The notes beneath the pieces were generated by a model. That model saw nothing but the letters and a program-made list of their open reading frames with translations. It ran no database searches and had not been told where the DNA came from. The position numbers and the translations under genes are program-made. 64,000 bases of DNA, taken from positions 1,408,001 through 1,472,000 of the forward strand of contig CBDFJR010000005.1 in assembly GCA_965248535.1 (NCBI GenBank), in the 5' to 3' direction. The DNA comes from Phormidesmis sp. Its GTDB lineage: Bacteria; Cyanobacteriota; Cyanobacteriia; Leptolyngbyales; Leptolyngbyaceae. This document shows, one piece after another, positions 1 through 64,000 of this stretch. The first letter of the stretch is position 1. The number at the start of each line of letters is the position of its first letter.

Positions 1-1603
1 TGATAGCGATCGGGTGTCCTATGGGCACCGCGTTTTGCATCCCGATCCCGTTGCGATTGCCAATCCCGATACCTATGTGGCGACGTTAAAAACGGCGTTC
101 GTTGCAGTGGATTCTGATCAGCGTCAAGCCACCATTCAGCAGCAGGTTGAAGCCGCTGCTGTTAAAGCGGGAGGGGTGGCCACGATTTCGCCAAGTCTCT
201 TGCGCGAAGTGACTAATTTAGTGGAATATCCCAGCGCGGTAGTCGGCAAGTTTGATGCAGAATTTTTGGAACTGCCTTCAGAAGTGATCACGACGGAGAT
301 GGAGAGTCATCAGCGCTACTTCCCGGTTCGCAAAAGTCAAGACTCTGACGAGCTACTGCCCTACTTCATCACGGCTTCTAACGGCGACCCGGCTAAGTCT
401 GACATCATTGCGGCGGGCAACGAGCGCGTGATTAGAGCGCGGCTGTCAGATGGCAAATTCTTTTTTGATGCTGATCGTAAGATTCCCCTCGATCGCTACT
501 TGCCCAAGCTTGAAACCGTCACCTTTCAAGCCGACTTGGGATCGGTGCGTGGCAAAGTTGACCGAATTTGCACGATCGCGGATCAAATCGCCGATCAGCT
601 TCAGATTACAGGAGAAGCCAAGAAGCATATTCAACGCGCTGCGCTGCTGTGCAAAGCCGATCTTGTGACGCAAATGGTCGGTGAGTTTCCTGAACTGCAA
701 GGCGTGATGGGTCAGAAATATGCCCTCGACAGCCAAGAACCCGAAGCGGTTGCCACGGCGATTTTTGAGCATTATCTGCCCCGTGGAGCAGGCGATCGTT
801 TACCGCAAATGCTCACAGGTCAAGTGGTGGGGTTGAGCGATCGTCTCGATACCCTCGTGAGCATTTTTGGATTGGGAATGATTCCGTCTGGTTCTTCCGA
901 TCCGTTTGCGTTGCGTCGGGCTGCCAATGCTGTTATCAATATCACCTGGGTAGCAAATCTCAAGATTGATCTCTATCAACTCTTAGATCAGATTGTCAGC
1001 AATTTCACTAGCAATCATGCTCAGGTTCTCAAAGTTTCTAGATCAGAATTACTGCAACAGTTAAAAGATTTCTTCTCCCAGCGTGTTCACACCCTTTTGC
1101 GAGAAGATCGCGGCGTTGATTACGATCTGGTTAATGCTGTGATTGGTGAAAGCGATCCTGACTATGCCGAACGAGCGCTGAGAAATTTATTAGATGTGCG
1201 CGATCGGGCCCTATTCCTACAAGCGATTCGCACTGATGGCAGACTTGCCACGATTTACGAAACGGTGAATCGCGCTTCTCGCCTTGCCTCGCAGGGAACT
1301 TTAGACACCCAATCCCTGAATCCTGTTGAGGTGGTGCAGCCCGATCGCTTCCAAAAAGCTTCAGAGCAGACGTTTTATGATGCGTTGGTCACGTTGTCTC
1401 AGCAAGGACAGCAAGACTATGGCAGTTTGGTTGAGTCGCTCAGTCAAATTGCGCCTGCGGTCAGCAAATTTTTTGATGGGGAGGACAGTGTTTTAGTGAT
1501 GGATTCTGATCCTAAGATCAAGCAAAATCGCCTCAATTTGTTGGGCGTGTTGCGGAACCACGGGCGAGTTTTAGCCGACTTTGGGGCGATCGTCAAAAGT
1601 TAG
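1..1603 (+). CDS. glyS: Glycine--tRNA ligase beta subunit, 5'-partial (frame open to window edge)
   Basis: Motifs [56 protein letters not shown]-terminal NRLNLL; frame 2 is open upstream of nt 14. Confidence 0.97.
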
Positions 1604-1611
1604 CCAACCCT

Positions 1612-1830
1612 TTACTCGCCTTCCTGACTTCTTCGAGCATCTTCGCGACGTTTTTGATGCTCTGCAAAGATTTCGGGAAAGCGATCGGTGTCTTCAGGTT
1701 TATACCAATGAGTGTTGGGGTCTGCTTTAATTTTTTCAACAATCACGCTGATAGCTTCTGCATCATCTCGATGCTCAAGGATGTAAGATCTGAGTTCCTT
1801 TCGCGTCATAGCATTAAAATCAGGCTTCAT
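1612..1830 (-). CDS. Small cyanobacterial protein, DUF6887-like
   Basis: MKPDFNAMTRKELRSYILEHRDD resembles the DUF6887 family as recalled; ATG at 1830 overlaps the upstream gene's stop. Confidence 0.7.
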   Translation of the reverse strand: MKPDFNAMTRKELRSYILEHRDDAEAISVIVEKIKADPNTHWYKPEDTDRFPEIFAEHQKRREDARRSQEGE

Positions 1831-2017
1831 TTTGAAAGCTCCATTCCCCGTCGCGGGTGATGACAATTTCTAGTTCTTCCCCTGCCAAAATAAACACCTC
1901 TCCCTGTCGCTCATCCAATCGAATGACGTTGATAGGCACAAACATAGCAGTAAGATTTTGACAGAGAATAAAGCACCGAGCTTCTTGTTTCGAGGTTGGA
2001 TACAGCGGTCTTCTCAT
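1820..2017 (-). CDS. Small cyanobacterial protein, DUF6888-like
   Basis: PTSKQEARCFILCQNLT...IRLDERQGEVFILAGEELEIVITRDGEW; overlaps the downstream DUF6887-like gene by 11 nt; start uncertain. Confidence 0.65.
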   Translation of the reverse strand: MRRPLYPTSKQEARCFILCQNLTAMFVPINVIRLDERQGEVFILAGEELEIVITRDGEWSFQNEA

Positions 2018-2126
2018 TCTAGCGAGATTTTTATTTAATGAAGTCCATCTTGTCACAATTGAGTGATGGTTAGGAACGGTTAAGCAGTACGATAAAGGAT
2101 GCAAAATTATTGATCTCTATCAGACC

Positions 2127-3491
2127 ATGCCCCACGCTTACGTAATCGGACTCGGAACATCAGGCAATGCAGCGGCTCGATTACTCAAACGCAACGGGTG
2201 GCGGGTCACAGTCAGCGATCGGGGCACCTCTGACACACTCCAACAGCAAAAACAGCAACTCAACGCTGAAGGAATTCAAGTCAAATTAGGAGACAGCTTT
2301 GATCCAGCTTTGATAATGCCGAAGTTAATCGTAGTGAGTCCGGGTGTGCCGTGGGATATTCCTGCCCTAGTGAAAGCGAGAGAGATGGGGATTACTACGA
2401 TCGGAGAAATGGAATTAGCATGGCAAAATTTACAGTCTCGCCCGTGGATTGGGATCACCGGAACGAACGGTAAGACCACGACAACGGCCCTAATCGCTGC
2501 TATCTTTCAAACCGCCGGGTTGAACGCTCCCGCCTTTGGCAATATTGGCTACGCTGCCTCTGAAGCGGCGATGTTAGAACCTCAACCCGACTGGGCGATC
2601 GCCGAATTTAGCAGCTATCAGATCGAAGCCGCCCCGACCGTTGCCCCTCGCATCGGCGTTTGGACAACCTTCACCCCCGATCATCTCAGTCGTCACAAAA
2701 CCTTAGAAAACTACTTCAGCATCAAAGCCCACCTACTGCGTCAGTCTGAGCAGCAGATTTTTAACGGCGATGACCCCTATTTGAGAAATCTAGGGGTTAA
2801 CCAATCTGATCCGGTCTCTGCCAAAGCCTGCTGGACAAGTGTCAAGGGTCGAGCGCAGCTAGTGGGCAATCCTGAACTAGGTGCTTATATTGAAGACGGC
2901 TGGGCGATCGTGCAAAATCTCCCGATCGTCGAGGTCAACACCCTGCGAATGCCCGGATTTCACAACCAGCAAAACCTGCTGATGGCAGTTGCTGCCGCGC
3001 ATTTTGCTGGGATTGAAAAAGTCGCCATTGTGGAGGCGATCGCTAACTTCCCCGGCGTGCCCCATCGCTTAGAACATCTCTGCACCTGGCAAGGCATCGA
3101 CTTTATTAATGACAGCAAAGCCACCAACTATGATGCCGCAGAGGTCGGATTGGCGGCCGTGAAAAGTCCGGTGATTTTGATTGCGGGCGGCGAAGCCAAA
3201 CTGGGTGAAGATGCCGCCTGGCTGAAAGTGATTCAAGAAAAAGCGGCAGCCGTGTTGCTGATTGGCAGTGCGGCAGCAGCGTTTGCTCAACGATTAGATC
3301 AAGTCGGTTATGCCCATTATGAAATTGTGGAGACGATGGAACGGGCCGTGCAGCGATCGCTCGACCTTGCCCAACAGCAGTCTGCTCGTGTCGTTCTGTT
3401 ATCGCCTGCTTGCGCCAGTTTTGATCAATATCCAAACTTTGAGCAACGGGGCGATCACTTTCGTCAACTTTGTTTAGAATCGCTTACCTAA
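2127..3491 (+). CDS. murD: UDP-N-acetylmuramoyl-L-alanine--D-glutamate ligase
   Basis: [43 protein letters not shown]. Confidence 0.97.
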
Positions 3492-3543
3492 GCTGTGCGA
3501 CGATCTTCTGTTGTCCTTGAGTTGTAGAGTTCGATTGAGCAAC

Positions 3544-5277
3544 CTACCACCCCCAAAAGCCCTCACACTCATAGTAACCTTCTCGTTGCGTCCCTCTAGG
3601 GCACCACTGGGTTACAGGTCTAGGAGTCAAGTGCCGACCTCGACCATTCCAAAGGGCTGTGGTGCTGACGATTTTTAACCCCGCTTGCTTCGTAGCTTCT
3701 GCATTAGAGAAGTCGCCGATCGAGATCGTTGGCACAAAGTCTTTTCCCTTTTTATAGATCGTTGCTTGATAGCCCAGTTGTTGAGCTAGAGTCGCTTTGT
3801 CTTGAGCTGCCTGAAGAGTCGGATAGCTGTCTAAGATGATTAGCCAACCTCCGCTAGGACTTGGAGACGGGACTGGACTAGGAAGAGACGAGACTGGACT
3901 AGGATCGGTCTTTTGATGAGGCTGACTTGGTGGTTTCCCGGTCGGTGTAGACGATCGAGAGGCTGGCTGAGAAGGCACAGTAGACGAAGGAAGGGACGAC
4001 TTGGGGATGATCGCTGCCGTTGTTTTTGAAGTAGTTGACACGGCTGGAGTCGGAGACAGGTTTCGTCCTGGTAGCGACGAGACAGCCAGAAAAACACCGA
4101 TCGCACCTGCCCCTAACACGCCAGCTCCAACCAGAAACATCGGAATTTTGCCGTTACTAGATGGCACCTCGATCGGGACAGGAGACGAGCTTTCTGAAGA
4201 TATCTGAGGGAGTGAAGACATCCATTTTTCTTCGATCGCCGACACATCTTCGGTTCTCAGTGCCACGATCTCCTGAAATCTCCGCAACTCACTCTGTCGT
4301 TGAGAACTCAGTGGAAATTCTCGCTGAATGGCATCTGCAAACAGTTGTTCATAGCGTTGTAGATTTCGTTGATAATCCCGATAGGGGCGCAACACTTGAG
4401 CTCCGATCGCTTGGGTTTCCTCTACTGAAAGTCCTAGTTGTTCTCGCAGTGATGAGAGGGCACGATTGCCGATCGCTGAGATTTCGCCTTGACTTGAGAA
4501 GTGTTCGACTTCTTGGCGATAGCGGAGTTTAGGCTCTCCGATCGCCGCCTTCGCCAAATAAATTCTGAATCCTTCTTCAACAATGTAGATTTTGGGCTGC
4601 ATCGCGGGGGCGGTTTCTTGCACTTTTCGGTAAGCATAATCGTGGAGTTCTTCAACCGAGATCACGCCATCGCTATCGGCATCAGCGGCTCCTGTCTCAA
4701 TGCCTTCGACGATATAACGCGTGTAGACCGACAGATCAGCCCCCTGTTGCTCAAATGAATATTGGGTCGAAGTGGAAGACGTTAAGACAACGCGCCCCTC
4801 GCCGCCGAGTTGAGTTTGCACATTAACAGTGCCATCATCTTTGGCAGTCATGCCTTCCGCAAATGCCCCGCTAAAACAGCAGTCAAGAATGATCACCTGG
4901 CGTTTGCAGCGTGAATTGCTCATGATGTCTTGCACAAATCCCGCCGGAACTGCGGTAGCTTTGACCAACTCGCCTTTAGAATTTTTGCGCGTTAGACGAG
5001 TCGCGAAATAAAGCCGTCCGCGATCGTCCTTAACCCCATGACCTGAGAAAAACAAGACGGCTAAATCATCTTTGCTGCGATCGCTCAATAAGGTCTCGAT
5101 CGCTTCCTGCATCTGCAAAGGTTCGGGGTTGGGCAGCGTTTTCACCTCGTCAAAGTTGCCTAAGTCGGGATGCTGCAACACGCGCCGCATAGCTTCGATG
5201 TCTTTGAGCGCTCCGGGTAGAGGGCTTAACCCGGCTTGATAGTGGCTCACCCCGATCAGCAGTGCGATTTTTGCCAT
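3544..5277 (-). CDS. Caspase-family (peptidase C14) protease, EACC1-associated type, with helical region, one TM helix, Pro/Ser linker and C-terminal SPOR-like domain
   Basis: MAKIALLIGVS, FFSGHG (His), ILDCCFSG (Cys); TM IPMFLVGAGVLGAGAIGVFLAV; C-terminal GWLIILDSYPTLQAAQDKA...LGYQATIYK resembles SPOR (less certain). Confidence 0.85.
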   Translation of the reverse strand: MAKIALLIGVSHYQAGLSPLPGALKDIEAMRRVLQHPDLGNFDEVKTLPNPEPLQMQEAIETLLSDRSKDDLAVLFFSGHGVKDDRGRLYFATRLTRKNSKGELVKATAVPAGFVQDIMSNSRCKRQVIILDCCFSGAFAEGMTAKDDGTVNVQTQLGGEGRVVLTSSTSTQYSFEQQGADLSVYTRYIVEGIETGAADADSDGVISVEELHDYAYRKVQETAPAMQPKIYIVEEGFRIYLAKAAIGEPKLRYRQEVEHFSSQGEISAIGNRALSSLREQLGLSVEETQAIGAQVLRPYRDYQRNLQRYEQLFADAIQREFPLSSQRQSELRRFQEIVALRTEDVSAIEEKWMSSLPQISSESSSPVPIEVPSSNGKIPMFLVGAGVLGAGAIGVFLAVSSLPGRNLSPTPAVSTTSKTTAAIIPKSSLPSSTVPSQPASRSSTPTGKPPSQPHQKTDPSPVSSLPSPVPSPSPSGGWLIILDSYPTLQAAQDKATLAQQLGYQATIYKKGKDFVPTISIGDFSNAEATKQAGLKIVSTTALWNGRGRHLTPRPVTQWCPRGTQREGYYECEGFWGW

Positions 5278-5286
5278 TTGAGTGTC

Positions 5287-5661
5287 TCAAGAGGTGATAA
5301 AGTTTTGAGCGGCCGCGATCGCGGCTTCCAGTTCTTGTCGGCTGCTGGCTTTAACTTTAAGCTTTTTACCGTTTGCTTCGACTTCGAGTTCAATGACTTT
5401 GCTGCCTAAGCGATCGCCCAAAAATCCCATCAGTTTTTTGAAATTAGCGGGGCTGACTTCTGCCATTAATAACCCAGCTAACATTCCACCGACTGCTTTA
5501 TTGCCTTCAGGTGGATTGAGATCAGGAACCCGATCGCTCGTCACACCTTCTAACTCTCTGATTTGAGGTAAAAGCTTATCGACCTCGTGATCTCGCCCAT
5601 CCTTGTCCAGGTCAGGATCATTGAAGTTGATTGTGACTTTAATCTCAGATACATTCGTCAT
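5287..5661 (-). CDS. EACC1-like (effector-associated constant component) small protein
   Basis: 124 aa with PEGNKAVG, FLGDRLGSKVIELEVEANGKKLKV; lies 9 nt upstream of the caspase gene, the usual arrangement for this family. Confidence 0.7.
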   Translation of the reverse strand: MTNVSEIKVTINFNDPDLDKDGRDHEVDKLLPQIRELEGVTSDRVPDLNPPEGNKAVGGMLAGLLMAEVSPANFKKLMGFLGDRLGSKVIELEVEANGKKLKVKASSRQELEAAIAAAQNFITS

Positions 5662-5711
5662 ATCAATCTCTTTTTGGTTCGTGAATTAACAGATGGCTCA
5701 CCGTGCCTTCA

Positions 5712-5727
5712 CAGTTATATCAAGGTT
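5712..5727 (-). promoter_or_regulatory. Putative extended -10 promoter element (AACCTTGATATAACTG on the minus strand)
   Basis: TGnTATAAC about 50 nt upstream of the EACC1-like gene; near-identical copy at 7593-7607. Confidence 0.45.
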
Positions 5728-5770
5728 TCAGATTGTGCTGATGCGAGCAGGTGCAAACGATTCGCTCAGT

Positions 5771-6334
5771 TTAATACTTGAGCTGTGTTGAGTCTGAAGC
5801 GCACTGAAGTGTGCTGTCCTGAAACTTTGGGGGAGAAAGTGCAGCCGTTGAAGGGGCATTACCTTCACAAATAATCGTAAGCGTTGTGACCTCTTGACTG
5901 CCGCTAGAAGTGATGACGAATGCTCCACCGACATATCCCTTCAGCCCATCTATTTTAGGAGTCGCTGTCGAGACGGCATAACCTTTCATGCCCGAACCAT
6001 ACGCTTGAGTTGTGTACCTATAGTTTGCAGTTTCTGACTGAATGCCAACTCCTAACTCTCCAATGTTCGATGAAAACTTGTTTTTCTCAAGAAAGAAAGC
6101 TTGTTGAGATCGGTTCAATGAGCCAACGTAGGTTTTAGCCTCTGACTGTTTGGCTTGACTCGCTTGATTGAGAAAGGACGGAAGCACGATCCCGCTAACT
6201 AGCATGATTGAAAAGCCAAGGCAACCGATTGATCCCAGCACGATCGGCAGTCGAGGACGACTACGCGGAGGAATGGCTGTGGAGATGTTCTCTAAATTAG
6301 TCGTTAGAAGAATTGTGGGCAGAAAGAGAAGGGT
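5771..6334 (-). CDS. TM helix plus type IV pilin-like (Pilin_GH-type) domain; probably the frameshifted C-terminus of the 6297-7541 caspase
   Basis: LPSFLNQASQAKQSEAKTYVGSLNRSQQAFFLE pilin helix, C-terminal Cys pair; frame stays open to 6334 (TNLENISTAIPPRSRPRLPIVLG) and overlaps the caspase stop; no prepilin cleavage motif. Confidence 0.8.
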   Translation of the reverse strand, partial: TLLFLPTILLTTNLENISTAIPPRSRPRLPIVLGSIGCLGFSIMLVSGIVLPSFLNQASQAKQSEAKTYVGSLNRSQQAFFLEKNKFSSNIGELGVGIQSETANYRYTTQAYGSGMKGYAVSTATPKIDGLKGYVGGAFVITSSGSQEVTTLTIICEGNAPSTAALSPPKFQDSTLQCASDSTQLKY

Positions 6335-7541
6335 CTACTGAAGGGCTTGAAAGCGGTGCAACTTCTTTTTGCACAGGAACGCTTTCTTGACGAGGCTGAG
6401 AGGGAACTGATGAGGAAGGTACTGCGGTGGGTTGAGCGGGATGGGCTTCTAGAACTGGGGGTTCAATGGCTTCCTGACGGGGCGTATGCTTCGTTTCAAT
6501 CGAAGTAATATCTTCATGCCGCAGCCCCAAAATCTCTTGATAACGATGCAATTCATCGCGAGTGGCATCACTGAGCGGATACTCCTGCTGAACTGACTCA
6601 GCAAAAGCTTGTTCATAGCGCTGCAATTTTTTCTGATACTCTCGATAAGGTTTGAGAACCTCTTCCTCGATCGCAGTTGCAGTCTCAGAGGCAAGCCCCA
6701 AACTACCTCGTAAATCATCTAGAATTCTACGACCCAGCATCGAGATCTTCCCTTGACTGGCACGCCGTTCGACTTCTTTGCGATATGCCAGTTTCGGGTC
6801 GCCGATCGCAACTTTTGCTAGCCGAATTTTAAATCCTTCCTCGACCGCGTAGATTTTGGGTTTCATGGCGGGGGCGGTCTCTTGCACCTTTTTGCAGGCA
6901 TACTCGTGTAGCTCGTCGATCGAGATTACACCATTATTATCCAAGTCGGCTGCCCCTGTCTCCAGACCCTCCACGATGTATTGGGTGTAAACCGATAGCT
7001 CAGAGTCTTGCTGCTCAAAAGAATATTGAGTCGAAGTTGAAGAGGTGAGAACGGCGCGTCCTTCTCCCCCCAGTTGGGTTTGAATATCGACTACACCATC
7101 GTCTTTGGCAGTCATGCCTTCCACAAATGCTCCGCTAAAGCAACAGTCGAGTAGCACCACTTGTCGCTTACAGCGTGAATTGCTCATAATATCCTGAACG
7201 AATCCCGCAGGAACGGCAGTGGCTTTTACTAAGTCGCCTTTAGGATTTTTGCGCGTCACACGGGTTGCAAAGTAGAGCCGCCCACTGTCGTCTTTGACCC
7301 CATGACCAGAGAAAAAGAGTAATACCAAATCTTCTCTAGCCCGATCGGACAATAAGTTCTCGATCGCTTCTTGCATCGCAAAGGGTTCGGGATTGGAGAG
7401 CGTTCTCACTTCATCAAAGCTACCTATTTCGCGATTCTCTAGAACCCGTTGCATTGCTTCAATATCTTTGATAGCTCCTGGTAAAGGGGTGAGTCCTGCC
7501 GCATATTCGCTGACTCCAATTAGCAATGCAATCTTCGCCAT
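6297..7541 (-). CDS. Caspase-family protease paralog (N-terminal part of a probable caspase-TM-pilin fusion interrupted by a 1-nt frameshift)
   Basis: FFSGHG and LLDCCFSG dyad intact; clearly paralogous to 3544-5277; stops inside a Pro/Ser linker before any TM helix. Confidence 0.85.
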   Translation of the reverse strand: MAKIALLIGVSEYAAGLTPLPGAIKDIEAMQRVLENREIGSFDEVRTLSNPEPFAMQEAIENLLSDRAREDLVLLFFSGHGVKDDSGRLYFATRVTRKNPKGDLVKATAVPAGFVQDIMSNSRCKRQVVLLDCCFSGAFVEGMTAKDDGVVDIQTQLGGEGRAVLTSSTSTQYSFEQQDSELSVYTQYIVEGLETGAADLDNNGVISIDELHEYACKKVQETAPAMKPKIYAVEEGFKIRLAKVAIGDPKLAYRKEVERRASQGKISMLGRRILDDLRGSLGLASETATAIEEEVLKPYREYQKKLQRYEQAFAESVQQEYPLSDATRDELHRYQEILGLRHEDITSIETKHTPRQEAIEPPVLEAHPAQPTAVPSSSVPSQPRQESVPVQKEVAPLSSPSVDPSLSAHNSSND

Positions 7542-7592
7542 GATCTAATCTCTTATTTGAATGACTGCGGATCAATGACCTATCTGATGCCC

Positions 7593-7607
7593 CAGTTATA
7601 TCAGGTT
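7593..7607 (-). promoter_or_regulatory. Putative extended -10 promoter element (AACCTGATATAACTG on the minus strand)
   Basis: Same motif and same distance (about 50 nt) from the start codon as 5712-5727. Confidence 0.45.
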
Positions 7608-7671
7608 GAAAACTGCTTTTTCCCTGAGAAATTGTAAATCTTAAGAAGGTTTTTTACTTGATGGGATTCGC

Positions 7672-8841
7672 CTAAAACGTTGCTTGCTCCGACAAATGCC
7701 CCGCTTTCACTTCCAGAATTTGAGAAGCGTTGATCCACTGAGCATCAAAGGAGCCTAAATGAGTCGTCGTAATTAAGGTTTGAAACCGATCTTGAATGGC
7801 ATCTAGCAGTTGGTTTTGCCGACTCAGATCTAGTTCTGCTAATACGTCATCTAATAACAATAACGGCGGCTCACCAATCACATCTTCGATCAGTTTAAGC
7901 TCGGCTAGTTTGAGGGCGAGTACTAAAGTTCTCTGCTGTCCTTGAGAGCCATATTGACGAGCAGGCGTATTGTTAATCGTGAATTCGACTTCATCGCGAT
8001 GAGGCCCCACGATCGTCGTTCCTTGATGTCGCTCAACGACCGATCGCTGCTGAATTTTTTCTAAAAATGCTTTCTGCAACACTTCGGGATTGTCATCCAC
8101 TAGGTCTACATTGGGCGCATAGCGGATTTCTAACGCTTCGGTGCTGCCGCTAATCGCCTGATGCCACGATTGAGCGATCGGGACGAGACGCTGCAAAACT
8201 CTGGCACGACGACGAATCACGCGAGAACCCGCGATCGCCAGTTGAGCATCCCACAACGACAACTCTGATGGGTTCAAAGAGTCAAGCTCTGAGTCGGGAC
8301 TGCTAAATAAATTTTGACGGTTAAGATCTGATTTTTGAATGCCCTTTAAAAGAGCGTTGCGCTGCCGCAGAATTTGATTATATTGCTGAAGCACATAAGC
8401 ATAAATCGGCTCAAGCTGCACCAGCAGAGCATCAAGCCAATGGCGACGCTGTTCGGGGCCGCCTCTGACTAAATCCAGATCTAAGCTAGAAAATTGCACC
8501 ATATTCAACGTGCCGAGAAAGTCTAGCTGACGACGAAGATTTAGCCCATTTAAGCCAACGCTGCGCCGACCATTTTGGCGAAGGGTCATCGACAGATCGA
8601 CCTCGCCCATGTCCTTTTGCAGGTGCCCAGTGATTTGGGCGATCGCTTCGCCATCGAGAATCAAGTCACGATCGCGGGCCGTGCGATGCGATCGCAGCGA
8701 AGACATCAACTCCACCGCTTCGAGCAGGTTTGACTTGCCTTGGGCATTATTGCCGACTAAGATCGTTTTGGCTGCCGAAAATTCCACCGCTTGATCTCGG
8801 TAGTTGCGAAAGTTGCGGAGGTGCAGCGTCTTGAGATACAT
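7672..8841 (-). CDS. recF: DNA replication/repair protein RecF
   Basis: [43 protein letters not shown]. Confidence 0.97.
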
Positions 8842-9033
8842 AGCGATCGACGAGGGCTTCAGACTACCTACTATACGCCCTAGGGCAAAAGTGTTTGAAC
8901 TGCCTACCTAAAGTTATGGATCGCTTAATTAGCTTTTTGTAACTCTTATATCGTCTTGTGTGTTCTGGGTTTAGGTAGGGCGCGATTCAGTATGGTTGAG
9001 CAAAGACACTCTCTCGATCGGGCGTAAGGTTTC

Positions 9034-9246
9034 ATGACTCCTTTAATGCTTCGTCAGCTATGGTCTTTAGTAGACGCGACTCAGGGAGCGCTGCTGCTTA
9101 CTCTAGACGACGCTAGTCTAGTGCAATGGCTATTGCGCCAGTTTAGAGTTCAACAATCTCTAAACCCTGAAGAGATCACGATTCTCAGCAGCTACATTCA
9201 GTCTAAACTGTCGTTGATTCGAGACTTGGCCCATCAAAAAGCCTGA
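9034..9246 (+). CDS. Conserved cyanobacterial hypothetical protein
   Basis: MTPLMLRQLWSLVD...LLTLDDASLVQWLL...KLSLIRDLA is a pattern recalled from other cyanobacteria; fills the gap after recF. Confidence 0.7.
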   Translation: MTPLMLRQLWSLVDATQGALLLTLDDASLVQWLLRQFRVQQSLNPEEITILSSYIQSKLSLIRDLAHQKA

Positions 9247-9249
9247 GAC

Positions 9250-9843
9250 TCACTGCTCAGGGGTTTTAAGTAGGGGTGAGCCTGGCAGCGTAGACGCATC
9301 GGGTTTGTTAAGGGTGGTTGACACGAGCATAAACCCCAGATAGGCAGGCAAAATGAGCAAGATGAGACTGACGATCGCTGCCACCCAAAGCCCTGGGTTT
9401 GTCGTCGAGCCATAGTGACTTCGATAGGGATCGATCGTCATTAGGTCAGACTTGAGAATTTCACGGAGCGCGATCGGGCGTTTAAATCGAATCCGGCGAT
9501 CGTCAAGTTTTTCTAACAAAATCCAGCCAGCCTGCGACTCTTCGCTACAGACGCGCTCAAAAACCTGGGGGTCACGGAACAGATCACGGCGCGATCGCAC
9601 GATCTTAAACTCCCACCCGACCAATCGCGGATCGTTAGGCGGCTTGCTCGTGCCATTTTTGGCTTGAGCCGGGGTTGCCTGCACGGTATCTTTTGAGTCA
9701 TAAGGGGTCAATGTTTCTTCCTCCTCTTCCCACATTTGCCCGATGCCCCACTGTTGCCAGCGCAGCCAGCCACCTGCGACCATCGCCTGCAAACCCAGAC
9801 TGCCGATCAAGAAACTTAAGAGAGTGACTCCGCCCATCAGCAT
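9250..9843 (-). CDS. Hypothetical membrane protein
   Basis: Hydrophobic N- and C-terminal segments; central GWEFKIVR...EESQAGWILLEKLDDRRIRFKR. Confidence 0.7.
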   Translation of the reverse strand: MLMGGVTLLSFLIGSLGLQAMVAGGWLRWQQWGIGQMWEEEEETLTPYDSKDTVQATPAQAKNGTSKPPNDPRLVGWEFKIVRSRRDLFRDPQVFERVCSEESQAGWILLEKLDDRRIRFKRPIALREILKSDLMTIDPYRSHYGSTTNPGLWVAAIVSLILLILPAYLGFMLVSTTLNKPDASTLPGSPLLKTPEQ

Positions 9844-9920
9844 CCAAATAGCATGGGGTCATGAATATCGAGCTAAACGAGTTAAAAGAATTTAACCACT
9901 CAATGCGATGAATTCAACCC

Positions 9921-11045
9921 TTAGAATTCTCTTTTCTGGCTTTGTAAATATCCCTCAATCAAAAAGTCTGAGTCGATCGCGCTCCATTTGACCCGCTCTA
10001 AGGTCAACGCATGCGTCATGGCAACCAATCCCAAGTCGCCCACGGGTGAAGGCGCACCAACGCCGCCAATGATTTTGGGCGCGATAAAGGCAAAAACTTT
10101 TTGCACACAGCCATCGGCGATCGCCCTAGCTGCCAGCGTGCCCCCACACTCCCATAAAACTGAAGACAAGCCGCGATCGTATAAATGGGTCATGGCTTTA
10201 GATGGGGTTAGCGACTCCAACTCTACAACGTCAACCCCCTGATCTACCAGGCGTTTCTGCACCGCCGAATTTGCGCCCACACTGGTCAAAACCAGAGTCG
10301 AAGCCGTCTGCGTCTGCCAAAGGTTTGCCCGCGTGGGCAGATCCAGCGATCGACTCATCACCACCCGCAGAGGAGTGTGAGCCGTCACGCCATGAGTCGT
10401 CAAATAAGGATTATCTTGGCGAACGGTGTTGCCACCCACCACGATCGCATCACAGGTCGATCGCACCTGATGCACTCGCTGCCGCGAGGCTGCCCCGGTG
10501 ACCCAACTGCTGTGTCCAGTGGTGGCGGCAATTTTGCCATCTAGGGTCATGGCATATTTCAAAATGCCCAGGGGTTGACGGTGCACAATGCGATGCACAA
10601 AGGCTTCGTTGAGGTCTTGGCAGGCGGTTTCTTCTACCCCGATCGTCACCTCAATGCCCGCCTCGCGCAGTCTAGCGATTCCTCGACCCGCCACTTGCGG
10701 GTTGGGATCGACCATACCCACCACAACCCGACTGATCCCGGCCGCAATCACCGCTTCCGAGCAGGGAGGCGTTCGCCCATAGTGATTGCAGGGTTCTAGA
10801 TTGACATAGAGAGTGGCCCCATGAGCGCGATCGCCTGCGGCTCTCAGGGCAAACACTTCGGCGTGAGGCTCTCCGGCTTTGGGATGAAATCCCTCACCGA
10901 CAATCTCCTGGTTTTGCATAATCACTGAGCCTACGAGCGGGTTGGGGGCAGTTTGCCCCTGCGCTGTTTGAGCGAGTTCTAAACATCGCCGCATCATGGC
11001 GCAATCGAACTGCTCTGGGTCGTCGGTTTGGCTAGCTGTGCTCAA
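9921..11045 (-). CDS. ribD: Bifunctional riboflavin biosynthesis deaminase/reductase
   Basis: PNPLVG, HAE, LEPCNHYGRTPPC, KYAMTLDGKIA. Confidence 0.97.
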   Translation of the reverse strand: MSTASQTDDPEQFDCAMMRRCLELAQTAQGQTAPNPLVGSVIMQNQEIVGEGFHPKAGEPHAEVFALRAAGDRAHGATLYVNLEPCNHYGRTPPCSEAVIAAGISRVVVGMVDPNPQVAGRGIARLREAGIEVTIGVEETACQDLNEAFVHRIVHRQPLGILKYAMTLDGKIAATTGHSSWVTGAASRQRVHQVRSTCDAIVVGGNTVRQDNPYLTTHGVTAHTPLRVVMSRSLDLPTRANLWQTQTASTLVLTSVGANSAVQKRLVDQGVDVVELESLTPSKAMTHLYDRGLSSVLWECGGTLAARAIADGCVQKVFAFIAPKIIGGVGAPSPVGDLGLVAMTHALTLERVKWSAIDSDFLIEGYLQSQKREF

Positions 11046-11575
11046 GACGATCGCGAGGGAGAATATTGGCTCAATATGTCTTGCCCCCAGCGCACCAGTT
11101 TTTCGGGGCCCTCCATCATCAGAAGATATTGCCCCCGGTTGAGATGATGGCGATAAACGCTGACGGTTGTGCCTTCACCAAATAGCCCAAATAGCCCGCC
11201 GATTACGGCTCCAAAAAAACCGCCCACCACCCCCGCAACAGGCATTAGCCCTAGCGGCTTGAGGCTGTCAAGATTGCTATAGCCGTGGCTTTGCACCAAA
11301 ACCAGCACAAACGCCATCAGTGAGGCGATCGTGCCTGCCAAGATTGACCAGCGCCGCGCTTGATGTAGGGCAATTTGCATCGGTCTGAGCAGCCCAATGT
11401 GGTCAGGATTGCTGTAACCCTTGCCGACGATCGCTAAATGTTCGGGAGAAATGCCGTAATAGTGCAGCAGTCGATAGGCCTGAAAAGCGGAGGCTTCATC
11501 GGGAAATATCACCACTGCAAGATGAGTCTGTCGGCGCACCAGACCCGTTTTTCGCAAGAACCGGGTAACTGTCAC
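11042..11575 (-). CDS. Hypothetical membrane protein with Gly-rich TM hairpin
   Basis: Two hydrophobic segments, GVVGGFFGAVIGGLFG; 4-nt overlap with ribD. Confidence 0.7.
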   Translation of the reverse strand: MTVTRFLRKTGLVRRQTHLAVVIFPDEASAFQAYRLLHYYGISPEHLAIVGKGYSNPDHIGLLRPMQIALHQARRWSILAGTIASLMAFVLVLVQSHGYSNLDSLKPLGLMPVAGVVGGFFGAVIGGLFGLFGEGTTVSVYRHHLNRGQYLLMMEGPEKLVRWGQDILSQYSPSRSS

Positions 11576-11758
11576 AACGGGAATCGCAAAGATGACTGTT
11601 TATGTCTGAATTTTAAACGGTTGCTGTGAGTTTCTTGGCTATCAAGCAGACTAATTTAACTATTTTTCACCTTCTGCGCGGGTCGCTCGGTTTTTCTCTT
11701 TTCCCCTTTCCGCTACCATTGAGAGGTGACAAGTTTTGCTATGGGTTAGGTTCATTCT

Positions 11759-12070
11759 ATGCCTCCTCGTTGGTCTCGGCTTCCCGATCGCAAAGACTCT
11801 GACTATCGTCGCCTCGACGATCGGATGACGTTTGCAACTCATGTGCCCCTATTTACGGCGGTCAATTCTGGAATATGGTTTTTTGAAATTTTAAACAAGG
11901 CTGACTGGCCGTGGTCTGTGTGGGTGACAGGCATCTGGGCAACGATTTTGCTAGCCCATGCCATCTATGTGTTTGCGATCGCCGATTATTCTGACCCGGT
12001 GGTGACCACTTCAGCCCCGGCCACAGGCTTTAAGCCGAGAGAGAAGCCTACAAAATCATCCAAAGGGTAG
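11759..12070 (+). CDS. 2TM-domain cyanobacterial protein
   Basis: MPPRWSRLPDRKDSDYRRLDDRMTFATHV followed by two TM helices. Confidence 0.75.
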   Translation: MPPRWSRLPDRKDSDYRRLDDRMTFATHVPLFTAVNSGIWFFEILNKADWPWSVWVTGIWATILLAHAIYVFAIADYSDPVVTTSAPATGFKPREKPTKSSKG

Positions 12071-12128
12071 GGGCATTCTGAGCAGCGTTCAGTGCTAGTA
12101 ATGGTGAATAACTTTTTAATTAACTGCT

Positions 12129-12437
12129 ATGGCAAAATTAAGCCAGTCTGAAGCGATCGAGTCTTTGGCAGCCGACATTGGCGAAGCTATTTATATTGAT
12201 GTCGCCAAGTGGCACCTTTATCTGTCGGATGCCCACCTCCACACCGTCTTGGCCGAAAAACTTTATCCGCTCGTCTTAGCAAAATCAATTCAAGAAGATC
12301 AGGTTTTAGAAATCCTTCGCAACATTCCAGTCAAGCTGGGCGGCGGAAAGCTTGAGGTGCCGCTGATCGATTTACTGCCGATGCAGTGTCAGGTCAATCT
12401 GATCGATCTGGTAGAAGAGTTTCAGCGAAACCTTTAG
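12129..12437 (+). CDS. DUF3181-family (thylakoid-associated) protein
   Basis: IGEAIYIDVAKWHLYLSDAHL, IPVKLGGGK. Confidence 0.8.
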   Translation: MAKLSQSEAIESLAADIGEAIYIDVAKWHLYLSDAHLHTVLAEKLYPLVLAKSIQEDQVLEILRNIPVKLGGGKLEVPLIDLLPMQCQVNLIDLVEEFQRNL

Positions 12438-12454
12438 AGAGAAACCTTTAGAGA
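12427..12454. repeat. Perfect 14-bp tandem duplication GAAACCTTTAGAGA x2
   Basis: Read directly; spans the stop codon of the DUF3181 gene. Confidence 0.85.
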
Positions 12455-12484
12455 CGAGCTAACCTTTGGTGGACTCTCGGACAA

Positions 12485-12527
12485 ATGCAGCGATCGTGGT
12501 CAGACCTCTAGCGCTCGATCGCTGCAT
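12485..12527. terminator. 12-bp inverted repeat between convergent genes (possible bidirectional terminator)
   Basis: ATGCAGCGATCG ... CGATCGCTGCAT; no clear U-tract. Confidence 0.45.
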
Positions 12528-12536
12528 CAATGGAGT

Positions 12537-14897
12537 CTAAAACGCAGACTGGAGAGACGCGATCGGCAGCAGCAACGTGACTTCGATCGTGTCACGCACT
12601 TCGCGACTAACATAGCAATCGCTATTGAGGCAGGCTACAAGAAGCTGGTTAGCATCATAATATTGCTGAAGAAGCTCCTTCTGCGCCTCTGTGAATTGCC
12701 AATCATGTCCAATATTGCGATGTTGGATCATGGCAGCCCTGAGTTGTGCCGTCCAAGATTGCCTGTTAATTTTCCACCACAGGTCATAAACTTCCCAGTT
12801 ATCCGTCGAGGGGATCTGGTCTTTAAGGTGCTGCAACTTCTGCTGCAATTCAGGATCAAGGTCGCGGGCCAGGTCAAGAGCCAAATCGCGGGCACGAGAG
12901 CGAGAGCGGGCCAGGTCAAGAGCATGGTCGCGCTCGTGGTCGATCGCATGGTCGCGATCGCGAGCCAGATCACGGGCCAGATCTCGATCGAAGTCAAGGT
13001 CAAAGTCGCGATCAAAGTCGCGATCAAAGTCGCGATCGAGGGCCCGATCGAGAGCACGAGAACGGGCCAGGTCGAGAGCCAAGTCAAGGGCCCGGGCCAA
13101 GTCGAGCGATCGAGCCAGGTCAAAATAAAAGGCTCTAATAGCCGCCGCCTTATAAGGGGCTTTCACAGAGCGGGCTTTTTGCTCCACCCAGGTGAGAAAT
13201 TGTTGCAGCTTGCGATCGGGCGCAAGAATGCCGTCGATCTGCTGTTTCATCGCTTGCAGCAGCGTTTCTGCATTCTCTAACATGCCAACCGTGAGCAAGA
13301 AAACCTCTCGCCATCGCTTCTCGGCAATGTGGCTGACAAGCTCTTGCAGAAGGCTCTCAGCGTCACTGCTGGTGACAATTTTTCGGGCTGTGAAATATTC
13401 GTGAAAGGTCAGGTGCGAAAAAGAATAAATGCCGCGTGCCCGCTCAACAAAAAGACCATGTTGCGCCTCGATCGACTTCAGCACCGCCTCGCTGTCTAAT
13501 TGCAGCGCTTCCTCATCTTGACTGGCATTGGCTAGATTGCGAATGTATTGCGTGATATAGCGTTCAGCGTCTTTTTGCTTAAAGAAGTAGTTCCCCTGCT
13601 GAAAGTTATCTAGGGCAATTCGGCTCAACAAATCTTCTTTGCGTTTTAGGGAGAGCTTCTTATAAATCTGATCGCGTTCAATATTGCGTTTCACATCCCA
13701 TTTTTTTAGCAGCACGTCTAAACCCTCGTTATAGAGTTCCGATCGGTTAGCTGGGAAGTTTCCTGATTCTTCAAACACAAGGCACAGCAGGGTCAGCAAC
13801 AGCGGACTGGTTGCCAGATCTCGAATGCCTTTGTCTTTTTTCAACTTCTTGATAAAGTTTTCTGCCTTGATGGGGTCGTTTTTGGCATGAAACCACTGCT
13901 TTGTGAACGTTGCGATCTGCTGATCATCAAAATCGGCTACCTCAACTTCTGTAAATTTTTCAAAGGTGTATTCACGGGCGGCGATGCGACAAGTGAGCAC
14001 AAAAGGGTTTTTAGAAAACTGGTTAGCAAAGCTTTGAATCTGCTTTAAGACGCGGCTGTTGTCGGTCTCTCTAACTTCATCTAAACCATCTAACAAAATT
14101 AAGATTTTGCCTTGTCTGAGCAGCAGTTCTACAGGCTTGGTGGTGCCGTTTGCTGAGGCAGTCCACGATCCCGTTTTGACTTTTGTTTCTGGCGCAACGC
14201 CATAGCTCTCAAAAAGCTGCGTCAAATAGTCCAATAGGCTCGGTTGTTTGGGGGCTTCTGCAAAGTCTTTGAGAGTGATGAAGAGCGGCACTAGCTCTTT
14301 TTTAAACGCTCCTTCAATGCACTGAATGGCCAAATGCTTGAGAAACGTAGTTTTTCCGGCTCCGGGCTTGCCCAAAATCATCAGCTTAGAATGCTGATCA
14401 ACGGCATCTAGACCCGGCACTCGCTCTTCTTGAATGCCGCTGAGACTGAAGCGATCGAGGTTCTCTAACGAGCAAGTTTGAAGCAGTTCTGCAAATTCTA
14501 AGCGGCGGCGACCCGTGATTTTTTCTAGAATATTCACCGCTGTGTAGATCGCATTCAAATCGAGCGGCTGAGACATATCGAGAACTCGCATTGAGCCACA
14601 TTTAGTCTGAATGCTGTCGTAAATGTTGATGCGAACAATGTCTACTAACTCATCTAAACTGGGAGGCTGACTGTCTTCGGGTTCTAACTCAGCAATTTTA
14701 TTCCATTGCAGTTCTAGCTCTGTGCAGATGGCTCTAAAAATTTGCTTCTCGATCGGGTTGCCTTTTAAAAATCGGTTTAAGGTCTGCCGCGAACATTGGG
14801 ACGCTCCAGCCAGATATTCTTGAGTCCAACCTTTGAGTTTTAGGGCTTTGTTGGCTGCGTCTAACCCTACCATTGATGCTCGAATGCCTCTATCCAT
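12537..14897 (-). CDS. NACHT-family STAND NTPase with N-terminal XRE-like HTH, tetrapeptide-repeat tract and C-terminal helical domain
   Basis: GWTQEYLAGASQCSRQTLNRF (HTH), Walker A GKPGAGKTT, Walker B LLDGLDE, SPLLL, FSHLTFHEYFTA, HRNIGHDWQF...YYDANQLLVACLNSDC. Confidence 0.9.
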   Translation of the reverse strand: MDRGIRASMVGLDAANKALKLKGWTQEYLAGASQCSRQTLNRFLKGNPIEKQIFRAICTELELQWNKIAELEPEDSQPPSLDELVDIVRINIYDSIQTKCGSMRVLDMSQPLDLNAIYTAVNILEKITGRRRLEFAELLQTCSLENLDRFSLSGIQEERVPGLDAVDQHSKLMILGKPGAGKTTFLKHLAIQCIEGAFKKELVPLFITLKDFAEAPKQPSLLDYLTQLFESYGVAPETKVKTGSWTASANGTTKPVELLLRQGKILILLDGLDEVRETDNSRVLKQIQSFANQFSKNPFVLTCRIAAREYTFEKFTEVEVADFDDQQIATFTKQWFHAKNDPIKAENFIKKLKKDKGIRDLATSPLLLTLLCLVFEESGNFPANRSELYNEGLDVLLKKWDVKRNIERDQIYKKLSLKRKEDLLSRIALDNFQQGNYFFKQKDAERYITQYIRNLANASQDEEALQLDSEAVLKSIEAQHGLFVERARGIYSFSHLTFHEYFTARKIVTSSDAESLLQELVSHIAEKRWREVFLLTVGMLENAETLLQAMKQQIDGILAPDRKLQQFLTWVEQKARSVKAPYKAAAIRAFYFDLARSLDLARALDLALDLARSRALDRALDRDFDRDFDRDFDLDFDRDLARDLARDRDHAIDHERDHALDLARSRSRARDLALDLARDLDPELQQKLQHLKDQIPSTDNWEVYDLWWKINRQSWTAQLRAAMIQHRNIGHDWQFTEAQKELLQQYYDANQLLVACLNSDCYVSREVRDTIEVTLLLPIASLQSAF
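12860..13122 (-). repeat. Degenerate 12-bp coding repeats (DLAR/DRAL/DRDF) inside the NACHT gene
   Basis: For example GTCGCGATCAAA tandem copies around 13006-13037; translation LDLARALDLALDLARSRALDRALDRDFDRDFDRDF... Confidence 0.85.
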
Positions 14898-15039
14898 AGT
14901 CTCACCCTAACGCTGACACAAGTCTTACACAACTAAACGCTTGACTGTGACCATGCCTTAGCGCGTTCATAGTTTGATGAAACCGAGGCAAAAACGCGCC
15001 TCGGCTCCGAATCTTTTCTACCCCTCACTAACTTCACTT

Positions 15040-15303
15040 ATGAATAACCACTTTTCGGAAATTGAATCAAACATCATCAAAGAAATTCTGCGTCAAGGTC
15101 ACCACAGTTTCAACCTGGCTCTAATTGCCACAGGCGTTTCGTTTGGGGTGAGTCTAGCAGGGGCAGGCTTGCTGCTGTCTGGCAAGCTCCCTGAGGGCGC
15201 AGTCACAGCCCTAGGCGGATTGGCATCCAGCGCCCACTGCATTCGCCTGGCCAAAGATGCCAACGATCGGCTAGATAAAGTTTTAGATGAATCCAATGAT
15301 TGA
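15040..15303 (+). CDS. Small 2-TM protein resembling the cyanobacterial TRADD-N-associated membrane domain
   Basis: LRQGHHSFNLALIAT...AGLLLSGKLPEGAVTALGGL...KDANDRLDK; start may be 14974/14977 or 15040. Confidence 0.65.
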   Translation: MNNHFSEIESNIIKEILRQGHHSFNLALIATGVSFGVSLAGAGLLLSGKLPEGAVTALGGLASSAHCIRLAKDANDRLDKVLDESND

Positions 15304-15365
15304 GAGATTAGCGCGATCGTTTCTTGAGGGAGCGATCGCGCCAACTATTCTCTAAGTTCAGAGCT

Positions 15366-17981
15366 TTAGGAGATCGAGACATTGACCGCTAGCTTTTGTC
15401 CTAATCGCTGCCACTGGGGTTGAGAGGCTTCTATCGACGTTGGCAGCCATTGCAGATAGAGTTCTTGAGCCTGAGCTAGATTGGGATTGAGATGAAGCTG
15501 CTGACCGAGATCTAGCAGCCGTTCTAAACGCTGAACTTCTCGTTCGGCTGTCTCAACGTTAGACTCATACAATAAATGCCAGAGCGATCGCCGAATCAAT
15601 CGTTCTAAAATCTGTTTGGCTTCTAGGGCGGTCAAATTGCAGTGCAGATGGGCCGCTTCGGTGGAGATCGCTTCCAGTTCGAGTAGATAATTTAGGGTCG
15701 CGTCGAGTCGATCGCTGGTGGAATCGCTGGTTTCTTGCTCAAGCGATCGCAGCGCTAAGAGCAGACGATGACTGAGGGCAATCTCTGCGGCAACCTGCAA
15801 TTCTCGCGGCACGGGCAACTCATCGCGATGAAACGCCATCAGCACCCCATAATTATCTCGATAAACCTGCGTGTAAAGCTGATCTAATCGAGTCAGGGTT
15901 TCTTGAGTCAATAGCTGCATAATGCGGTGTCGCTCTTCAGCAAACAGCGTCTGCAAATTGTAAGACTGATTGCCAAAAATCTGACTCATTGACAGGATGG
16001 TCTGCGCGGCGCTGCCTTGTCTGAGCGATCCCATCAGCGTTTCTTTAAGGGAGGTGTAGCCTCGTCGCCCTGCAAACGGCTGAATGCAGCAGTGGAAATC
16101 CCAGCCGCCTAGGTGCAAGACTGCAAACACGAGATGAGCCGTCTCGCGGGTGATCTCCGAAGTCAGATGCAGTTGCCCGATCGCCAAGGTCAGCGATCCC
16201 ATGCGCTGTAGCTGATAGTCGAGTTGATGCGCGTCATAGCAATAGACTCGCTCTTCTCTGGTGTAGGGCGTAAATAGTGAACTGATGGCGTAGTGAGAGG
16301 CGACTTGCTCAAAGCTGATCTGAGCAGAGACCACCAGTTGACGATAGACTTCAGCCCCGTTCTTAAAGGAGTCTACGTTGCTGGGGGCTAGCGCTAGGCG
16401 CTTCACAAATCCTTTTTCAAGCTGCACTCCGGCGACATCTCCGGCGAGTTCTAGCGCTCTTGAGGCATAGCGCAAAATTTGCGTTCCTTCGGGGCGCGAC
16501 AGTTCTTCAAAAAACCAGCCGCAGCTTGTGTACATCAGCAGGGCGTGACGCTGCATTTCTAACAGACGCAGGGCATCGGTGCGCTCGGCTGCGGTTAATT
16601 TATGGGTTTGGTGCTGAGTTAAGAACCGACCGACATTCGTCGAGGTGCGATCGCGCATCACCTGAATGTATTCGTCTCGTGCCAGCCAGGGATCGCGGAA
16701 AAATTTCTTGCCTGTGTCTTCGTAGACTTTGGTTAACTGATCTCGCAGCCAGTCGAGGGCATCGCGCAGGGGTCGCCGCCACTGCTGATTCCACGAGCCG
16801 CCGCCCCCACAGCCACAGTCATCTTGCCAGCGATCGACTCCATGGGCGCAACTCCACGCGGTGACGGGCTTTAGCTCAACTTCCCAAGTAGGAGGCGTGA
16901 GGCTGAGATAGTGAGCAAAGTTGGTTACCGTCCAGCCCCGGTGAGCAAACTCATCTTCAAAGGCATAGGCAAGACATTTTTCAGTCCCGCTTTTGTGGTG
17001 TCCAAAGGTTTCGCCATCGGTCGCCACGGCAATCAGTTGAGCCGGACGGTGATCGCCGCGCACCGCCTGACCTAGCCGACTGGCGAGATTGTGAGAACTG
17101 CTGAGGGCACTGTCAAAGCCCATATCGCGTGAGATGGGGCCGTCGTAGAAGAAAATATCAAGGTAAGCGGTTTCCGATTCTAGGTTCCAAGAGTCAGAAA
17201 GCGAGCTATCTCGTCCTTTTTTTAAGAAGCAGCGATAAGGGCGAGTTGCGTCGATTTGACTGCCGCCGACTTCGTTCCAAGGGCTAGAGTCTTCGGCAGT
17301 CGAGAGAGGACGGCAGCGCTGGGCTTGAGACGGAGCCAAAATGATGAACTTGATCCCTTCAGCAATCAGGGCTTCAACCGTTGCATCGTCAACGGCGGTT
17401 TCTGCTAGCCACATGCCTTCGGGATCACGCCCAAAGTGCGATCGGAAGTCGGCTTTGCCCCAGCGAATCTGAGTTCGCTTATCCCGCTCGTTAGCTAAAG
17501 GCAGAATGATGTGATTGTAGACTTGAGCGATCGCGTTGCCGTGCCCGTTGAGGCGTTCACAGCTTTTGCGATCGGCTTCTAAAATGCGCTGATAGACTTC
17601 TACGTCATGGCGTTCGATCCAACTCATTAAGGTCGGGCCGATGTTGAAGCTCAGATATTCGTAGTTGTTGACGATTTTGACGATATCGCCACGATCGTTG
17701 AGCACCCGCGCAAAGGCATTAGGGCGATAGCATTCATGGTGAATGCGCTCGTTCCAGTTGTGGAAAGGGGCGGCGCTGGGCTGGCGCTCGATCGCATCCA
17801 AATAGGGATTCTCGCGGGGAGGCTGATAAAAGTGCCCGTGAACCGTGACATAAACCCCGATCGCGTGCTTGAGAGGGGTCTGCGAGTCGGGGAGCGTCAG
17901 GGGATCATGGGCTGACGTGAACTCAATTTCAGCATGGGGATCAGTGTCCACTTGGGTCTGCGGAGTTGCATCGAGCGTCAT
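15366..17981 (-). CDS. Glycoside hydrolase family 57 / DUF3536 protein
   Basis: HGHFYQPPRENP, SFNIGPTL, GMWLAETAV, ATDGETFGHH, MYTSCGWFF. Confidence 0.9.
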   Translation of the reverse strand: MTLDATPQTQVDTDPHAEIEFTSAHDPLTLPDSQTPLKHAIGVYVTVHGHFYQPPRENPYLDAIERQPSAAPFHNWNERIHHECYRPNAFARVLNDRGDIVKIVNNYEYLSFNIGPTLMSWIERHDVEVYQRILEADRKSCERLNGHGNAIAQVYNHIILPLANERDKRTQIRWGKADFRSHFGRDPEGMWLAETAVDDATVEALIAEGIKFIILAPSQAQRCRPLSTAEDSSPWNEVGGSQIDATRPYRCFLKKGRDSSLSDSWNLESETAYLDIFFYDGPISRDMGFDSALSSSHNLASRLGQAVRGDHRPAQLIAVATDGETFGHHKSGTEKCLAYAFEDEFAHRGWTVTNFAHYLSLTPPTWEVELKPVTAWSCAHGVDRWQDDCGCGGGGSWNQQWRRPLRDALDWLRDQLTKVYEDTGKKFFRDPWLARDEYIQVMRDRTSTNVGRFLTQHQTHKLTAAERTDALRLLEMQRHALLMYTSCGWFFEELSRPEGTQILRYASRALELAGDVAGVQLEKGFVKRLALAPSNVDSFKNGAEVYRQLVVSAQISFEQVASHYAISSLFTPYTREERVYCYDAHQLDYQLQRMGSLTLAIGQLHLTSEITRETAHLVFAVLHLGGWDFHCCIQPFAGRRGYTSLKETLMGSLRQGSAAQTILSMSQIFGNQSYNLQTLFAEERHRIMQLLTQETLTRLDQLYTQVYRDNYGVLMAFHRDELPVPRELQVAAEIALSHRLLLALRSLEQETSDSTSDRLDATLNYLLELEAISTEAAHLHCNLTALEAKQILERLIRRSLWHLLYESNVETAEREVQRLERLLDLGQQLHLNPNLAQAQELYLQWLPTSIEASQPQWQRLGQKLAVNVSIS

Positions 17982-18279
17982 AGAACTATTCTTGGGGTGA
18001 AGGAGACGAGAAGAAGCAAGAGAACTGCGGAACTGCAAAGCGATCTCACAACGCTTCTGAACACAAAACGAACCCGCACTATAGCGGAGTTAAAAAGAGA
18101 CGAAAATCTGACTGAACGCTTAAGATTATGGGGATCGATTCCGTCCAAAGGGGGACACCCCTTAATCGATCGTACAGGAACTAAATCTTTTCTAGAATTG
18201 CGACAGCACCAGGGCTTTGCAACAATAGCTGATTGAATCGCAAGTTTTGGGCCAACTTAAGATTGGCTTAAGGTTCTGT

Positions 18280-19665
18280 CTACGCACCGATCGCCGCAGA
18301 CACGTCTCGATATAGAACTTTAGTTTGATGGCTCCAACTGGCGAGGTCAGCGAGGGCGCGATCGCGATACACCCCATAGCGTTCTTGCTTATTGCGAATT
18401 TTTTGCGGCAGCGCTGGCAAAATGCCAAAGTTAGGCGGCATGGGCTGAAAATGCTTAGGCGATGCAGAACTGATGAAGTCAAACAGCGATCCCATCATGG
18501 TCGTGACGGGGAGGGAGACCGTTGGCAGCCCCAAGGCAACACGGGCGGCATTGGTGCCTGCCAGCCAACCTCCGGCCGTTGCAGCCGTGTAGCCTTCGGT
18601 GCCGCACAGTTGCCCAGCGGCCAGCAGCGTGGGGCGTTGTTTGAATTGCAGCGTGGCGTGCAGCAGTTCAGGAGAGTTGATAAACGTGTTGCGGTGCATC
18701 ACCCCCATGCGGACAAACTCAGCATTTTCTAAACCGGGGATCAGTTGAAACACTCGCTTCTGTTCGCCCCATTTGAGATTGGTTTGAAAGCCGACCATGT
18801 TCCAAAGCTGCCCGCCTTTGTCTTCTTGACGCAGTTGCACGATCGCATAGGGTCGGTGCATCTGATTTTCGGGAGCGCGAAAATCGCCTCGACGGGCATC
18901 AAACAAGCCGACGGGCTTGAGCGGCCCATAGCGCATCGTGTCTTCGCCGCGTCGTGCCATCTCTTCGATCGGTAAACACGCCTCAAAAAACTTGGCGGTT
19001 TCTCGCTCAAAGTCTTTGAGTTCTGCCTGGTCTGCTTGCCCCAGTTCTCGCCAGAAGTGTAGATATTGCTCTTTGTTCATCGGGCAGTTGAGATAGGCAG
19101 CTTCGCCCCGATCGTAGCGAGAAGCCAAAAAAGCCACCTCAAAATCGATCGACTCACCCACCACGATCGGGCTAGCAGCATCGAAAAAACTCAAATACTC
19201 CATGCCCGTGACGCGACGCAGATCTTCAGTCAGAGCTGGGCTAGTCAGCGGCCCCGTCGTGAGGACGACCACTCCATTTGGGGGAATCTCAAGACACTCA
19301 CCACGACGCAATTCGATTAAGGGATGGGTTGAGAGGGTGTCGGTCAAGTCTTTGCTGAACTGGGCCCGATCGACTGCCAATGCTCCGCCTGCCGGAACTT
19401 GGTGCTCGTCGGCTTTGCCAATCACGATCGAGCCTAGCCGCCGCAGTTCTTCATGAAGCAGACCCGATGCCCGATCGGTGGCTTGTGCGCCAAAGGAGTT
19501 GCTGCATACCAACTCAGCTAGGTGCTCACTGTGATGGGCAGGGCTGAGTCGCTGAGGTCGCATCTCGTGCAAAACCACAGGCACACCCGCTTGGGCAATT
19601 TGCCAGGCGGCTTCGGTGCCCGCAATTCCTCCGCCAATCACCTGAATCGGTTGCAAGTCTGTCAT
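18280..19665 (-). CDS. trmFO: Methylenetetrahydrofolate--tRNA-(uracil-54) methyltransferase
   Basis: [49 protein letters not shown]. Confidence 0.97.
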
Positions 19666-19784
19666 AGTTCCGGGGAGCCATCGTTCTATCTCTTTCTAGG
19701 ATAGGGGAGTGCAGAGGTTATTCATCACCCGATCGGGGAACCGACTACAATCTTAAGCAGGTTAAGCGGTCGAGGATGGAGATC

Positions 19785-20429
19785 ATGCCCGTCATTGCAG
19801 TCATAGATTACGATATGGGAAACTTGCACTCTGCTTGCAAAGGGCTGGCAAATGCAGGAGCAACCACCCAAATCACCGACTCTCCACGAGAGATTGGGCA
19901 AGCAGATGCGATCGTGCTCCCTGGTGTGGGAGCCTTTGACCCGGCTGTGCAGCACTTGCGATCGCGCCATTTAGAAAAGCCGATCAGAGCGGCGATCGCG
20001 AGTGGCAAACCCTTTTTGGGCATCTGCCTGGGGCTGCAAATTTTGTTTGAGTCTAGCGAAGAGGGCACCGAACCCGGACTGGGGATCATTTCTGGCCAGG
20101 TGAAACGGTTTCGTCATGAGCCTGGAATCACAGTTCCCCACATGGGTTGGAATCAATTAGAGTTGACCCAAGCGCAGTGCCCACTTTGGGATCAGCTTCC
20201 TGCCGATCCCTGGATGTATTTTGTGCACTCCTATTACGTAGAACCCACTGATCCCCAAATCTGTGCAGCGACCATCACCCACGGCACTCAAACGGTGACG
20301 GCAGCGATCGCCGATCGCAATCTTATGGCCGCGCAGTTTCACCCCGAAAAATCTTCAGCAGGCGGACTCAAACTTCTCTCTAACTTCGTTCAACTAGTGC
20401 ACGATCGTCAGCAGCTAGCCGCGAGATGA
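19785..20429 (+). CDS. hisH: Imidazole glycerol phosphate synthase glutaminase subunit
   Basis: DYDMGNLHS, LPGVGAF, GICLGLQ, PHMGWN, QFHPEKS. Confidence 0.97.
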   Translation: MPVIAVIDYDMGNLHSACKGLANAGATTQITDSPREIGQADAIVLPGVGAFDPAVQHLRSRHLEKPIRAAIASGKPFLGICLGLQILFESSEEGTEPGLGIISGQVKRFRHEPGITVPHMGWNQLELTQAQCPLWDQLPADPWMYFVHSYYVEPTDPQICAATITHGTQTVTAAIADRNLMAAQFHPEKSSAGGLKLLSNFVQLVHDRQQLAAR

Positions 20430-20498
20430 TCCTAACTAAAGAACGTGGCAGCCTATGACTATGAGAAAATAGAAAAGTCATCTATTTTTCTCTGTCCT

Positions 20499-20693
20499 AT
20501 GACTACAGCAGATCTATTCCCAACGCTAAGAGGGTTACCCCGTGCAGAAAAATTGAAAGTCATGCAATTTCTGATTGCGGAGTTAGCGAAAGAAGAAGAA
20601 CCCACTCTACAAGCAGGCGCAACGTACTCCCTTTGGTCACCGCTCAATTCCCATGAAGCAGCGCATCAACTCAGTCAACTTTTGAACTACTAA
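20499..20693 (+). CDS. Small hypothetical (antitoxin-like) protein, possibly 3'-clipped by a palindrome
   Basis: LPRAEKLKVMQFLIAELAKEE...YSLWSPLNSHEAA; its stop lies within the left arm of the palindrome. Confidence 0.6.
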   Translation: MTTADLFPTLRGLPRAEKLKVMQFLIAELAKEEEPTLQAGATYSLWSPLNSHEAAHQLSQLLNY

Positions 20694-20727
20694 GACCTTA
20701 ACCTCGGTTAAGGTCTTAGTAGTTCAA
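20682..20727. repeat. Perfect 22-bp inverted repeat with 2-nt loop
   Basis: TTGAACTACTAAGACCTTAACC-TC-GGTTAAGGTCTTAGTAGTTCAA. Confidence 0.95.
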
Positions 20728-20847
20728 TTCTCTTAACAGACAGTGCAAGTCGCGGTAGTTGCGCCTTGCTCATCTAGAAAGTTTAGATACCAATTCCCCT
20801 TCAGAATCGATTTAAGATGCAGAAGAAATGTTCATGCAGAACGTCTG

Positions 20848-22200
20848 ATGACTTCGACAAAATCTAGCACCATCGCCCTGAATTCGCTGAGCGCCGACCT
20901 TGCGGGACTAGACATCATCACGGATGCCCATCAGATTTATAAACTCTCCCAGGACTATTACACCTTTAGTCCGGTGCTGCAACCTTTATTAGCAGACAAA
21001 ACAGGTGATTTGGTCGTGCGTCCTGCTAGTGAAGCCGAGGTGCTCAGAGTGGCGGCAGCCTGTGTGAAATTCAAAGTGCCCCTCACCGTGCGCGGAGCCG
21101 GAACCGGAAACTATGGGCAGTGCGTGCCCCTGAATGGTGGCGTGATCCTCGATATGACGCGAATGACCGCCATTCACTGGGTCAAACCCGGACTTGCCTG
21201 CGTCGAGCCAGGGCTAAAGATGGCAGCGATGGATAAGCAAACCCGCGAAATGGGCTGGGAAGTTCGCATGGCTCCTTCGACCTATCGCACCGCTACGATC
21301 GGGGGCTTTATCGGCGGCGGCAGTGGCGGCATCGGGTCGGTGACCTATGGGCAACTGCGCGATCGTGGCAATCTCCAAGCCCTTCGCGTTGTGACGATGG
21401 AAGATCAGCCTCGCGTGATTGAGCTTCGAGGTGACGAGGTTTATAAAGTTGCTCACGCCTATGGCACCAACGGCATTATCACTCAGCTTGAAATTCCCCT
21501 CGCTCCGGCTTATCCCTGGGCAGAAGTGATTGTCAATTTCTCAAAGTTCATGACTGCCGCCAGATTTGGACAAGCCCTCACCAATGCGGATGGACTGATC
21601 AAAAAACTGGTCTGCGTTTGTGCCGCACCGATTCCAACTTATTTCGCCGCTCTGCGTAGCTACATTCCCGATGGCGCTCACTGTGCGCTACTGATGATTG
21701 CTGAAAGCAGTTTAGAACCTCTGGGTGAACTGGTTCAAGAATTTGGCGGCACGATCGGCTATCAAAAAACTGCCCAAGAAGCCAGCAAAGGCATCACCCT
21801 CGGCGAATATTCTTGGAATCACACCACGCTTCACGCCCGCAGCGTCGATCCGTCTCTGACCTATCTACAAACGCTGCTGCCTGACGACAATCTGGCTTTG
21901 CTTGAGCATCTCTATCACCATTTTGGCGACGAAGTGATGCTGCATCTAGAATTTTTGCGCGTGGGTGGATCTGCCCGCCCTGCGGCTCTGCAAGTCGTTC
22001 GCTACACTACTTCAGAACGTCTCGATCAGATCATTGCCTACCACGAATCTAAAGGGGCACTGATCTTCAATCCCCACACCTACATTCTCGAAGATGGCGG
22101 CATGAAAGCGATCGATAAGGCTCAACTCAACTTTAAAAAAGAGGTTGATCCCCACGGGTTACTCAATCCCGGCAAAATGAAGGCTTGGCTAGAACGATAA
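20848..22200 (+). CDS. FAD-binding oxidoreductase (FAD_binding_4 / GlcD-like)
   Basis: VRGAGTGNYGQ, ATIGGFIGGGSGG, GTNGIIT, DPHGLLNPGK. Confidence 0.9.
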   Translation: MTSTKSSTIALNSLSADLAGLDIITDAHQIYKLSQDYYTFSPVLQPLLADKTGDLVVRPASEAEVLRVAAACVKFKVPLTVRGAGTGNYGQCVPLNGGVILDMTRMTAIHWVKPGLACVEPGLKMAAMDKQTREMGWEVRMAPSTYRTATIGGFIGGGSGGIGSVTYGQLRDRGNLQALRVVTMEDQPRVIELRGDEVYKVAHAYGTNGIITQLEIPLAPAYPWAEVIVNFSKFMTAARFGQALTNADGLIKKLVCVCAAPIPTYFAALRSYIPDGAHCALLMIAESSLEPLGELVQEFGGTIGYQKTAQEASKGITLGEYSWNHTTLHARSVDPSLTYLQTLLPDDNLALLEHLYHHFGDEVMLHLEFLRVGGSARPAALQVVRYTTSERLDQIIAYHESKGALIFNPHTYILEDGGMKAIDKAQLNFKKEVDPHGLLNPGKMKAWLER

Positions 22201-22389
22201 AGTTTTGACCGCTCAGGCTAGCGATAGGCCCCGATCGCTCATCAACAGGCTATAAAACTAAGGAACTGCCCCCTAAAACCATCCCGTCCACTGAACAACG
22301 CTTGATGAGGATTGCAAAAATGGTTCGGATCTCTGGGAGCAATGTCTGTAGTAGCAATGAACGCCCTAAGTTAGGAGTGAAATTCCACC

Positions 22390-23517
22390 GTGATGTTTGA
22401 TTGTATTATCGTCGGAGCCGGGCCCGCCGGGGGAACTGCCGCCTATCATTTAGCAAAACGTCAACGCTCAGTATTGGTGCTAGAACGCGACACTCTGCCC
22501 CGATATAAAGCCTGTAGCGGTGGAGTGTCTCCGGCGATCGCTCAATGGTTTGATTTTGACTTCTCACCCGCCATTTCTCTCAAGGTCGATGCAATCCGCT
22601 ATACCTGGAAGCTCGGTGATCCTGTCGAGGCTACCCTCAACACGCCAGAACCGATGTGGATGGTCAAACGCGATGTGTTTGATCACTTCCTGATCCAGCA
22701 AGCTCAGGCAAAAGGGGCAGAACTGCGCGATCAAACCTCGGTCACCGGAATCGAATTTAAAGGCGATCGCTGGATTGTCAACACCTCTAACGGGCCGCTA
22801 GAAGCCCGCTATCTAATCGCCGCAGACGGTGCTAAAGGCCCTATGGCAAAGTGGCTGGGCTTTAAAGAGCGCAAAACTCGCATGGGTGCCGTGATGGAAG
22901 TGCCCCGATCGAGCCATGATGGGCGGGCCCAATTCGATTTCGGCATCGTCAAAAACGGCTTTATCTGGAATCTGCCCAAAGCGGATGGACTCTCGATCGG
23001 CACCAGCACCTTTCGCGGCGGCGACTCTGAAGATCTGAGGGCTGACCTCTCTGAATATGCTGCTCTTGCCGGAATCGATGAGAAAAGTAGCCAGGTTCAC
23101 CTCCATCCCATCTGCACTTGGGACGGCGATCAAAAACTGCACACCCAAAACGCCCTGCTCGCGGGTGAAACGGCCGGTGTCGTTGACCCCTTTACAGGCG
23201 AGGGCATCCGCCCCTCGATCTTCAGCGGCATGAAGGCAGCAGAAGCCATTGACCAGGCTTTATCGGGCGATCGCAATGCCCTAGAAACCTACACCTCCGT
23301 CATTCAAAAAGAATGGGGAGTCGATATGGTCTGGGCCCAGCGGCTCGCGGGCGTATTTTATCGCATTCCCAGCATTGGCTACAAAGTGGGAGTGAAGCGA
23401 CCGACCGCCACCGATCGCTTAGGCAAAATCATGTGCGGACAGTTGCGCTATGCCGATGTCGCGACGCGGGCCCTCAAGCGTTTGAGCGGCAGCCTGATTC
23501 CTGGCATGGGCGGCTAG
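22390..23517 (+). CDS. Geranylgeranyl reductase-family FAD oxidoreductase
   Basis: IIVGAGPAG, PRYKACSGG, IAADGA, DPFTGEGIRP. Confidence 0.88.
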   Translation: MMFDCIIVGAGPAGGTAAYHLAKRQRSVLVLERDTLPRYKACSGGVSPAIAQWFDFDFSPAISLKVDAIRYTWKLGDPVEATLNTPEPMWMVKRDVFDHFLIQQAQAKGAELRDQTSVTGIEFKGDRWIVNTSNGPLEARYLIAADGAKGPMAKWLGFKERKTRMGAVMEVPRSSHDGRAQFDFGIVKNGFIWNLPKADGLSIGTSTFRGGDSEDLRADLSEYAALAGIDEKSSQVHLHPICTWDGDQKLHTQNALLAGETAGVVDPFTGEGIRPSIFSGMKAAEAIDQALSGDRNALETYTSVIQKEWGVDMVWAQRLAGVFYRIPSIGYKVGVKRPTATDRLGKIMCGQLRYADVATRALKRLSGSLIPGMGG

Positions 23518-23969
23518 CCGCAGAGTCTGCTCAATTAATCGATACAAGCCAGCCTTTGACTTCAAAGGGCTGTCAGCTTTATCATGCCGAGACGGGGTTT
23601 TAGTTAGGTCAATGGGGTCAGCGCCCAACAATTTGTGGTGAGATCTGAATCAGCACAGATTCTTGAAAACTAGTCGTCTCCTCAACAAAAAACAAACATG
23701 AGGACAACATTACAAAATGTTGCGAACTGACTAGGATGGTGAACACAATGCCGCAGAATTAATTGCGGAAGGTAGCTAAGTCAAAACGCCTGCGTAGCCA
23801 AGATTACCGATCGGTGCCTCGGATTTATTCAACCACTTCCAGCCCAGATGTCAGATTCAAAGATTTTCATCGATGAACTGAGTAACTAGCTCCAAGCAAA
23901 CTTAACCCGACCCTGACGGGACTCCCGTTTAAACATACTCGGTTACATTACTTTTGGAGGAATCCATCA

Positions 23970-24455
23970 ATGAGTATTGTCACGAAATCAATCGTGAATG
24001 CTGACGCTGAAGCTCGTTACCTCAGCCCCGGCGAACTAGATCGGATCAAAGGCTTTGTCACCACAGGTGAGCGTCGCCTCCGCATCGCGCAAACCCTGAC
24101 CGACTCTCGTGAGCGCATCGTCAAGCAAGCTGGCGATCAACTGTTTCAAAAGCGCCCTGACGTGGTTTCCCCCGGTGGAAATGCCTACGGCGAAGAAATG
24201 ACTGCAACCTGCCTGCGTGACCTCGACTATTACCTCCGCCTCGTGACCTACGGAGTGGTTGCTGGTGATGTCACCCCGATCGAAGAAATCGGCATCGTCG
24301 GCGTTCGTGAGATGTACAACTCCCTGGGCACCCCGATTCCTGCGGTTGCTGAAGGCATTCGGGCGATGAAGAGCGTTGCTGCTTCCTTGCTGTCTTCTGA
24401 AGACGCGTCTGAAGCTGGCTCCTACTTCGACTATGTAATCGGTGCAATGCAGTAA
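23970..24455 (+). CDS. apcA: Allophycocyanin alpha subunit
   Basis: [48 protein letters not shown]. Confidence 0.99.
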
Positions 24456-24516
24456 TTACTGCTGCCGATGTCTCACGCATTTACATTAAGCTCACGCGAC
24501 TTACGGGAATTAAATC

Positions 24517-25002
24517 ATGCAAGACGCAATTACCTCTGTTATCAACACGTCTGACGTTCAGGGCAAATACCTAGATACGTCTTCCCTCGAAAAGCTCAAA
24601 GGCTACTTTGCAACAGGCGAACTGCGCGTTCGTGCAGCGACGACGATCAGCGCTAACGCAGCAGCGATCGTCAAAGAAGCGGTTGCTAAGTCCTTGCTAT
24701 ATTCAGACATCACCCGTCCCGGCGGCAACATGTATACGACTCGTCGTTATGCTGCTTGCATTCGTGACCTCGACTACTACCTCCGTTACTCCACCTACGC
24801 AATGTTGGCTGGCGACCCCTCCATCCTCGATGAGCGTGTGCTCAACGGTTTGAAGGAAACCTACAACTCCTTGGGCGTACCCGTGGGCGCAACGGTGCAG
24901 GCCATCCAAGCAATGAAAGAAGTCACTGCTGGTTTGGTGGGTGCTGACGCTGGTAAAGAAATGGGCGTTTACTTCGACTATATCTGCTCTGGCTTGAGCT
25001 AG
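24517..25002 (+). CDS. apcB: Allophycocyanin beta subunit
   Basis: [37 protein letters not shown]. Confidence 0.99.
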
Positions 25003-25087
25003 TTCTACAAGGTGTCAGGACTAGGGCAAATGGGTTCAGATCTTTCTGAAACCTGTAACCCGAAACCCCAAACCATTTTGTGAGGCA

Positions 25088-25172
25088 TTGGAAGTCTGGA
25101 ATGAGTGTTAGCTCGTCAAAGGCTAGTCTAGGACATGGTTTTAGCAATCTAGCATTGATTCTCGACTTCCAA
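25088..25172 (+). other. Long imperfect stem-loop in the apcB-apcC spacer
   Basis: TTGGAAGTC...GACTTCCAA outer stem with further inner pairing (GGAAT/ATTCT, AGTGTTAG/CTAGCATT). Confidence 0.6.
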
Positions 25173-25399
25173 CCTTCCCCTATCAATTTTTGTTTACCAT
25201 CCAAACGATTTGCGATCGCTCTCTAAGGTCTGCACCTGCGCCAATTGGCGTTGACATCTAGAGATGCTGGGTCGCTCACTCTTTGAGAATTTCTCACAGC
25301 CCATCAGCGTTTTGAATTGTGGTATGAGTTTGTGAATTCAAGCCTCAAGACTCAAGACTCAACATCCATCCTCAGCCTACTCAGGAGATTATAAGACCC

Positions 25400-25603
25400 A
25401 TGAGAATGTTCAAGGTTACTGCCTGCGTTCCCAGTTTGACCCGCACCCGCACTCAACGAGAACTACAGAACACCTATTTCACCAAGTTGGTTCCTTATGA
25501 CAACTGGTTCCGTGAGCAGCAACGGATTCAAAAAATGGGCGGCAAGATCGTCAAAGTTGAATTGGCGACTGGCAAAGCAGGCGCGAACACGGGCATTGCA
25601 TAA
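25400..25603 (+). CDS. apcC: Phycobilisome core small linker
   Basis: MRMFKVTACVPSLTRTRTQRELQNTYFTKLVPYDNWFREQQRIQKMGGKIVKVEL. Confidence 0.99.
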   Translation: MRMFKVTACVPSLTRTRTQRELQNTYFTKLVPYDNWFREQQRIQKMGGKIVKVELATGKAGANTGIA

Positions 25604-25660
25604 CGCCTGAGTTGAGTCTGATTAGGTCTTTAATGTTTGCTAACTCTGAGCATTAGTTGT

Positions 25661-25684
25661 GGAGGTCTAATAGACCTCCTTTTT
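25661..25684 (+). terminator. Intrinsic terminator of apcABC
   Basis: GGAGGTCTA-A-TAGACCTCC followed by TTTTT. Confidence 0.8.
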
Positions 25685-25727
25685 GCTGTTTTTATTATTG
25701 AAATGCCCAGTCTCTTGGCTTAAATTT

Positions 25728-26066
25728 TTAGCCTTGCCACAGGTCAGAAAAAATACTTTTTACGGCGGCGGAGACGCGATCGAGGTCTTCATTCAGCAAC
25801 GGCGGACAGTCTGACTGTTGTTTGAGTCCGGCTGCAAACGCTCGTCTTCCTTCGCTTGCGATCAGATAAAGCGCGTAGGAGAGGGCGCGATCGAGGGTTT
25901 TTTCTGCCTTTAAAGACTCAAAGATAACTTTAAGCGCCAGCAAAATCGACGTGACCTGACCCGGAATCGGCGGTTGACCATGCTGCAATCGCACCAAAAA
26001 ACCATCAGAACCCAGAGTTTCGCTGCTTTGATCGATCAGCAGGCGACGAGCGGTTTCATAATCCAC
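25728..26066 (-). CDS. Conserved cyanobacterial hypothetical protein
   Basis: FLVRLQHGQPPIPGQVTSILLALKV...PPLLNEDLDRVSAAVKSIF. Confidence 0.75.
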   Translation of the reverse strand: MDYETARRLLIDQSSETLGSDGFLVRLQHGQPPIPGQVTSILLALKVIFESLKAEKTLDRALSYALYLIASEGRRAFAAGLKQQSDCPPLLNEDLDRVSAAVKSIFSDLWQG

Positions 26067-26148
26067 GATCGAGCGGCTCTAAAAATGTTGACTGTTAAAC
26101 TCTAGCCTACTCCTTGAAAGCGTCAAGGGGTTGCAGTCTGTTCGATCA

Positions 26149-26343
26149 TTAAGCCACAAAAAAAGGAGAGAACTGAATGTCGTTCTCTCCCTTTTTGCCT
26201 TCAGGCTCAGAGCCTTCTTGGAGTTTTTTGCGGAGCATTTGCGTTTGCTTTTTGAGTTGTCGCTGACGGGCAGAGCCGCCTTTGCCTTTGTGGTTGCGTC
26301 CCTCACGGCGAGGAGACTCCCAGCGTTTGAGCAGACGGGCCAT
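26149..26343 (-). CDS. Small highly basic hypothetical protein
   Basis: RWESPRREGRNHKGKGGSARQRQLKKQ; GAGG RBS upstream; directly downstream of gyrA. Confidence 0.65.
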   Translation of the reverse strand: MARLLKRWESPRREGRNHKGKGGSARQRQLKKQTQMLRKKLQEGSEPEGKKGENDIQFSPFFVA

Positions 26344-26398
26344 ATTTATTTCCTCGTTGTCTTGAAGTGAGGGCAGGAACGCGCCTGCCCCCGTTGGT

Positions 26399-29143
26399 CT
26401 ATTCTACTTCGCCCTCATCGTCGCTGTCATCCTCCTCATCAGTCGCACCGACAGGAGTCTGATCAGCCGCGATCGCAGCGTCACTTTCTAAAAGATCCTC
26501 AGCAGCACCCTCGATCGCGTCCTCGCCAGGAACGCCCGCCGGAATCACTTCTTCTTCGCCTGTGAGCGGCACGATCGCGACAGCCGCGATCGCGTCCTCT
26601 TCATCCAATCGCTGCACGCGCACTCCGGTTGCCGTGCGTGACTGAGACGAGATCGCATCGACCGCCTGCCGAATAATGATGCCACGATTAGTAATCATCA
26701 TCAACTCCGCCCCTTCGTTGACAATGTGCAGCGCCGCCAGCGTGTCGCCTTTTTTGCGGAACTTGGTGACCACAATGCCCATCCCGGCGCGGTTTTGCAG
26801 CCGGAACTGAGTCACGGGAACGCGCTTGCCATAGCCGCCCGTCGTCACGACCAAGATCCACGGCCCGGCGGGCGTTTTGAGGTCTGACGCTTCCAGATCA
26901 GAGGACTCTTCGATTAGAGACTCTTCATCGTTGAGTTCGACATCCTCATCGAGCAATCCGGCTTCTTGAGCTTGGGCAACGTTTTCGACAATTTGACCCG
27001 GCAAAATCGCCATGCCCACGAGACTATCGCCTTTGCGAAGCGCCATCGATCGCACCCCGCGAGTGGCTCGCCCTAAGGGCCGCAGTTGCTCGTGATTGAC
27101 GCGGAAGTGAATCGATCGCCCTAAACTTGAGCCAATGATAATGCTGTCTTCGACACAGGCCAACCGCACCCAGCGCAACTGATCGCCTTCTTCGAGCGAG
27201 ATAGCGATTAGCCCGTTTGAGCGAATGTTGCCAAAGGCCGACAGCGCCGTCTTTTTGATGTAGCCTTTGTTGGTCAACATCACCAAAAACACGTTGTCGC
27301 TGAACTCCGAGACCGGAATAATCGAGGTGATTTTCTCATTGTGAGGAATCGGCAGCAGTTGCACGATCGGCATTCCTCTTGCCGTTCTCGATGCGGTATG
27401 AATCTGGTAGGCTTTGGCGTGGTAGACAACGCCGCGATCGCTAAAGAACAAAATGCTGTCATGGTCGCAGCAGGTCAAGAAGTGCTCAACAGCATCATCG
27501 TCTTTGATGCGCGCGCCCGACTTGCCGCGAGTGGCTCGACTCTGAGAATCAAACGCATCCACAGGCATCCGTTTGATATAGCCCTGCTCGGTGAGCAGAA
27601 TCACCGCTTTCTCGTTGGCGATTAAGTCCATATCGCCGAGTTCGTCTTCAGATTGCTCGATCACCGTGCGGCGCGGAGTTGCTTGAGTGGCGCGCAGTTC
27701 TGTGATTTCGGTCTCAATGATGTCAAGAATCCGTTCACGCCGAGCCAAAATATCCTGCAAGTCGGTGATTTGAATCTGCAAATCATCATGTTCTTGCTGA
27801 ATTTTCTCAGCCTCTAGCGCTGTGAGTCGGCGCAGTTGCATTTGCAAAATCGCATCGGCTTGAGATTCTGACAGGCCGTAAGACTCAATCAGTTCTTGCC
27901 GGGCGGTGGGCGCGTCGGCTGCCCCGCGAATAATCGCAATGATGCGATCGAGGTGAGACAGCGCAATCAGCAGACCTTGCAGGAGGTGATCCCGTTCTTC
28001 GGCTTTGCGAAGCTGATAGCGAGTTCGACGTTCGATTGTCTCGATGCGGAAGTTCAGAAAGACTTCAAGAAAAAATTTAATGGTTAACAACTGCGGCTCG
28101 TTGTTGACCAAGGCCAGCATATTGGCCCCAAAGTTTGCCTGAATGGGGGTTTGCTTGTAGAGATTGTTGAGCACTACTCGTGGATAGGCATCCCGGCGAA
28201 GCTCAATGACAATTCGCATTCCGTCACGATCGCTCTCGTCGCGCACGTCAGAAATGCCTTCGATCTTGTGATCGTTGACCAACTCGGCAATCTTCTCAAT
28301 CAGCGAGGCCTTATTGGTTTGGTAAGGTAGCTCGGTGATGATAATGGCTTCGCGATCGGGTCGGCCGCGATGCTCGATCGTCTCGATCGCAGCCACGCCG
28401 CGCATGGTGATTGAGCCGCGCCCAGTCGTGTAGGCATCGCGAATGCCCGATCGACCCAAGATCTGCCCACCCGTAGGAAAATCGGGGCCAGGAATATACT
28501 GCATCAACTCCAGTTCGGTCAGGTCTGGGTTGTGAATCAGCGCCGTCAAGCCATCGATCAACTCACCCAGGTTGTGGGGCGGAATGTTGGTGGCCATGCC
28601 CACTGCGATCCCAGAAGAGCCATTCAGCAATAGCTGGGGAAGTCTCGCTGGCAGAACGGTTGGCTCTTGCTGAGAGCCATCAAAGTTATCGGCAAAATCA
28701 ACGGTTTCGGCTTCGATGTCTCGCAGCAGGGCATTGCTGGTTAAGGTGGTCAAGCGACATTCGGTATATCGCATCGCAGCGGGCGGATCGTTGTCGATCG
28801 AGCCAAAGTTGCCGTGACCGTTGATCAGCGGCGATCGCATTGAGAAGTCTTGCGCCATTCGCACCAGGGCATCATAGACTGCGGTGTCGCCGTGGGGGTG
28901 ATATTTACCGAGCACTTCCCCGACTACACGCGCACATTTGCGGAAAGGACGCTCAGGGGTGAGGCCGAGTTCGTGCATGGCGTAGAGAATGCGACGATGC
29001 ACTGGCTTTAGGCCATCTCTGGCATCTGGCAGTGCCCGACCCACGATCACGCTCATGGCGTATTCCAGGTACGATCGCTGCATCTCGCCTCGGAGATCGG
29101 TGGGAACGACCCGTTCTGTGGGCATCTCCTGGGAGAAGGTCAT
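26399..29143 (-). CDS. gyrA: DNA gyrase subunit A
   Basis: [41 protein letters not shown] active-site Tyr, QSRATRG GyrA-box variant, beta-pinwheel repeats, acidic tail. Confidence 0.97.
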
Positions 29144-29573
29144 AGTGTGAAAAACTCCGAAAATGCAAGCTTGGATTTGACGATCGACACAGATAGCTAA
29201 AACTCAACAGTTAAGCCCTCTGAATGAGTGTCGATGGCTGCTTTAATCTTAACATGTCACGGCAGTAGTCGGGGCAGCTAAGTATCATCAGATACATCGA
29301 TTGATATCCGGGTCGAAAGGTTCAATTCTAGTGGCTAAAATGCCGTCTGAAAAAGTTATTTTTAGAGGGCCATTCGGTTTCTAAAATAAAGTCTGCATCC
29401 GTTAGCTATCAGGCTATTGATAGATTGACGCTTTGATGATTATGCCGTTCCTAATGCCTTCGACAAGATTGACTAGAATGTATTTTTTGATCCCGGATCG
29501 GTTCTAGAGTTTCAATAGTCCAGATAGAAAGAATTCTTTGCCCTGATTTTAGCGATCGCTTGACCCAAATCCT

Positions 29574-30491
29574 ATGACCTTCCCTATCATTTACTCCGAT
29601 CAATTCTTGCTTCATGAAACGGGCTATTTTCACCCCGAAAAACCGGAGCGTCTAAGGGCAATTCAGCAGGCTCTTAAAGCAGCGCCTTGGGCCGATCAGC
29701 TAACCTGGCAAAGCCCAACCTCGATCGAAGCGCGATCGCCGCTGGCGTTTGTGCAGCAAGCCCACGATCGCCGCTATGTCGAAGCCCTGAGACAGTTGGC
29801 TAATCAGGGCGGCGGTCATTTGGATGGCGATACACCCGTCTCTCCGCACAGCTTTGAAGTAGCGCTGCTGGCGGTCAACGCTTGGATTGATGGAGTCATT
29901 TCAACCCTGACGACCGGAGAACCCAGCTTTGTGCTGGCGCGACCCCCCGGACATCATGCCACTGCCAATCTGGGGATGGGGTTTTGTCTATTGAGCAATG
30001 CGGCGATCGCGGCCCTCTATGCCCTCGATCACGGAGCCGATCGCGTTGCCATTCTCGATTGGGATGTGCATCACGGCAATGGCACCCAAGCGATCGTTGA
30101 ACTTCACTCTAATATTGCCTTTTGTTCACTGCATGAGTCGCCTCAATATCCCGGTACGGGCCAGGCAAGTGAGAGCGGCTTTCATCACAACGTGCTCAAT
30201 TTGCCCATGAAAGCGGGGAGCACGATCGCCGATTATCAACCCTTGTTTGAGTCAAAAATTATGCCGTTTTTAACTAATTTTCAGCCTGATTTGCTGATTG
30301 TGAGTGCGGGCTACGATGCCAATCACGACGACCCGCTGGCTAATATCTCGCTGCAACCTCAAGACTATGGTGTGTTTGCAGACTATTGTTTGACGCTGAC
30401 TCGGCGCATTGTCTTTGGCTTAGAAGGAGGCTATGACTTGAATGCGCTGGCTCGATCGGTTGTGGCAACCATCGATCGATGTCTCATTTAG
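29574..30491 (+). CDS. Histone deacetylase-family protein
   Basis: HPEKPERL, RPPGHHA, GFCLLSN, DWDVHHGNGTQ, SAGYDA, LEGGY. Confidence 0.93.
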   Translation: MTFPIIYSDQFLLHETGYFHPEKPERLRAIQQALKAAPWADQLTWQSPTSIEARSPLAFVQQAHDRRYVEALRQLANQGGGHLDGDTPVSPHSFEVALLAVNAWIDGVISTLTTGEPSFVLARPPGHHATANLGMGFCLLSNAAIAALYALDHGADRVAILDWDVHHGNGTQAIVELHSNIAFCSLHESPQYPGTGQASESGFHHNVLNLPMKAGSTIADYQPLFESKIMPFLTNFQPDLLIVSAGYDANHDDPLANISLQPQDYGVFADYCLTLTRRIVFGLEGGYDLNALARSVVATIDRCLI

Positions 30492-30783
30492 CAATAGATA
30501 TCTAGAAATAGATTGACACCTATTCTGTCGTTTATCAGTTGAGAACAAGCTATCTATAGAGAATTTTCGCTGTATTCGGTTTGGTGCTTTTAAAGCATTC
30601 TCATAGCGATCACGCTAACGTAACTTACGTGATAACGCTACAGTTCATCGCCAGTAGCTTTAATCAATTCGTCTTAACGATCCTCTACTCAAGATAGACG
30701 CGCTAAGGGAACATTGCAGCTAATCTAACGGTAACGGCTGTAAAAATCTTTAGAACACTAAAACATTTAACTAAACCAACACT

Positions 30784-31038
30784 ATGCAACTCCAAATTGA
30801 ATGCAATAGTCTACTCAAAAGTCAAGAACTCTGCTGTCTCTGTAAACACCCTTTTGAATGCAAAGAAGCACGAGTCATCGTCTGCAATGACCAAGGCACA
30901 GGGTGCGGCGATGCATGCCCAGACTGCATCAGCCAAGGCTTTAGCTGGATTAAAACTAGATTTGAGCAACTCAACCGTCCTAAGAAGACTGCACTGAGCT
31001 ATCACAGAAAGCCGCAAGAAGTCGCGATCGGGGCCTAG
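30784..31038 (+). CDS. Small Cys-rich (CxxC...CxxC) hypothetical protein
   Basis: CCLC...CPDC putative zinc ribbon, ARVIVCNDQG. Confidence 0.7.
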   Translation: MQLQIECNSLLKSQELCCLCKHPFECKEARVIVCNDQGTGCGDACPDCISQGFSWIKTRFEQLNRPKKTALSYHRKPQEVAIGA

Positions 31039-31051
31039 CGATCGCCCCTAC

Positions 31052-31336
31052 CCATACGACGGTAACCTGATTTATTGGAGCCTAAGACAGGGTAACCACC
31101 CAGAAGTCTCAATTCGAGAAGCAACTCTTCTCAAGAGACAACAAGGGAAATGCCCCCACTGCGGACTGACTTTTAGAGAAGGAGATATGTGGGAAATCGA
31201 CCACCGCATCCCCCGCTCAAAAGGCGGTAAGGATTCCTATGAAAACCTTCAACTTCTTCATAAGCATTGCCACGATGGAAAAACAGCTAAAGATGGATTA
31301 ACGGGAGGTAGTAATGTCAAATACCCAACTCACTGA
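31052..31336 (+). pseudogene. C-terminal DNA-binding/HNH endonuclease fragment of a group II intron RT/maturase (no start codon)
   Basis: Manual translation: PYDGNLIYWSLRQGNHPEVSIREATLLKRQQGKCPHCGLTFREGDMWEIDHRIPRSKGGKDSYENLQLLHKHCHDGKTAKDGLTGGSNVKYPTH*. Confidence 0.9.
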
Positions 31337-31337
31337 G

Positions 31338-31412
31338 GAGCCGGATGCACCGAAAGGCGCACGTCCGGTTTGGGAGGCGAGGCAGGTAGGCGACTCCCTG
31401 TCCTTAGCCAGC
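31338..31412 (+). ncRNA. Group II intron domains V and VI
   Basis: GAGCCGGATGCACCGAAAGGCGCACGTCCGGTTT (AGC triad, GAAA loop, AC bulge), then GGCGAGGCAGG...CCTGTCCTTAGCC. Confidence 0.9.
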
Positions 31413-31552
31413 GGGCTTGTGATTCAGGCTCAGTCTCCTAGGGAGGGAAACCCTCCTTCAGAGTTAAGCGCTAGGTTTGAGAAAAGATGCCGTCTTTATA
31501 GCTATCGGCAAGTATGAGGAAGTGTATGGGTCGACGATCGTAAGGTTGTTGA

Positions 31553-32641
31553 TTACAGCGCCTTGGGAGGTTCTAAGCCCAACGCTAAGAGCAAGCGATC
31601 GCTGTCTACATATTCGTCAATCATTTGACAGACGCATTGAAACTTGATCGGCTCATGCAATCGAACTTGACCAAAGGCCCGATCGACGATCTCAACCGTA
31701 GACAGTGTATCTAGATCCACCGACAAAATCGGAATTTCTAAATCTTCAGCCCGACTGATAATGGCCTTTGAGGGCGGAATGTGACCCGTCAAAATTAAGC
31801 ACTGGGTTGACGTTTCTAGAGCCGCAAGTTGCAGATCAGTGCGATCGCCCCCGGTCACAACCGCCATATTGTGACGTGCCCGGAAGTATTTTAGCGCTGA
31901 GTTGACGTTCATCGCCCCGATCGTCAGACTCTCGACCATCAGATCCATGCGATCGGCGCGACACAGCACATCTGCTTTAAGCTGACGCACCAATTCGCCG
32001 ACGCTGACGCTGCGAAGCAAGTTACTGCTGGGCATTACGCCAAAAACTTGGATGCCGTGCTTTTCTAGAAAGGGCAGCATTAAGATATTGATCACATTAA
32101 GCTGGTCGCTAGACACGTCATTGATGATTACTCCAAGGAGGCGATCGCCAAGGTGTTGCTTGGCTGAAATCAGCCCATCTAGCAGCAGCAGAGAATGAAA
32201 TCGAGCCACCAACAGCACCGACGCATCAACCGTTTCAGCCACTTGCAGGATAGACAGATCAAATAGCTTGCCTTCGTCTAGAGTGCCTGAGCCTTCTAAG
32301 ATCACCAGATCGCCTTGCTGCTGCTGAGCCTGTTGCGCCAGCAGTTCTTGGTAGTTGGTTTGGTCTTCTTCCAGCAGGCGCTTTTGGACGGTTGTGTTGT
32401 CAAGCGTGAGCAGAGTCGCTTGCAGGCGATCTTTAGAAAGCTCTAACGTTTGGGCGACAAACTGGGCATCGCCATCATTATCATCCATTTTAGACTGCCC
32501 CCACCCGCCTGCGATCGGCTTGCCATAGGCGATGTCTAGCCCTCTGGCTTTGAGTTGATGAGCGATACCCAAAATCGTTGCTGACTTACCGCTGTAAGCT
32601 TCTAGCGATCCAATCAGTAAATGCTTCGCGGACTTTGGCAC
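31553..32641 (-). CDS. Phosphotransacetylase-family protein (BioD-like AAA_26 plus DRTGG domain)
   Basis: SLEAYSGKSA, IGAMNVNSAL, VVTGGDRTD. Confidence 0.88.
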   Translation of the reverse strand: MPKSAKHLLIGSLEAYSGKSATILGIAHQLKARGLDIAYGKPIAGGWGQSKMDDNDGDAQFVAQTLELSKDRLQATLLTLDNTTVQKRLLEEDQTNYQELLAQQAQQQQGDLVILEGSGTLDEGKLFDLSILQVAETVDASVLLVARFHSLLLLDGLISAKQHLGDRLLGVIINDVSSDQLNVINILMLPFLEKHGIQVFGVMPSSNLLRSVSVGELVRQLKADVLCRADRMDLMVESLTIGAMNVNSALKYFRARHNMAVVTGGDRTDLQLAALETSTQCLILTGHIPPSKAIISRAEDLEIPILSVDLDTLSTVEIVDRAFGQVRLHEPIKFQCVCQMIDEYVDSDRLLLALGLEPPKAL

Positions 32642-32951
32642 GTCCTCACTCCGTTTAAATGTTTAGTGGGCAAGTTAATTGAGGGCAGCAAAAAGCCAGA
32701 TAGACTTCTGGTTGCCGTTGACTGCTGACTTAAAAACGCTGTTTCATCGGGTCAAGACGACGAACGCTTAGAAGATCAGGGTGAACTACTGCATAGCTTA
32801 ATGCTTATTCTAGAATGATAGAAATATTTATAGCCATAAAAAATAACTGTAGTGATGACTCTGAGCAAAATGTGCTCTACGCTCTAGAGAAATCAGTACA
32901 GTTATTGTATTGTATGCAACACCGCTACTGAGCATTTCAAACCGTCAAGGC

Positions 32952-33329
32952 TCAGTCTTCAAGTCGCAGCAGTTTGCGATAAAACGATTGCGAGAAATCA
33001 GCCAGACGAGCGCGCTTAAAGTTCATAATGACTTCGATCAAAAAATCGATGAATTCAAAGTTTGCCATCATCACTTCGTAGCTCAGTTCAGCATTGCCGT
33101 CAAATTGGATGCGGCATCGGCACAGGTCGGCAGGCAGCGAAGACACATTCCAGGTAGCAATGAAGGGAATGCTCTCACCGCCCTCAATTTTGCGTTGACC
33201 TTCTAGGGCACCTTTGTGATGCAGGCTGATGGCAAAAGGCAGCATCTGTTTTTTGCTAGACTGAGGATAGTAAGGCACATAGACTCCCACTTGCTGGGGC
33301 GGTGCGGGCTGTAGTTGCTCGATAGACAT
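32952..33329 (-). CDS. ebsA: Type IV pilus/secretion-associated protein EbsA
   Basis: MSIEQLQPA...VYVPYY...LEGQRKIEGG...LPADLCRCRIQFD...DFSQSFYRKLL. Confidence 0.85.
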   Translation of the reverse strand: MSIEQLQPAPPQQVGVYVPYYPQSSKKQMLPFAISLHHKGALEGQRKIEGGESIPFIATWNVSSLPADLCRCRIQFDGNAELSYEVMMANFEFIDFLIEVIMNFKRARLADFSQSFYRKLLRLED

Positions 33330-33446
33330 ACTAAATTTACCTGCTTCGTCGATCTGAGAGGGCGATTTGAGGGAGTGAGAAAGGACAGGACGGTGCTTGC
33401 TAGTATGCCCCAAGATTTTCTCTGTCGCGCAATTGTTTATCGAATT

Positions 33447-35381
33447 CTAGAGGTTTGCGGTCAAGTCTTGACGGTTGGGGCGGTGATCTTTAATGTAGTG
33501 TTCAAATCGCGATCGCAGTTGCTCTGCGGTGAGAGATTGCGTCCAATATTCGGTCAGGGCGTGACCAAAGGCCCAGGCATTATGCTCTGGTGAGGCAGAA
33601 TTTTCGATGAGTAACCCCCAAAGGTTCCGCAGGTCAAAGCTAGGCGGATTGGGTTGATGAGCCGTCAGCAGATCAAACAGATCGTAGGCGAGTTGCAGTT
33701 TGCCAATCACCGCCGGAAGCTGCTCGATCGGGATCTTTTCAGCTAGCAATAGCGCTAGGGTAGGTGATCCCGTCGCTAGGGTCGAGAGAAAACCCAGAAC
33801 GGGACTTTTGAGAAAAGCGGCTAGACCCTGGGTAGTGGCCATCTGAAAGGTGTAGTGGTCGATGATTTTGGCAGCGCCTACGGTTCGAGCATCCAGATTT
33901 TTAAAGAAGCGAGCCAGCCGAAGCTGCTTTGCAGGCGCGATCGCATCCAAGATAGCCAGCGATAGCGCGTCGATGCCCCAGGGTTGACGAGTTTCACCAC
34001 CCGTCACGATCGGCAGCACTAGAGGACAAATTTGATTGAGAAGACTGGCTCGATAGTGGGTGGCTTCTCGAATGGAGACTTCTTTGGGACGATCGCCCGT
34101 TTGCCAATTGTAGGGCGGCTGCCACTCGCGGATGGGCCGAAGACGATCGACCTGAGTGACGATGGCGATCGTGGGCAGATCTGGGATCTCAGCCCGCAGG
34201 TCTTTGAGAAAATTCAAATCCATCTGCATCGCGGGATCAAGGGCTGGAGTTGCCAGCAACACGAGATCGGCGTGGGCAGCATGATCGAGAACCTGATCGC
34301 GGAGGTCTGCCCGATCAACTTGCTCATAGCCGGGAGAATCCCACAGCGTCAGCGTTTCGCCAGTGGCGGTTTGCCAGTGATAATCTTGGATGCGATCGGT
34401 GCTGGGCAGGGCATCAACTTCGGCTTGAGCTTCGATAAATAGAGTGTTGATCAGGCTGCTTTTTCCGGCTCCGGTGCGACCCACTAAGAGCAAATTTACG
34501 GGCGCTTGTTCGACCGATTGAGAGGGGTTGGCTTGAGAAATGATTTCTCGTAGGGTTTGGGTTTGGGCTTTGGGCAAGATGGGCGGGGCGATCGCTCGTG
34601 CTTCTAAACTGGGATTGGCGCTGCCGCTATAAAGCACGATCGCTTGTCTGCCCAAATTTCTCAAAGCGGCTTCTCGCATCAATTGGCCGAGATTAGACAG
34701 AAGTTCTTGGGTGGCGCGACTGCTGGTGCGCTGAGTCGCCGTTCTCGCGACTGCCGCGGCCGGGTTGAGGAGCCATTGCGCCCAGTTCCAAGCTTGCCAA
34801 ATCTTGCGGGCTGAGGGTTCTAGCTTTTGATAAACCTCGTAGGCTTGATAAGCTTGCCCGATCGTGACTTGATTTAGGGCCGGAGCCAACCGCTGCATCC
34901 ACTGATCGAGGTCATCGATCGTGCCGCGCAATAGCTGATAAGCCTGGGGAATATAGATATTTAGCAAGGGCTGCTTAGTCTGGGGATAGTAGACCTGAGC
35001 AACGGCGCTGATCAAAGCCTGGCAGCGTTGCCAAAATACGTTCCAGTCTTCCCACATGAGTGGATCAGTGCGGGCGGCTTGCAGGATTTCTTGGAGGGCG
35101 GCTTCGGCTTGTTGAAGTGAGGGGTTGGCATCGAGGGCGGGCGTTTGATCCTGCAAGTCGGCAGAGAGTTCGGTGACGATCGCTTCGACTTGGGCGAGGG
35201 CGGGCTGAGTCCACTTCACCAGCAGCCAGCGCCAGCCGACAAAAAGCAAGCCCACGATCGCCCAGATCCAGCTAATGCCCCAAGCGTGAATTTGCAATCC
35301 GGCGGAGATCAGCAAAAAACTGACGACGAGGACGATCGGCAATCCTAAAACTGCCCACTGCCAAGGTTTGAGGCGCACCAT
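33447..35381 (-). CDS. Membrane-anchored GTPase (Era/YeeP-like G domain)
   Basis: Two N-terminal TM helices; GRTGAGKSS, DSPG, TQVD. Confidence 0.85.
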   Translation of the reverse strand: MVRLKPWQWAVLGLPIVLVVSFLLISAGLQIHAWGISWIWAIVGLLFVGWRWLLVKWTQPALAQVEAIVTELSADLQDQTPALDANPSLQQAEAALQEILQAARTDPLMWEDWNVFWQRCQALISAVAQVYYPQTKQPLLNIYIPQAYQLLRGTIDDLDQWMQRLAPALNQVTIGQAYQAYEVYQKLEPSARKIWQAWNWAQWLLNPAAAVARTATQRTSSRATQELLSNLGQLMREAALRNLGRQAIVLYSGSANPSLEARAIAPPILPKAQTQTLREIISQANPSQSVEQAPVNLLLVGRTGAGKSSLINTLFIEAQAEVDALPSTDRIQDYHWQTATGETLTLWDSPGYEQVDRADLRDQVLDHAAHADLVLLATPALDPAMQMDLNFLKDLRAEIPDLPTIAIVTQVDRLRPIREWQPPYNWQTGDRPKEVSIREATHYRASLLNQICPLVLPIVTGGETRQPWGIDALSLAILDAIAPAKQLRLARFFKNLDARTVGAAKIIDHYTFQMATTQGLAAFLKSPVLGFLSTLATGSPTLALLLAEKIPIEQLPAVIGKLQLAYDLFDLLTAHQPNPPSFDLRNLWGLLIENSASPEHNAWAFGHALTEYWTQSLTAEQLRSRFEHYIKDHRPNRQDLTANL

Positions 35382-35595
35382 AATCGTTGATCCATCCGTA
35401 ATGGATAAGACAGAGAGACTTGCTCTATTTGACAGCAAAGTTTACGCTACTGTCCATAACCGTGCTCAGAATCCGTGCAAGCCACCGAGGTCATTTAATC
35501 CACGATCGACCCGAAGCACTCAGCGATCGTGGATTATTTACCGTCAACTCAACCGTAACCGTAACTTAAACGGTAATGGGCTGAGGATTATCCTG

Positions 35596-35904
35596 TTAAT
35601 TTTGTCGAAGCATAGCGGGGTCAATCTCAATGCTCAATGCTTGAGCAACCCGCCGACCGTAATCTGCATCAGCCCGGAAAAAGTGACACAGTTGTCGCAT
35701 TTGGATGTCTTGGCGAACACCACTCAACGCCCCTACGATCGCGGTCGCCGTGCGGTCTTTTTGAGCGTCATCTAAAAACCGCCAGAGATTGCCCGCTTGG
35801 GTATAGTCATCTTGATCGCGAGAATCGTAGCGATCGGCAACCACATCTCCCAAGGTCAACCCAGGCTCTTTATGGTCAGGGGCTTCTTTAGGAGCATTGT
35901 CATA
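35596..35904 (-). pseudogene. C-terminal remnant of a monofunctional heme catalase
   Basis: YDNAPKEAPDHKEPG...DDYTQAGNLWR...IQMRQLCHFFRADADYGRRVAQAL; the catalytic N-terminal bulk is absent. Confidence 0.85.
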
Positions 35905-35908
35905 AGTA

Positions 35909-35957
35909 GTAGTCGTTATGAGTCTGTCTTGTCAAAGAGTATACTCATAACGACTAC
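35909..35957. repeat. Perfect 15-bp inverted repeat with 19-nt spacer, bounded by GTAG...CTAC
   Basis: GTAGTCGTTATGAGT ... ACTCATAACGACTAC. Confidence 0.92.
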
Positions 35958-36048
35958 GTCTTGAAAAGCATTTTTTGGATCTTTTTGCGAGAGCATTCAC
36001 CGACTTAGACGCGCTCGCCGCATTTCCCCCAATCTCTTCTCATTATTT

Positions 36049-36867
36049 CTAACTAGTCGCAGCAAATTGCAGCACTTGATTGAGTTTGCCGCTGCGATAA
36101 CCTTCGAGATCCAACGTCACGTAGAGAAACCCATAGGACTGAAGAGCTGAAACAAGTTTTGGCAAATCGGTTTTAATCACAAACTCTTTAACCTGATCGG
36201 GCAGCACCTCAATGCGGGCCGTGTCGCCCTCTGAACGAACGCGCAAATTTTGCCAGCCCAGCTTTCGCAAATAGACCTCCGATCGCCCAACTCGCTGAAG
36301 TTTAGCGACCGTAATCTCTTCGCCATAGGGAAAGCGGGAACTCAAGCAGGGTTGAGACGGCTTATCCCACCAAGGGAGACCGAGATGTTTTGAGAGTTCG
36401 CGCACTTCGGCTTTGGTGACTCCGACTTCGGCAAGGGGCGATCGGGCACCGCGCTCTTTGGCCGCCTGAATGCCCGGACGATAATCATGCAAATCATCAG
36501 CATTCACACCATCGATCACATAGGGGTAGCCCCACGCGATCGCCATCGGCTTGAGCGTGTCGTGCAGTTCACTTTTGCAAAAATAGCAGCGATTGACCGG
36601 GTTGCTGCTGTAGTTGGGGTTGTCCATCTCGTGGGTCTGCACGATTTTATGAGCAATGCCCATCTCGGTCGCCTGAATTCGCGCATCTTCTAAATCTTCG
36701 GGCAACAGAGACGGAGACTCAGCGGTGACGGCGATCGCCCGATCGCCCAAAGCATCATAGGCAATCTTGGCAACTAAGGTGCTATCAATGCCACCAGAGT
36801 AGGCGATCAGTGCAGTCTCCATTTCGGCAAACAGAGCGGTCAATTGTGCTAGTTTTTGCAGCAGCAT
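36049..36867 (-). CDS. larE: ATP-dependent sacrificial sulfur transferase
   Basis: AYSGGIDS, NRCYFCK, DDLHDYRPG, PCLSSRFPYG, DLEGYRSG. Confidence 0.92.
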   Translation of the reverse strand: MLLQKLAQLTALFAEMETALIAYSGGIDSTLVAKIAYDALGDRAIAVTAESPSLLPEDLEDARIQATEMGIAHKIVQTHEMDNPNYSSNPVNRCYFCKSELHDTLKPMAIAWGYPYVIDGVNADDLHDYRPGIQAAKERGARSPLAEVGVTKAEVRELSKHLGLPWWDKPSQPCLSSRFPYGEEITVAKLQRVGRSEVYLRKLGWQNLRVRSEGDTARIEVLPDQVKEFVIKTDLPKLVSALQSYGFLYVTLDLEGYRSGKLNQVLQFAATS

Positions 36868-37120
36868 GGGCATGAAGGGAAAACTCAAATCTCTTTTCTA
36901 CCCTACACTCTAGACCCTAGTTCCTGCCTCGCTCTGTTGGGGTTAAAAAGGAACGATAAAACTTGGGCACCCGACGTTCTATTGGTGCCTCATCCCTGTA
37001 ACCTATATCTTTAAGCACCCGATTTTATCGGCGGCCGTATCTGGCGAAATCACGATCGGGTGCCTGATTTCAGGGGTTTGTGCAATCTAGTTCAGGCAAA
37101 GTTACAAGATTTTTTATACA

Positions 37121-38668
37121 GTGTACGGGATTTGGGCATCGGCAAGCATGAAGGCACCTCGATATCTCCGCCAGCGAATGATCAGCGCGATCGTCGCTAT
37201 CACCTTGATCGGTCAAGGAGTCTGGAGCCATCCAGCCCAGGCAGAATTTCTTCCCTACTGTCAGCAAACCGCAGAGGGCATTGCCCGCAAAGAGACGGCT
37301 CGTAAAGCCGCTCAGACATCTGATAAAAACGCCCAAAAGCACTATCAAACTCTCGTAGTCGAGCAGGCTGATCAACTGCGTCAGTGTCGCAATCAGAATT
37401 GGCTAAAAACTCAGGCGATTTGGATTCGGCTCTATGCGTGTGATGTGCAGCCAGGGGCGATCGAAGAAGTGCTCGATCGGATTGTCAATCGGGGCTATAA
37501 CCAGATCAATGTCGAGGTTTTTTATAACGGTCAAGTCTTGCTTCCGCAAGCCGATAATCCGACTGCGTGGAATTCGGTCGTTAAACTGCCAGGTTCAGAA
37601 AATGTCGATCTTCTGGCCCAAGTTATTCAAAAAGGGCGAGAGCGAGGGCTATCGGTTTATGCGTGGATGTTTAGCATGAATTTTGGCTATACCTACGCCA
37701 TTCGACCCGATCGCGAAGCGGCGCTGGCTAAAAATGGGCAGGGGCAAACCAGCTTGACGGTCAACACGATCGCAGGGCTGAGTACTGATTTGGGAGTGTT
37801 TAATCCCGATGAGGCGTTTATTGATCCCTATAGCCTGCAAGCACGGCAGGACTATGCTCAACTGGTGGCGGCGATCGCTAAACGTCGCCCTGATGGGATG
37901 CTGTTTGACTATATTCGCTATCCACGGGGCACGGGCGGTGCCTCTATTGCTAACAAAGTCAAAGATCTGTGGATCTATGGAGACGCAGCCCAGCAGGCCA
38001 TTCTGCAACGAGCCTTAAACGATAAAGGACGCGAGTTAATCAAGCGGTTTGTTCAACACGGCTCTATCAGTGCAGCCGATGTGGTGGCGATCGATAAACT
38101 CTATGTCAATCAATCTGATCCACCGATGTGGCAAGGGCGCAGCCCGGCTGTTAACGAAAATAAACTGCCGATCGCGCAGCGCACCGAGCTTTTGCGCTTA
38201 GAGCTATGGCGATTTAGTGTGGCCCACGCCATGCAGGGCGTTGTAGACTTCTTGACGGCTGCTGCTGCCCCGGCTCAACGGTTGGGCATTTCTACCGGAG
38301 CCGTCTTCTTTCCTGAAGCCAATCAAAATGTGGGGCAAGGGTTTGACTCGCGCTTGCAGCCGTGGGATCGGTTTCCTGCGTCGCTAGAATGGCATCCCAT
38401 GGCTTATGGCGTGTGTGGCGACACAATCTGCATCGTTAATCAGGTGCGGCGTGTGTTGGGTCAAGCGCCTTCTTCAACGCAGGTAAAGCCAGTTTTAGCC
38501 GGAATTTGGCAGCAATCAATTAGCAACCGACCGCCCTTAGAGGTGCAGATGGAGGCGATCCGACTGGCTGACCCGCAGGTGCGATCGATCAGTCATTTTG
38601 CGTATTCGTGGCAAGAGCCGCAGTCCGATCGTCAGCGCAAGGCTTGCCGGGTAGATAGACGATTTTGA
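37121..38668 (+). CDS. Secreted glycoside hydrolase-like protein (GHL10/DUF187 type)
   Basis: Signal-like N-terminus ending AQA; RGYNQINVEVFYNG, GLSVYAWMF, PDGMLFDYIRYP; start may be 37148 or 37178. Confidence 0.8.
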   Translation: MYGIWASASMKAPRYLRQRMISAIVAITLIGQGVWSHPAQAEFLPYCQQTAEGIARKETARKAAQTSDKNAQKHYQTLVVEQADQLRQCRNQNWLKTQAIWIRLYACDVQPGAIEEVLDRIVNRGYNQINVEVFYNGQVLLPQADNPTAWNSVVKLPGSENVDLLAQVIQKGRERGLSVYAWMFSMNFGYTYAIRPDREAALAKNGQGQTSLTVNTIAGLSTDLGVFNPDEAFIDPYSLQARQDYAQLVAAIAKRRPDGMLFDYIRYPRGTGGASIANKVKDLWIYGDAAQQAILQRALNDKGRELIKRFVQHGSISAADVVAIDKLYVNQSDPPMWQGRSPAVNENKLPIAQRTELLRLELWRFSVAHAMQGVVDFLTAAAAPAQRLGISTGAVFFPEANQNVGQGFDSRLQPWDRFPASLEWHPMAYGVCGDTICIVNQVRRVLGQAPSSTQVKPVLAGIWQQSISNRPPLEVQMEAIRLADPQVRSISHFAYSWQEPQSDRQRKACRVDRRF

Positions 38669-38943
38669 CGAGCTACCAGTGGTAGTCTCACCCAGTTTGC
38701 AATCCGTTAAAAAGCTGACCTCTAGAGTTATTACTTAAGAACCTTTCTTAACCTTCTGCTTATAAAGAGTAGAGAGCGAGATCGCGAGGTTTTGATAGGT
38801 CAATGGGAGGGTTACCCTTTCTTACTCGGTCAGCAGACTCATCTAGCGGTGCAGATTGCGATCGCTCTAGTCCAAACACTCAACGCGATCGGGTCGTCTT
38901 TTAGATGTCAAAGCTTAAGTTTTTATAAATCACCCCTCCTAGA

Positions 38944-39594
38944 GTGCAGTTGGCAATGAATCTATCCCCATTTGCTCAATATTATGTTAGAAAGCTTCTG
39001 CGCCAAAACGTCGATCGAGTGAGTCATTCTTTTCCTGAAGATCTCTATAGCTCTGTTTTTACTAAACTAAATCTCAACCGAATTCTGGCCTATCAATATC
39101 AAACCCAATCGGAACTATCGATTAAAATATGGGAGTTAGAAACCCTCACTAACGTCTGTCAAGAGCTTGAAAAAAATCAATATAATCAAGATAGTTTGAC
39201 TGAAGTTAAAGAGCGAATCTTTCAACTATTAGGGTTTAAGATGGGGGTGGCTCTGCCGTCTAAACTGCCAAAAATTCTGCAAGAAAAGCTCTTGTCTCCC
39301 TTCTATTTTTATAGTCAAGGAACTATTTCAGAAGCGGTCACCTATGAAGGTGAAATTCATGGGCTGGTTAAGCAGCTTGACATTGCTCAAAGACTGCAAG
39401 CCTATCAGCTTTCTTGGGCGCTTTCGGCCAAAGATATCCCTCATTTGATCACGGCATCGTCTTCTAGGGTGTCTATTTGGATACGACTGCGATCGCCGAC
39501 CTATTCAATTTGGCGTGACCAAGAAAAGGTTCTTTCTAACATCATCATCATTCTTTATTCAGTGTTGAGCCGATCTAGACCATTTCACCAATAA
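38944..39594 (+). CDS. Hypothetical protein
   Basis: 216-codon AT-rich ORF; C-terminal PFYFY...RLQAYQLSWALS...SIWIRLRS resembles a cyanobacterial hypothetical domain. Confidence 0.65.
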   Translation: MQLAMNLSPFAQYYVRKLLRQNVDRVSHSFPEDLYSSVFTKLNLNRILAYQYQTQSELSIKIWELETLTNVCQELEKNQYNQDSLTEVKERIFQLLGFKMGVALPSKLPKILQEKLLSPFYFYSQGTISEAVTYEGEIHGLVKQLDIAQRLQAYQLSWALSAKDIPHLITASSSRVSIWIRLRSPTYSIWRDQEKVLSNIIIILYSVLSRSRPFHQ

Positions 39595-39770
39595 AGAATC
39601 GTCGGCTACGATCGCTGGGCCAAGATTAACGAGGCCCAAACGCCGTAATTCAACACTACCCTTGAGAGTGTCACTTTATTCTCTGAGCACAAAAGTCACT
39701 GGAATGAGTGATGGTCATGGTGGCTGAGATTTGCTTTTATAAGAACAGACTTGCTTCGGAGCGTTTTCGG

Positions 39771-39796
39771 CAGCCTTTTATAGGCTGTTTTTTTTT
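39771..39796 (+). terminator. Intrinsic terminator
   Basis: CAGCCT-TTTAT-AGGCTG followed by T9. Confidence 0.7.
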
Positions 39797-42023
39797 AGAT
39801 GGATGCGTTTAGATAGTGCGCGATCGCGCATTCCAATGAAGGCAAAAGGATGCCCCGTTCGCTGGTGAGGGCTGAATAGATCGGGCGCGGTGCCGCCAAA
39901 CCTAGCGACTCAGTAGAACAAGCCTGAACCTGAGACGGGTCAAACCCGGCGAGATCGGCCACCACTTTGGCAAACGCTGCCCAGCTAATGGCTCCCAGAT
40001 TTGCCAGATGCCAGAGTCCGCATTCTCGATCGATCAGCAGATCAAGGGTTGCATTGACCAGATCAGGCACATAGGTCGGAGAAATCACCGTGTCTTCGGC
40101 GGCAAAAAAAGGCTGCCCAGTGGCTAGGGTGCGTCGAGCGATCGCGAGAAAGTTATCGTCGTCCCACGGCCCAAAAAAGGCGCTAGTGCGGATCACGAGA
40201 GCACGAGCATTGAGATCTAAAACCCATCGTTCGGCGATCGCTTTGCTCTGCCCATAGACATTGAGCGGCGCAACTTTATCGCTTTCAACATAGGGAACTG
40301 TGCGATCGCCATCAAAAACTAAATCCGATGAAAACGTCACAAATGCGATCGCTTGCTCGGCGCAGGCTTTGGCTAACAGGGCGGCTCCGTCTGCGTTGAC
40401 TTGCCGACACAGGTGAGGGTGATGCTCGGCCTCGTCAACTCGCACATATCCAGCCGTGTTGATCACCGCCCAGGGCTTGAGATCGGCTAAGACCTGAGTA
40501 ATTGACTCTGGTTGGGTAATATCTAGATCTTGCCGCATCAGCAACCGATAGGGCAGACCCCGAATCTCGCAGAGACGGGCAAAGGCACGGCCCAGGGTGC
40601 CACTAGCGCCAGTGATCACGATCGGAGTTTTTGAGCCGTGGGGTTTGGCGATCGTTGCCTGACGGGGTGAATAGATCAAGCGTTGAGCACGTCTCCACCA
40701 GCCCAATTCTTGCAAAACGGGATGGGTGTAGTCTTGATGATTGCCCAAGTGACGCAGCATCTCGGCAAGGGCCGTGGGGCGGGGCGTGGGCGATCGCAGG
40801 TCAAAAACGCCCGGCTCATAAAATCCGTCGCTCTGGGTGAGCAGCGTGTTCCAATCATAGGCACCGAGCAGCGACCAAGCGGTGACGGCTCTAATATCCG
40901 CTCCTGATTGGCGAAGCTGGTCTGCGGCATCCCAGGCTTCTTTAAACCAGCGCAGTTGTTCTTCACGAGTGCAGCCTAAATGCACCTCGGTCAGGGCGAT
41001 CGAGCGGCCATAGCGATCCCACACTTCTTGAAGGAGATGGCGATGCCCAAAAATGCCTTCAGGACAGACCCGCACGGCTTCGACATCGGCATATTGATGT
41101 CTGCCGTTGCCGCCGTGAAGTTGGGGCGGGTAGCGATCGAGGCGTTCGTCTAGGAAGCGATCGCTGGTCAAATAGTGGTTAATGCCAAACACATCCGGCG
41201 GACAAGGGTTTTCGAGAAACCACTCTAAATCGGATTCTAGAATTCCAATTTTGCATAGCTCATGCCAAAAAAAATGAGTGCGATCGAGCCGCCCACACAG
41301 CAGATCAAAGCTTAACCAACGACGCTCGTTTTCAAACTCTGCCTGATAGTTGAGTAAAGATGTGCTGGACACTTTGCCCAAGTCTTCGGTTTGAATCAGT
41401 TGGGCATCGGGATTGATCTGGCGAATCGCCTGCATTGAGAGCACGATCGCTCGGCACTGATTCAGCAATGTGTGGGCAAACGTCAGGGGATCTTGCCCGT
41501 GGGGATACCAATGACCATACAATCCGCTAAATCGGGCCGTGGTCAGTGGCTCATTGATGGGTGTATAGCGCCTCACCCAGGGATAGCGGGCAGCTACCGC
41601 TTGGGCAAATTTGGCCAGTTTTTGAGCAAAGGCAGGATCGATCAGGCTGGTGTGAGCGGGCCCGCTGCCGTGATGAACTAAGCCTACGATCGGTTCAATT
41701 TCCAATTCTCGCAGTCGTTGCAGTCGCTGATCAACCCACGACCAATCGGCTTGATCGAGATTTCCGGGTGCGATGCGTTCCCATAGCACCGGGTAGCGAA
41801 TTGCTGTCACCCCCAGTGATGCAAATAGCTCTAGATCAGTGATGCGATCGGCGTGTCCGTTGCGTTGAAGTTGATCAAAATATTGATTGCCAACGCGATT
41901 GACCGTGCATTCCACGCCTGCCCAAAGTTCTACTTCAGATTTTTGCACCACAGCATTCGCAATCTGTGCTCGATCGTGAGGGTGCCAGCGTTCCACGGGC
42001 TGACTGATTATCGAGGTTCTCAT
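39795..42023 (-). CDS. Fusion of a family 1 glycoside hydrolase-like domain and an RmlD-like (dTDP-4-dehydrorhamnose reductase) domain
   Basis: TPINEP and LTEVH glutamates in the GH part; ITGASGTLG, SSDLVFDG, YGQSK, SPTYVPDL in the SDR part. Confidence 0.88.
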   Translation of the reverse strand: MRTSIISQPVERWHPHDRAQIANAVVQKSEVELWAGVECTVNRVGNQYFDQLQRNGHADRITDLELFASLGVTAIRYPVLWERIAPGNLDQADWSWVDQRLQRLRELEIEPIVGLVHHGSGPAHTSLIDPAFAQKLAKFAQAVAARYPWVRRYTPINEPLTTARFSGLYGHWYPHGQDPLTFAHTLLNQCRAIVLSMQAIRQINPDAQLIQTEDLGKVSSTSLLNYQAEFENERRWLSFDLLCGRLDRTHFFWHELCKIGILESDLEWFLENPCPPDVFGINHYLTSDRFLDERLDRYPPQLHGGNGRHQYADVEAVRVCPEGIFGHRHLLQEVWDRYGRSIALTEVHLGCTREEQLRWFKEAWDAADQLRQSGADIRAVTAWSLLGAYDWNTLLTQSDGFYEPGVFDLRSPTPRPTALAEMLRHLGNHQDYTHPVLQELGWWRRAQRLIYSPRQATIAKPHGSKTPIVITGASGTLGRAFARLCEIRGLPYRLLMRQDLDITQPESITQVLADLKPWAVINTAGYVRVDEAEHHPHLCRQVNADGAALLAKACAEQAIAFVTFSSDLVFDGDRTVPYVESDKVAPLNVYGQSKAIAERWVLDLNARALVIRTSAFFGPWDDDNFLAIARRTLATGQPFFAAEDTVISPTYVPDLVNATLDLLIDRECGLWHLANLGAISWAAFAKVVADLAGFDPSQVQACSTESLGLAAPRPIYSALTSERGILLPSLECAIAHYLNASI

Positions 42024-42064
42024 CCCTATATTTCAATCCAAATTAACCGAGCGATCGGGTGACA

Positions 42065-43210
42065 CTATCGAACGGTTCCTGCCAAGGCGTGACCGTTTTT
42101 TTCTTCGGGCTGCCAGCGGGTGCGATCGCTGAGTTTTGCATAGGTCGCAAGAGCCTGAGCCACCACTTGATCCATGTTGTAATACTTATAGGTGGCGAGT
42201 CGCCCGACAAATTCCACATTAGGGGTGGTGTCGGCTAGGGCTTTATATTTTTTGTAGAGTTCGGCATTTTCGGGGCGCGGCACCGGATAGTAAGGATCGC
42301 CCTCTGCTTTCGGAAATTCGTAAACAATGCTGGTTTTAGAATGCTCCTGCCCGGTGAGATATTTAAACTCAGTGATGCGCGTATAGAGATGCTCATTGGG
42401 ATAGTTGACGACGGGCGCTGATTGATGAACGGATTCGTTCAGAGTCTCGTGTTTAAAGTCCAGCGATCGGTAGGGCAATTTGCCAAACCGATAGTCAAAA
42501 AATTCGTCTACGGGCCCGGTGTAGATCATCTCCTTGTAGGGAATCATGTCGCGAATTTCTCGATAGTCAGTGTTAAGCATCACCTTAATATTGGGATGAC
42601 TCAGCACATTCTCAAACATCCGCGTAAACCCGTGCAGCGGCATGGCTTGATAAGTGTCAGTGAAGTAGCGATCGTCGCGATTGGTGCGAGTCGGCACCCG
42701 CGCCGTGACCGATTTATCCAACTCTGAGGGGTCAATGCCCCACTGTTTGCGGGTGTAGTTGCGAAAGAATTTTTCATACAATTCTCGCCCAACTTTGCTC
42801 ACCACCACATCTTCAGAGGTGCGAATTGAGTCTTTGGGTTCTGCGACTGACTCAAAGAATTTCTCAAGCTCAAAGGCGTTGAGATTCAGTCCGTATAATT
42901 TGTTAATCGTGTTGAGATTAATGGGAATCGGCACCAACTGTCCATCGACACTCGCCAAAACCCGATGCTCATAGCGTCGCCACTCGGTGAAGTGAGACAG
43001 ATATTCAAACACGTCGCGAGAATTGGTGTGAAAGATGTGCGGGCCGTATTTGTGGACTAAAACCCCGGCTTCGTTGTAGTGATCATAGGCGTTGCCGCCG
43101 ATGTGGTTGCGACGATCGACGATCAGCACTTTTTTGCCAGACTGATTAGCAAGCCGTTCTGCCAGAATGCTGCCAGCAAATCCGGCTCCTACAATTAAAT
43201 AATCAAACAT
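42065..43210 (-). CDS. glf: UDP-galactopyranose mutase
   Basis: VGAGFAG, HIGGNAYD, HKYGPHIFHT, PYYPV, GRLATYKYYNMDQV. Confidence 0.96.
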   Translation of the reverse strand: MFDYLIVGAGFAGSILAERLANQSGKKVLIVDRRNHIGGNAYDHYNEAGVLVHKYGPHIFHTNSRDVFEYLSHFTEWRRYEHRVLASVDGQLVPIPINLNTINKLYGLNLNAFELEKFFESVAEPKDSIRTSEDVVVSKVGRELYEKFFRNYTRKQWGIDPSELDKSVTARVPTRTNRDDRYFTDTYQAMPLHGFTRMFENVLSHPNIKVMLNTDYREIRDMIPYKEMIYTGPVDEFFDYRFGKLPYRSLDFKHETLNESVHQSAPVVNYPNEHLYTRITEFKYLTGQEHSKTSIVYEFPKAEGDPYYPVPRPENAELYKKYKALADTTPNVEFVGRLATYKYYNMDQVVAQALATYAKLSDRTRWQPEEKNGHALAGTVR

Positions 43211-43246
43211 CGCAAGACCTTTTTATAAATGATTGAGACAGAGCAA

Positions 43247-44512
43247 CTAGAGGTCTGAGGGCGACCTAGAAGAGGTCTTGACCGTTGAGACGACCGACCC
43301 GATCAGGTGGTTCATGCTGTCCCAGGTCTGATCCCACGAGTTTTGAGATAGAAAGGCATCGACGCGATCGAGCCATTCAGAATCTTGTTGAGCGATTTGC
43401 AGCGCAGTTTCAATGGCTGCCACAAACTCAGCGGGATCATCAGCAATTTGCACCAATCCCAACTCTCCATAGGGACGCACCACATCACAGATTGAGGTCG
43501 AAACCACGGGCTTTCCGGCCGCAAGATATTCGGGCGTTTTGGTGGGGCTGATAAATCGAGTCGATTCGTTGCGGGCAAAGGGCAAGAGGGCGACATCCCA
43601 CCCGGCTAGATAATTAGGCAATTCTTGGTAAGACTTGCCGCCAAGATAATGAAGATTAGAACGCTGCGGTAATGTAGCAGGATCAATTTTTACAACGGGG
43701 CCGATTAAGACAAAATGCCAGTCAGGGCGGGCATCTGCAACCCCTGCAAGCAGGTCGATATCCATGCGTTCGTCAATCACACCATAAAAGCCGAGACGCA
43801 GATGGGGAATGTTGACCTGATCGGGAGGTTCGGCGATCGGGTGACGGGCCCGGGCAAAATGAGGGGCATCAATGCTGCTCGGAAAAGCATAGACATTGGG
43901 ATGCTGATGTCGCTTAACCTCATAGAGGCTTTGCCCCCCCGTAAACACCAAATCTGCTTTTTGAAATAGCTCCAGTTCTCGCTCTCTCAACGCTGGGGGA
44001 GCACCTTGAAATGCCGAGAGTTCGTCCATGCAGTCGTAAACGATCGCCAACGGCTGAAGATGATCGGTAAACGCCAGCGCCATCGGCGTGTAATACCAGA
44101 AGACATAATCACAAATTTTACAGGCTGCGAATAAGTCATCTAATAGCTGTCTTTGAAGCGCGATCGTGGCTTCGTGCTCTAACCCTTGGGGCAGATGAGG
44201 CACCACCACCCAAACGCCACACTCGCGCCGACTCAAAGCTAGCCAAGCGTGATCGTCTGGGCCAAACAGGGGTTCTTCAATCAAAAAAACTCGTCGATCT
44301 TGGACGCACCGAGTCAACAAATGCTGAGGGCGTTGATAGACAAAATCCCATCGCAGGTGAGATAGACAAATCAAATCAGGTGTGCCTGGAAAAGCATTTT
44401 CTAAGCTAGAACTATCTTGATTTATCCAGTGCAGTTTTGAATGTTTAAGGTCTGCTTTTGTAGATGGGTTTTGGGACAGATTGTGTACAGTCTGTTGATT
44501 AGATTGGGACAT
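43247..44512 (-). CDS. GT-B glycosyltransferase (group 1/GT4-like)
   Basis: SHLRWDFVYQRPQHL, YDCMDELSAF, SPTKTPEYLAAGKPVVST. Confidence 0.9.
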   Translation of the reverse strand: MSQSNQQTVHNLSQNPSTKADLKHSKLHWINQDSSSLENAFPGTPDLICLSHLRWDFVYQRPQHLLTRCVQDRRVFLIEEPLFGPDDHAWLALSRRECGVWVVVPHLPQGLEHEATIALQRQLLDDLFAACKICDYVFWYYTPMALAFTDHLQPLAIVYDCMDELSAFQGAPPALRERELELFQKADLVFTGGQSLYEVKRHQHPNVYAFPSSIDAPHFARARHPIAEPPDQVNIPHLRLGFYGVIDERMDIDLLAGVADARPDWHFVLIGPVVKIDPATLPQRSNLHYLGGKSYQELPNYLAGWDVALLPFARNESTRFISPTKTPEYLAAGKPVVSTSICDVVRPYGELGLVQIADDPAEFVAAIETALQIAQQDSEWLDRVDAFLSQNSWDQTWDSMNHLIGSVVSTVKTSSRSPSDL

Positions 44513-45186
44513 AAGTTGTCTCAATAAATTAGATTATTGGAGGGTTTATAAGTTGCTTAAGTCGTAAAAGTTGAGATGAACTAGAGCGCTCAACTAACAA
44601 GCTGTAAATAGATAGATACGCTTTCTACTGAGAGTTGTCAACGTGGTCACAGGATTAAAAAGGCTCGATCGAGATTTTTAGCAATCATTATTGACTCGAT
44701 ACCATGTTAATAACCAATCTGCTATTTTGGCTTCCATCTAAAGTCCAAAATCACTTCTCTCTTGAGATAGATAGTTTTGTCTCGCAAAATGATATTCTCG
44801 TTTAATTTTTAATTTAATACCGTGCTGTCATATACGAAATGCAGTGAGCCATTTCTTTGCTATGCCGTTGCTTAAAGAGTCAAGCAGATTGGGTCTAGGC
44901 AACTGATGGCAATCCAGATATTTGTGCGATGTAGCGTGAAAATCTAGCATGACCACTCATCTCTAATTAGGTTCAAACTATGCCCAAGATGCTAAAAGTG
45001 TTGCTAAGAACAACCACCACAAGTTCTAGAATTGTCGGTGGCATCTCAACCTCTCTTGGGGGTAGGACTCTGGTTAGAAGGCTTCAAGCTATACTCAGAG
45101 CTAGAGGCTAGGAATTAGGAATTAACTCATTTTTTGAGTTTTGAGCGGACAGCGATCGCGACATTTGTACAAAAGGGCTTGACGCA

Positions 45187-46247
45187 ATGGTTCAAAAAAT
45201 TGCCTTATTCAACAACAAGGGCGGAGTCAGCAAGACGACAACCACCTTCAACCTGGGCTGGATGCTTGCCTCTAAAGGGAAAAGAGTAATCCTTGTAGAC
45301 AGTGACCCCCAATGTAATCTCACAGGCATGGCTTTGGGAGAAGAAACTGAGGATGACGAGGCGAGAATTCAAGAAATCTACAACACAACTTCAAACATCA
45401 AGACAGGATTGGCTCCCGCGTTTGAGTCACAGCCTAGAGCCATTGAAGCGGTTGATTGTATTCCTATACAAGGTCGGGACGGCTTATTTCTCTTGCCTGG
45501 TCACGTCGGCTTTGCTGAGTATGAAGTAACACTAGGTATTGCTCAAGAATTAAGTGGCTCAATCCAAGCGCTTAAGAATTTACCAGGTGCTATCAATGAT
45601 CTGCTTGAGAAAACAGCGTCCAAATTCAGCGCTGATTATTTGCTGATCGATATGAGTCCAAGCTTAGGATCAATCAATCAAAACTTGCTGATGACGAGCG
45701 ACTTCTTTTTAGTACCTACCACGGCGGATTTCTTCTCTGTTATGGCAATTCATTCCTTGGCAAAAGTTTTACCAAGATGGAGCGCTTGGGCAAAATCGGC
45801 AAGCTCACTTCCAGCGCTGAAAGAAGCTAACTATCCGTTCCCCAACTTTAACCTGCATTTTCTAGGAACTATCGTTCAAAACTATCGCATCATACGAGGT
45901 AAGGAGACTACGGCATTTCAAACTTGGATTGAGAAGATTGAGCAAGCTGTTTCTGAAAATTGATTCCAACCCTGCGTCAAAGTAATATATTGCTACCTGA
46001 CCATCTTTATAAAGAGCAAAGGGTTGAGGATAGTTTTACGCTGACGAAGATCTCAAACTTCAATAGTCTGATTGCTTTGTCTCAAAAACATCGCACCCCG
46101 GTCTATGCCTTGACTCCTCAACAGTTAAATCAGACAGGAAAGGTATTAGAGAATAATAAGGAGAAGCAGAAAGAGTTTGAAAAAACCTTTTCTGACCTAG
46201 CAGACAAGATTATTGCATTGAGTTCCGCGTATGCAGTCAGCGCTTGA
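45187..46247 (+). pseudogene. ParA/Soj-family ATPase split by a 1-nt frameshift at about 45956-45960 (ORFs 45187-45963 and 45960-46247)
   Basis: NNKGGVSKTT deviant Walker A, VDSDPQCNLT, IDMSPSLG; adding one A to GAAAAT gives ...AVSEKLIPTLRQ... and joins the ParA-like tail ISNFNSLIALSQKHRTPVYAL. Confidence 0.85.
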
Positions 46248-46974
46248 CCAATTTCGCATCAGCATTGGTCGCGTCCGAGACCTGATTGCGCTTCATAACT
46301 CTGTCAAATCTCAAGCTACTGGCGCACTTGATGTGTCAGATATGCTGCGTGCTGCGCTAGTGCTGGCTGTGAGCGCACTGGCTCATTACGTTCATGAAGT
46401 TGTGACGTTGGGAATGCTAGAAATCCACCGAGGACAACGTTCTGAGCCAAAGGCGTTCTCCCGCTTCCAAGTGTCTTTGGGTAGTGCACGTCAGGATCGA
46501 CTAACCGCGATCGCGATTGCAGGTTGGCTTGAAAATGAAGTTCAACAAGCTCACGACTATACATTTCTCCAGCAATCCCACACGGTCTCAGCTTTAATCC
46601 CTGCAATATCAGATGGTGTTCTAAATCGGCTCAATAATACATCTTGGCTAGAGAGTGAGATTCGAGAACGTCTAGGATATCAGAGCTTTCAGCAAGCAGA
46701 CAAAATTGCTGAGGCCATCAGATACATCTCAGACAAAAAATTGTGGGATAAGATTGCAATCCAGATCAATAAACCTGCGAAAGATATCAAGCAACAACTA
46801 AATTCGATTGTTGATCGGAGAAATAAAATTGCTCATGAAGCCGACATAGACCCAACGTTTAATCTTGGAAGTCGATGGAACATTGATGAAGTGCTGGTGA
46901 CTGGTGCGGTTGACTTTATTGAAATGCTTGTTGAGAGCATCCATCAAGTGTTGCAGCAACAGCACACGGTATAA
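46231..46974 (+). CDS. HEPN-domain protein (RiboL-PSP/MAE-type), putative RNase
   Basis: DMLRAALVLAVSAL...HE N-terminal helix, SFQQ, RxxxxH motif RNKIAH; start overlaps the ParA 3' end by 17 nt. Confidence 0.85.
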   Translation: MQSALDQFRISIGRVRDLIALHNSVKSQATGALDVSDMLRAALVLAVSALAHYVHEVVTLGMLEIHRGQRSEPKAFSRFQVSLGSARQDRLTAIAIAGWLENEVQQAHDYTFLQQSHTVSALIPAISDGVLNRLNNTSWLESEIRERLGYQSFQQADKIAEAIRYISDKKLWDKIAIQINKPAKDIKQQLNSIVDRRNKIAHEADIDPTFNLGSRWNIDEVLVTGAVDFIEMLVESIHQVLQQQHTV

Positions 46975-47072
46975 GCAAGCACAAGTTATTTGAGTTAATA
47001 AACAAATCTTTACAATTCAAGCAGGCGCGATAAAATCGGACAGTGAGCCTCATTAAGTCCGCCAGAGTTTCC

Positions 47073-48488
47073 ATGAATTTAGAAGACAGAATTTCAGCGA
47101 TCGTGCCCCAACTTTCCCCTAAAAACAGCGCATTTGCAGCCGGAGGCAGTGACCCCACGCGCTTTGACTGGCAAGAAGCCTGGCACCCGATCGCTTATCT
47201 AGCAGACCTCGATCGGGCTGCCCTCACCCCCTTCACGCTGCTCGATCGCGATCTCGTCATCTGGTGGGATCGTCACAGTCAAGCTTGGCGAGTGTTTGAT
47301 GACCAGTGCCCACACCGACTCGCCTCACTTTCTCAAGGCAGGGTTGCCGAAGACGGACTGTTAGAGTGTCCCTATCACGGCTGGGCGTTTGCCGGAGACG
47401 GACAGTGCGATCGCATTCCTCAACAGCCCGCAGAGGGTGTAGCTCATCTCGCTCAAAGAGCCTGTGCTGCGTCGCTGCCCACGGCTATGGCTCAGGGTTT
47501 GCTGTTTGTCTATGCAGGTCAGCCCGAAAATGCTGAAAAAGTCACCGTCCCGATCGTCGCAGCCCTCGAAGAATCGCCTGAGGAGTGGGTGTGTCTCAAC
47601 ACCTTTCGCGATCTGCCCTACGACGCGCTGACGCTGTTAGAAAACGTGCTCGATTCTAGTCATTTGCCTTTCACTCACCACAAATCAGTGGGCAATCGTG
47701 TCAATGCTGCCCCGGTTGAGTTAGAGGTGGTTGAGTCCGATCGTCAGGGCTTTAGAGGCGTGTGGGCAGAAGGGCCGCGCCGAGGCACGTTAGGGCGACA
47801 AGATACTGCATTTGTTGCGCCGAATTTAATGTGGCACGATCTCACCTCCAAACAGTTTGGCAGAACGCTAACCGTGGTCTATGCCACCCCCACCCGCAAG
47901 GGAGAATGTCGCCTATTCGCGATTTTTCCGTTTAAGTTTTCGGCCAAAATTCCTGCGTTTTTCATCAAGCTTACCCCGCGCTGGTATTCGCACACCAATC
48001 AAAACGCCATTCTCGAAGATGACCAAATTTTTCTGCATCTCCAAGAGCGCTATTTAGAAAAGCGGGGCGGCAGTCCTAGTTTTGCCAAAGCGTTTTATTT
48101 GCCCACTCGCGCCGATCGCTTTGTGAGTGAGTTGCGTCAATGGGTCAACCAATATCACGCCAATCCGTTTGAGGGTCAGGCGCTGACTCCGGCGTTATCT
48201 AAAGAGCAATTGCTCGATCGCTATCACTCTCACACCAAAAACTGCGCGAGTTGTCGCACGGCCTTGGCAAGAATTCAGCAAATTCGAGCCGTTTGTATCG
48301 GGATTGGTGCGATCGCGCTAGCAATGGTTCCGATCGCGTCCCTAAGTCTCAATCAACCTGCTGCTTGGATTGAATCAGCGACCATCTCCCTAGCTGCCCT
48401 GGTCTGGTTTGCGCTAGGTCGATTTGAACGGCGATTTTCTCAAGGGCAGACTGTGCCGCCGCGCAACCTGCCCGAAAAGCGGCGATAG
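47073..48488 (+). CDS. Rieske non-heme iron oxygenase, pheophorbide a oxygenase (PaO)-like family
   Basis: CPHR...CPYHGW Rieske ligands, ENVLDSSHLPFTH, HTKNCASC, C-terminal TM pair. Confidence 0.9.
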   Translation: MNLEDRISAIVPQLSPKNSAFAAGGSDPTRFDWQEAWHPIAYLADLDRAALTPFTLLDRDLVIWWDRHSQAWRVFDDQCPHRLASLSQGRVAEDGLLECPYHGWAFAGDGQCDRIPQQPAEGVAHLAQRACAASLPTAMAQGLLFVYAGQPENAEKVTVPIVAALEESPEEWVCLNTFRDLPYDALTLLENVLDSSHLPFTHHKSVGNRVNAAPVELEVVESDRQGFRGVWAEGPRRGTLGRQDTAFVAPNLMWHDLTSKQFGRTLTVVYATPTRKGECRLFAIFPFKFSAKIPAFFIKLTPRWYSHTNQNAILEDDQIFLHLQERYLEKRGGSPSFAKAFYLPTRADRFVSELRQWVNQYHANPFEGQALTPALSKEQLLDRYHSHTKNCASCRTALARIQQIRAVCIGIGAIALAMVPIASLSLNQPAAWIESATISLAALVWFALGRFERRFSQGQTVPPRNLPEKRR

Positions 48489-48497
48489 CGCGTGAAT

Positions 48498-49187
48498 CTA
48501 GTGATAGAGCCAGCTTGTCCAGGCATATTTTCGCCCCTGAGTGACTGGCAGCGACTGATGAGGATGGGTGTAGCAAGCAGGAAACACGATCGCGCTGCCC
48601 ATTTTGGGTTTGACTTTGATGTCTTGACGATCGAACAACGTCTCGCCGCCCTCACAGTCGTTGAGATAGCCCACCACACTCACGTCTCGCGTCGGAATGC
48701 CTTGTTCAACTTCTTGAAAGCGGCTGGTTAACAAAATGTTATCGACGTGACGCTTATAGTGCTGTCCGGGCAAATAACGCAAAATTGAGCAGGTTTCGGC
48801 ATAGGGAAACTTCACCCCATAATATTTGAACAGCGCTTGCTGCACGATCGCGATTTTGCCTACTAACAACTCGTTGGTTGATTTGAGCAGCGAGTTTTTG
48901 GGGTCAAGCCGCAGTAAGCCACTGCTGCGAACATCGGCATCGACGGTTTCGAGCAAAATTGAAGCAGGTGCAAAGTGAGCCGACTCTGCCACGTCAATAA
49001 TGTGGGCACAGAGCGACGGCTCTAAAAAATCTTCGATCAGCAAAATCTCTGCGCCTAGATCTCTGACAGAATAACTCACAGGGTTCTCTCCAATCGCCGC
49101 ATGGGGCCGTGACTTCCTCAATCTACCCTCAAATATTTGCAGAATCCCACCCCCGATCGTGACATTCTTTAAAGTGCTCAGAGTCAT
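48498..49187 (-). CDS. 2OG-Fe(II) oxygenase (prolyl-hydroxylase-like)
   Basis: YKRHVD, YLNDCEGGETLF, HQSLPVTQGRKY. Confidence 0.88.
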   Translation of the reverse strand: MTLSTLKNVTIGGGILQIFEGRLRKSRPHAAIGENPVSYSVRDLGAEILLIEDFLEPSLCAHIIDVAESAHFAPASILLETVDADVRSSGLLRLDPKNSLLKSTNELLVGKIAIVQQALFKYYGVKFPYAETCSILRYLPGQHYKRHVDNILLTSRFQEVEQGIPTRDVSVVGYLNDCEGGETLFDRQDIKVKPKMGSAIVFPACYTHPHQSLPVTQGRKYAWTSWLYH

Positions 49188-49354
49188 GAGAGCGATCGCG
49201 CTTCTCGACCCAAAGCTTCACAAAGCTGGGATAATGCGGGTTTCCTCATAAAAGATACTGAGACTTATAGGGTAGAGGAACACTTCTACCCTCAGTGTCA
49301 AGTGTTTTAATAGAAACTTAGGTAGTCTAAAAGCAACTAGAGCAGTGATCAATT

Positions 49355-49696
49355 ATGAATTTTCCTGGCAGAATTATCGGGGGTACGCTGGTGGCGATCG
49401 CAGTCGCCTGGATCTTAAACATTGCTGGAGTGTTTCCCTTCAACAATCGGGGCACTAATCAGATTGACGCAACCAACCCCAACGCCCCAAAAACGGGAAC
49501 CCAATCGTTTACCGCCAGCAACTCAGCCAACCGTCCCGGCACTCAAAATTATGGGGCGGTCAGTCAAAATGGTGGCGCTACCAGTCCCACCGCTACCACT
49601 ACTTCTCCGGCATCTTCTGCCAATTCTGGCACCGCTAACCCGGCTGTGGGAAGCACAGTTCCTGCTCAAACGCCTGCGGTGAGAGCAGCATGGTAA
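49355..49696 (+). CDS. Hypothetical protein with N-terminal TM helix and low-complexity Thr/Ala/Ser tail
   Basis: Hydrophobic N-terminus; ends PAVRAAW. Confidence 0.6.
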   Translation: MNFPGRIIGGTLVAIAVAWILNIAGVFPFNNRGTNQIDATNPNAPKTGTQSFTASNSANRPGTQNYGAVSQNGGATSPTATTTSPASSANSGTANPAVGSTVPAQTPAVRAAW

Positions 49697-49721
49697 CTCG
49701 TTGTAGAGCCTAAGCAAAACC

Positions 49722-50801
49722 ATGAAGTCTACCTGTGACGTGCTGGTGATGGGCGGCGGCATCATCAGTTTAACGATCGCGCTAGAGCTAAAACGACAGG
49801 GTGCCTCGGTGACGATCGTGTGCCGCGATTTTGCCGAAGCTGCCACCCACGCTGCCGCCGGAATGCTCGCCCCTCAAGCCGAAAAAATGCTCCCCAGCCC
49901 CCTGCTAGATCTGTGTCTTCGCAGTCGTGCCCTCTATGCTGACTGGGTTTATAAGCTAGAAGAACTCACTGGACTCAACACGGGATATTGGGACTGTGGA
50001 ATTTTGGCACCTGCCTATCTAGAAAACCCAGACTTTAAGGATCACGATCTAGAATCATGGCTCGATCGGGCAACTATTCACCAGCGTCAACCGGGGTTAG
50101 GGGCTGATGTCGCTGGCGGTTGGTGGTTTCCTGACGACGCGCAAGTAGACAATCGGCTGCTGGCCAAAGCGCTATGGGTTGCCGTTCAAGAATTGGGGGT
50201 CAACCTCCAAACTGGGGTGACGGTAGAGGAGATTGTGCAGAACGGCGATCGCGTCACTCATCTTCAAACATCCGCCGGAATCTTGCAAGCGCATCACTAC
50301 GTTCTAGCTACCGGAGCTTGGTCACAGAGTCTTTTGCCTATTCCCGTGACTCCCAAAAAAGGACAAATGCTATCGGTGCAGGTGCCAGCCGACGCAATGC
50401 CGCTAAAAACGGTGCTGTTTGGGGCAGACAGCTATCTCGTGCCTCGACAAGACGGACGAATCATCGTCGGCGCAACCAGCGAAGAAGTTGGATTTACTCC
50501 CGGCAACACGCCCCTAGGAATTCAAAAACTTTTGTCGGCTGCGATTCGGCTCTATCCCGCCTTGCAGAATTATCCGATTCAAGAACTTTGGTGGGGGTTT
50601 CGCCCTGCTACGCCGGATGAACTGCCGATTTTAGGAGCGAGTCCCTATCAAAACTTGACCCTGGCAACGGGACACTACCGCAACGGAATTCTATTAGCAC
50701 CGATAACCGGAGTCACGATCGCCGATCGGGTGCATCAAAAGTCTGACCCGTTGCTAGATGCCTTCCACTGGTCACGGTTCAGCCATAGCAACTCCAACTG
50801 A
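49722..50801 (+). CDS. thiO: Glycine oxidase
   Basis: AAAGMLAP, VLATGAWS, GFRPATPD, GHYRNGILLAP; near thiG. Confidence 0.93.
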   Translation: MKSTCDVLVMGGGIISLTIALELKRQGASVTIVCRDFAEAATHAAAGMLAPQAEKMLPSPLLDLCLRSRALYADWVYKLEELTGLNTGYWDCGILAPAYLENPDFKDHDLESWLDRATIHQRQPGLGADVAGGWWFPDDAQVDNRLLAKALWVAVQELGVNLQTGVTVEEIVQNGDRVTHLQTSAGILQAHHYVLATGAWSQSLLPIPVTPKKGQMLSVQVPADAMPLKTVLFGADSYLVPRQDGRIIVGATSEEVGFTPGNTPLGIQKLLSAAIRLYPALQNYPIQELWWGFRPATPDELPILGASPYQNLTLATGHYRNGILLAPITGVTIADRVHQKSDPLLDAFHWSRFSHSNSN

Positions 50802-50911
50802 CCCAATTTCTGCCTCAGCCTGCGGAAGCACAGTCGGTCAGTCTCGATTTCAGCCATAATTGAGACTCTCACTCGTGCTTCAACCTGAAAGCAAAAGGCA
50901 GGAAAAAGCCA

Positions 50912-51595
50912 ATGGTCGCCACCCCTTCATTAATCCTCTATCCCGATTCTGACGGGTTGCCCATGTCAGATAACACCCGACAGTTTGAGTATATTGTCTA
51001 CGTCAAGAAAGGCGTGGACTGGTTATTTAGCGACGATCCACAGATTTTTGTGGGGGGAGATCTGCTGTGGTATCCCGTCGAAGGCAACAACAAGCTGCGC
51101 CAAGCGCCCGATGTAATGGTGGCGTTTAACAGACCCAAAGGCGACCGAGGCAGCTATCAACAGTGGAAAGAAGACAATATTCCTCCGCAAGTCGTCTTTG
51201 AAATTATCTCTCCAGGCAACACCATTCCTGAAATGACGCGAAAGTTTCAGTTTTATGAGCGTTACGGAGTGGAAGAATATTATATTTACGATCCCGATCG
51301 CTTAAGTCTAGGAGGATTTCTTCGCCAAAACGATAGGCTAGAAGCGATCGAAGTAATAGAAGGCTGGGTGAGTCCTCGCTTAAACGTGCGCTTCACCCTC
51401 AACCAAGACGGAGGTTTAGAACTCTATCGGCCCGACGGGCGACTGTTTGAGCGCTATGAAGAAATCGCCGCACGAGCAGACCGAGCCGAGCAAAGAGCAA
51501 CTCAGGCAGAAGCTGAGGTCGATCGCTTAAAAGCGCAACTCAGAGCAATGGGTCATAACCCAGACCATGTGATAGGAACCGAAGGAAGAGAATGA
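50912..51595 (+). CDS. Uma2-family (DUF820) endonuclease-like protein with coiled-coil tail
   Basis: [38 protein letters not shown]. Confidence 0.9.
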
Positions 51596-51596
51596 T

Positions 51597-52424
51597 ATGC
51601 AGACACTCGACAAACCTACCGAACGTCCGATAGAAGATGGCTTAGTGATCGCCGGCCGGACGTTTCGATCGCGCCTCATGACCGGAACCGGAAAATATCG
51701 CACCTTTGAGGAAATGCGCCAGAGCATCGCTGCTAGCGGTAGCGAAATCGTCACCGTTGCCGTTCGTCGCGTGCAGACCAGCGCCCCAGGGCACGAAGGA
51801 CTCGCCGAAGCGTTGGATTGGACAAAAATCTGGATGCTGCCCAACACCGCAGGCTGTCAAACGGCCGAAGAAGCGGTGCGAGTCGCTCGTCTGGGTCGAG
51901 AAATGGCAAAACTGCTCGGTCAAGAAGACAACAACTTTGTCAAGCTCGAAGTGATTCCTGATGGGAAGTATTTGCTGCCCGACCCGATCGGCACCCTTGA
52001 AGCCGCCGCCCAATTAGTCAAAGAAGGCTTTGCGGTCTTGCCTTATATCAATGCCGATCCTTTATTAGCCAAGCGATTAGAAGAGGTTGGCTGTGTGACG
52101 GTGATGCCGTTGGGTTCCCCGATCGGGTCAGGGCAGGGCATCAAAAATGCTGCCAATATTCAGATCATTATTGAGAATGCGAAGGTTCCGGTGGTGGTCG
52201 ATGCAGGCATTGGTGCCCCTAGCGAAGCCGCCCAAGCGATGGAAATGGGAGCCGATGCGCTGTTAGTCAACACGGCGATCGCCCTGGCGACCAATCCACA
52301 GGCGATGGCAAGGGCGATGAATCTCGCCACCGAAGCGGGTCGTCTTGCCTACCAAGCCGGGCGGATTCCAGTCAAGGCTTATGCCAGTGCAAGCTCACCG
52401 ATGACGGGCACGATCGGCAGATAA
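51597..52424 (+). CDS. thiG: Thiazole synthase
   Basis: [41 protein letters not shown]. Confidence 0.97.
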
Positions 52425-52466
52425 AGAGTCTGAGATACATAGGATTGAGCCGAGTCAGCTTCTTTG

Positions 52467-52706
52467 TTAGGGCTTTTGCTGATCAAAGAGCTTCTCAAAC
52501 ATCTGAGTTTGACGATCGACGATCGCAACCAAGCGCGTAATGTTGTCTGCCTGCTGCTGACTGATTAATGCCTGCTGCTGAGTGGTTAGCCTAATTTCTG
52601 TTATTCCCTCAGTGAGTCGCCCCACTTGCTCAGTCAGCATCTCAAGATTCTCAGTGATGCGATCGAGCCGAGGATAGATGCCGCTAGATTCATTGGATGG
52701 GTTCAT
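52467..52706 (-). CDS. Small coiled-coil hypothetical protein
   Basis: Heptad-like RLDRITENLEMLTEQVGRLTEGITEI. Confidence 0.6.
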   Translation of the reverse strand: MNPSNESSGIYPRLDRITENLEMLTEQVGRLTEGITEIRLTTQQQALISQQQADNITRLVAIVDRQTQMFEKLFDQQKP

Positions 52707-52898
52707 TATTCAGTTGCTTCTCCAGGGGTGAGATCTTCGATTGTTTCAGTCAAGTAGAGGGCTGTCAACCGCTTCACAACTCCCTGAATTTTCGGCTATT
52801 GTGTCCAGATAAACACAAGGTTAAAATTTCTTACCTCAGACTGAGAATAATGGCTAAAAGTTTGCTAAACTTAACAAAACACCTCAGGAGACGTTCCT

Positions 52899-53069
52899 AT
52901 GCGCTACACCGTTGAAGAAGGCGGCCGCTTAAACAACTACGCGATCGAGCCTAAAATCTATGAAGCGACCCCTCCAACCGCCTCACAAAAGCGTAACTAT
53001 TTGATTCTAGGCACGGTTGGCGCGCTGTTGGTGGGTGGTCTGATCTTTGTTGCGGTTTCTGTCTCATAA
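52899..53069 (+). CDS. psb34: Photosystem II assembly factor Psb34 (Ssl1498 family), 56 aa, not in ORF track
   Basis: Manual translation MRYTVEEGGRLNNYAIEPKIYEATPPTASQKRNYLILGTVGALLVGGLIFVAVSVS*; AGGAG RBS. Confidence 0.9.
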   Translation: MRYTVEEGGRLNNYAIEPKIYEATPPTASQKRNYLILGTVGALLVGGLIFVAVSVS

Positions 53070-53343
53070 GATTTTCACTTTAAAATATCCCCTTTACGAT
53101 CGCACCTCAGACTTTAGCGAGTTTGAGATAGCCAGGTTACTTACGCACAGTGAGCACCTGGCTTTTGCGTGCTCACCATCTCGCGATCGCATCCAGGGCC
53201 GCACAGACCGCTTAACATGGGGGATAGTTGCGTGTTTAGACAGTTTTTTAAGTGTCTATTCCATCCTGACCTCGGCAAAACCGAGTCGAAAAGAATGGCA
53301 TCTCAATCTACACCGTCATCTTGCGTGACATGGATGATCACTG

Positions 53344-55434
53344 ATGCCACTCGTTGATGCTCAACCTGCCTCTAGCAACCTAGTGACCGAGCTTGTTTCT
53401 CAAAATTTCTCAAGCTTAAACCAACCTATCTACTTGCGCTTGAGGCTGGCGCTGAGTCTAAACCTCCGTCGTCAGATTTTGATCGCAGTCTGTGATGATG
53501 TGCGGCTGCGCGATCGCTTTGCGACCCGACTTCAGGCAGATTTAGAAACCTCGCCGCTTAACTTTGAGCTTAAACCAAAACCTAGTTACAACAGTCAGAC
53601 AGACGACGTTCCCAAGTTAGTGACGCTCAATCTCAGTCTAGAAAACCCAGATGTCTTAGCGCAAATTCATCAGTGGCGATCGTCAAAACCCAGGCGCATG
53701 AAATCAGCCTTTGACCTGACTACCAGTTTTCAAATGGTTGGGGTTGAGTCTCTGACGCGTCAGCCTGTCCAGATTCAGCGTGAGTTTCTCAACTCATTGC
53801 AGCAATTAGCCGAGCAGTTAGCCACCGTAGACTTTAACCTAGTGCTCTGGGTGTCGCGCCCCTGGTGTCGAGCGATTTTGCAATCAGTGCCCGAATTTTG
53901 GCAGTGGCACACCGGAGTGTTTGAATTTGAAGGCGACCCAACCCCGGTTGGCACCGATCAGCGAGCCAGAAAAATCCGTCAACCCTCTACGCTTGCCTCT
54001 CAGCCCGCGATCGTCCAACTGTCTGCTCCCCTTCCCCAACCGTCTGCTCCTGTCTCAACGCGATCGCAAGCAGAACTCGATCTGGCTGATCTGGTTTTAG
54101 CGGCCGTCGAACAGGCCGTTTCCGAGTCTGACTCCAAGTCTTCTTTCAATCTAGAGCACACGGGTGAGCCGCTCCGCATCTTGCAACACGTAGAGGAATT
54201 GCACCGCGATCGGGCCCCTGCCGCCGTGCTTTCTTTGACCTATCAACAGCTAGGAGACTGCTATCGAGCGCAGGTTGAGCAGGGCAATTCATCGCTGCAA
54301 TGCCTGACGATCGCGTGTCTCGCCTATGAGCAAGGGCTGAGGTTTTTAGCGTCAGATTCGTCTGACCGTCCTGATCTGCTCAACGATATTGGCAGTCTTT
54401 ATTGGATGCTGTCTCGCCAATCGCCCGATCAGGCCCTGCCCAATTTAGAGAAAGCCATCAGCGCCTATCAATTGGCTTTAGAGCCGATCGATCCCGAAGC
54501 GCGATCGCAGACTTATGCCATGATTCAAAACAATTTGGGATCGGCTTACAGCGATCGGGCTTATCATCAAGATCCCGTCGAAAACTTGCAGCAAGCGATC
54601 AGCGCTTATCAACAGGCTCTGAAACATCGCCCGGCAAACGATGATCCCTCTCGCTATGCTGCAACGCAAAATAATCTGGGCACGGCTTTCTGGAATCTGG
54701 CTCAACACAAAGCATCGACTCTAAACTTGCAGTCGGCGATCGGGGCTTATATAGAAGCGCTCCATCACTATGACCCAGAGCTAGAGCCGCTGCACTATGC
54801 CATGATTCAAAACAACTTGGGCACCGCTTATTGGAATCTGTCTCAATGTCCACGTCATGAGCCGTCTGAACTGCTCAACGCCACCCCAGAAGACTTTTTG
54901 ATGCTGGCGATCACCGCCTATCGCATCGCTCTCATTTATCGCACGTTAGAAATAGTGCCTGCCGCCAATGCCGCCACGCAAAATAATCTGGGCACGGCCT
55001 ATTGGCATCTAGCAACCCTATCGTCTACTCACCCCGCCGATCGATCGCAGCATCTGCACAACGCAATCACGGCTTATAAAGACGCGATCGCCGCCGTCCA
55101 TGCTCTCTCATCGACCATTCCCTCCCCTATAGCCTTGACCTTTGATTTGTATGCAGCCCATAACAATTTAGGCTCGGCTTATCATCAGTTAGCCACTGAC
55201 GATCGCGCCGCTCTAGAGTCAGACACTCGATCGCACTATCTAGAAGCAGCCCTTTCTCACCAAGTGCAGGCTGTGCAAGGCTGGCAAGAAAACCCGGAGT
55301 TTTGTGAAAGTGCGATGGCCCATCTAGTTCAAACTGTGAGAACGCTGCACGATCGCCAGGGCATTCAAGGTCAAACCCTAGCATTTTCAAAGATTCCGGC
55401 GCAGTTGCTCCCCACGGTGATGAAGCAGATTTAG
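53344..55434 (+). CDS. Tetratricopeptide-repeat protein with N-terminal degenerate NTPase-like region
   Basis: Repeated YAxxQNNLGxAY units; N-terminal LVLWVSRPW...PEFWQWHTGVFEF. Confidence 0.85.
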   Translation: MPLVDAQPASSNLVTELVSQNFSSLNQPIYLRLRLALSLNLRRQILIAVCDDVRLRDRFATRLQADLETSPLNFELKPKPSYNSQTDDVPKLVTLNLSLENPDVLAQIHQWRSSKPRRMKSAFDLTTSFQMVGVESLTRQPVQIQREFLNSLQQLAEQLATVDFNLVLWVSRPWCRAILQSVPEFWQWHTGVFEFEGDPTPVGTDQRARKIRQPSTLASQPAIVQLSAPLPQPSAPVSTRSQAELDLADLVLAAVEQAVSESDSKSSFNLEHTGEPLRILQHVEELHRDRAPAAVLSLTYQQLGDCYRAQVEQGNSSLQCLTIACLAYEQGLRFLASDSSDRPDLLNDIGSLYWMLSRQSPDQALPNLEKAISAYQLALEPIDPEARSQTYAMIQNNLGSAYSDRAYHQDPVENLQQAISAYQQALKHRPANDDPSRYAATQNNLGTAFWNLAQHKASTLNLQSAIGAYIEALHHYDPELEPLHYAMIQNNLGTAYWNLSQCPRHEPSELLNATPEDFLMLAITAYRIALIYRTLEIVPAANAATQNNLGTAYWHLATLSSTHPADRSQHLHNAITAYKDAIAAVHALSSTIPSPIALTFDLYAAHNNLGSAYHQLATDDRAALESDTRSHYLEAALSHQVQAVQGWQENPEFCESAMAHLVQTVRTLHDRQGIQGQTLAFSKIPAQLLPTVMKQI

Positions 55435-55531
55435 CCAGATTCAGATCAGCCTCGACGAAATTTTAGATTAGCGATCGTCGTTTCGTCGTTGCAGGCAGCA
55501 TAATTTGCATAGCCATCTTTCTACTTTGCCC

Positions 55532-56431
55532 ATGCTTAACGAAAGCGAATACTTTGAAAAGGCCGAAGCTACACGAGTCCGGGTGCTGAGTGAGGCGCTG
55601 CCCTACATTCAACAATTTGCCGGACGCACGATCGTCGTCAAATACGGCGGCGCAGCCATGAAAGATGCTGCCCTCAAAGAAAAAGTCATCCGCGATGTCG
55701 TGTTTATGTCGTGCGTGGGGTTGCGCCCGGTGCTCGTGCACGGCGGCGGGCCTGAAATCAACTCATGGCTTGACAAACTAGGCATTGAGCCGCAGTTTAA
55801 AAACGGGCTGCGCGTCACCGATGCCGCCACAATGGATGTCGTCGAGATGGTGCTGGTCGGTCGCGTCAACAAAGAAATTGTCTCACTGATCAACCAGGCA
55901 GGCGGCTCGGCAGTCGGACTCTGCGGCAAAGATGCCAGTCTCATCACCGCCCGCCCTGCGGATGAAGAAGGCATCGGGTTTGTGGGCGAAGTCACTAACG
56001 TCAACATCCAGATTCTAGACTCGCTGGTTAAAACGGGTCACATCCCCGTCGTCTCTAGCGTCGCCGCCGATGAAACAGGACAGGCGTATAACATCAACGC
56101 CGACACCGTGGCCGGAGAGCTTGCCGCCGCCCTAGGGGCCGAAAAGTTAATCTTGCTCACCGACACAGCAGGAATTTTGCGTGACTATAAAGATGTCGCC
56201 ACCCTGATTCAACGGCTAGATATTCAAGACGCTCGGCGACTGATCGAAGACGGTGTGGTCTCTGGCGGCATGATTCCAAAGGTCAATTGCTGTGTGCGAT
56301 CGCTAGCCCAAGGCGTTCGGGCGGCCCACATTATCGATGGCCGCCTCCCCCACGCCCTGCTGCTTGAGATCTTCACCGATGCCGGGATCGGCTCAATGAT
56401 CGTCGCGTCTGAGTTTATGGGCAACCGTTAG
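55532..56431 (+). CDS. argB: Acetylglutamate kinase
   Basis: [35 protein letters not shown]. Confidence 0.97.
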
Positions 56432-56498
56432 GGAGCCACTAGAGAAGGAACTTTAAAGTTCGAGATTCTGAATTGCTGACCCTCCTCATCTGCACTCT

Positions 56499-57542
56499 AT
56501 GCCCAACTTTCTCTCACGCCTCAGTTATCCCATCGCCTCGATCAACTTGGCTCAACGGGTCAAGAGCCAAGAAGACAAGCTGCCTGTCAAAAATGAGGGC
56601 TGTCGATCGCTGTTTCTGCTGCACGCGGCTCCGACTTCTAAAGTCTGTTTATTTTTTCACGGCTTTACGGCGGCTCCCTACCAGTTTTTGCCGATGGGGC
56701 GCACGCTCTATCAGGCTGGCTATAACGTTCTGATTCCTCGGATGCCGGGTCACGGTCAGGCAGGTGACTGGAATCGCGACAACCCTCCCCCTCTGCCCAC
56801 CAGCGCCGACACCTATAAGCAATTTGGGCTGGATTGGCTGCAAAAAGCTCAGACTTTGGGCGATCGTGTCGTCGTTGGCGGTCTATCTGGCGGCGGCACT
56901 CTAGCAGCATGGCTGGCGATAGAGCGTGCTAAAGACATCGATCGGGCCCTGCTGTTTGCCGCCTATCTCAGCAGCAGTAACAAAGTGATCGATCTATTTG
57001 TCAAAACCTTCAACACTTATTTTGAATGGATTGATGACACCCCGCCTGAGAAAACCATTGGCTATAAAGGCTTTATGGTAGCGGCTCTGCGGGTCTATCT
57101 CGATATAGGCAAAGAGATTCTTCAGCGCTCAAAAGATCAGCCTTCTGCCCCGATGTTTATCGTTTCGACTGAGGCGGATAAAGCCGTCAGCAACCCCGAT
57201 CACCAGGCTCTATTTGAGAATATTGTCAAGCGACAGCCTAAATCTTGGTATTACGAGTTCGATCGCATCCTCAACATTCCGCACACGATGTTGACTAAAG
57301 CCGAGGGCAACAAATGGGAAAATCTGCTCAACGTCATGGCCAAAGCCTATGTGCAGAGCGATCTCACTTGGGCTGAAGTCGAAGAAATTGCCTATCGCAT
57401 GACCGATGGCAAGACCTTTAACCAGGTCGTTGCAGAATTGAAGGTCGGCGATCGGGCCTCCCCTGATATGCCCGCTTTCATCACTATGATGGATAAGCGA
57501 GCGATCGTGCTCAAACGCAATCCCAGTTTGGATCAGGTCTAA
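56499..57542 (+). CDS. Alpha/beta hydrolase (esterase-like)
   Basis: FFHGFT, MPGHG, GLSGG nucleophile elbow, candidate Asp (DKAV) and His (PHTM). Confidence 0.88.
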   Translation: MPNFLSRLSYPIASINLAQRVKSQEDKLPVKNEGCRSLFLLHAAPTSKVCLFFHGFTAAPYQFLPMGRTLYQAGYNVLIPRMPGHGQAGDWNRDNPPPLPTSADTYKQFGLDWLQKAQTLGDRVVVGGLSGGGTLAAWLAIERAKDIDRALLFAAYLSSSNKVIDLFVKTFNTYFEWIDDTPPEKTIGYKGFMVAALRVYLDIGKEILQRSKDQPSAPMFIVSTEADKAVSNPDHQALFENIVKRQPKSWYYEFDRILNIPHTMLTKAEGNKWENLLNVMAKAYVQSDLTWAEVEEIAYRMTDGKTFNQVVAELKVGDRASPDMPAFITMMDKRAIVLKRNPSLDQV

Positions 57543-57561
57543 ATCCTATTTGGAGGTGCCC

Positions 57562-58098
57562 ATGCTATCGACTCCCGATGCTCCCACCGTTTCTCTCGAA
57601 GAGTTTTTGGCAAACCCACCCGATCGCACAGAGTGGATCAATGGGCACCTCATCAAAAAACAAGCCATGACTGCAAAAACAGGACGAATTCAAGCCAGAC
57701 TCGCTCGTTATTGGGGCAACTACGCAGCCTCTAGTGGTCAAGGAGGAGAAGTGTATACCGAAACCTCGTGCCGAACGGTTGGACGAACCCGCTGCCCTGA
57801 TGTCGCCTATCTAACGCCCGATCTCGTGGCTGAATATGGCGATTTTAAGATTTTGCCCCGCAGTTTCTCGCTAATTGCTGAGGTGGTTTCGCCCAACGAT
57901 GAAGCCGAAGAGGTGTTCACCAAAGTTCGAGAATATCTTGCCTCTGAGTGCGAAGAGGTCTGGCTAGTGTTTCCAGATAGTCAGTGGGTGCTGGTGATCA
58001 CCAGTCAACAGCAGGAGTTACGGGGGCTAGAAGATGCCGCCACTACTCACAGCGTTTTGTCTGGTTTTAGCGTGGCGGTCAAAGAATTAATTGCCTGA
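57562..58098 (+). CDS. Uma2-family endonuclease-like protein
   Basis: EWINGHL, RCPDVAY, IAEVVSP, EVWLVFP; GGAGG RBS. Confidence 0.88.
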   Translation: MLSTPDAPTVSLEEFLANPPDRTEWINGHLIKKQAMTAKTGRIQARLARYWGNYAASSGQGGEVYTETSCRTVGRTRCPDVAYLTPDLVAEYGDFKILPRSFSLIAEVVSPNDEAEEVFTKVREYLASECEEVWLVFPDSQWVLVITSQQQELRGLEDAATTHSVLSGFSVAVKELIA

Positions 58099-58182
58099 TG
58101 ACGACCCTGCCAGCCTAGAGAGGTGGAATTTGGTTCTCAGATATCCTAGGATGCAAGAGTAGCCACATCAATTCATAAACCT

Positions 58183-58719
58183 GTGAGTTCTGAACAGTTA
58201 GATCTTGCGACCACTGACTATGAAACCGGAAAACACGCCTTTGAGCGCGGTGAATACCGCAAGTCAGTGCAGTTTTTAGAACGCGCTAACGCTTTAGCCG
58301 AGCCAGGTTCGCGCTTTGGAGGAGAGGTGCAGATCTGGCTCGTGACGGCCTACGAAGCCGCCGGACAGCGATCGGACGCGATCGCCCTCTGCCAAAAAAT
58401 TAGTCGTCATCCTGACATTAAAACTCGCCAACAGGGTAAGCGACTGCTCTACATTCTTGAAGCCCCTAAGCTGCAAACTCGCCCTGAGTGGCTGACTGAG
58501 ATCCCTGATCTGTCATCGCTGTCAGACAGTGAAGCTAAAGACAATCGAGGCGTTTCTAAATTTGGCTCGGCGACTCCGCCCAAACTTACTCAAAAGCCCC
58601 GTCCGGCTATTCCAGAACCTGTGGATTTAAGTCAGGTCAATACCCAAGACAATTTCTTTATTTGGGTCGCGCTGATTGCCGCCGCTCTAGTCGTCGGTGG
58701 GCTGGCTTGGGCGAGTTAA
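58183..58719 (+). CDS. TPR-like protein with C-terminal membrane anchor
   Basis: AFERGEYRKSV, QIWLVTAYEAAG, LLYILEAPKL, hydrophobic C-terminus. Confidence 0.8.
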   Translation: MSSEQLDLATTDYETGKHAFERGEYRKSVQFLERANALAEPGSRFGGEVQIWLVTAYEAAGQRSDAIALCQKISRHPDIKTRQQGKRLLYILEAPKLQTRPEWLTEIPDLSSLSDSEAKDNRGVSKFGSATPPKLTQKPRPAIPEPVDLSQVNTQDNFFIWVALIAAALVVGGLAWAS

Positions 58720-58782
58720 GTTCTTTACTTAGACAATGCCAGGGTCATACCGAATCTTTTGCGGGCGATTTTGTAGCGAGTT

Positions 58783-59679
58783 GTGTTGGTTAACGCCTTA
58801 GCTGCTGCGATTTTTCTGAAAGTAGTGTTAGATATGATTGGACTCCCGACTCTGTTCACGATGCCTTACAGAATTGCCAGCGCTGTTTCCCTCACCGATC
58901 GCGCACTGCGTTTTTTGCGACAATCGAGCCTAATTTGGGTTCTCTTCGCTAGTTTGCTGCTGTCAGGCTGTGTAAAATCTGAGGTAGGCATCAATTTTGA
59001 AAGTCCTAATCGCGGCACGATCGTGCAGCACATTCGCCTTGATGAGCGACTGACCAGTTTTAGCAGTGGCACGGCTCAAAAATGGCTTGACGGCATTGAG
59101 AAACGAGTTCGCAGAATTCAGGGAAAAACTCGTCGCCTCTCAAACCAAGAGATTTTAGTCACGATTCCGTTTGGCAACGGTAGAGAATTAGAGACCAGAT
59201 TTAACGAATTTTTCAGCCCGATCGCTGATCTCCCTTCTCGCACTCGCAAAGAGTTTGACTTGCCCAAACTCGATTCTCATCTTAAAGTCCAAGAGGGCAA
59301 TTTCATTCTCCTACAGCGTCACCGCTTGATTTATGATCTAGACCTGCGATCGCTAGGAGTTCTTGCTCCAGATGGCAGTTTGCTGGCCAGTCCAGGTTCG
59401 CTATTAGAGCTAGAGTTTGGGCTGACTGCACCCTGGGGTGCGCGTAACGTCGGGACACGATCGCAGGTGGGCACCCCGATCGTGTCCCGACGAGAAGGCA
59501 AGCAGCTAATTTGGAAGCTGCAACCAGGGCAAAGCAACCATCTAGAAGCGATTTTTTGGCTCCCTAACCCGTTGGGCATCGGGGCGGCTGTGATTGGAGC
59601 GATCGTAGCAGGTGGAATCTATTTCAGACGCGCCATGCCCGCCGCGACGATTTCACCCCCTCTAGTGCCCAACTCCTAA
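58783..59679 (+). CDS. DUF3153-family lipoprotein
   Basis: Lipobox LLSGC, YDLDLRSL, WKLQPGQSNHLEAIFWLP, C-terminal TM; true start probably downstream (58834/58861). Confidence 0.78.
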   Translation: MLVNALAAAIFLKVVLDMIGLPTLFTMPYRIASAVSLTDRALRFLRQSSLIWVLFASLLLSGCVKSEVGINFESPNRGTIVQHIRLDERLTSFSSGTAQKWLDGIEKRVRRIQGKTRRLSNQEILVTIPFGNGRELETRFNEFFSPIADLPSRTRKEFDLPKLDSHLKVQEGNFILLQRHRLIYDLDLRSLGVLAPDGSLLASPGSLLELEFGLTAPWGARNVGTRSQVGTPIVSRREGKQLIWKLQPGQSNHLEAIFWLPNPLGIGAAVIGAIVAGGIYFRRAMPAATISPPLVPNS

Positions 59680-59703
59680 CGATCCCCTCATCACCCTTAC
59701 CGG

Positions 59704-60795
59704 ATGTCTCGCCGTTCAGCCGACCTACAACGACTAATTATCTTAGGTCTGAGTGGGCCTATTGTTGCCCTCAACGTCTGGCTGGTAGCGTTGATGCTGC
59801 ACTATTTTGAGCATCTTGTGACGGTGCTGGTGGTGTCGGCAATTTTGGCGTTTTTGCTCAACTACCCCGTCGAGTTTTTTGAGCGGGCTAGAATCAGGCG
59901 CGTTGGGGCAGTGGTGATTGTGCTGCTGGTAGCCGTCACCATCTTGGTGATTTTAGGCGTGACGCTGGTGCCCGTTTTAGCCGCCCAGACCACCCAACTG
60001 CTCGAAAAAATTCCGGGTTGGCTAGAGGCAACTCGGCAAAATCTCGACTTCTGGGATGCTTGGGCAAAAACGCGCAGCTTTCCGATCGACCTCAAGAGCG
60101 CTGGCGGTCGAGTCAGCACCCAGATTGAGAACCAGATTCAAGAAGTCGCAACCCAAGCCCTCGGATTTGCCCTGGGAACCGTTTCTGGCTTGATCGACAG
60201 CATCTTAATCATTGTGTTGGCCTCCTATATGCTGCTCTATGGGGCGAGGCTCTGGCAGGGGTTGATCAATCTGCTGCCGCCCAAGTTTGGTATCCCCTTT
60301 AGTGAGTCGCTGCGGCAAAATTTTCACAATTTTTTTCTCAGTCAAATTCTGCTGGCGCTGTTTATGGCGGGCGGGCTGCTGCCGATTTTTTTGGTACTCA
60401 AGGTTCCCTTTACGCTGCTGTTTGCCCTGATCATCGGCATTGCAGAACTGATCCCCTTTATTGGGGCGGTGTTGGGCATCGGAGTGGTGACGATTTTAGT
60501 GATGTTTCAAAGTGTTTGGCTGGCGTTTCAAGTCGCGATCGCCGCCGTCATTTTGCAGCAAATCCGCGACAATGTGCTGGCTCCTAAAATGATGGGCGAG
60601 TTTACGGGGCTAAACCCTTTATGGATTTTTATCGCGCTGCTGATGGGGCTGCAAATCGGCGGTTTTTTGGGGGTGGTCGTGGCCGTGCCGATCGCAGGCA
60701 CCATCAAAGGCACGATCGACGCGATGCGAGGCGTTTCCCCCACCCAGGTGATTGTGACGGAGGTCGTTCATAAAGACTATCCGCCGATCGAGTGA
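59704..60795 (+). CDS. AI-2E family transporter
   Basis: AILAFLLNYPV, LIPFIG, PKMMGEFTGLNP, GFLGVVVAVP. Confidence 0.9.
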   Translation: MSRRSADLQRLIILGLSGPIVALNVWLVALMLHYFEHLVTVLVVSAILAFLLNYPVEFFERARIRRVGAVVIVLLVAVTILVILGVTLVPVLAAQTTQLLEKIPGWLEATRQNLDFWDAWAKTRSFPIDLKSAGGRVSTQIENQIQEVATQALGFALGTVSGLIDSILIIVLASYMLLYGARLWQGLINLLPPKFGIPFSESLRQNFHNFFLSQILLALFMAGGLLPIFLVLKVPFTLLFALIIGIAELIPFIGAVLGIGVVTILVMFQSVWLAFQVAIAAVILQQIRDNVLAPKMMGEFTGLNPLWIFIALLMGLQIGGFLGVVVAVPIAGTIKGTIDAMRGVSPTQVIVTEVVHKDYPPIE

Positions 60796-60891
60796 GTGAG
60801 GGAATGCTAAACTCGATTCCAGCTTCGATGCTCAAGCAATTTTCTATCAAAGACGGTGAACCTCTAGCTGCGTGATTGGAGACAACCCAAG

Positions 60892-61251
60892 ATGCGACAA
60901 GTTAATTTCTTAATCATTTTCGTGATCTGTTTAGCCCTCGTGTTGTTTGGCATTCAAAACACAGAACCAGCCGTGATTCGTGTCATCGAAGGCGTGCAGG
61001 TGCAGGCACCGCTCTCGATCGAGCTAATCTTAGCGATGGGAATCGGGGCAGTCATGGCCTGGGTATTTAGTGTCTGGAGTCAGATCCAGCGGATGTTAGA
61101 CACCCGCAAAGAGCTTCAGGTGCGAGAAGAACGCATTGATGAGCTTGAGCAAGATGTCGAACGCTATAAGGCAGAAATTCAGGAACAGCAGCGCTTATTG
61201 CCCCAGGGCATGACCCAAGATGCTGAGTCTACTGAAGTGTTTGCTCAATAA
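60892..61251 (+). CDS. LapA/DUF1049-family membrane protein
   Basis: LVLFGIQNT, second TM helix, coiled-coil tail. Confidence 0.82.
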   Translation: MRQVNFLIIFVICLALVLFGIQNTEPAVIRVIEGVQVQAPLSIELILAMGIGAVMAWVFSVWSQIQRMLDTRKELQVREERIDELEQDVERYKAEIQEQQRLLPQGMTQDAESTEVFAQ

Positions 61252-61270
61252 GTCAGGTCTGAGGGGCGGC

Positions 61271-61372
61271 ATGACCGATCCGGCTAGTCTTTGGAGTCTT
61301 GTGGTTCCGCTGCTGCTGCTAGGGCTGATTGTTCTGGCAGCCGGGTATTTTGTGCAGATCAAAATTAAGTAG
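61271..61372 (+). CDS. Putative 33-aa single-TM microprotein, not in ORF track
   Basis: MTDPASLWSLVVPLLLLGLIVLAAGYFVQIKIK*; GAGGGG 4 nt before ATG; fills the gap between co-oriented genes. Confidence 0.55.
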   Translation: MTDPASLWSLVVPLLLLGLIVLAAGYFVQIKIK

Positions 61373-61425
61373 TCGATTCCGCAAGATCGTGTCACCATAA
61401 AGCATTCACCCCTCCCCTTGCCTCC

Positions 61426-62277
61426 ATGACCCTTTCTTTAGCACAGGATGCGATCGCCCTCCTGATTGACCTGGCAGAACAGGGAGAGATCGACCCTTGG
61501 GATGTCAAGGTCATTGATGTCATCGATCGGTTTTTGAGCGAGTTGACTCCCGCAGCGATCGCCGGTCGAGAGCACTATGAGTCTAATCTCTCTCAGTCGG
61601 GGCAGGCGTTTCTCTACGCCTCGATGCTGCTGTTGCTCAAAGCCGATAGCTTGACCCAGCCCGAAGCGATCGTGGCCGACCTTGAGGAGTTCGACGGGGC
61701 AGACTTGCTCGACGGGGCGGTTGCGGGTGAAGCCTTGCCACCTCACTTAGAGCGTCAACTGCGGCGCAGAGCCGTAGCGCGACCGCCTCAAAAGCGGCGA
61801 GTCACCCTCAAAGAACTCATCGACCAGCTACAGCTAATCGCCACCACCCTAGAAGATGCCACGCCGCGCAGTCGATTGCGTCGCCCCAAACCTCAGTCTC
61901 GCGCTCAGGCCGTGCGAACGATCGCCGAACTCGCTCACCAAGAAAATCTCTCAGAAATGGCGGTCGCGATCGAGCAATTCTTTCACGACTATTGGACAGA
62001 AGTGGCCCAAGATAAAGAATGGATCGACTTCGATCTAGTGCTAGAGTTTTGGGTCGCCTTAAAAGATCAAAAACCTAAAGGAAGCGAAGAAAATCTCCAC
62101 GACGCTCACCCCAATCATGAGCGAGTCGGCGTATTTTGGGCACTGCTGCTGCTGTCGGCGCAAAACAAAGTCGAGCTAGCTCAAGAAGAATTTTACCAAG
62201 ATTTAAAAATTCGCTCTCTGCTGCAACTTGCCCAATCGGGACTGAGCGAACTTTCTGCAAGCGTTTTGCTCGATTGA
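61426..62277 (+). CDS. scpA: Segregation/condensation protein A
   Basis: GEIDPWDVKVIDVID, SGQAFLYASML, VTLKELI, VFWALLLL...VELAQEEFYQDL. Confidence 0.9.
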   Translation: MTLSLAQDAIALLIDLAEQGEIDPWDVKVIDVIDRFLSELTPAAIAGREHYESNLSQSGQAFLYASMLLLLKADSLTQPEAIVADLEEFDGADLLDGAVAGEALPPHLERQLRRRAVARPPQKRRVTLKELIDQLQLIATTLEDATPRSRLRRPKPQSRAQAVRTIAELAHQENLSEMAVAIEQFFHDYWTEVAQDKEWIDFDLVLEFWVALKDQKPKGSEENLHDAHPNHERVGVFWALLLLSAQNKVELAQEEFYQDLKIRSLLQLAQSGLSELSASVLLD

Positions 62278-62567
62278 GAGGCCGAGGTGGGCAAACTGGG
62301 GACGTTAAACCTGGCGATCGCAGCTTCGTCTAATTCGTTTTTTGGGACAAATGGCGGAATTAATCGGACTAAACCTTGCGAGTGTGTCACTTCTTACTCA
62401 GAACCGTTATAGTCACAAAAGGTTACGTCAAGGTCTGGTATTGCCGATCTTCTGTTTAAACCTTAGACTTGCCTCAGATTGATTAAGATTCAGTGCGGGT
62501 TGGAGATTCCTCCCGTCCAAGGCTCAAACGCTTGCAATATATCGGTGTAGGGTAGAGAGAACAATCT

Positions 62568-63746
62568 ATGAAAGCCATGATTCTGGCAGCCGGGAAGGGA
62601 ACGCGGATTCGTCCGATCACCTATACGATTCCCAAGCCCATGATTCCCATTCTGCAAAAGCCCGTGATGGAGTTTTTGCTTGAGTTGCTTAGGCAGCACG
62701 GCTTTGATGAAATCATGGTCAATGTGAGTCATCTAGCCTATGAGATTGAGAGCTATTTTCGCGATGGGCAACGGTTTGGTGTGCAAATCGGCTACTCTTT
62801 TGAAGGCAAGATCGTTGATGGTGAGCTAGTCGGCTCGGCGGTTGGCTCGGCGGGCGGCATGAAAAAAATCCAAGATTTCTCCCCGTTTTTTGACGACACG
62901 TTTGTGGTGCTCTGCGGCGATGCCCTGATTGACTTAGACTTGACTGCTGCGGTTAAGTGGCACCGAGAAAAAGGCTCGATCGCCACGGTGATCATGAAAA
63001 CCGTGCCTCGCAATGAGGTCTCTAGCTATGGCGTTGTGGTCACCGACGAAGATGGCAAGATCAAGGCCTTTCAAGAAAAGCCGTCGGTCGAAGAAGCCCT
63101 GAGCACCACGATCAACACGGGAATTTATATTTTTGAGCCTGAAATTCTTGACTACATTCCGTCTGGGCAAGAATATGACATCGGCAGCGAGCTTTTTCCG
63201 AAGCTAGTCGAAATGGATGCCCCATTCTACGGTTTGCCGATGGACTTTGAGTGGGTAGATATCGGCAAGGTGCCTGACTATTGGCACGCGATTCGCAGTG
63301 TTTTGAGTGGTGAAGTCAAAAACGTTGCCATTCCCGGCAAAGAAGTTGCTCCGGGCATCTACACCGGGCTAAATGTCAGCGTCAATTGGGATAAAGTCGA
63401 TATCCAGGGCCCCGTTTATATTGGCAGCATGACCTGCATTGAAGATGGAGCCAAGATCGTTGGCCCGGCCATGATTGGTCAAAATTGCTGGGTGTGCAGT
63501 GGCGCAACCGTTGATAACAGCGTGATTTTTGAATATTCTCGTCTGGGCCCTGGGGTGCGACTGGTAGACAAACTGGTGTTTGGTCGCTATTGCGTTGATA
63601 AGACCGGGGCGACGATCGATGTGCAAGCCGCTTCCCTTGATTGGCTGATCACCGATGCTCGACAAGAGCTTCCGACTCAGCTTCCGGCCGAGCATCAAGC
63701 GATCGCCGAGCTTTTGGGCACTGATCACAGAGTCGCTCATTCTTAA
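62568..63746 (+). CDS. cugP: NDP-sugar pyrophosphorylase, cyanobacterial UDP-glucose pyrophosphorylase CugP-type
   Basis: MKAMILAAGKGTRIRPIT...PKPMIPILQKPVMEFL, GSAGG, FQEKP, C-terminal hexapeptide repeats. Confidence 0.8.
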   Translation: MKAMILAAGKGTRIRPITYTIPKPMIPILQKPVMEFLLELLRQHGFDEIMVNVSHLAYEIESYFRDGQRFGVQIGYSFEGKIVDGELVGSAVGSAGGMKKIQDFSPFFDDTFVVLCGDALIDLDLTAAVKWHREKGSIATVIMKTVPRNEVSSYGVVVTDEDGKIKAFQEKPSVEEALSTTINTGIYIFEPEILDYIPSGQEYDIGSELFPKLVEMDAPFYGLPMDFEWVDIGKVPDYWHAIRSVLSGEVKNVAIPGKEVAPGIYTGLNVSVNWDKVDIQGPVYIGSMTCIEDGAKIVGPAMIGQNCWVCSGATVDNSVIFEYSRLGPGVRLVDKLVFGRYCVDKTGATIDVQAASLDWLITDARQELPTQLPAEHQAIAELLGTDHRVAHS

Positions 63747-64000
63747 ACCAGGTTGATCAAAAATGATCAGATCTACCCGATTGGAGGAAGTTCGCAGCAA
63801 TTTTCTCTCCTACTCTAGTAAGTGAATAGAGCACAGACTCCTTGGAGAGCGTTGGATGGGGGCATTCGGCGATCTCCAGGGACTTTTTTTGAGAAGTCTG
63901 ACCAAGACAGTCAGCCAAACTATTGAACCTAGCCAAGCTAGCTGAACCGTGGGCGTTGACGATGAAGGTTGCCAATTTTTGCAGAGCAGGGACACGGACT

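Follow-up and report, generated by a model that had tools for sequence, protein, structure and literature searches.

The three minus-strand genes described here, part of a window of 64,000 nucleotides (the whole stretch of DNA that we analysed) from a filamentous cyanobacterium of the Leptolyngbyales, probably constitute an EACC1-caspase cell-suicide module of the conflict or abortive-infection type, in which the proteases are built like receptors. The ORF listing gives their order along that strand as caspase 2, the EACC1-family gene and then caspase 1 (Table 1); a sequence-only reading of this DNA had described two co-oriented caspase genes around a 124-aa gene, and the reading frames bear this out. 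The same reading proposed an uncharacterised system. In fact, the pairing of EACC1 with a caspase was described as ‘System 4’ by Kaur et al. 2020 (PMC7159879), and a mechanism is given in Evans et al. 2025 (bioRxiv 10.1101/2025.11.14.688446). The system is thus of an already known type; what is new, modestly, are two envelope-facing domain types, and two caspases that flank one EACC1 gene.

The neighbours are housekeeping genes (glyS, murD and recF), not those of a defence island, and PADLOC returned a generic caspase match at the locus and nothing further. One same-genus genome (G006) is missing the locus between recF and murD; in another (G003), all that is left is the caspase-pilin gene and a remnant of the tail of caspase 1. 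Judged by these sequence comparisons, the locus is accessory.

Table 1. Features of the EACC1-caspase locus, in window positions
Feature	Position	Strand	Description
Caspase 1	3544..5277	-	577 aa ORF; caspase domain, helical module, membrane helix, Pro/Ser linker, SPOR-like domain
SPOR-like domain of caspase 1, residues 474-577	3547..3858	-	Sub-threshold Pfam, relatives, PDB profile, Atlas, fold
Membrane helix of caspase 1, about residues 377-400	4078..4149	-	Kyte-Doolittle
EF-hand-like loop, caspase 1 residues 199-210	4648..4683	-	Sub-threshold Pfam EF-hand_5
EACC1-family gene	5287..5661	-	124 aa ORF, 9 nt upstream of caspase 1; predicted latent pore-forming effector
Caspase 2, C-terminal part, second frame	5771..6334	-	187 aa stop to stop; linker end, membrane helix, Pilin_GH
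Pilin_GH domain of caspase 2	about 5798-6148	-	PF16734 E 4e-33
Caspase 2 membrane helix	about 6170-6250	-	Within second open frame
Caspase 2, N-terminal part as assembled	6297..7541	-	414 aa ORF, stop at 6297-6299
Frame break (about 6297-6312) in polymorphic linker stretch	6297..6364	-	Alternative contigs of runs X1, X2
EF-hand-like loop, caspase 2 counterpart	6912-6947	-	Same loop as in caspase 1

Both proteases belong to the NCBIfam group ‘caspase, EACC1-associated type’ (NF047832; 172.9 bits for caspase 1 and 171.1 for caspase 2, cut-off 140), and Pfam recognises PF00656 in caspase 1 (E 8e-22). Their N-terminal parts had been called near-identical; at 69% identity over 378 aa (about 70-73% at the DNA level), comparison of the two sequences makes them paralogues instead. 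The FFSGHG and LDCCFSG motifs are present in both, and the catalytic dyad, His80 and Cys134, is invariant in 32 of 32 aligned relatives. A common helical region reaches about residue 360 in each protein. One strongly hydrophobic stretch then follows per caspase (Kyte-Doolittle 19-residue maximum of 2.29 in caspase 1 and 2.16 in caspase 2); that of caspase 1 is the only place in the protein where the 19-residue mean is at least 1.6. The positive-inside charge count around the two helices gives no decisive orientation; we infer that in both caspases the protease and helical module are cytoplasmic and the outer domain is periplasmic. Conserved Cys pairs occur in the outer domains of both. Another feature of the caspase domain is an EF-hand-like loop, in which Asp199 and Glu210 are found in 32/32 relatives, and Asp203 and Gly204 in 29/32; the EF-hand_5 match in caspase 1 is below the Pfam threshold.

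The outer part of caspase 1 begins with a linker (residues 400-475) that is 63% Pro, Ser and Thr. The domain beyond it scores 15.6 bits against Pfam SPOR (PF05036; cut-off 21), and among nine relatives, four score at least 21 bits, three are sub-threshold and two have no match. In a PDB profile search, the best match to this tail was the SPOR domain of CwlC (E 0.0034), and all 30 of its Atlas matches are SPOR clusters. The predicted model of the domain (core pLDDT about 90) has the elements E41-44, H51-63, E67-73, E76-83, H89-102 and E115-117, i.e., the RNP-like strand-helix-strand-strand-helix-strand order that is also that of the SPOR domains of RlpA, CwlC, DedD, DamX and FtsN. When these structures were superposed with VIA-align, RlpA gave a Z of 8.2 (rmsd 2.2; 72 aligned of 77 residues), followed by CwlC (7.8), DedD (6.0), DamX (5.3) and FtsN (4.1); Foldseek returned no match at E≤0.001 with the same model, its top match being CwlC (E 0.05). 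RlpA, CwlC, DedD and DamX are septum- or glycan-binding proteins. Relatives, PDB profile, Atlas and predicted fold together support a SPOR-like assignment, as had been proposed from the letters of the sequence. Caspase 1 differs from the PF05036 domains by the addition of a conserved Trp-Cys tail with a second Cys about 12 residues on (Trp558, Cys559 and Cys571 are invariant in 11/11), and its glycan binding is putative.

The second open frame of caspase 2 encodes a Pilin_GH domain (114.7 bits, cut-off 28.9, covering profile positions 1-114 of 114), in agreement with the pilin-like domain that had been read there; its identity to two of the genome's own pilins is 44% and 42%. Those pilins carry a prepilin leader and a Gly, Phe-Thr-Leu-Ile-Glu start. 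In caspase 2 we looked for such a leader with Gly-1, Phe+1 and Glu+5, and it is absent: the match to type IV pilins (PF16734), although strong, takes in the globular head but, of the N-terminal helix, only the second half. The same half-helix is found in two unbroken caspase-Pilin_GH fusions among the relatives, P0001 (589 aa, 83% identical) and P0002 (591 aa). Since leader and signature are lacking, the domain of caspase 2 cannot be a pilus subunit; it is pilin-like, not a pilin. The Pilin_GH head is elsewhere also fused to Ser/Thr kinases and to a TIR domain.

A survey of relatives supports, at the level of sequence, the proposal that the N-terminal module is constant and the C-terminus exchangeable. 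Among 8000 candidates scored, 3352 matched the caspase-plus-helical module at E≤0.001, with many different C-terminal families; the best 120 of these include Pilin_GH (11), PF12849 (10), GUN4 (6) and TPR-type domains (about 26), others occurring singly. Within the genus, ten EACC1-linked caspases end in FGE-sulfatase (six), TPR (one), Clp_N (one) or no recognised domain (two). The order EACC1-then-caspase is kept in all ten, in 24 of 30 metagenome loci with room downstream and in 12 of 19 genome loci that begin at the caspase start; one locus with this order (L022) holds a full caspase-Pilin_GH fusion. Where there is room for one, a caspase adjoins EACC1 on the upstream side at only 2 of 19 EACC1 genes, and these two belong to a single tandem array. 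Caspase 2 is not preceded by an EACC1 gene of its own, and the EACC1 gene of the locus lies downstream of it; probably, this single gene serves both caspases.

Family models (Pfam and NCBIfam) do not match the window's 124-aa protein itself. Its relatives, 1212 proteins of about 124 aa, are more informative: PF19953 (EACC1) is matched at E≤0.01 by 14 of 41 aligned members, with no other family matched, and one relative that is 68% identical (P0080) scores 25.0 bits, above the cut-off of 23.6. Because 14 of the 41 match, we place the protein in a cyanobacterial branch of EACC1, in line with its having been called EACC1-like. Asp47 is invariant (41/41) and stands ahead of a Gly-rich helix, in which Gly58, Leu61 and Gly63 are likewise invariant in all 41 and mark a conserved Gly-rich hydrophobic segment with small residues. 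The hydrophobicity of this segment is weak (Kyte-Doolittle maximum 1.21), and the predicted structure of the protein is poor (pLDDT 53).

According to PMC7159879, System 4 pairs EACC1 with a caspase whose C-terminus varies among about 50 domains, including combinations of membrane helices with an extracellular binding domain; it is prevalent in actinobacteria, and Table 1 of that source, on the association with multicellular bacteria, gives 650 of 671 organisms for EACC1 systems. The present locus resembles that description in having EACC1 directly 5' of a caspase gene, a constant caspase, a variable C-terminus and frequent membrane helices. It differs in belonging to a large cyanobacterial branch whose EACC1 is often below the Pfam model, in the second, upstream caspase without its own EACC1, and in the SPOR-like and Pilin_GH outer domains, neither of which is mentioned in the main text of PMC7159879 (‘pilin’ has 0 occurrences there, and ‘SPOR’ occurs only inside other words).

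As reported in bioRxiv 10.1101/2025.11.14.688446, EACC1 is a latent pore-forming toxin that its caspase cleaves: the KrAvs12 caspase of Ktedonobacter racemifer cuts EACC1, at Asp49 according to a model; only the C-terminal fragment is toxic; cleaved EACC1 permeabilises liposomes; and the pair is triggered by a phage protein, a tail connector. On this account we rejected EACC1 as an accessory signalling partner, for it is the effector. Here too the pro-toxin adjoins a caspase and has a conserved Asp in the inter-domain motif at nearly the same position (Asp47), and its N-terminal part would likewise be inhibitory and its C-terminal part pore-forming. The KrAvs12 caspase, in contrast, is fused to a cytoplasmic Avs/STAND sensor, whereas here a membrane helix separates the variable part from the protease, which would make the envelope the source of any signal. 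In this respect, the proteases resemble membrane orthocaspases (a catalytic domain in the cytoplasm, a single membrane helix and, outside the cell, an accessory domain that is proposed to pick up a death signal), which Bhattacharjee and Mishra 2020 (PMC7475262) proposed as receptor-type initiators. The domains given in orthocaspase surveys (PMC7475262, PMC8283722) are WD40, CHASE2, ANF-receptor, Peripla_BP_6 and others, the texts draw no EACC1 link, and ‘pilin’ and ‘SPOR’ have 0 occurrences in both main texts.

We therefore envisage the following sequence of events, in which cleavage and pore formation, shown for one homologous pair elsewhere, are predictions by analogy. Caspase 1 would be a single-pass membrane protein with its protease and helical module in the cytoplasm and its SPOR-like domain in the periplasm; caspase 2 would have the same build, with the pilin head outside. 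A cue at the outer domain (possibly wall damage, pilus status or septal location) may activate the cytoplasmic protease, perhaps by clustering. The active protease would cut the latent pore former EACC1 within the conserved motif D-R-V-x-D-x-N-P-P-E-G, most plausibly after Asp47, with Arg44 as a candidate alternative. The freed C-terminal part, with its Gly-rich hydrophobic helix, would then assemble into a membrane pore, and the cell would die.

Caspase 2 has a break in its frame: as assembled it stops at 6297, and another frame stays open between 6334 and 5771. The frameshift that the sequence-only reading had repaired is present in the window, but neither allele in two public runs (X1 and X2, which may represent another strain than the assembly's) carries it. 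Two alternative contigs, each at about half the flank depth, cover 6267-6394 in each of these runs; neither equals the window, and both have an uninterrupted frame of 589 or 590 codons. The window matches allele A save for one extra base at about 6311 and an A at 6352, where allele A has G (in X1, 7.7 of 14.7 depth), and so looks like a mosaic of the two. Furthermore, dN/dS against the G003 orthologue (protease module, 0.078; pilin part, 0.26; for comparison, recF, 0.053, and murD, 0.079) indicates long-term constraint on both halves. Given two alleles in frame and intact fusions of 589-591 aa in relatives, the break is probably an assembly artefact and caspase 2 is probably intact in the organism. 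It is unlikely, in our estimate, that caspase 2 is a genuine pseudogene, with the break real in this strain and only EACC1 and caspase 1 as a working pair, even though the break stands in the assembled sequence, the genome has a third locus, EACC1-caspase(FGE), whose coding sequence is spread over three frames (such genes may decay in this genome), and the intact housekeeping neighbours suggest that the assembly is not riddled with indels.

The outer domains might also be addresses, not sensors. The SPOR-like domain would then direct its protease to septal, amidase-processed peptidoglycan between cells, and the pilin-like head to the pilus machinery, in a module for developmental or damage-limiting death within the filament (sacrificial cells, or the sealing off of a dying neighbour) and not for phage defence. 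That the SPOR-fold support is strongest to RlpA, CwlC, DedD and DamX fits such a role, as do the strong tie of EACC1 systems to multicellular bacteria (PMC7159879), a host in the Leptolyngbyales and the position among housekeeping genes, beside murD. We nevertheless consider it somewhat unlikely: absence or reduction of the locus in same-genus genomes is more in keeping with an accessory conflict system than with a core developmental one, and the trigger of the homologous tested pair was a phage protein. The model put forward by Kaur et al. (PMC7159879), in which EACC1 is a membrane-embedded sensor and the caspase cuts itself, its C-terminal domain being the effector, could draw on the conserved Gly-rich segment of EACC1. 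That segment is weakly hydrophobic, however; a SPOR-like or pilin-like domain past the membrane helix would lie out of reach of a protease in the cytoplasm and has no evident means of killing; and the experiments on the homologous pair make EACC1 the cleaved toxin (bioRxiv 10.1101/2025.11.14.688446). This model is very improbable here.

The cell-suicide module that we favour invites a bolder and distinctly speculative extension, which we hold to be doubtful: a bacterial extrinsic death pathway, in which two ‘death receptors’, each with a periplasmic ectodomain of its own kind, act through EACC1 as a single gasdermin-like pro-toxin. If this were true, one ectodomain would read peptide-free glycan strands, at septa or in wall stripped by amidases or phage lysins, and the pilin-head ectodomain would signal the state of the pilus machinery or the entry of phages along the pilus. 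Through the conserved EF-hand-like loop of the protease, calcium influx would serve as a further, feed-forward trigger, and a cell of the filament would kill itself on envelope cues before an invader gets to its cytoplasm.

The locus lies between murD and recF, and its four open frames, all on the minus strand, are transcribed in the order caspase 2, second frame, 124-aa gene and caspase 1. The sequence-only reading had described two caspases around an EACC1-like gene, and this observation is right: it is borne out by the ORFs, by the matches to NF047832 (NCBIfam 'caspase, EACC1-associated type') and by the membership of the small gene in the EACC1 family. Composition shows no break along the locus, and an Rfam search of 3000-9000 gave no match at E<=0.1. 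A scan for promoters and terminators found 5, compared with 4.0 and 4.2 in shuffles; this is chance level, so operon boundaries are unreadable from the scan.

Features of the caspase locus and its flanks
Feature	Position	Strand	Remarks
murD	2127-3491	plus	one flank of the locus
caspase 1	5277-3544	minus	ORF, 577 aa; start 9 nt past the 124-aa gene
small EACC1-family gene	5661-5287	minus	ORF, 124 aa
second open frame, overlapping the end of caspase 2	6334-5771	minus	open reading frame
caspase 2	7541-6297	minus	ORF, 414 aa as assembled
recF	8841-7672	minus	other flank of the locus

Both caspases match Pfam Peptidase_C14 (E 8e-22 for caspase 1, 1e-22 for caspase 2) and exceed the curated NF047832 cut-off of 140 bits, at 172.9 and 171.1 bits, respectively. 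The catalytic dyad is intact, as had been noted: His80 and Cys134 are invariant across 32 aligned relatives. Of the claim that the N-terminal halves are near-identical, the paralogy stands and the near-identity does not: the two share 69% identity over 378 residues (approximately 70-73% in DNA), with a dS of 2.9 that is near saturation, a degree of divergence that points to an old duplication. A helical module is common to both, to about residue 360, and is followed by a Pro/Ser/Thr-rich linker (63% Pro+Ser+Thr in residues 400-475 of caspase 1); each caspase contains exactly one strongly hydrophobic helix. We also noted a 21-nt tandem repeat, in two copies, in the Pro/Ser linker of caspase 1 (3864-3904), which is ordinary in such linkers. 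The helical module that separates the caspase domain from the membrane helix consists of a repeat unit (L-G-L ... P-Y-R-E-Y-Q ... P-L-S ...); the relative P0003 appears to have about six copies of this unit, versus one to two in the window's caspases. Furthermore, both caspase domains contain a canonical EF-hand-like 12-residue loop (D-x-D-x-D-G-x-I-x-x-x-E; 4648-4683 and 6912-6947) that is kept in all 32 aligned EACC1-type caspases, with D199 and E210 in 32/32; the main texts of Kaur et al. 2020 (PMC7159879) and Evans et al. 2025 (bioRxiv 10.1101/2025.11.14.688446) make no mention of calcium or an EF-hand.

The second frame of caspase 2 encodes a membrane helix followed by a complete Pilin_GH domain (PF16734; E 4e-33), and uninterrupted caspase-Pilin_GH fusions occur naturally among the relatives: P0001 (589 aa; 83% identical to the second frame of caspase 2), P0002 (591 aa) and P0003 (897 aa). 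A metagenome scan for the contig carrying P0001 and P0016 did not recover it. The earlier proposal of a pilin-like domain after the membrane helix is upheld. PF16734 is also found in 11 of the best 120 relatives listed for the caspase module. The domain has neither the prepilin leader nor the Gly/Phe/Glu5 signature, both of which are present in the genome's own Pilin_GH pilins, which makes it an anchored pilin head rather than a subunit of the pilus. Elsewhere in cyanobacteria, the Pilin_GH head occurs in fusions with Ser/Thr kinases and with a TIR domain, and it looks like a recurrent module in the signalling and death proteins of these organisms. Among the individual relatives P0004, P0011 and P0013, Pilin_GH follows either a Ser/Thr kinase part, in which case there is a membrane helix, or a TIR domain; P0013, the TIR-Pilin_GH fusion, has no obvious hydrophobic helix. 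The idea that the head is a decoy of the organism's own pilin found no support: the pilins of its own genome are 44% and 42% identical, and those of other genera up to 54%. A literature search for PF16734 or Pilin_GH returned only an unrelated plant paper.

As assembled, the caspase 2 frame reaches a stop at 6297, and the open pilin frame begins at 6334. Over 6267-6394, contigs from two public sequencing runs of one study and one coded organism (X1 and X2) fork into two arms with roughly half the flank depth apiece, at depths of 7.7 and 7.0 versus 15 in the flank (X1), and of 56.6 and 56.6 versus approximately 110 (X2). The window equals neither arm: the first lacks one base of the window sequence, at about 6311, and carries one substitution, and the second shows 11 substitutions together with indels that remove 4 bases net. 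When applied by script, both arms yield a single uninterrupted frame (590 or 589 codons). At position 6352 the window has A and the first arm G, which accounts in X1 for a depth of 7.7 of 14.7; the window sequence at the break looks like a consensus from mixed reads. Relative to the orthologue in the same-genus genome G003, the protease module shows a dN/dS of 0.078 and the pilin part one of 0.26, compared with 0.053 for the neighbour recF and 0.079 for the neighbour murD. Bearing in mind that X1 and X2 perhaps derive from another strain, and that contigs drop rare variants, we consider it probable that the frame break is an artefact introduced by the assembly where the site is polymorphic. 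The continuation into a membrane helix and a pilin-like domain, which the sequence-only reading obtained by repairing a frameshift, is retained; the frameshift itself is probably spurious.

The linker before the membrane helix of caspase 2 (6297-6364) is present in the X1 and X2 contigs as two alleles of approximately equal depth, which differ by 11 substitutions and several indels in 68 nt, with at least 0.7-1.4 kb identical on each side; in the second allele, X1 and X2 differ from each other at 6346. The two alleles could come from two strains, from heterozygous chromosome copies or from an imported patch. A DGR origin of the variable linker was considered and dropped: there are indels among the differences, and all four bases are affected by changes.

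The direct match of caspase 1 to Pfam SPOR (PF05036) is sub-threshold (15.6 bits; cut-off 21), and its last 140 residues, compared with 1.84 billion representatives, recovered only 10 proteins at E<=0.001. A SPOR scan took in nine of these ten (a 4104-aa protein was left out): four pass the cut-off, three fall just below it and two are without a match. P0252 and P0256, two of the nine, are fragments of proteins with this caspase-helix-SPOR-like build. The profile of the family matches the CwlC SPOR domain in the PDB (E 0.0034), and all 30 of 30 hits in the ESM Atlas are to SPOR clusters (score 0.92). The model of the domain (mean pLDDT 71.8, core approximately 90) was aligned by VIA-align to the SPOR domain of RlpA (Z 8.2, rmsd 2.2, 72/77 residues) and to those of CwlC (Z 7.8), DedD (6.0) and DamX (5.3); an uncharacterised exported protein ranked first (Z 8.8). 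Foldseek found nothing at E<=0.001 (CwlC was top, at E 0.05), so it is VIA-align and the sequence lines that carry the assignment. Given the scores of the relatives, the PDB profile, the Atlas and the fold alignment, we call this domain SPOR-like, in agreement with what had been proposed for this copy; its glycan binding is putative. In the added tail of the family, a Trp-Cys and one further Cys are invariant; a paired Cys would fit an oxidising, periplasmic location. In P0251 (4104 aa), 13 separate stretches match residues 53-88 of the SPOR-like fragment, which suggests a giant protein with many SPOR-like repeats.

The 124-aa protein itself has no direct match to Pfam, NCBIfam or PADLOC models. 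Its relatives number 1212 at E<=0.001 among 1243 candidates (122-147 aa among the matches listed, and cyanobacterial where named); one of them, P0080, is 68% identical and lies over the cut-off for Pfam EACC1 (PF19953). EACC1 is matched at E<=0.01 by 14 of 41 aligned members, and other families by 0/41. Asp47 is invariant in the alignment, within the motif D-R-V-x-D-x-N-P-P-E-G-N-K-A, after which comes a Gly-rich hydrophobic stretch in which Gly58 and Gly63 are invariant. Confidence in the structure model is low (pLDDT 53), and the model is too poor for a fold search; it runs from a strand-helix-strand N-part through an uncertain middle to a helix, two strands and a last helix. The EACC1 profile retrieved nothing meaningful from the PDB (best E 0.43). 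The window's genome has a third EACC1 gene (125 aa; G000:C5:634368-636780, loci L003, L066 and L068), and the caspase-FGE-sulfatase gene after it is split over three frames, with intact 653-697-aa versions in five genus loci; this split is either a real pseudogene or the result of more assembly indels.

Of 8000 candidates scored against the constant caspase-helical module, 3352 are relatives at E<=0.001, and the C-terminal families of these relatives include Pilin_GH, PF12849 (a periplasmic-binding-type domain), GUN4, TPR, WD40, FGE-sulfatase and peptidase M4; several of these names are confirmed by source names. In the genus, outside the window's genome, 10/10 EACC1 genes have a caspase directly downstream, with C-terminal domains of FGE-sulfatase (six), TPR (one), Clp_N (one) or none recognised (two). 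C-terminal turnover among homologous loci is evident. A caspase follows EACC1 at 24/30 metagenome genes with >=300 nt of downstream room, and precedes it at 2/19 EACC1 genes with room, both in one tandem array; among genome loci that begin at a caspase start, EACC1 is just upstream in 12/19. An upstream caspase being rare, the window's order (a caspase without its own EACC1, then EACC1 and a second caspase) is unusual.

Between murD and recF, G003 has only an intact caspase-pilin gene and, adjoining murD, a relic, accompanied by stop codons, of 26-31 residues from the C-terminal end of caspase 1. This relic shows that the three-gene form is older, and that G003 lost EACC1 and caspase 1. Its position is L019 8143-8220 (G003:C42), between murD and the caspase-pilin gene, with 50% identity over 26 residues. 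In another same-genus genome, G006, recF abuts murD and there is no caspase locus. A search with the SPOR-like tail as query gave no match in any other genus member. In its behaviour, the locus is like accessory DNA.

The main text of Kaur et al. 2020 (PMC7159879) describes the EACC1 two-gene system as an EACC1 gene on the 5' side and, on the 3' side, a caspase gene for which up to 50 alternative C-terminal domains are known; membrane helices are present in at least one third of the caspases, and an extracellular binding domain in some. A review of orthocaspases (PMC7475262) had already proposed cyanobacterial membrane forms with outer domains as receptors. That the protease is constant and the outer domain exchangeable was correctly recognised, but as a principle this is already published. 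In a preprint on one pair, Evans et al. 2025 (bioRxiv 10.1101/2025.11.14.688446) report that EACC1 is cleaved by the caspase (at Asp49, by model), that toxicity resides only in the C-terminal fragment, and that cleaved EACC1 permeabilises liposomes: in that one case, a protease-gated pore toxin with a cytoplasmic phage sensor. By analogy, a mechanism for the EACC1 partner is now known from this homologous pair; in the window's locus, on the other hand, the sensor part would lie beyond the membrane. What had been put forward as an uncharacterised system is instead an extension of a known family (Kaur et al. 2020; Evans et al. 2025).

With respect to the two ectodomains, a survey of 473 orthocaspases (PMC8283722) lists no pilin or SPOR accessory domain. 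The word 'pilin' does not occur in four main texts, among them PMC7159879, PMC7475262 and PMC8283722; 'SPOR' is absent from three of the four, and occurs in PMC7159879 only inside other words. Two supplementary files from Kaur et al. 2020 give no architecture lists, so the full list of those authors could include SPOR or pilin domains. The locus adds two envelope-facing domain types, the two-caspases-one-toxin layout and the probably spurious frameshift. The same protease module, with either a SPOR-like or a pilin-like ectodomain, beside a single toxin gene is a compact natural case: if the ectodomains gate the protease, it would be a simple system in which to study how a bacterial cell-death switch senses the condition of the wall or of the pilus.
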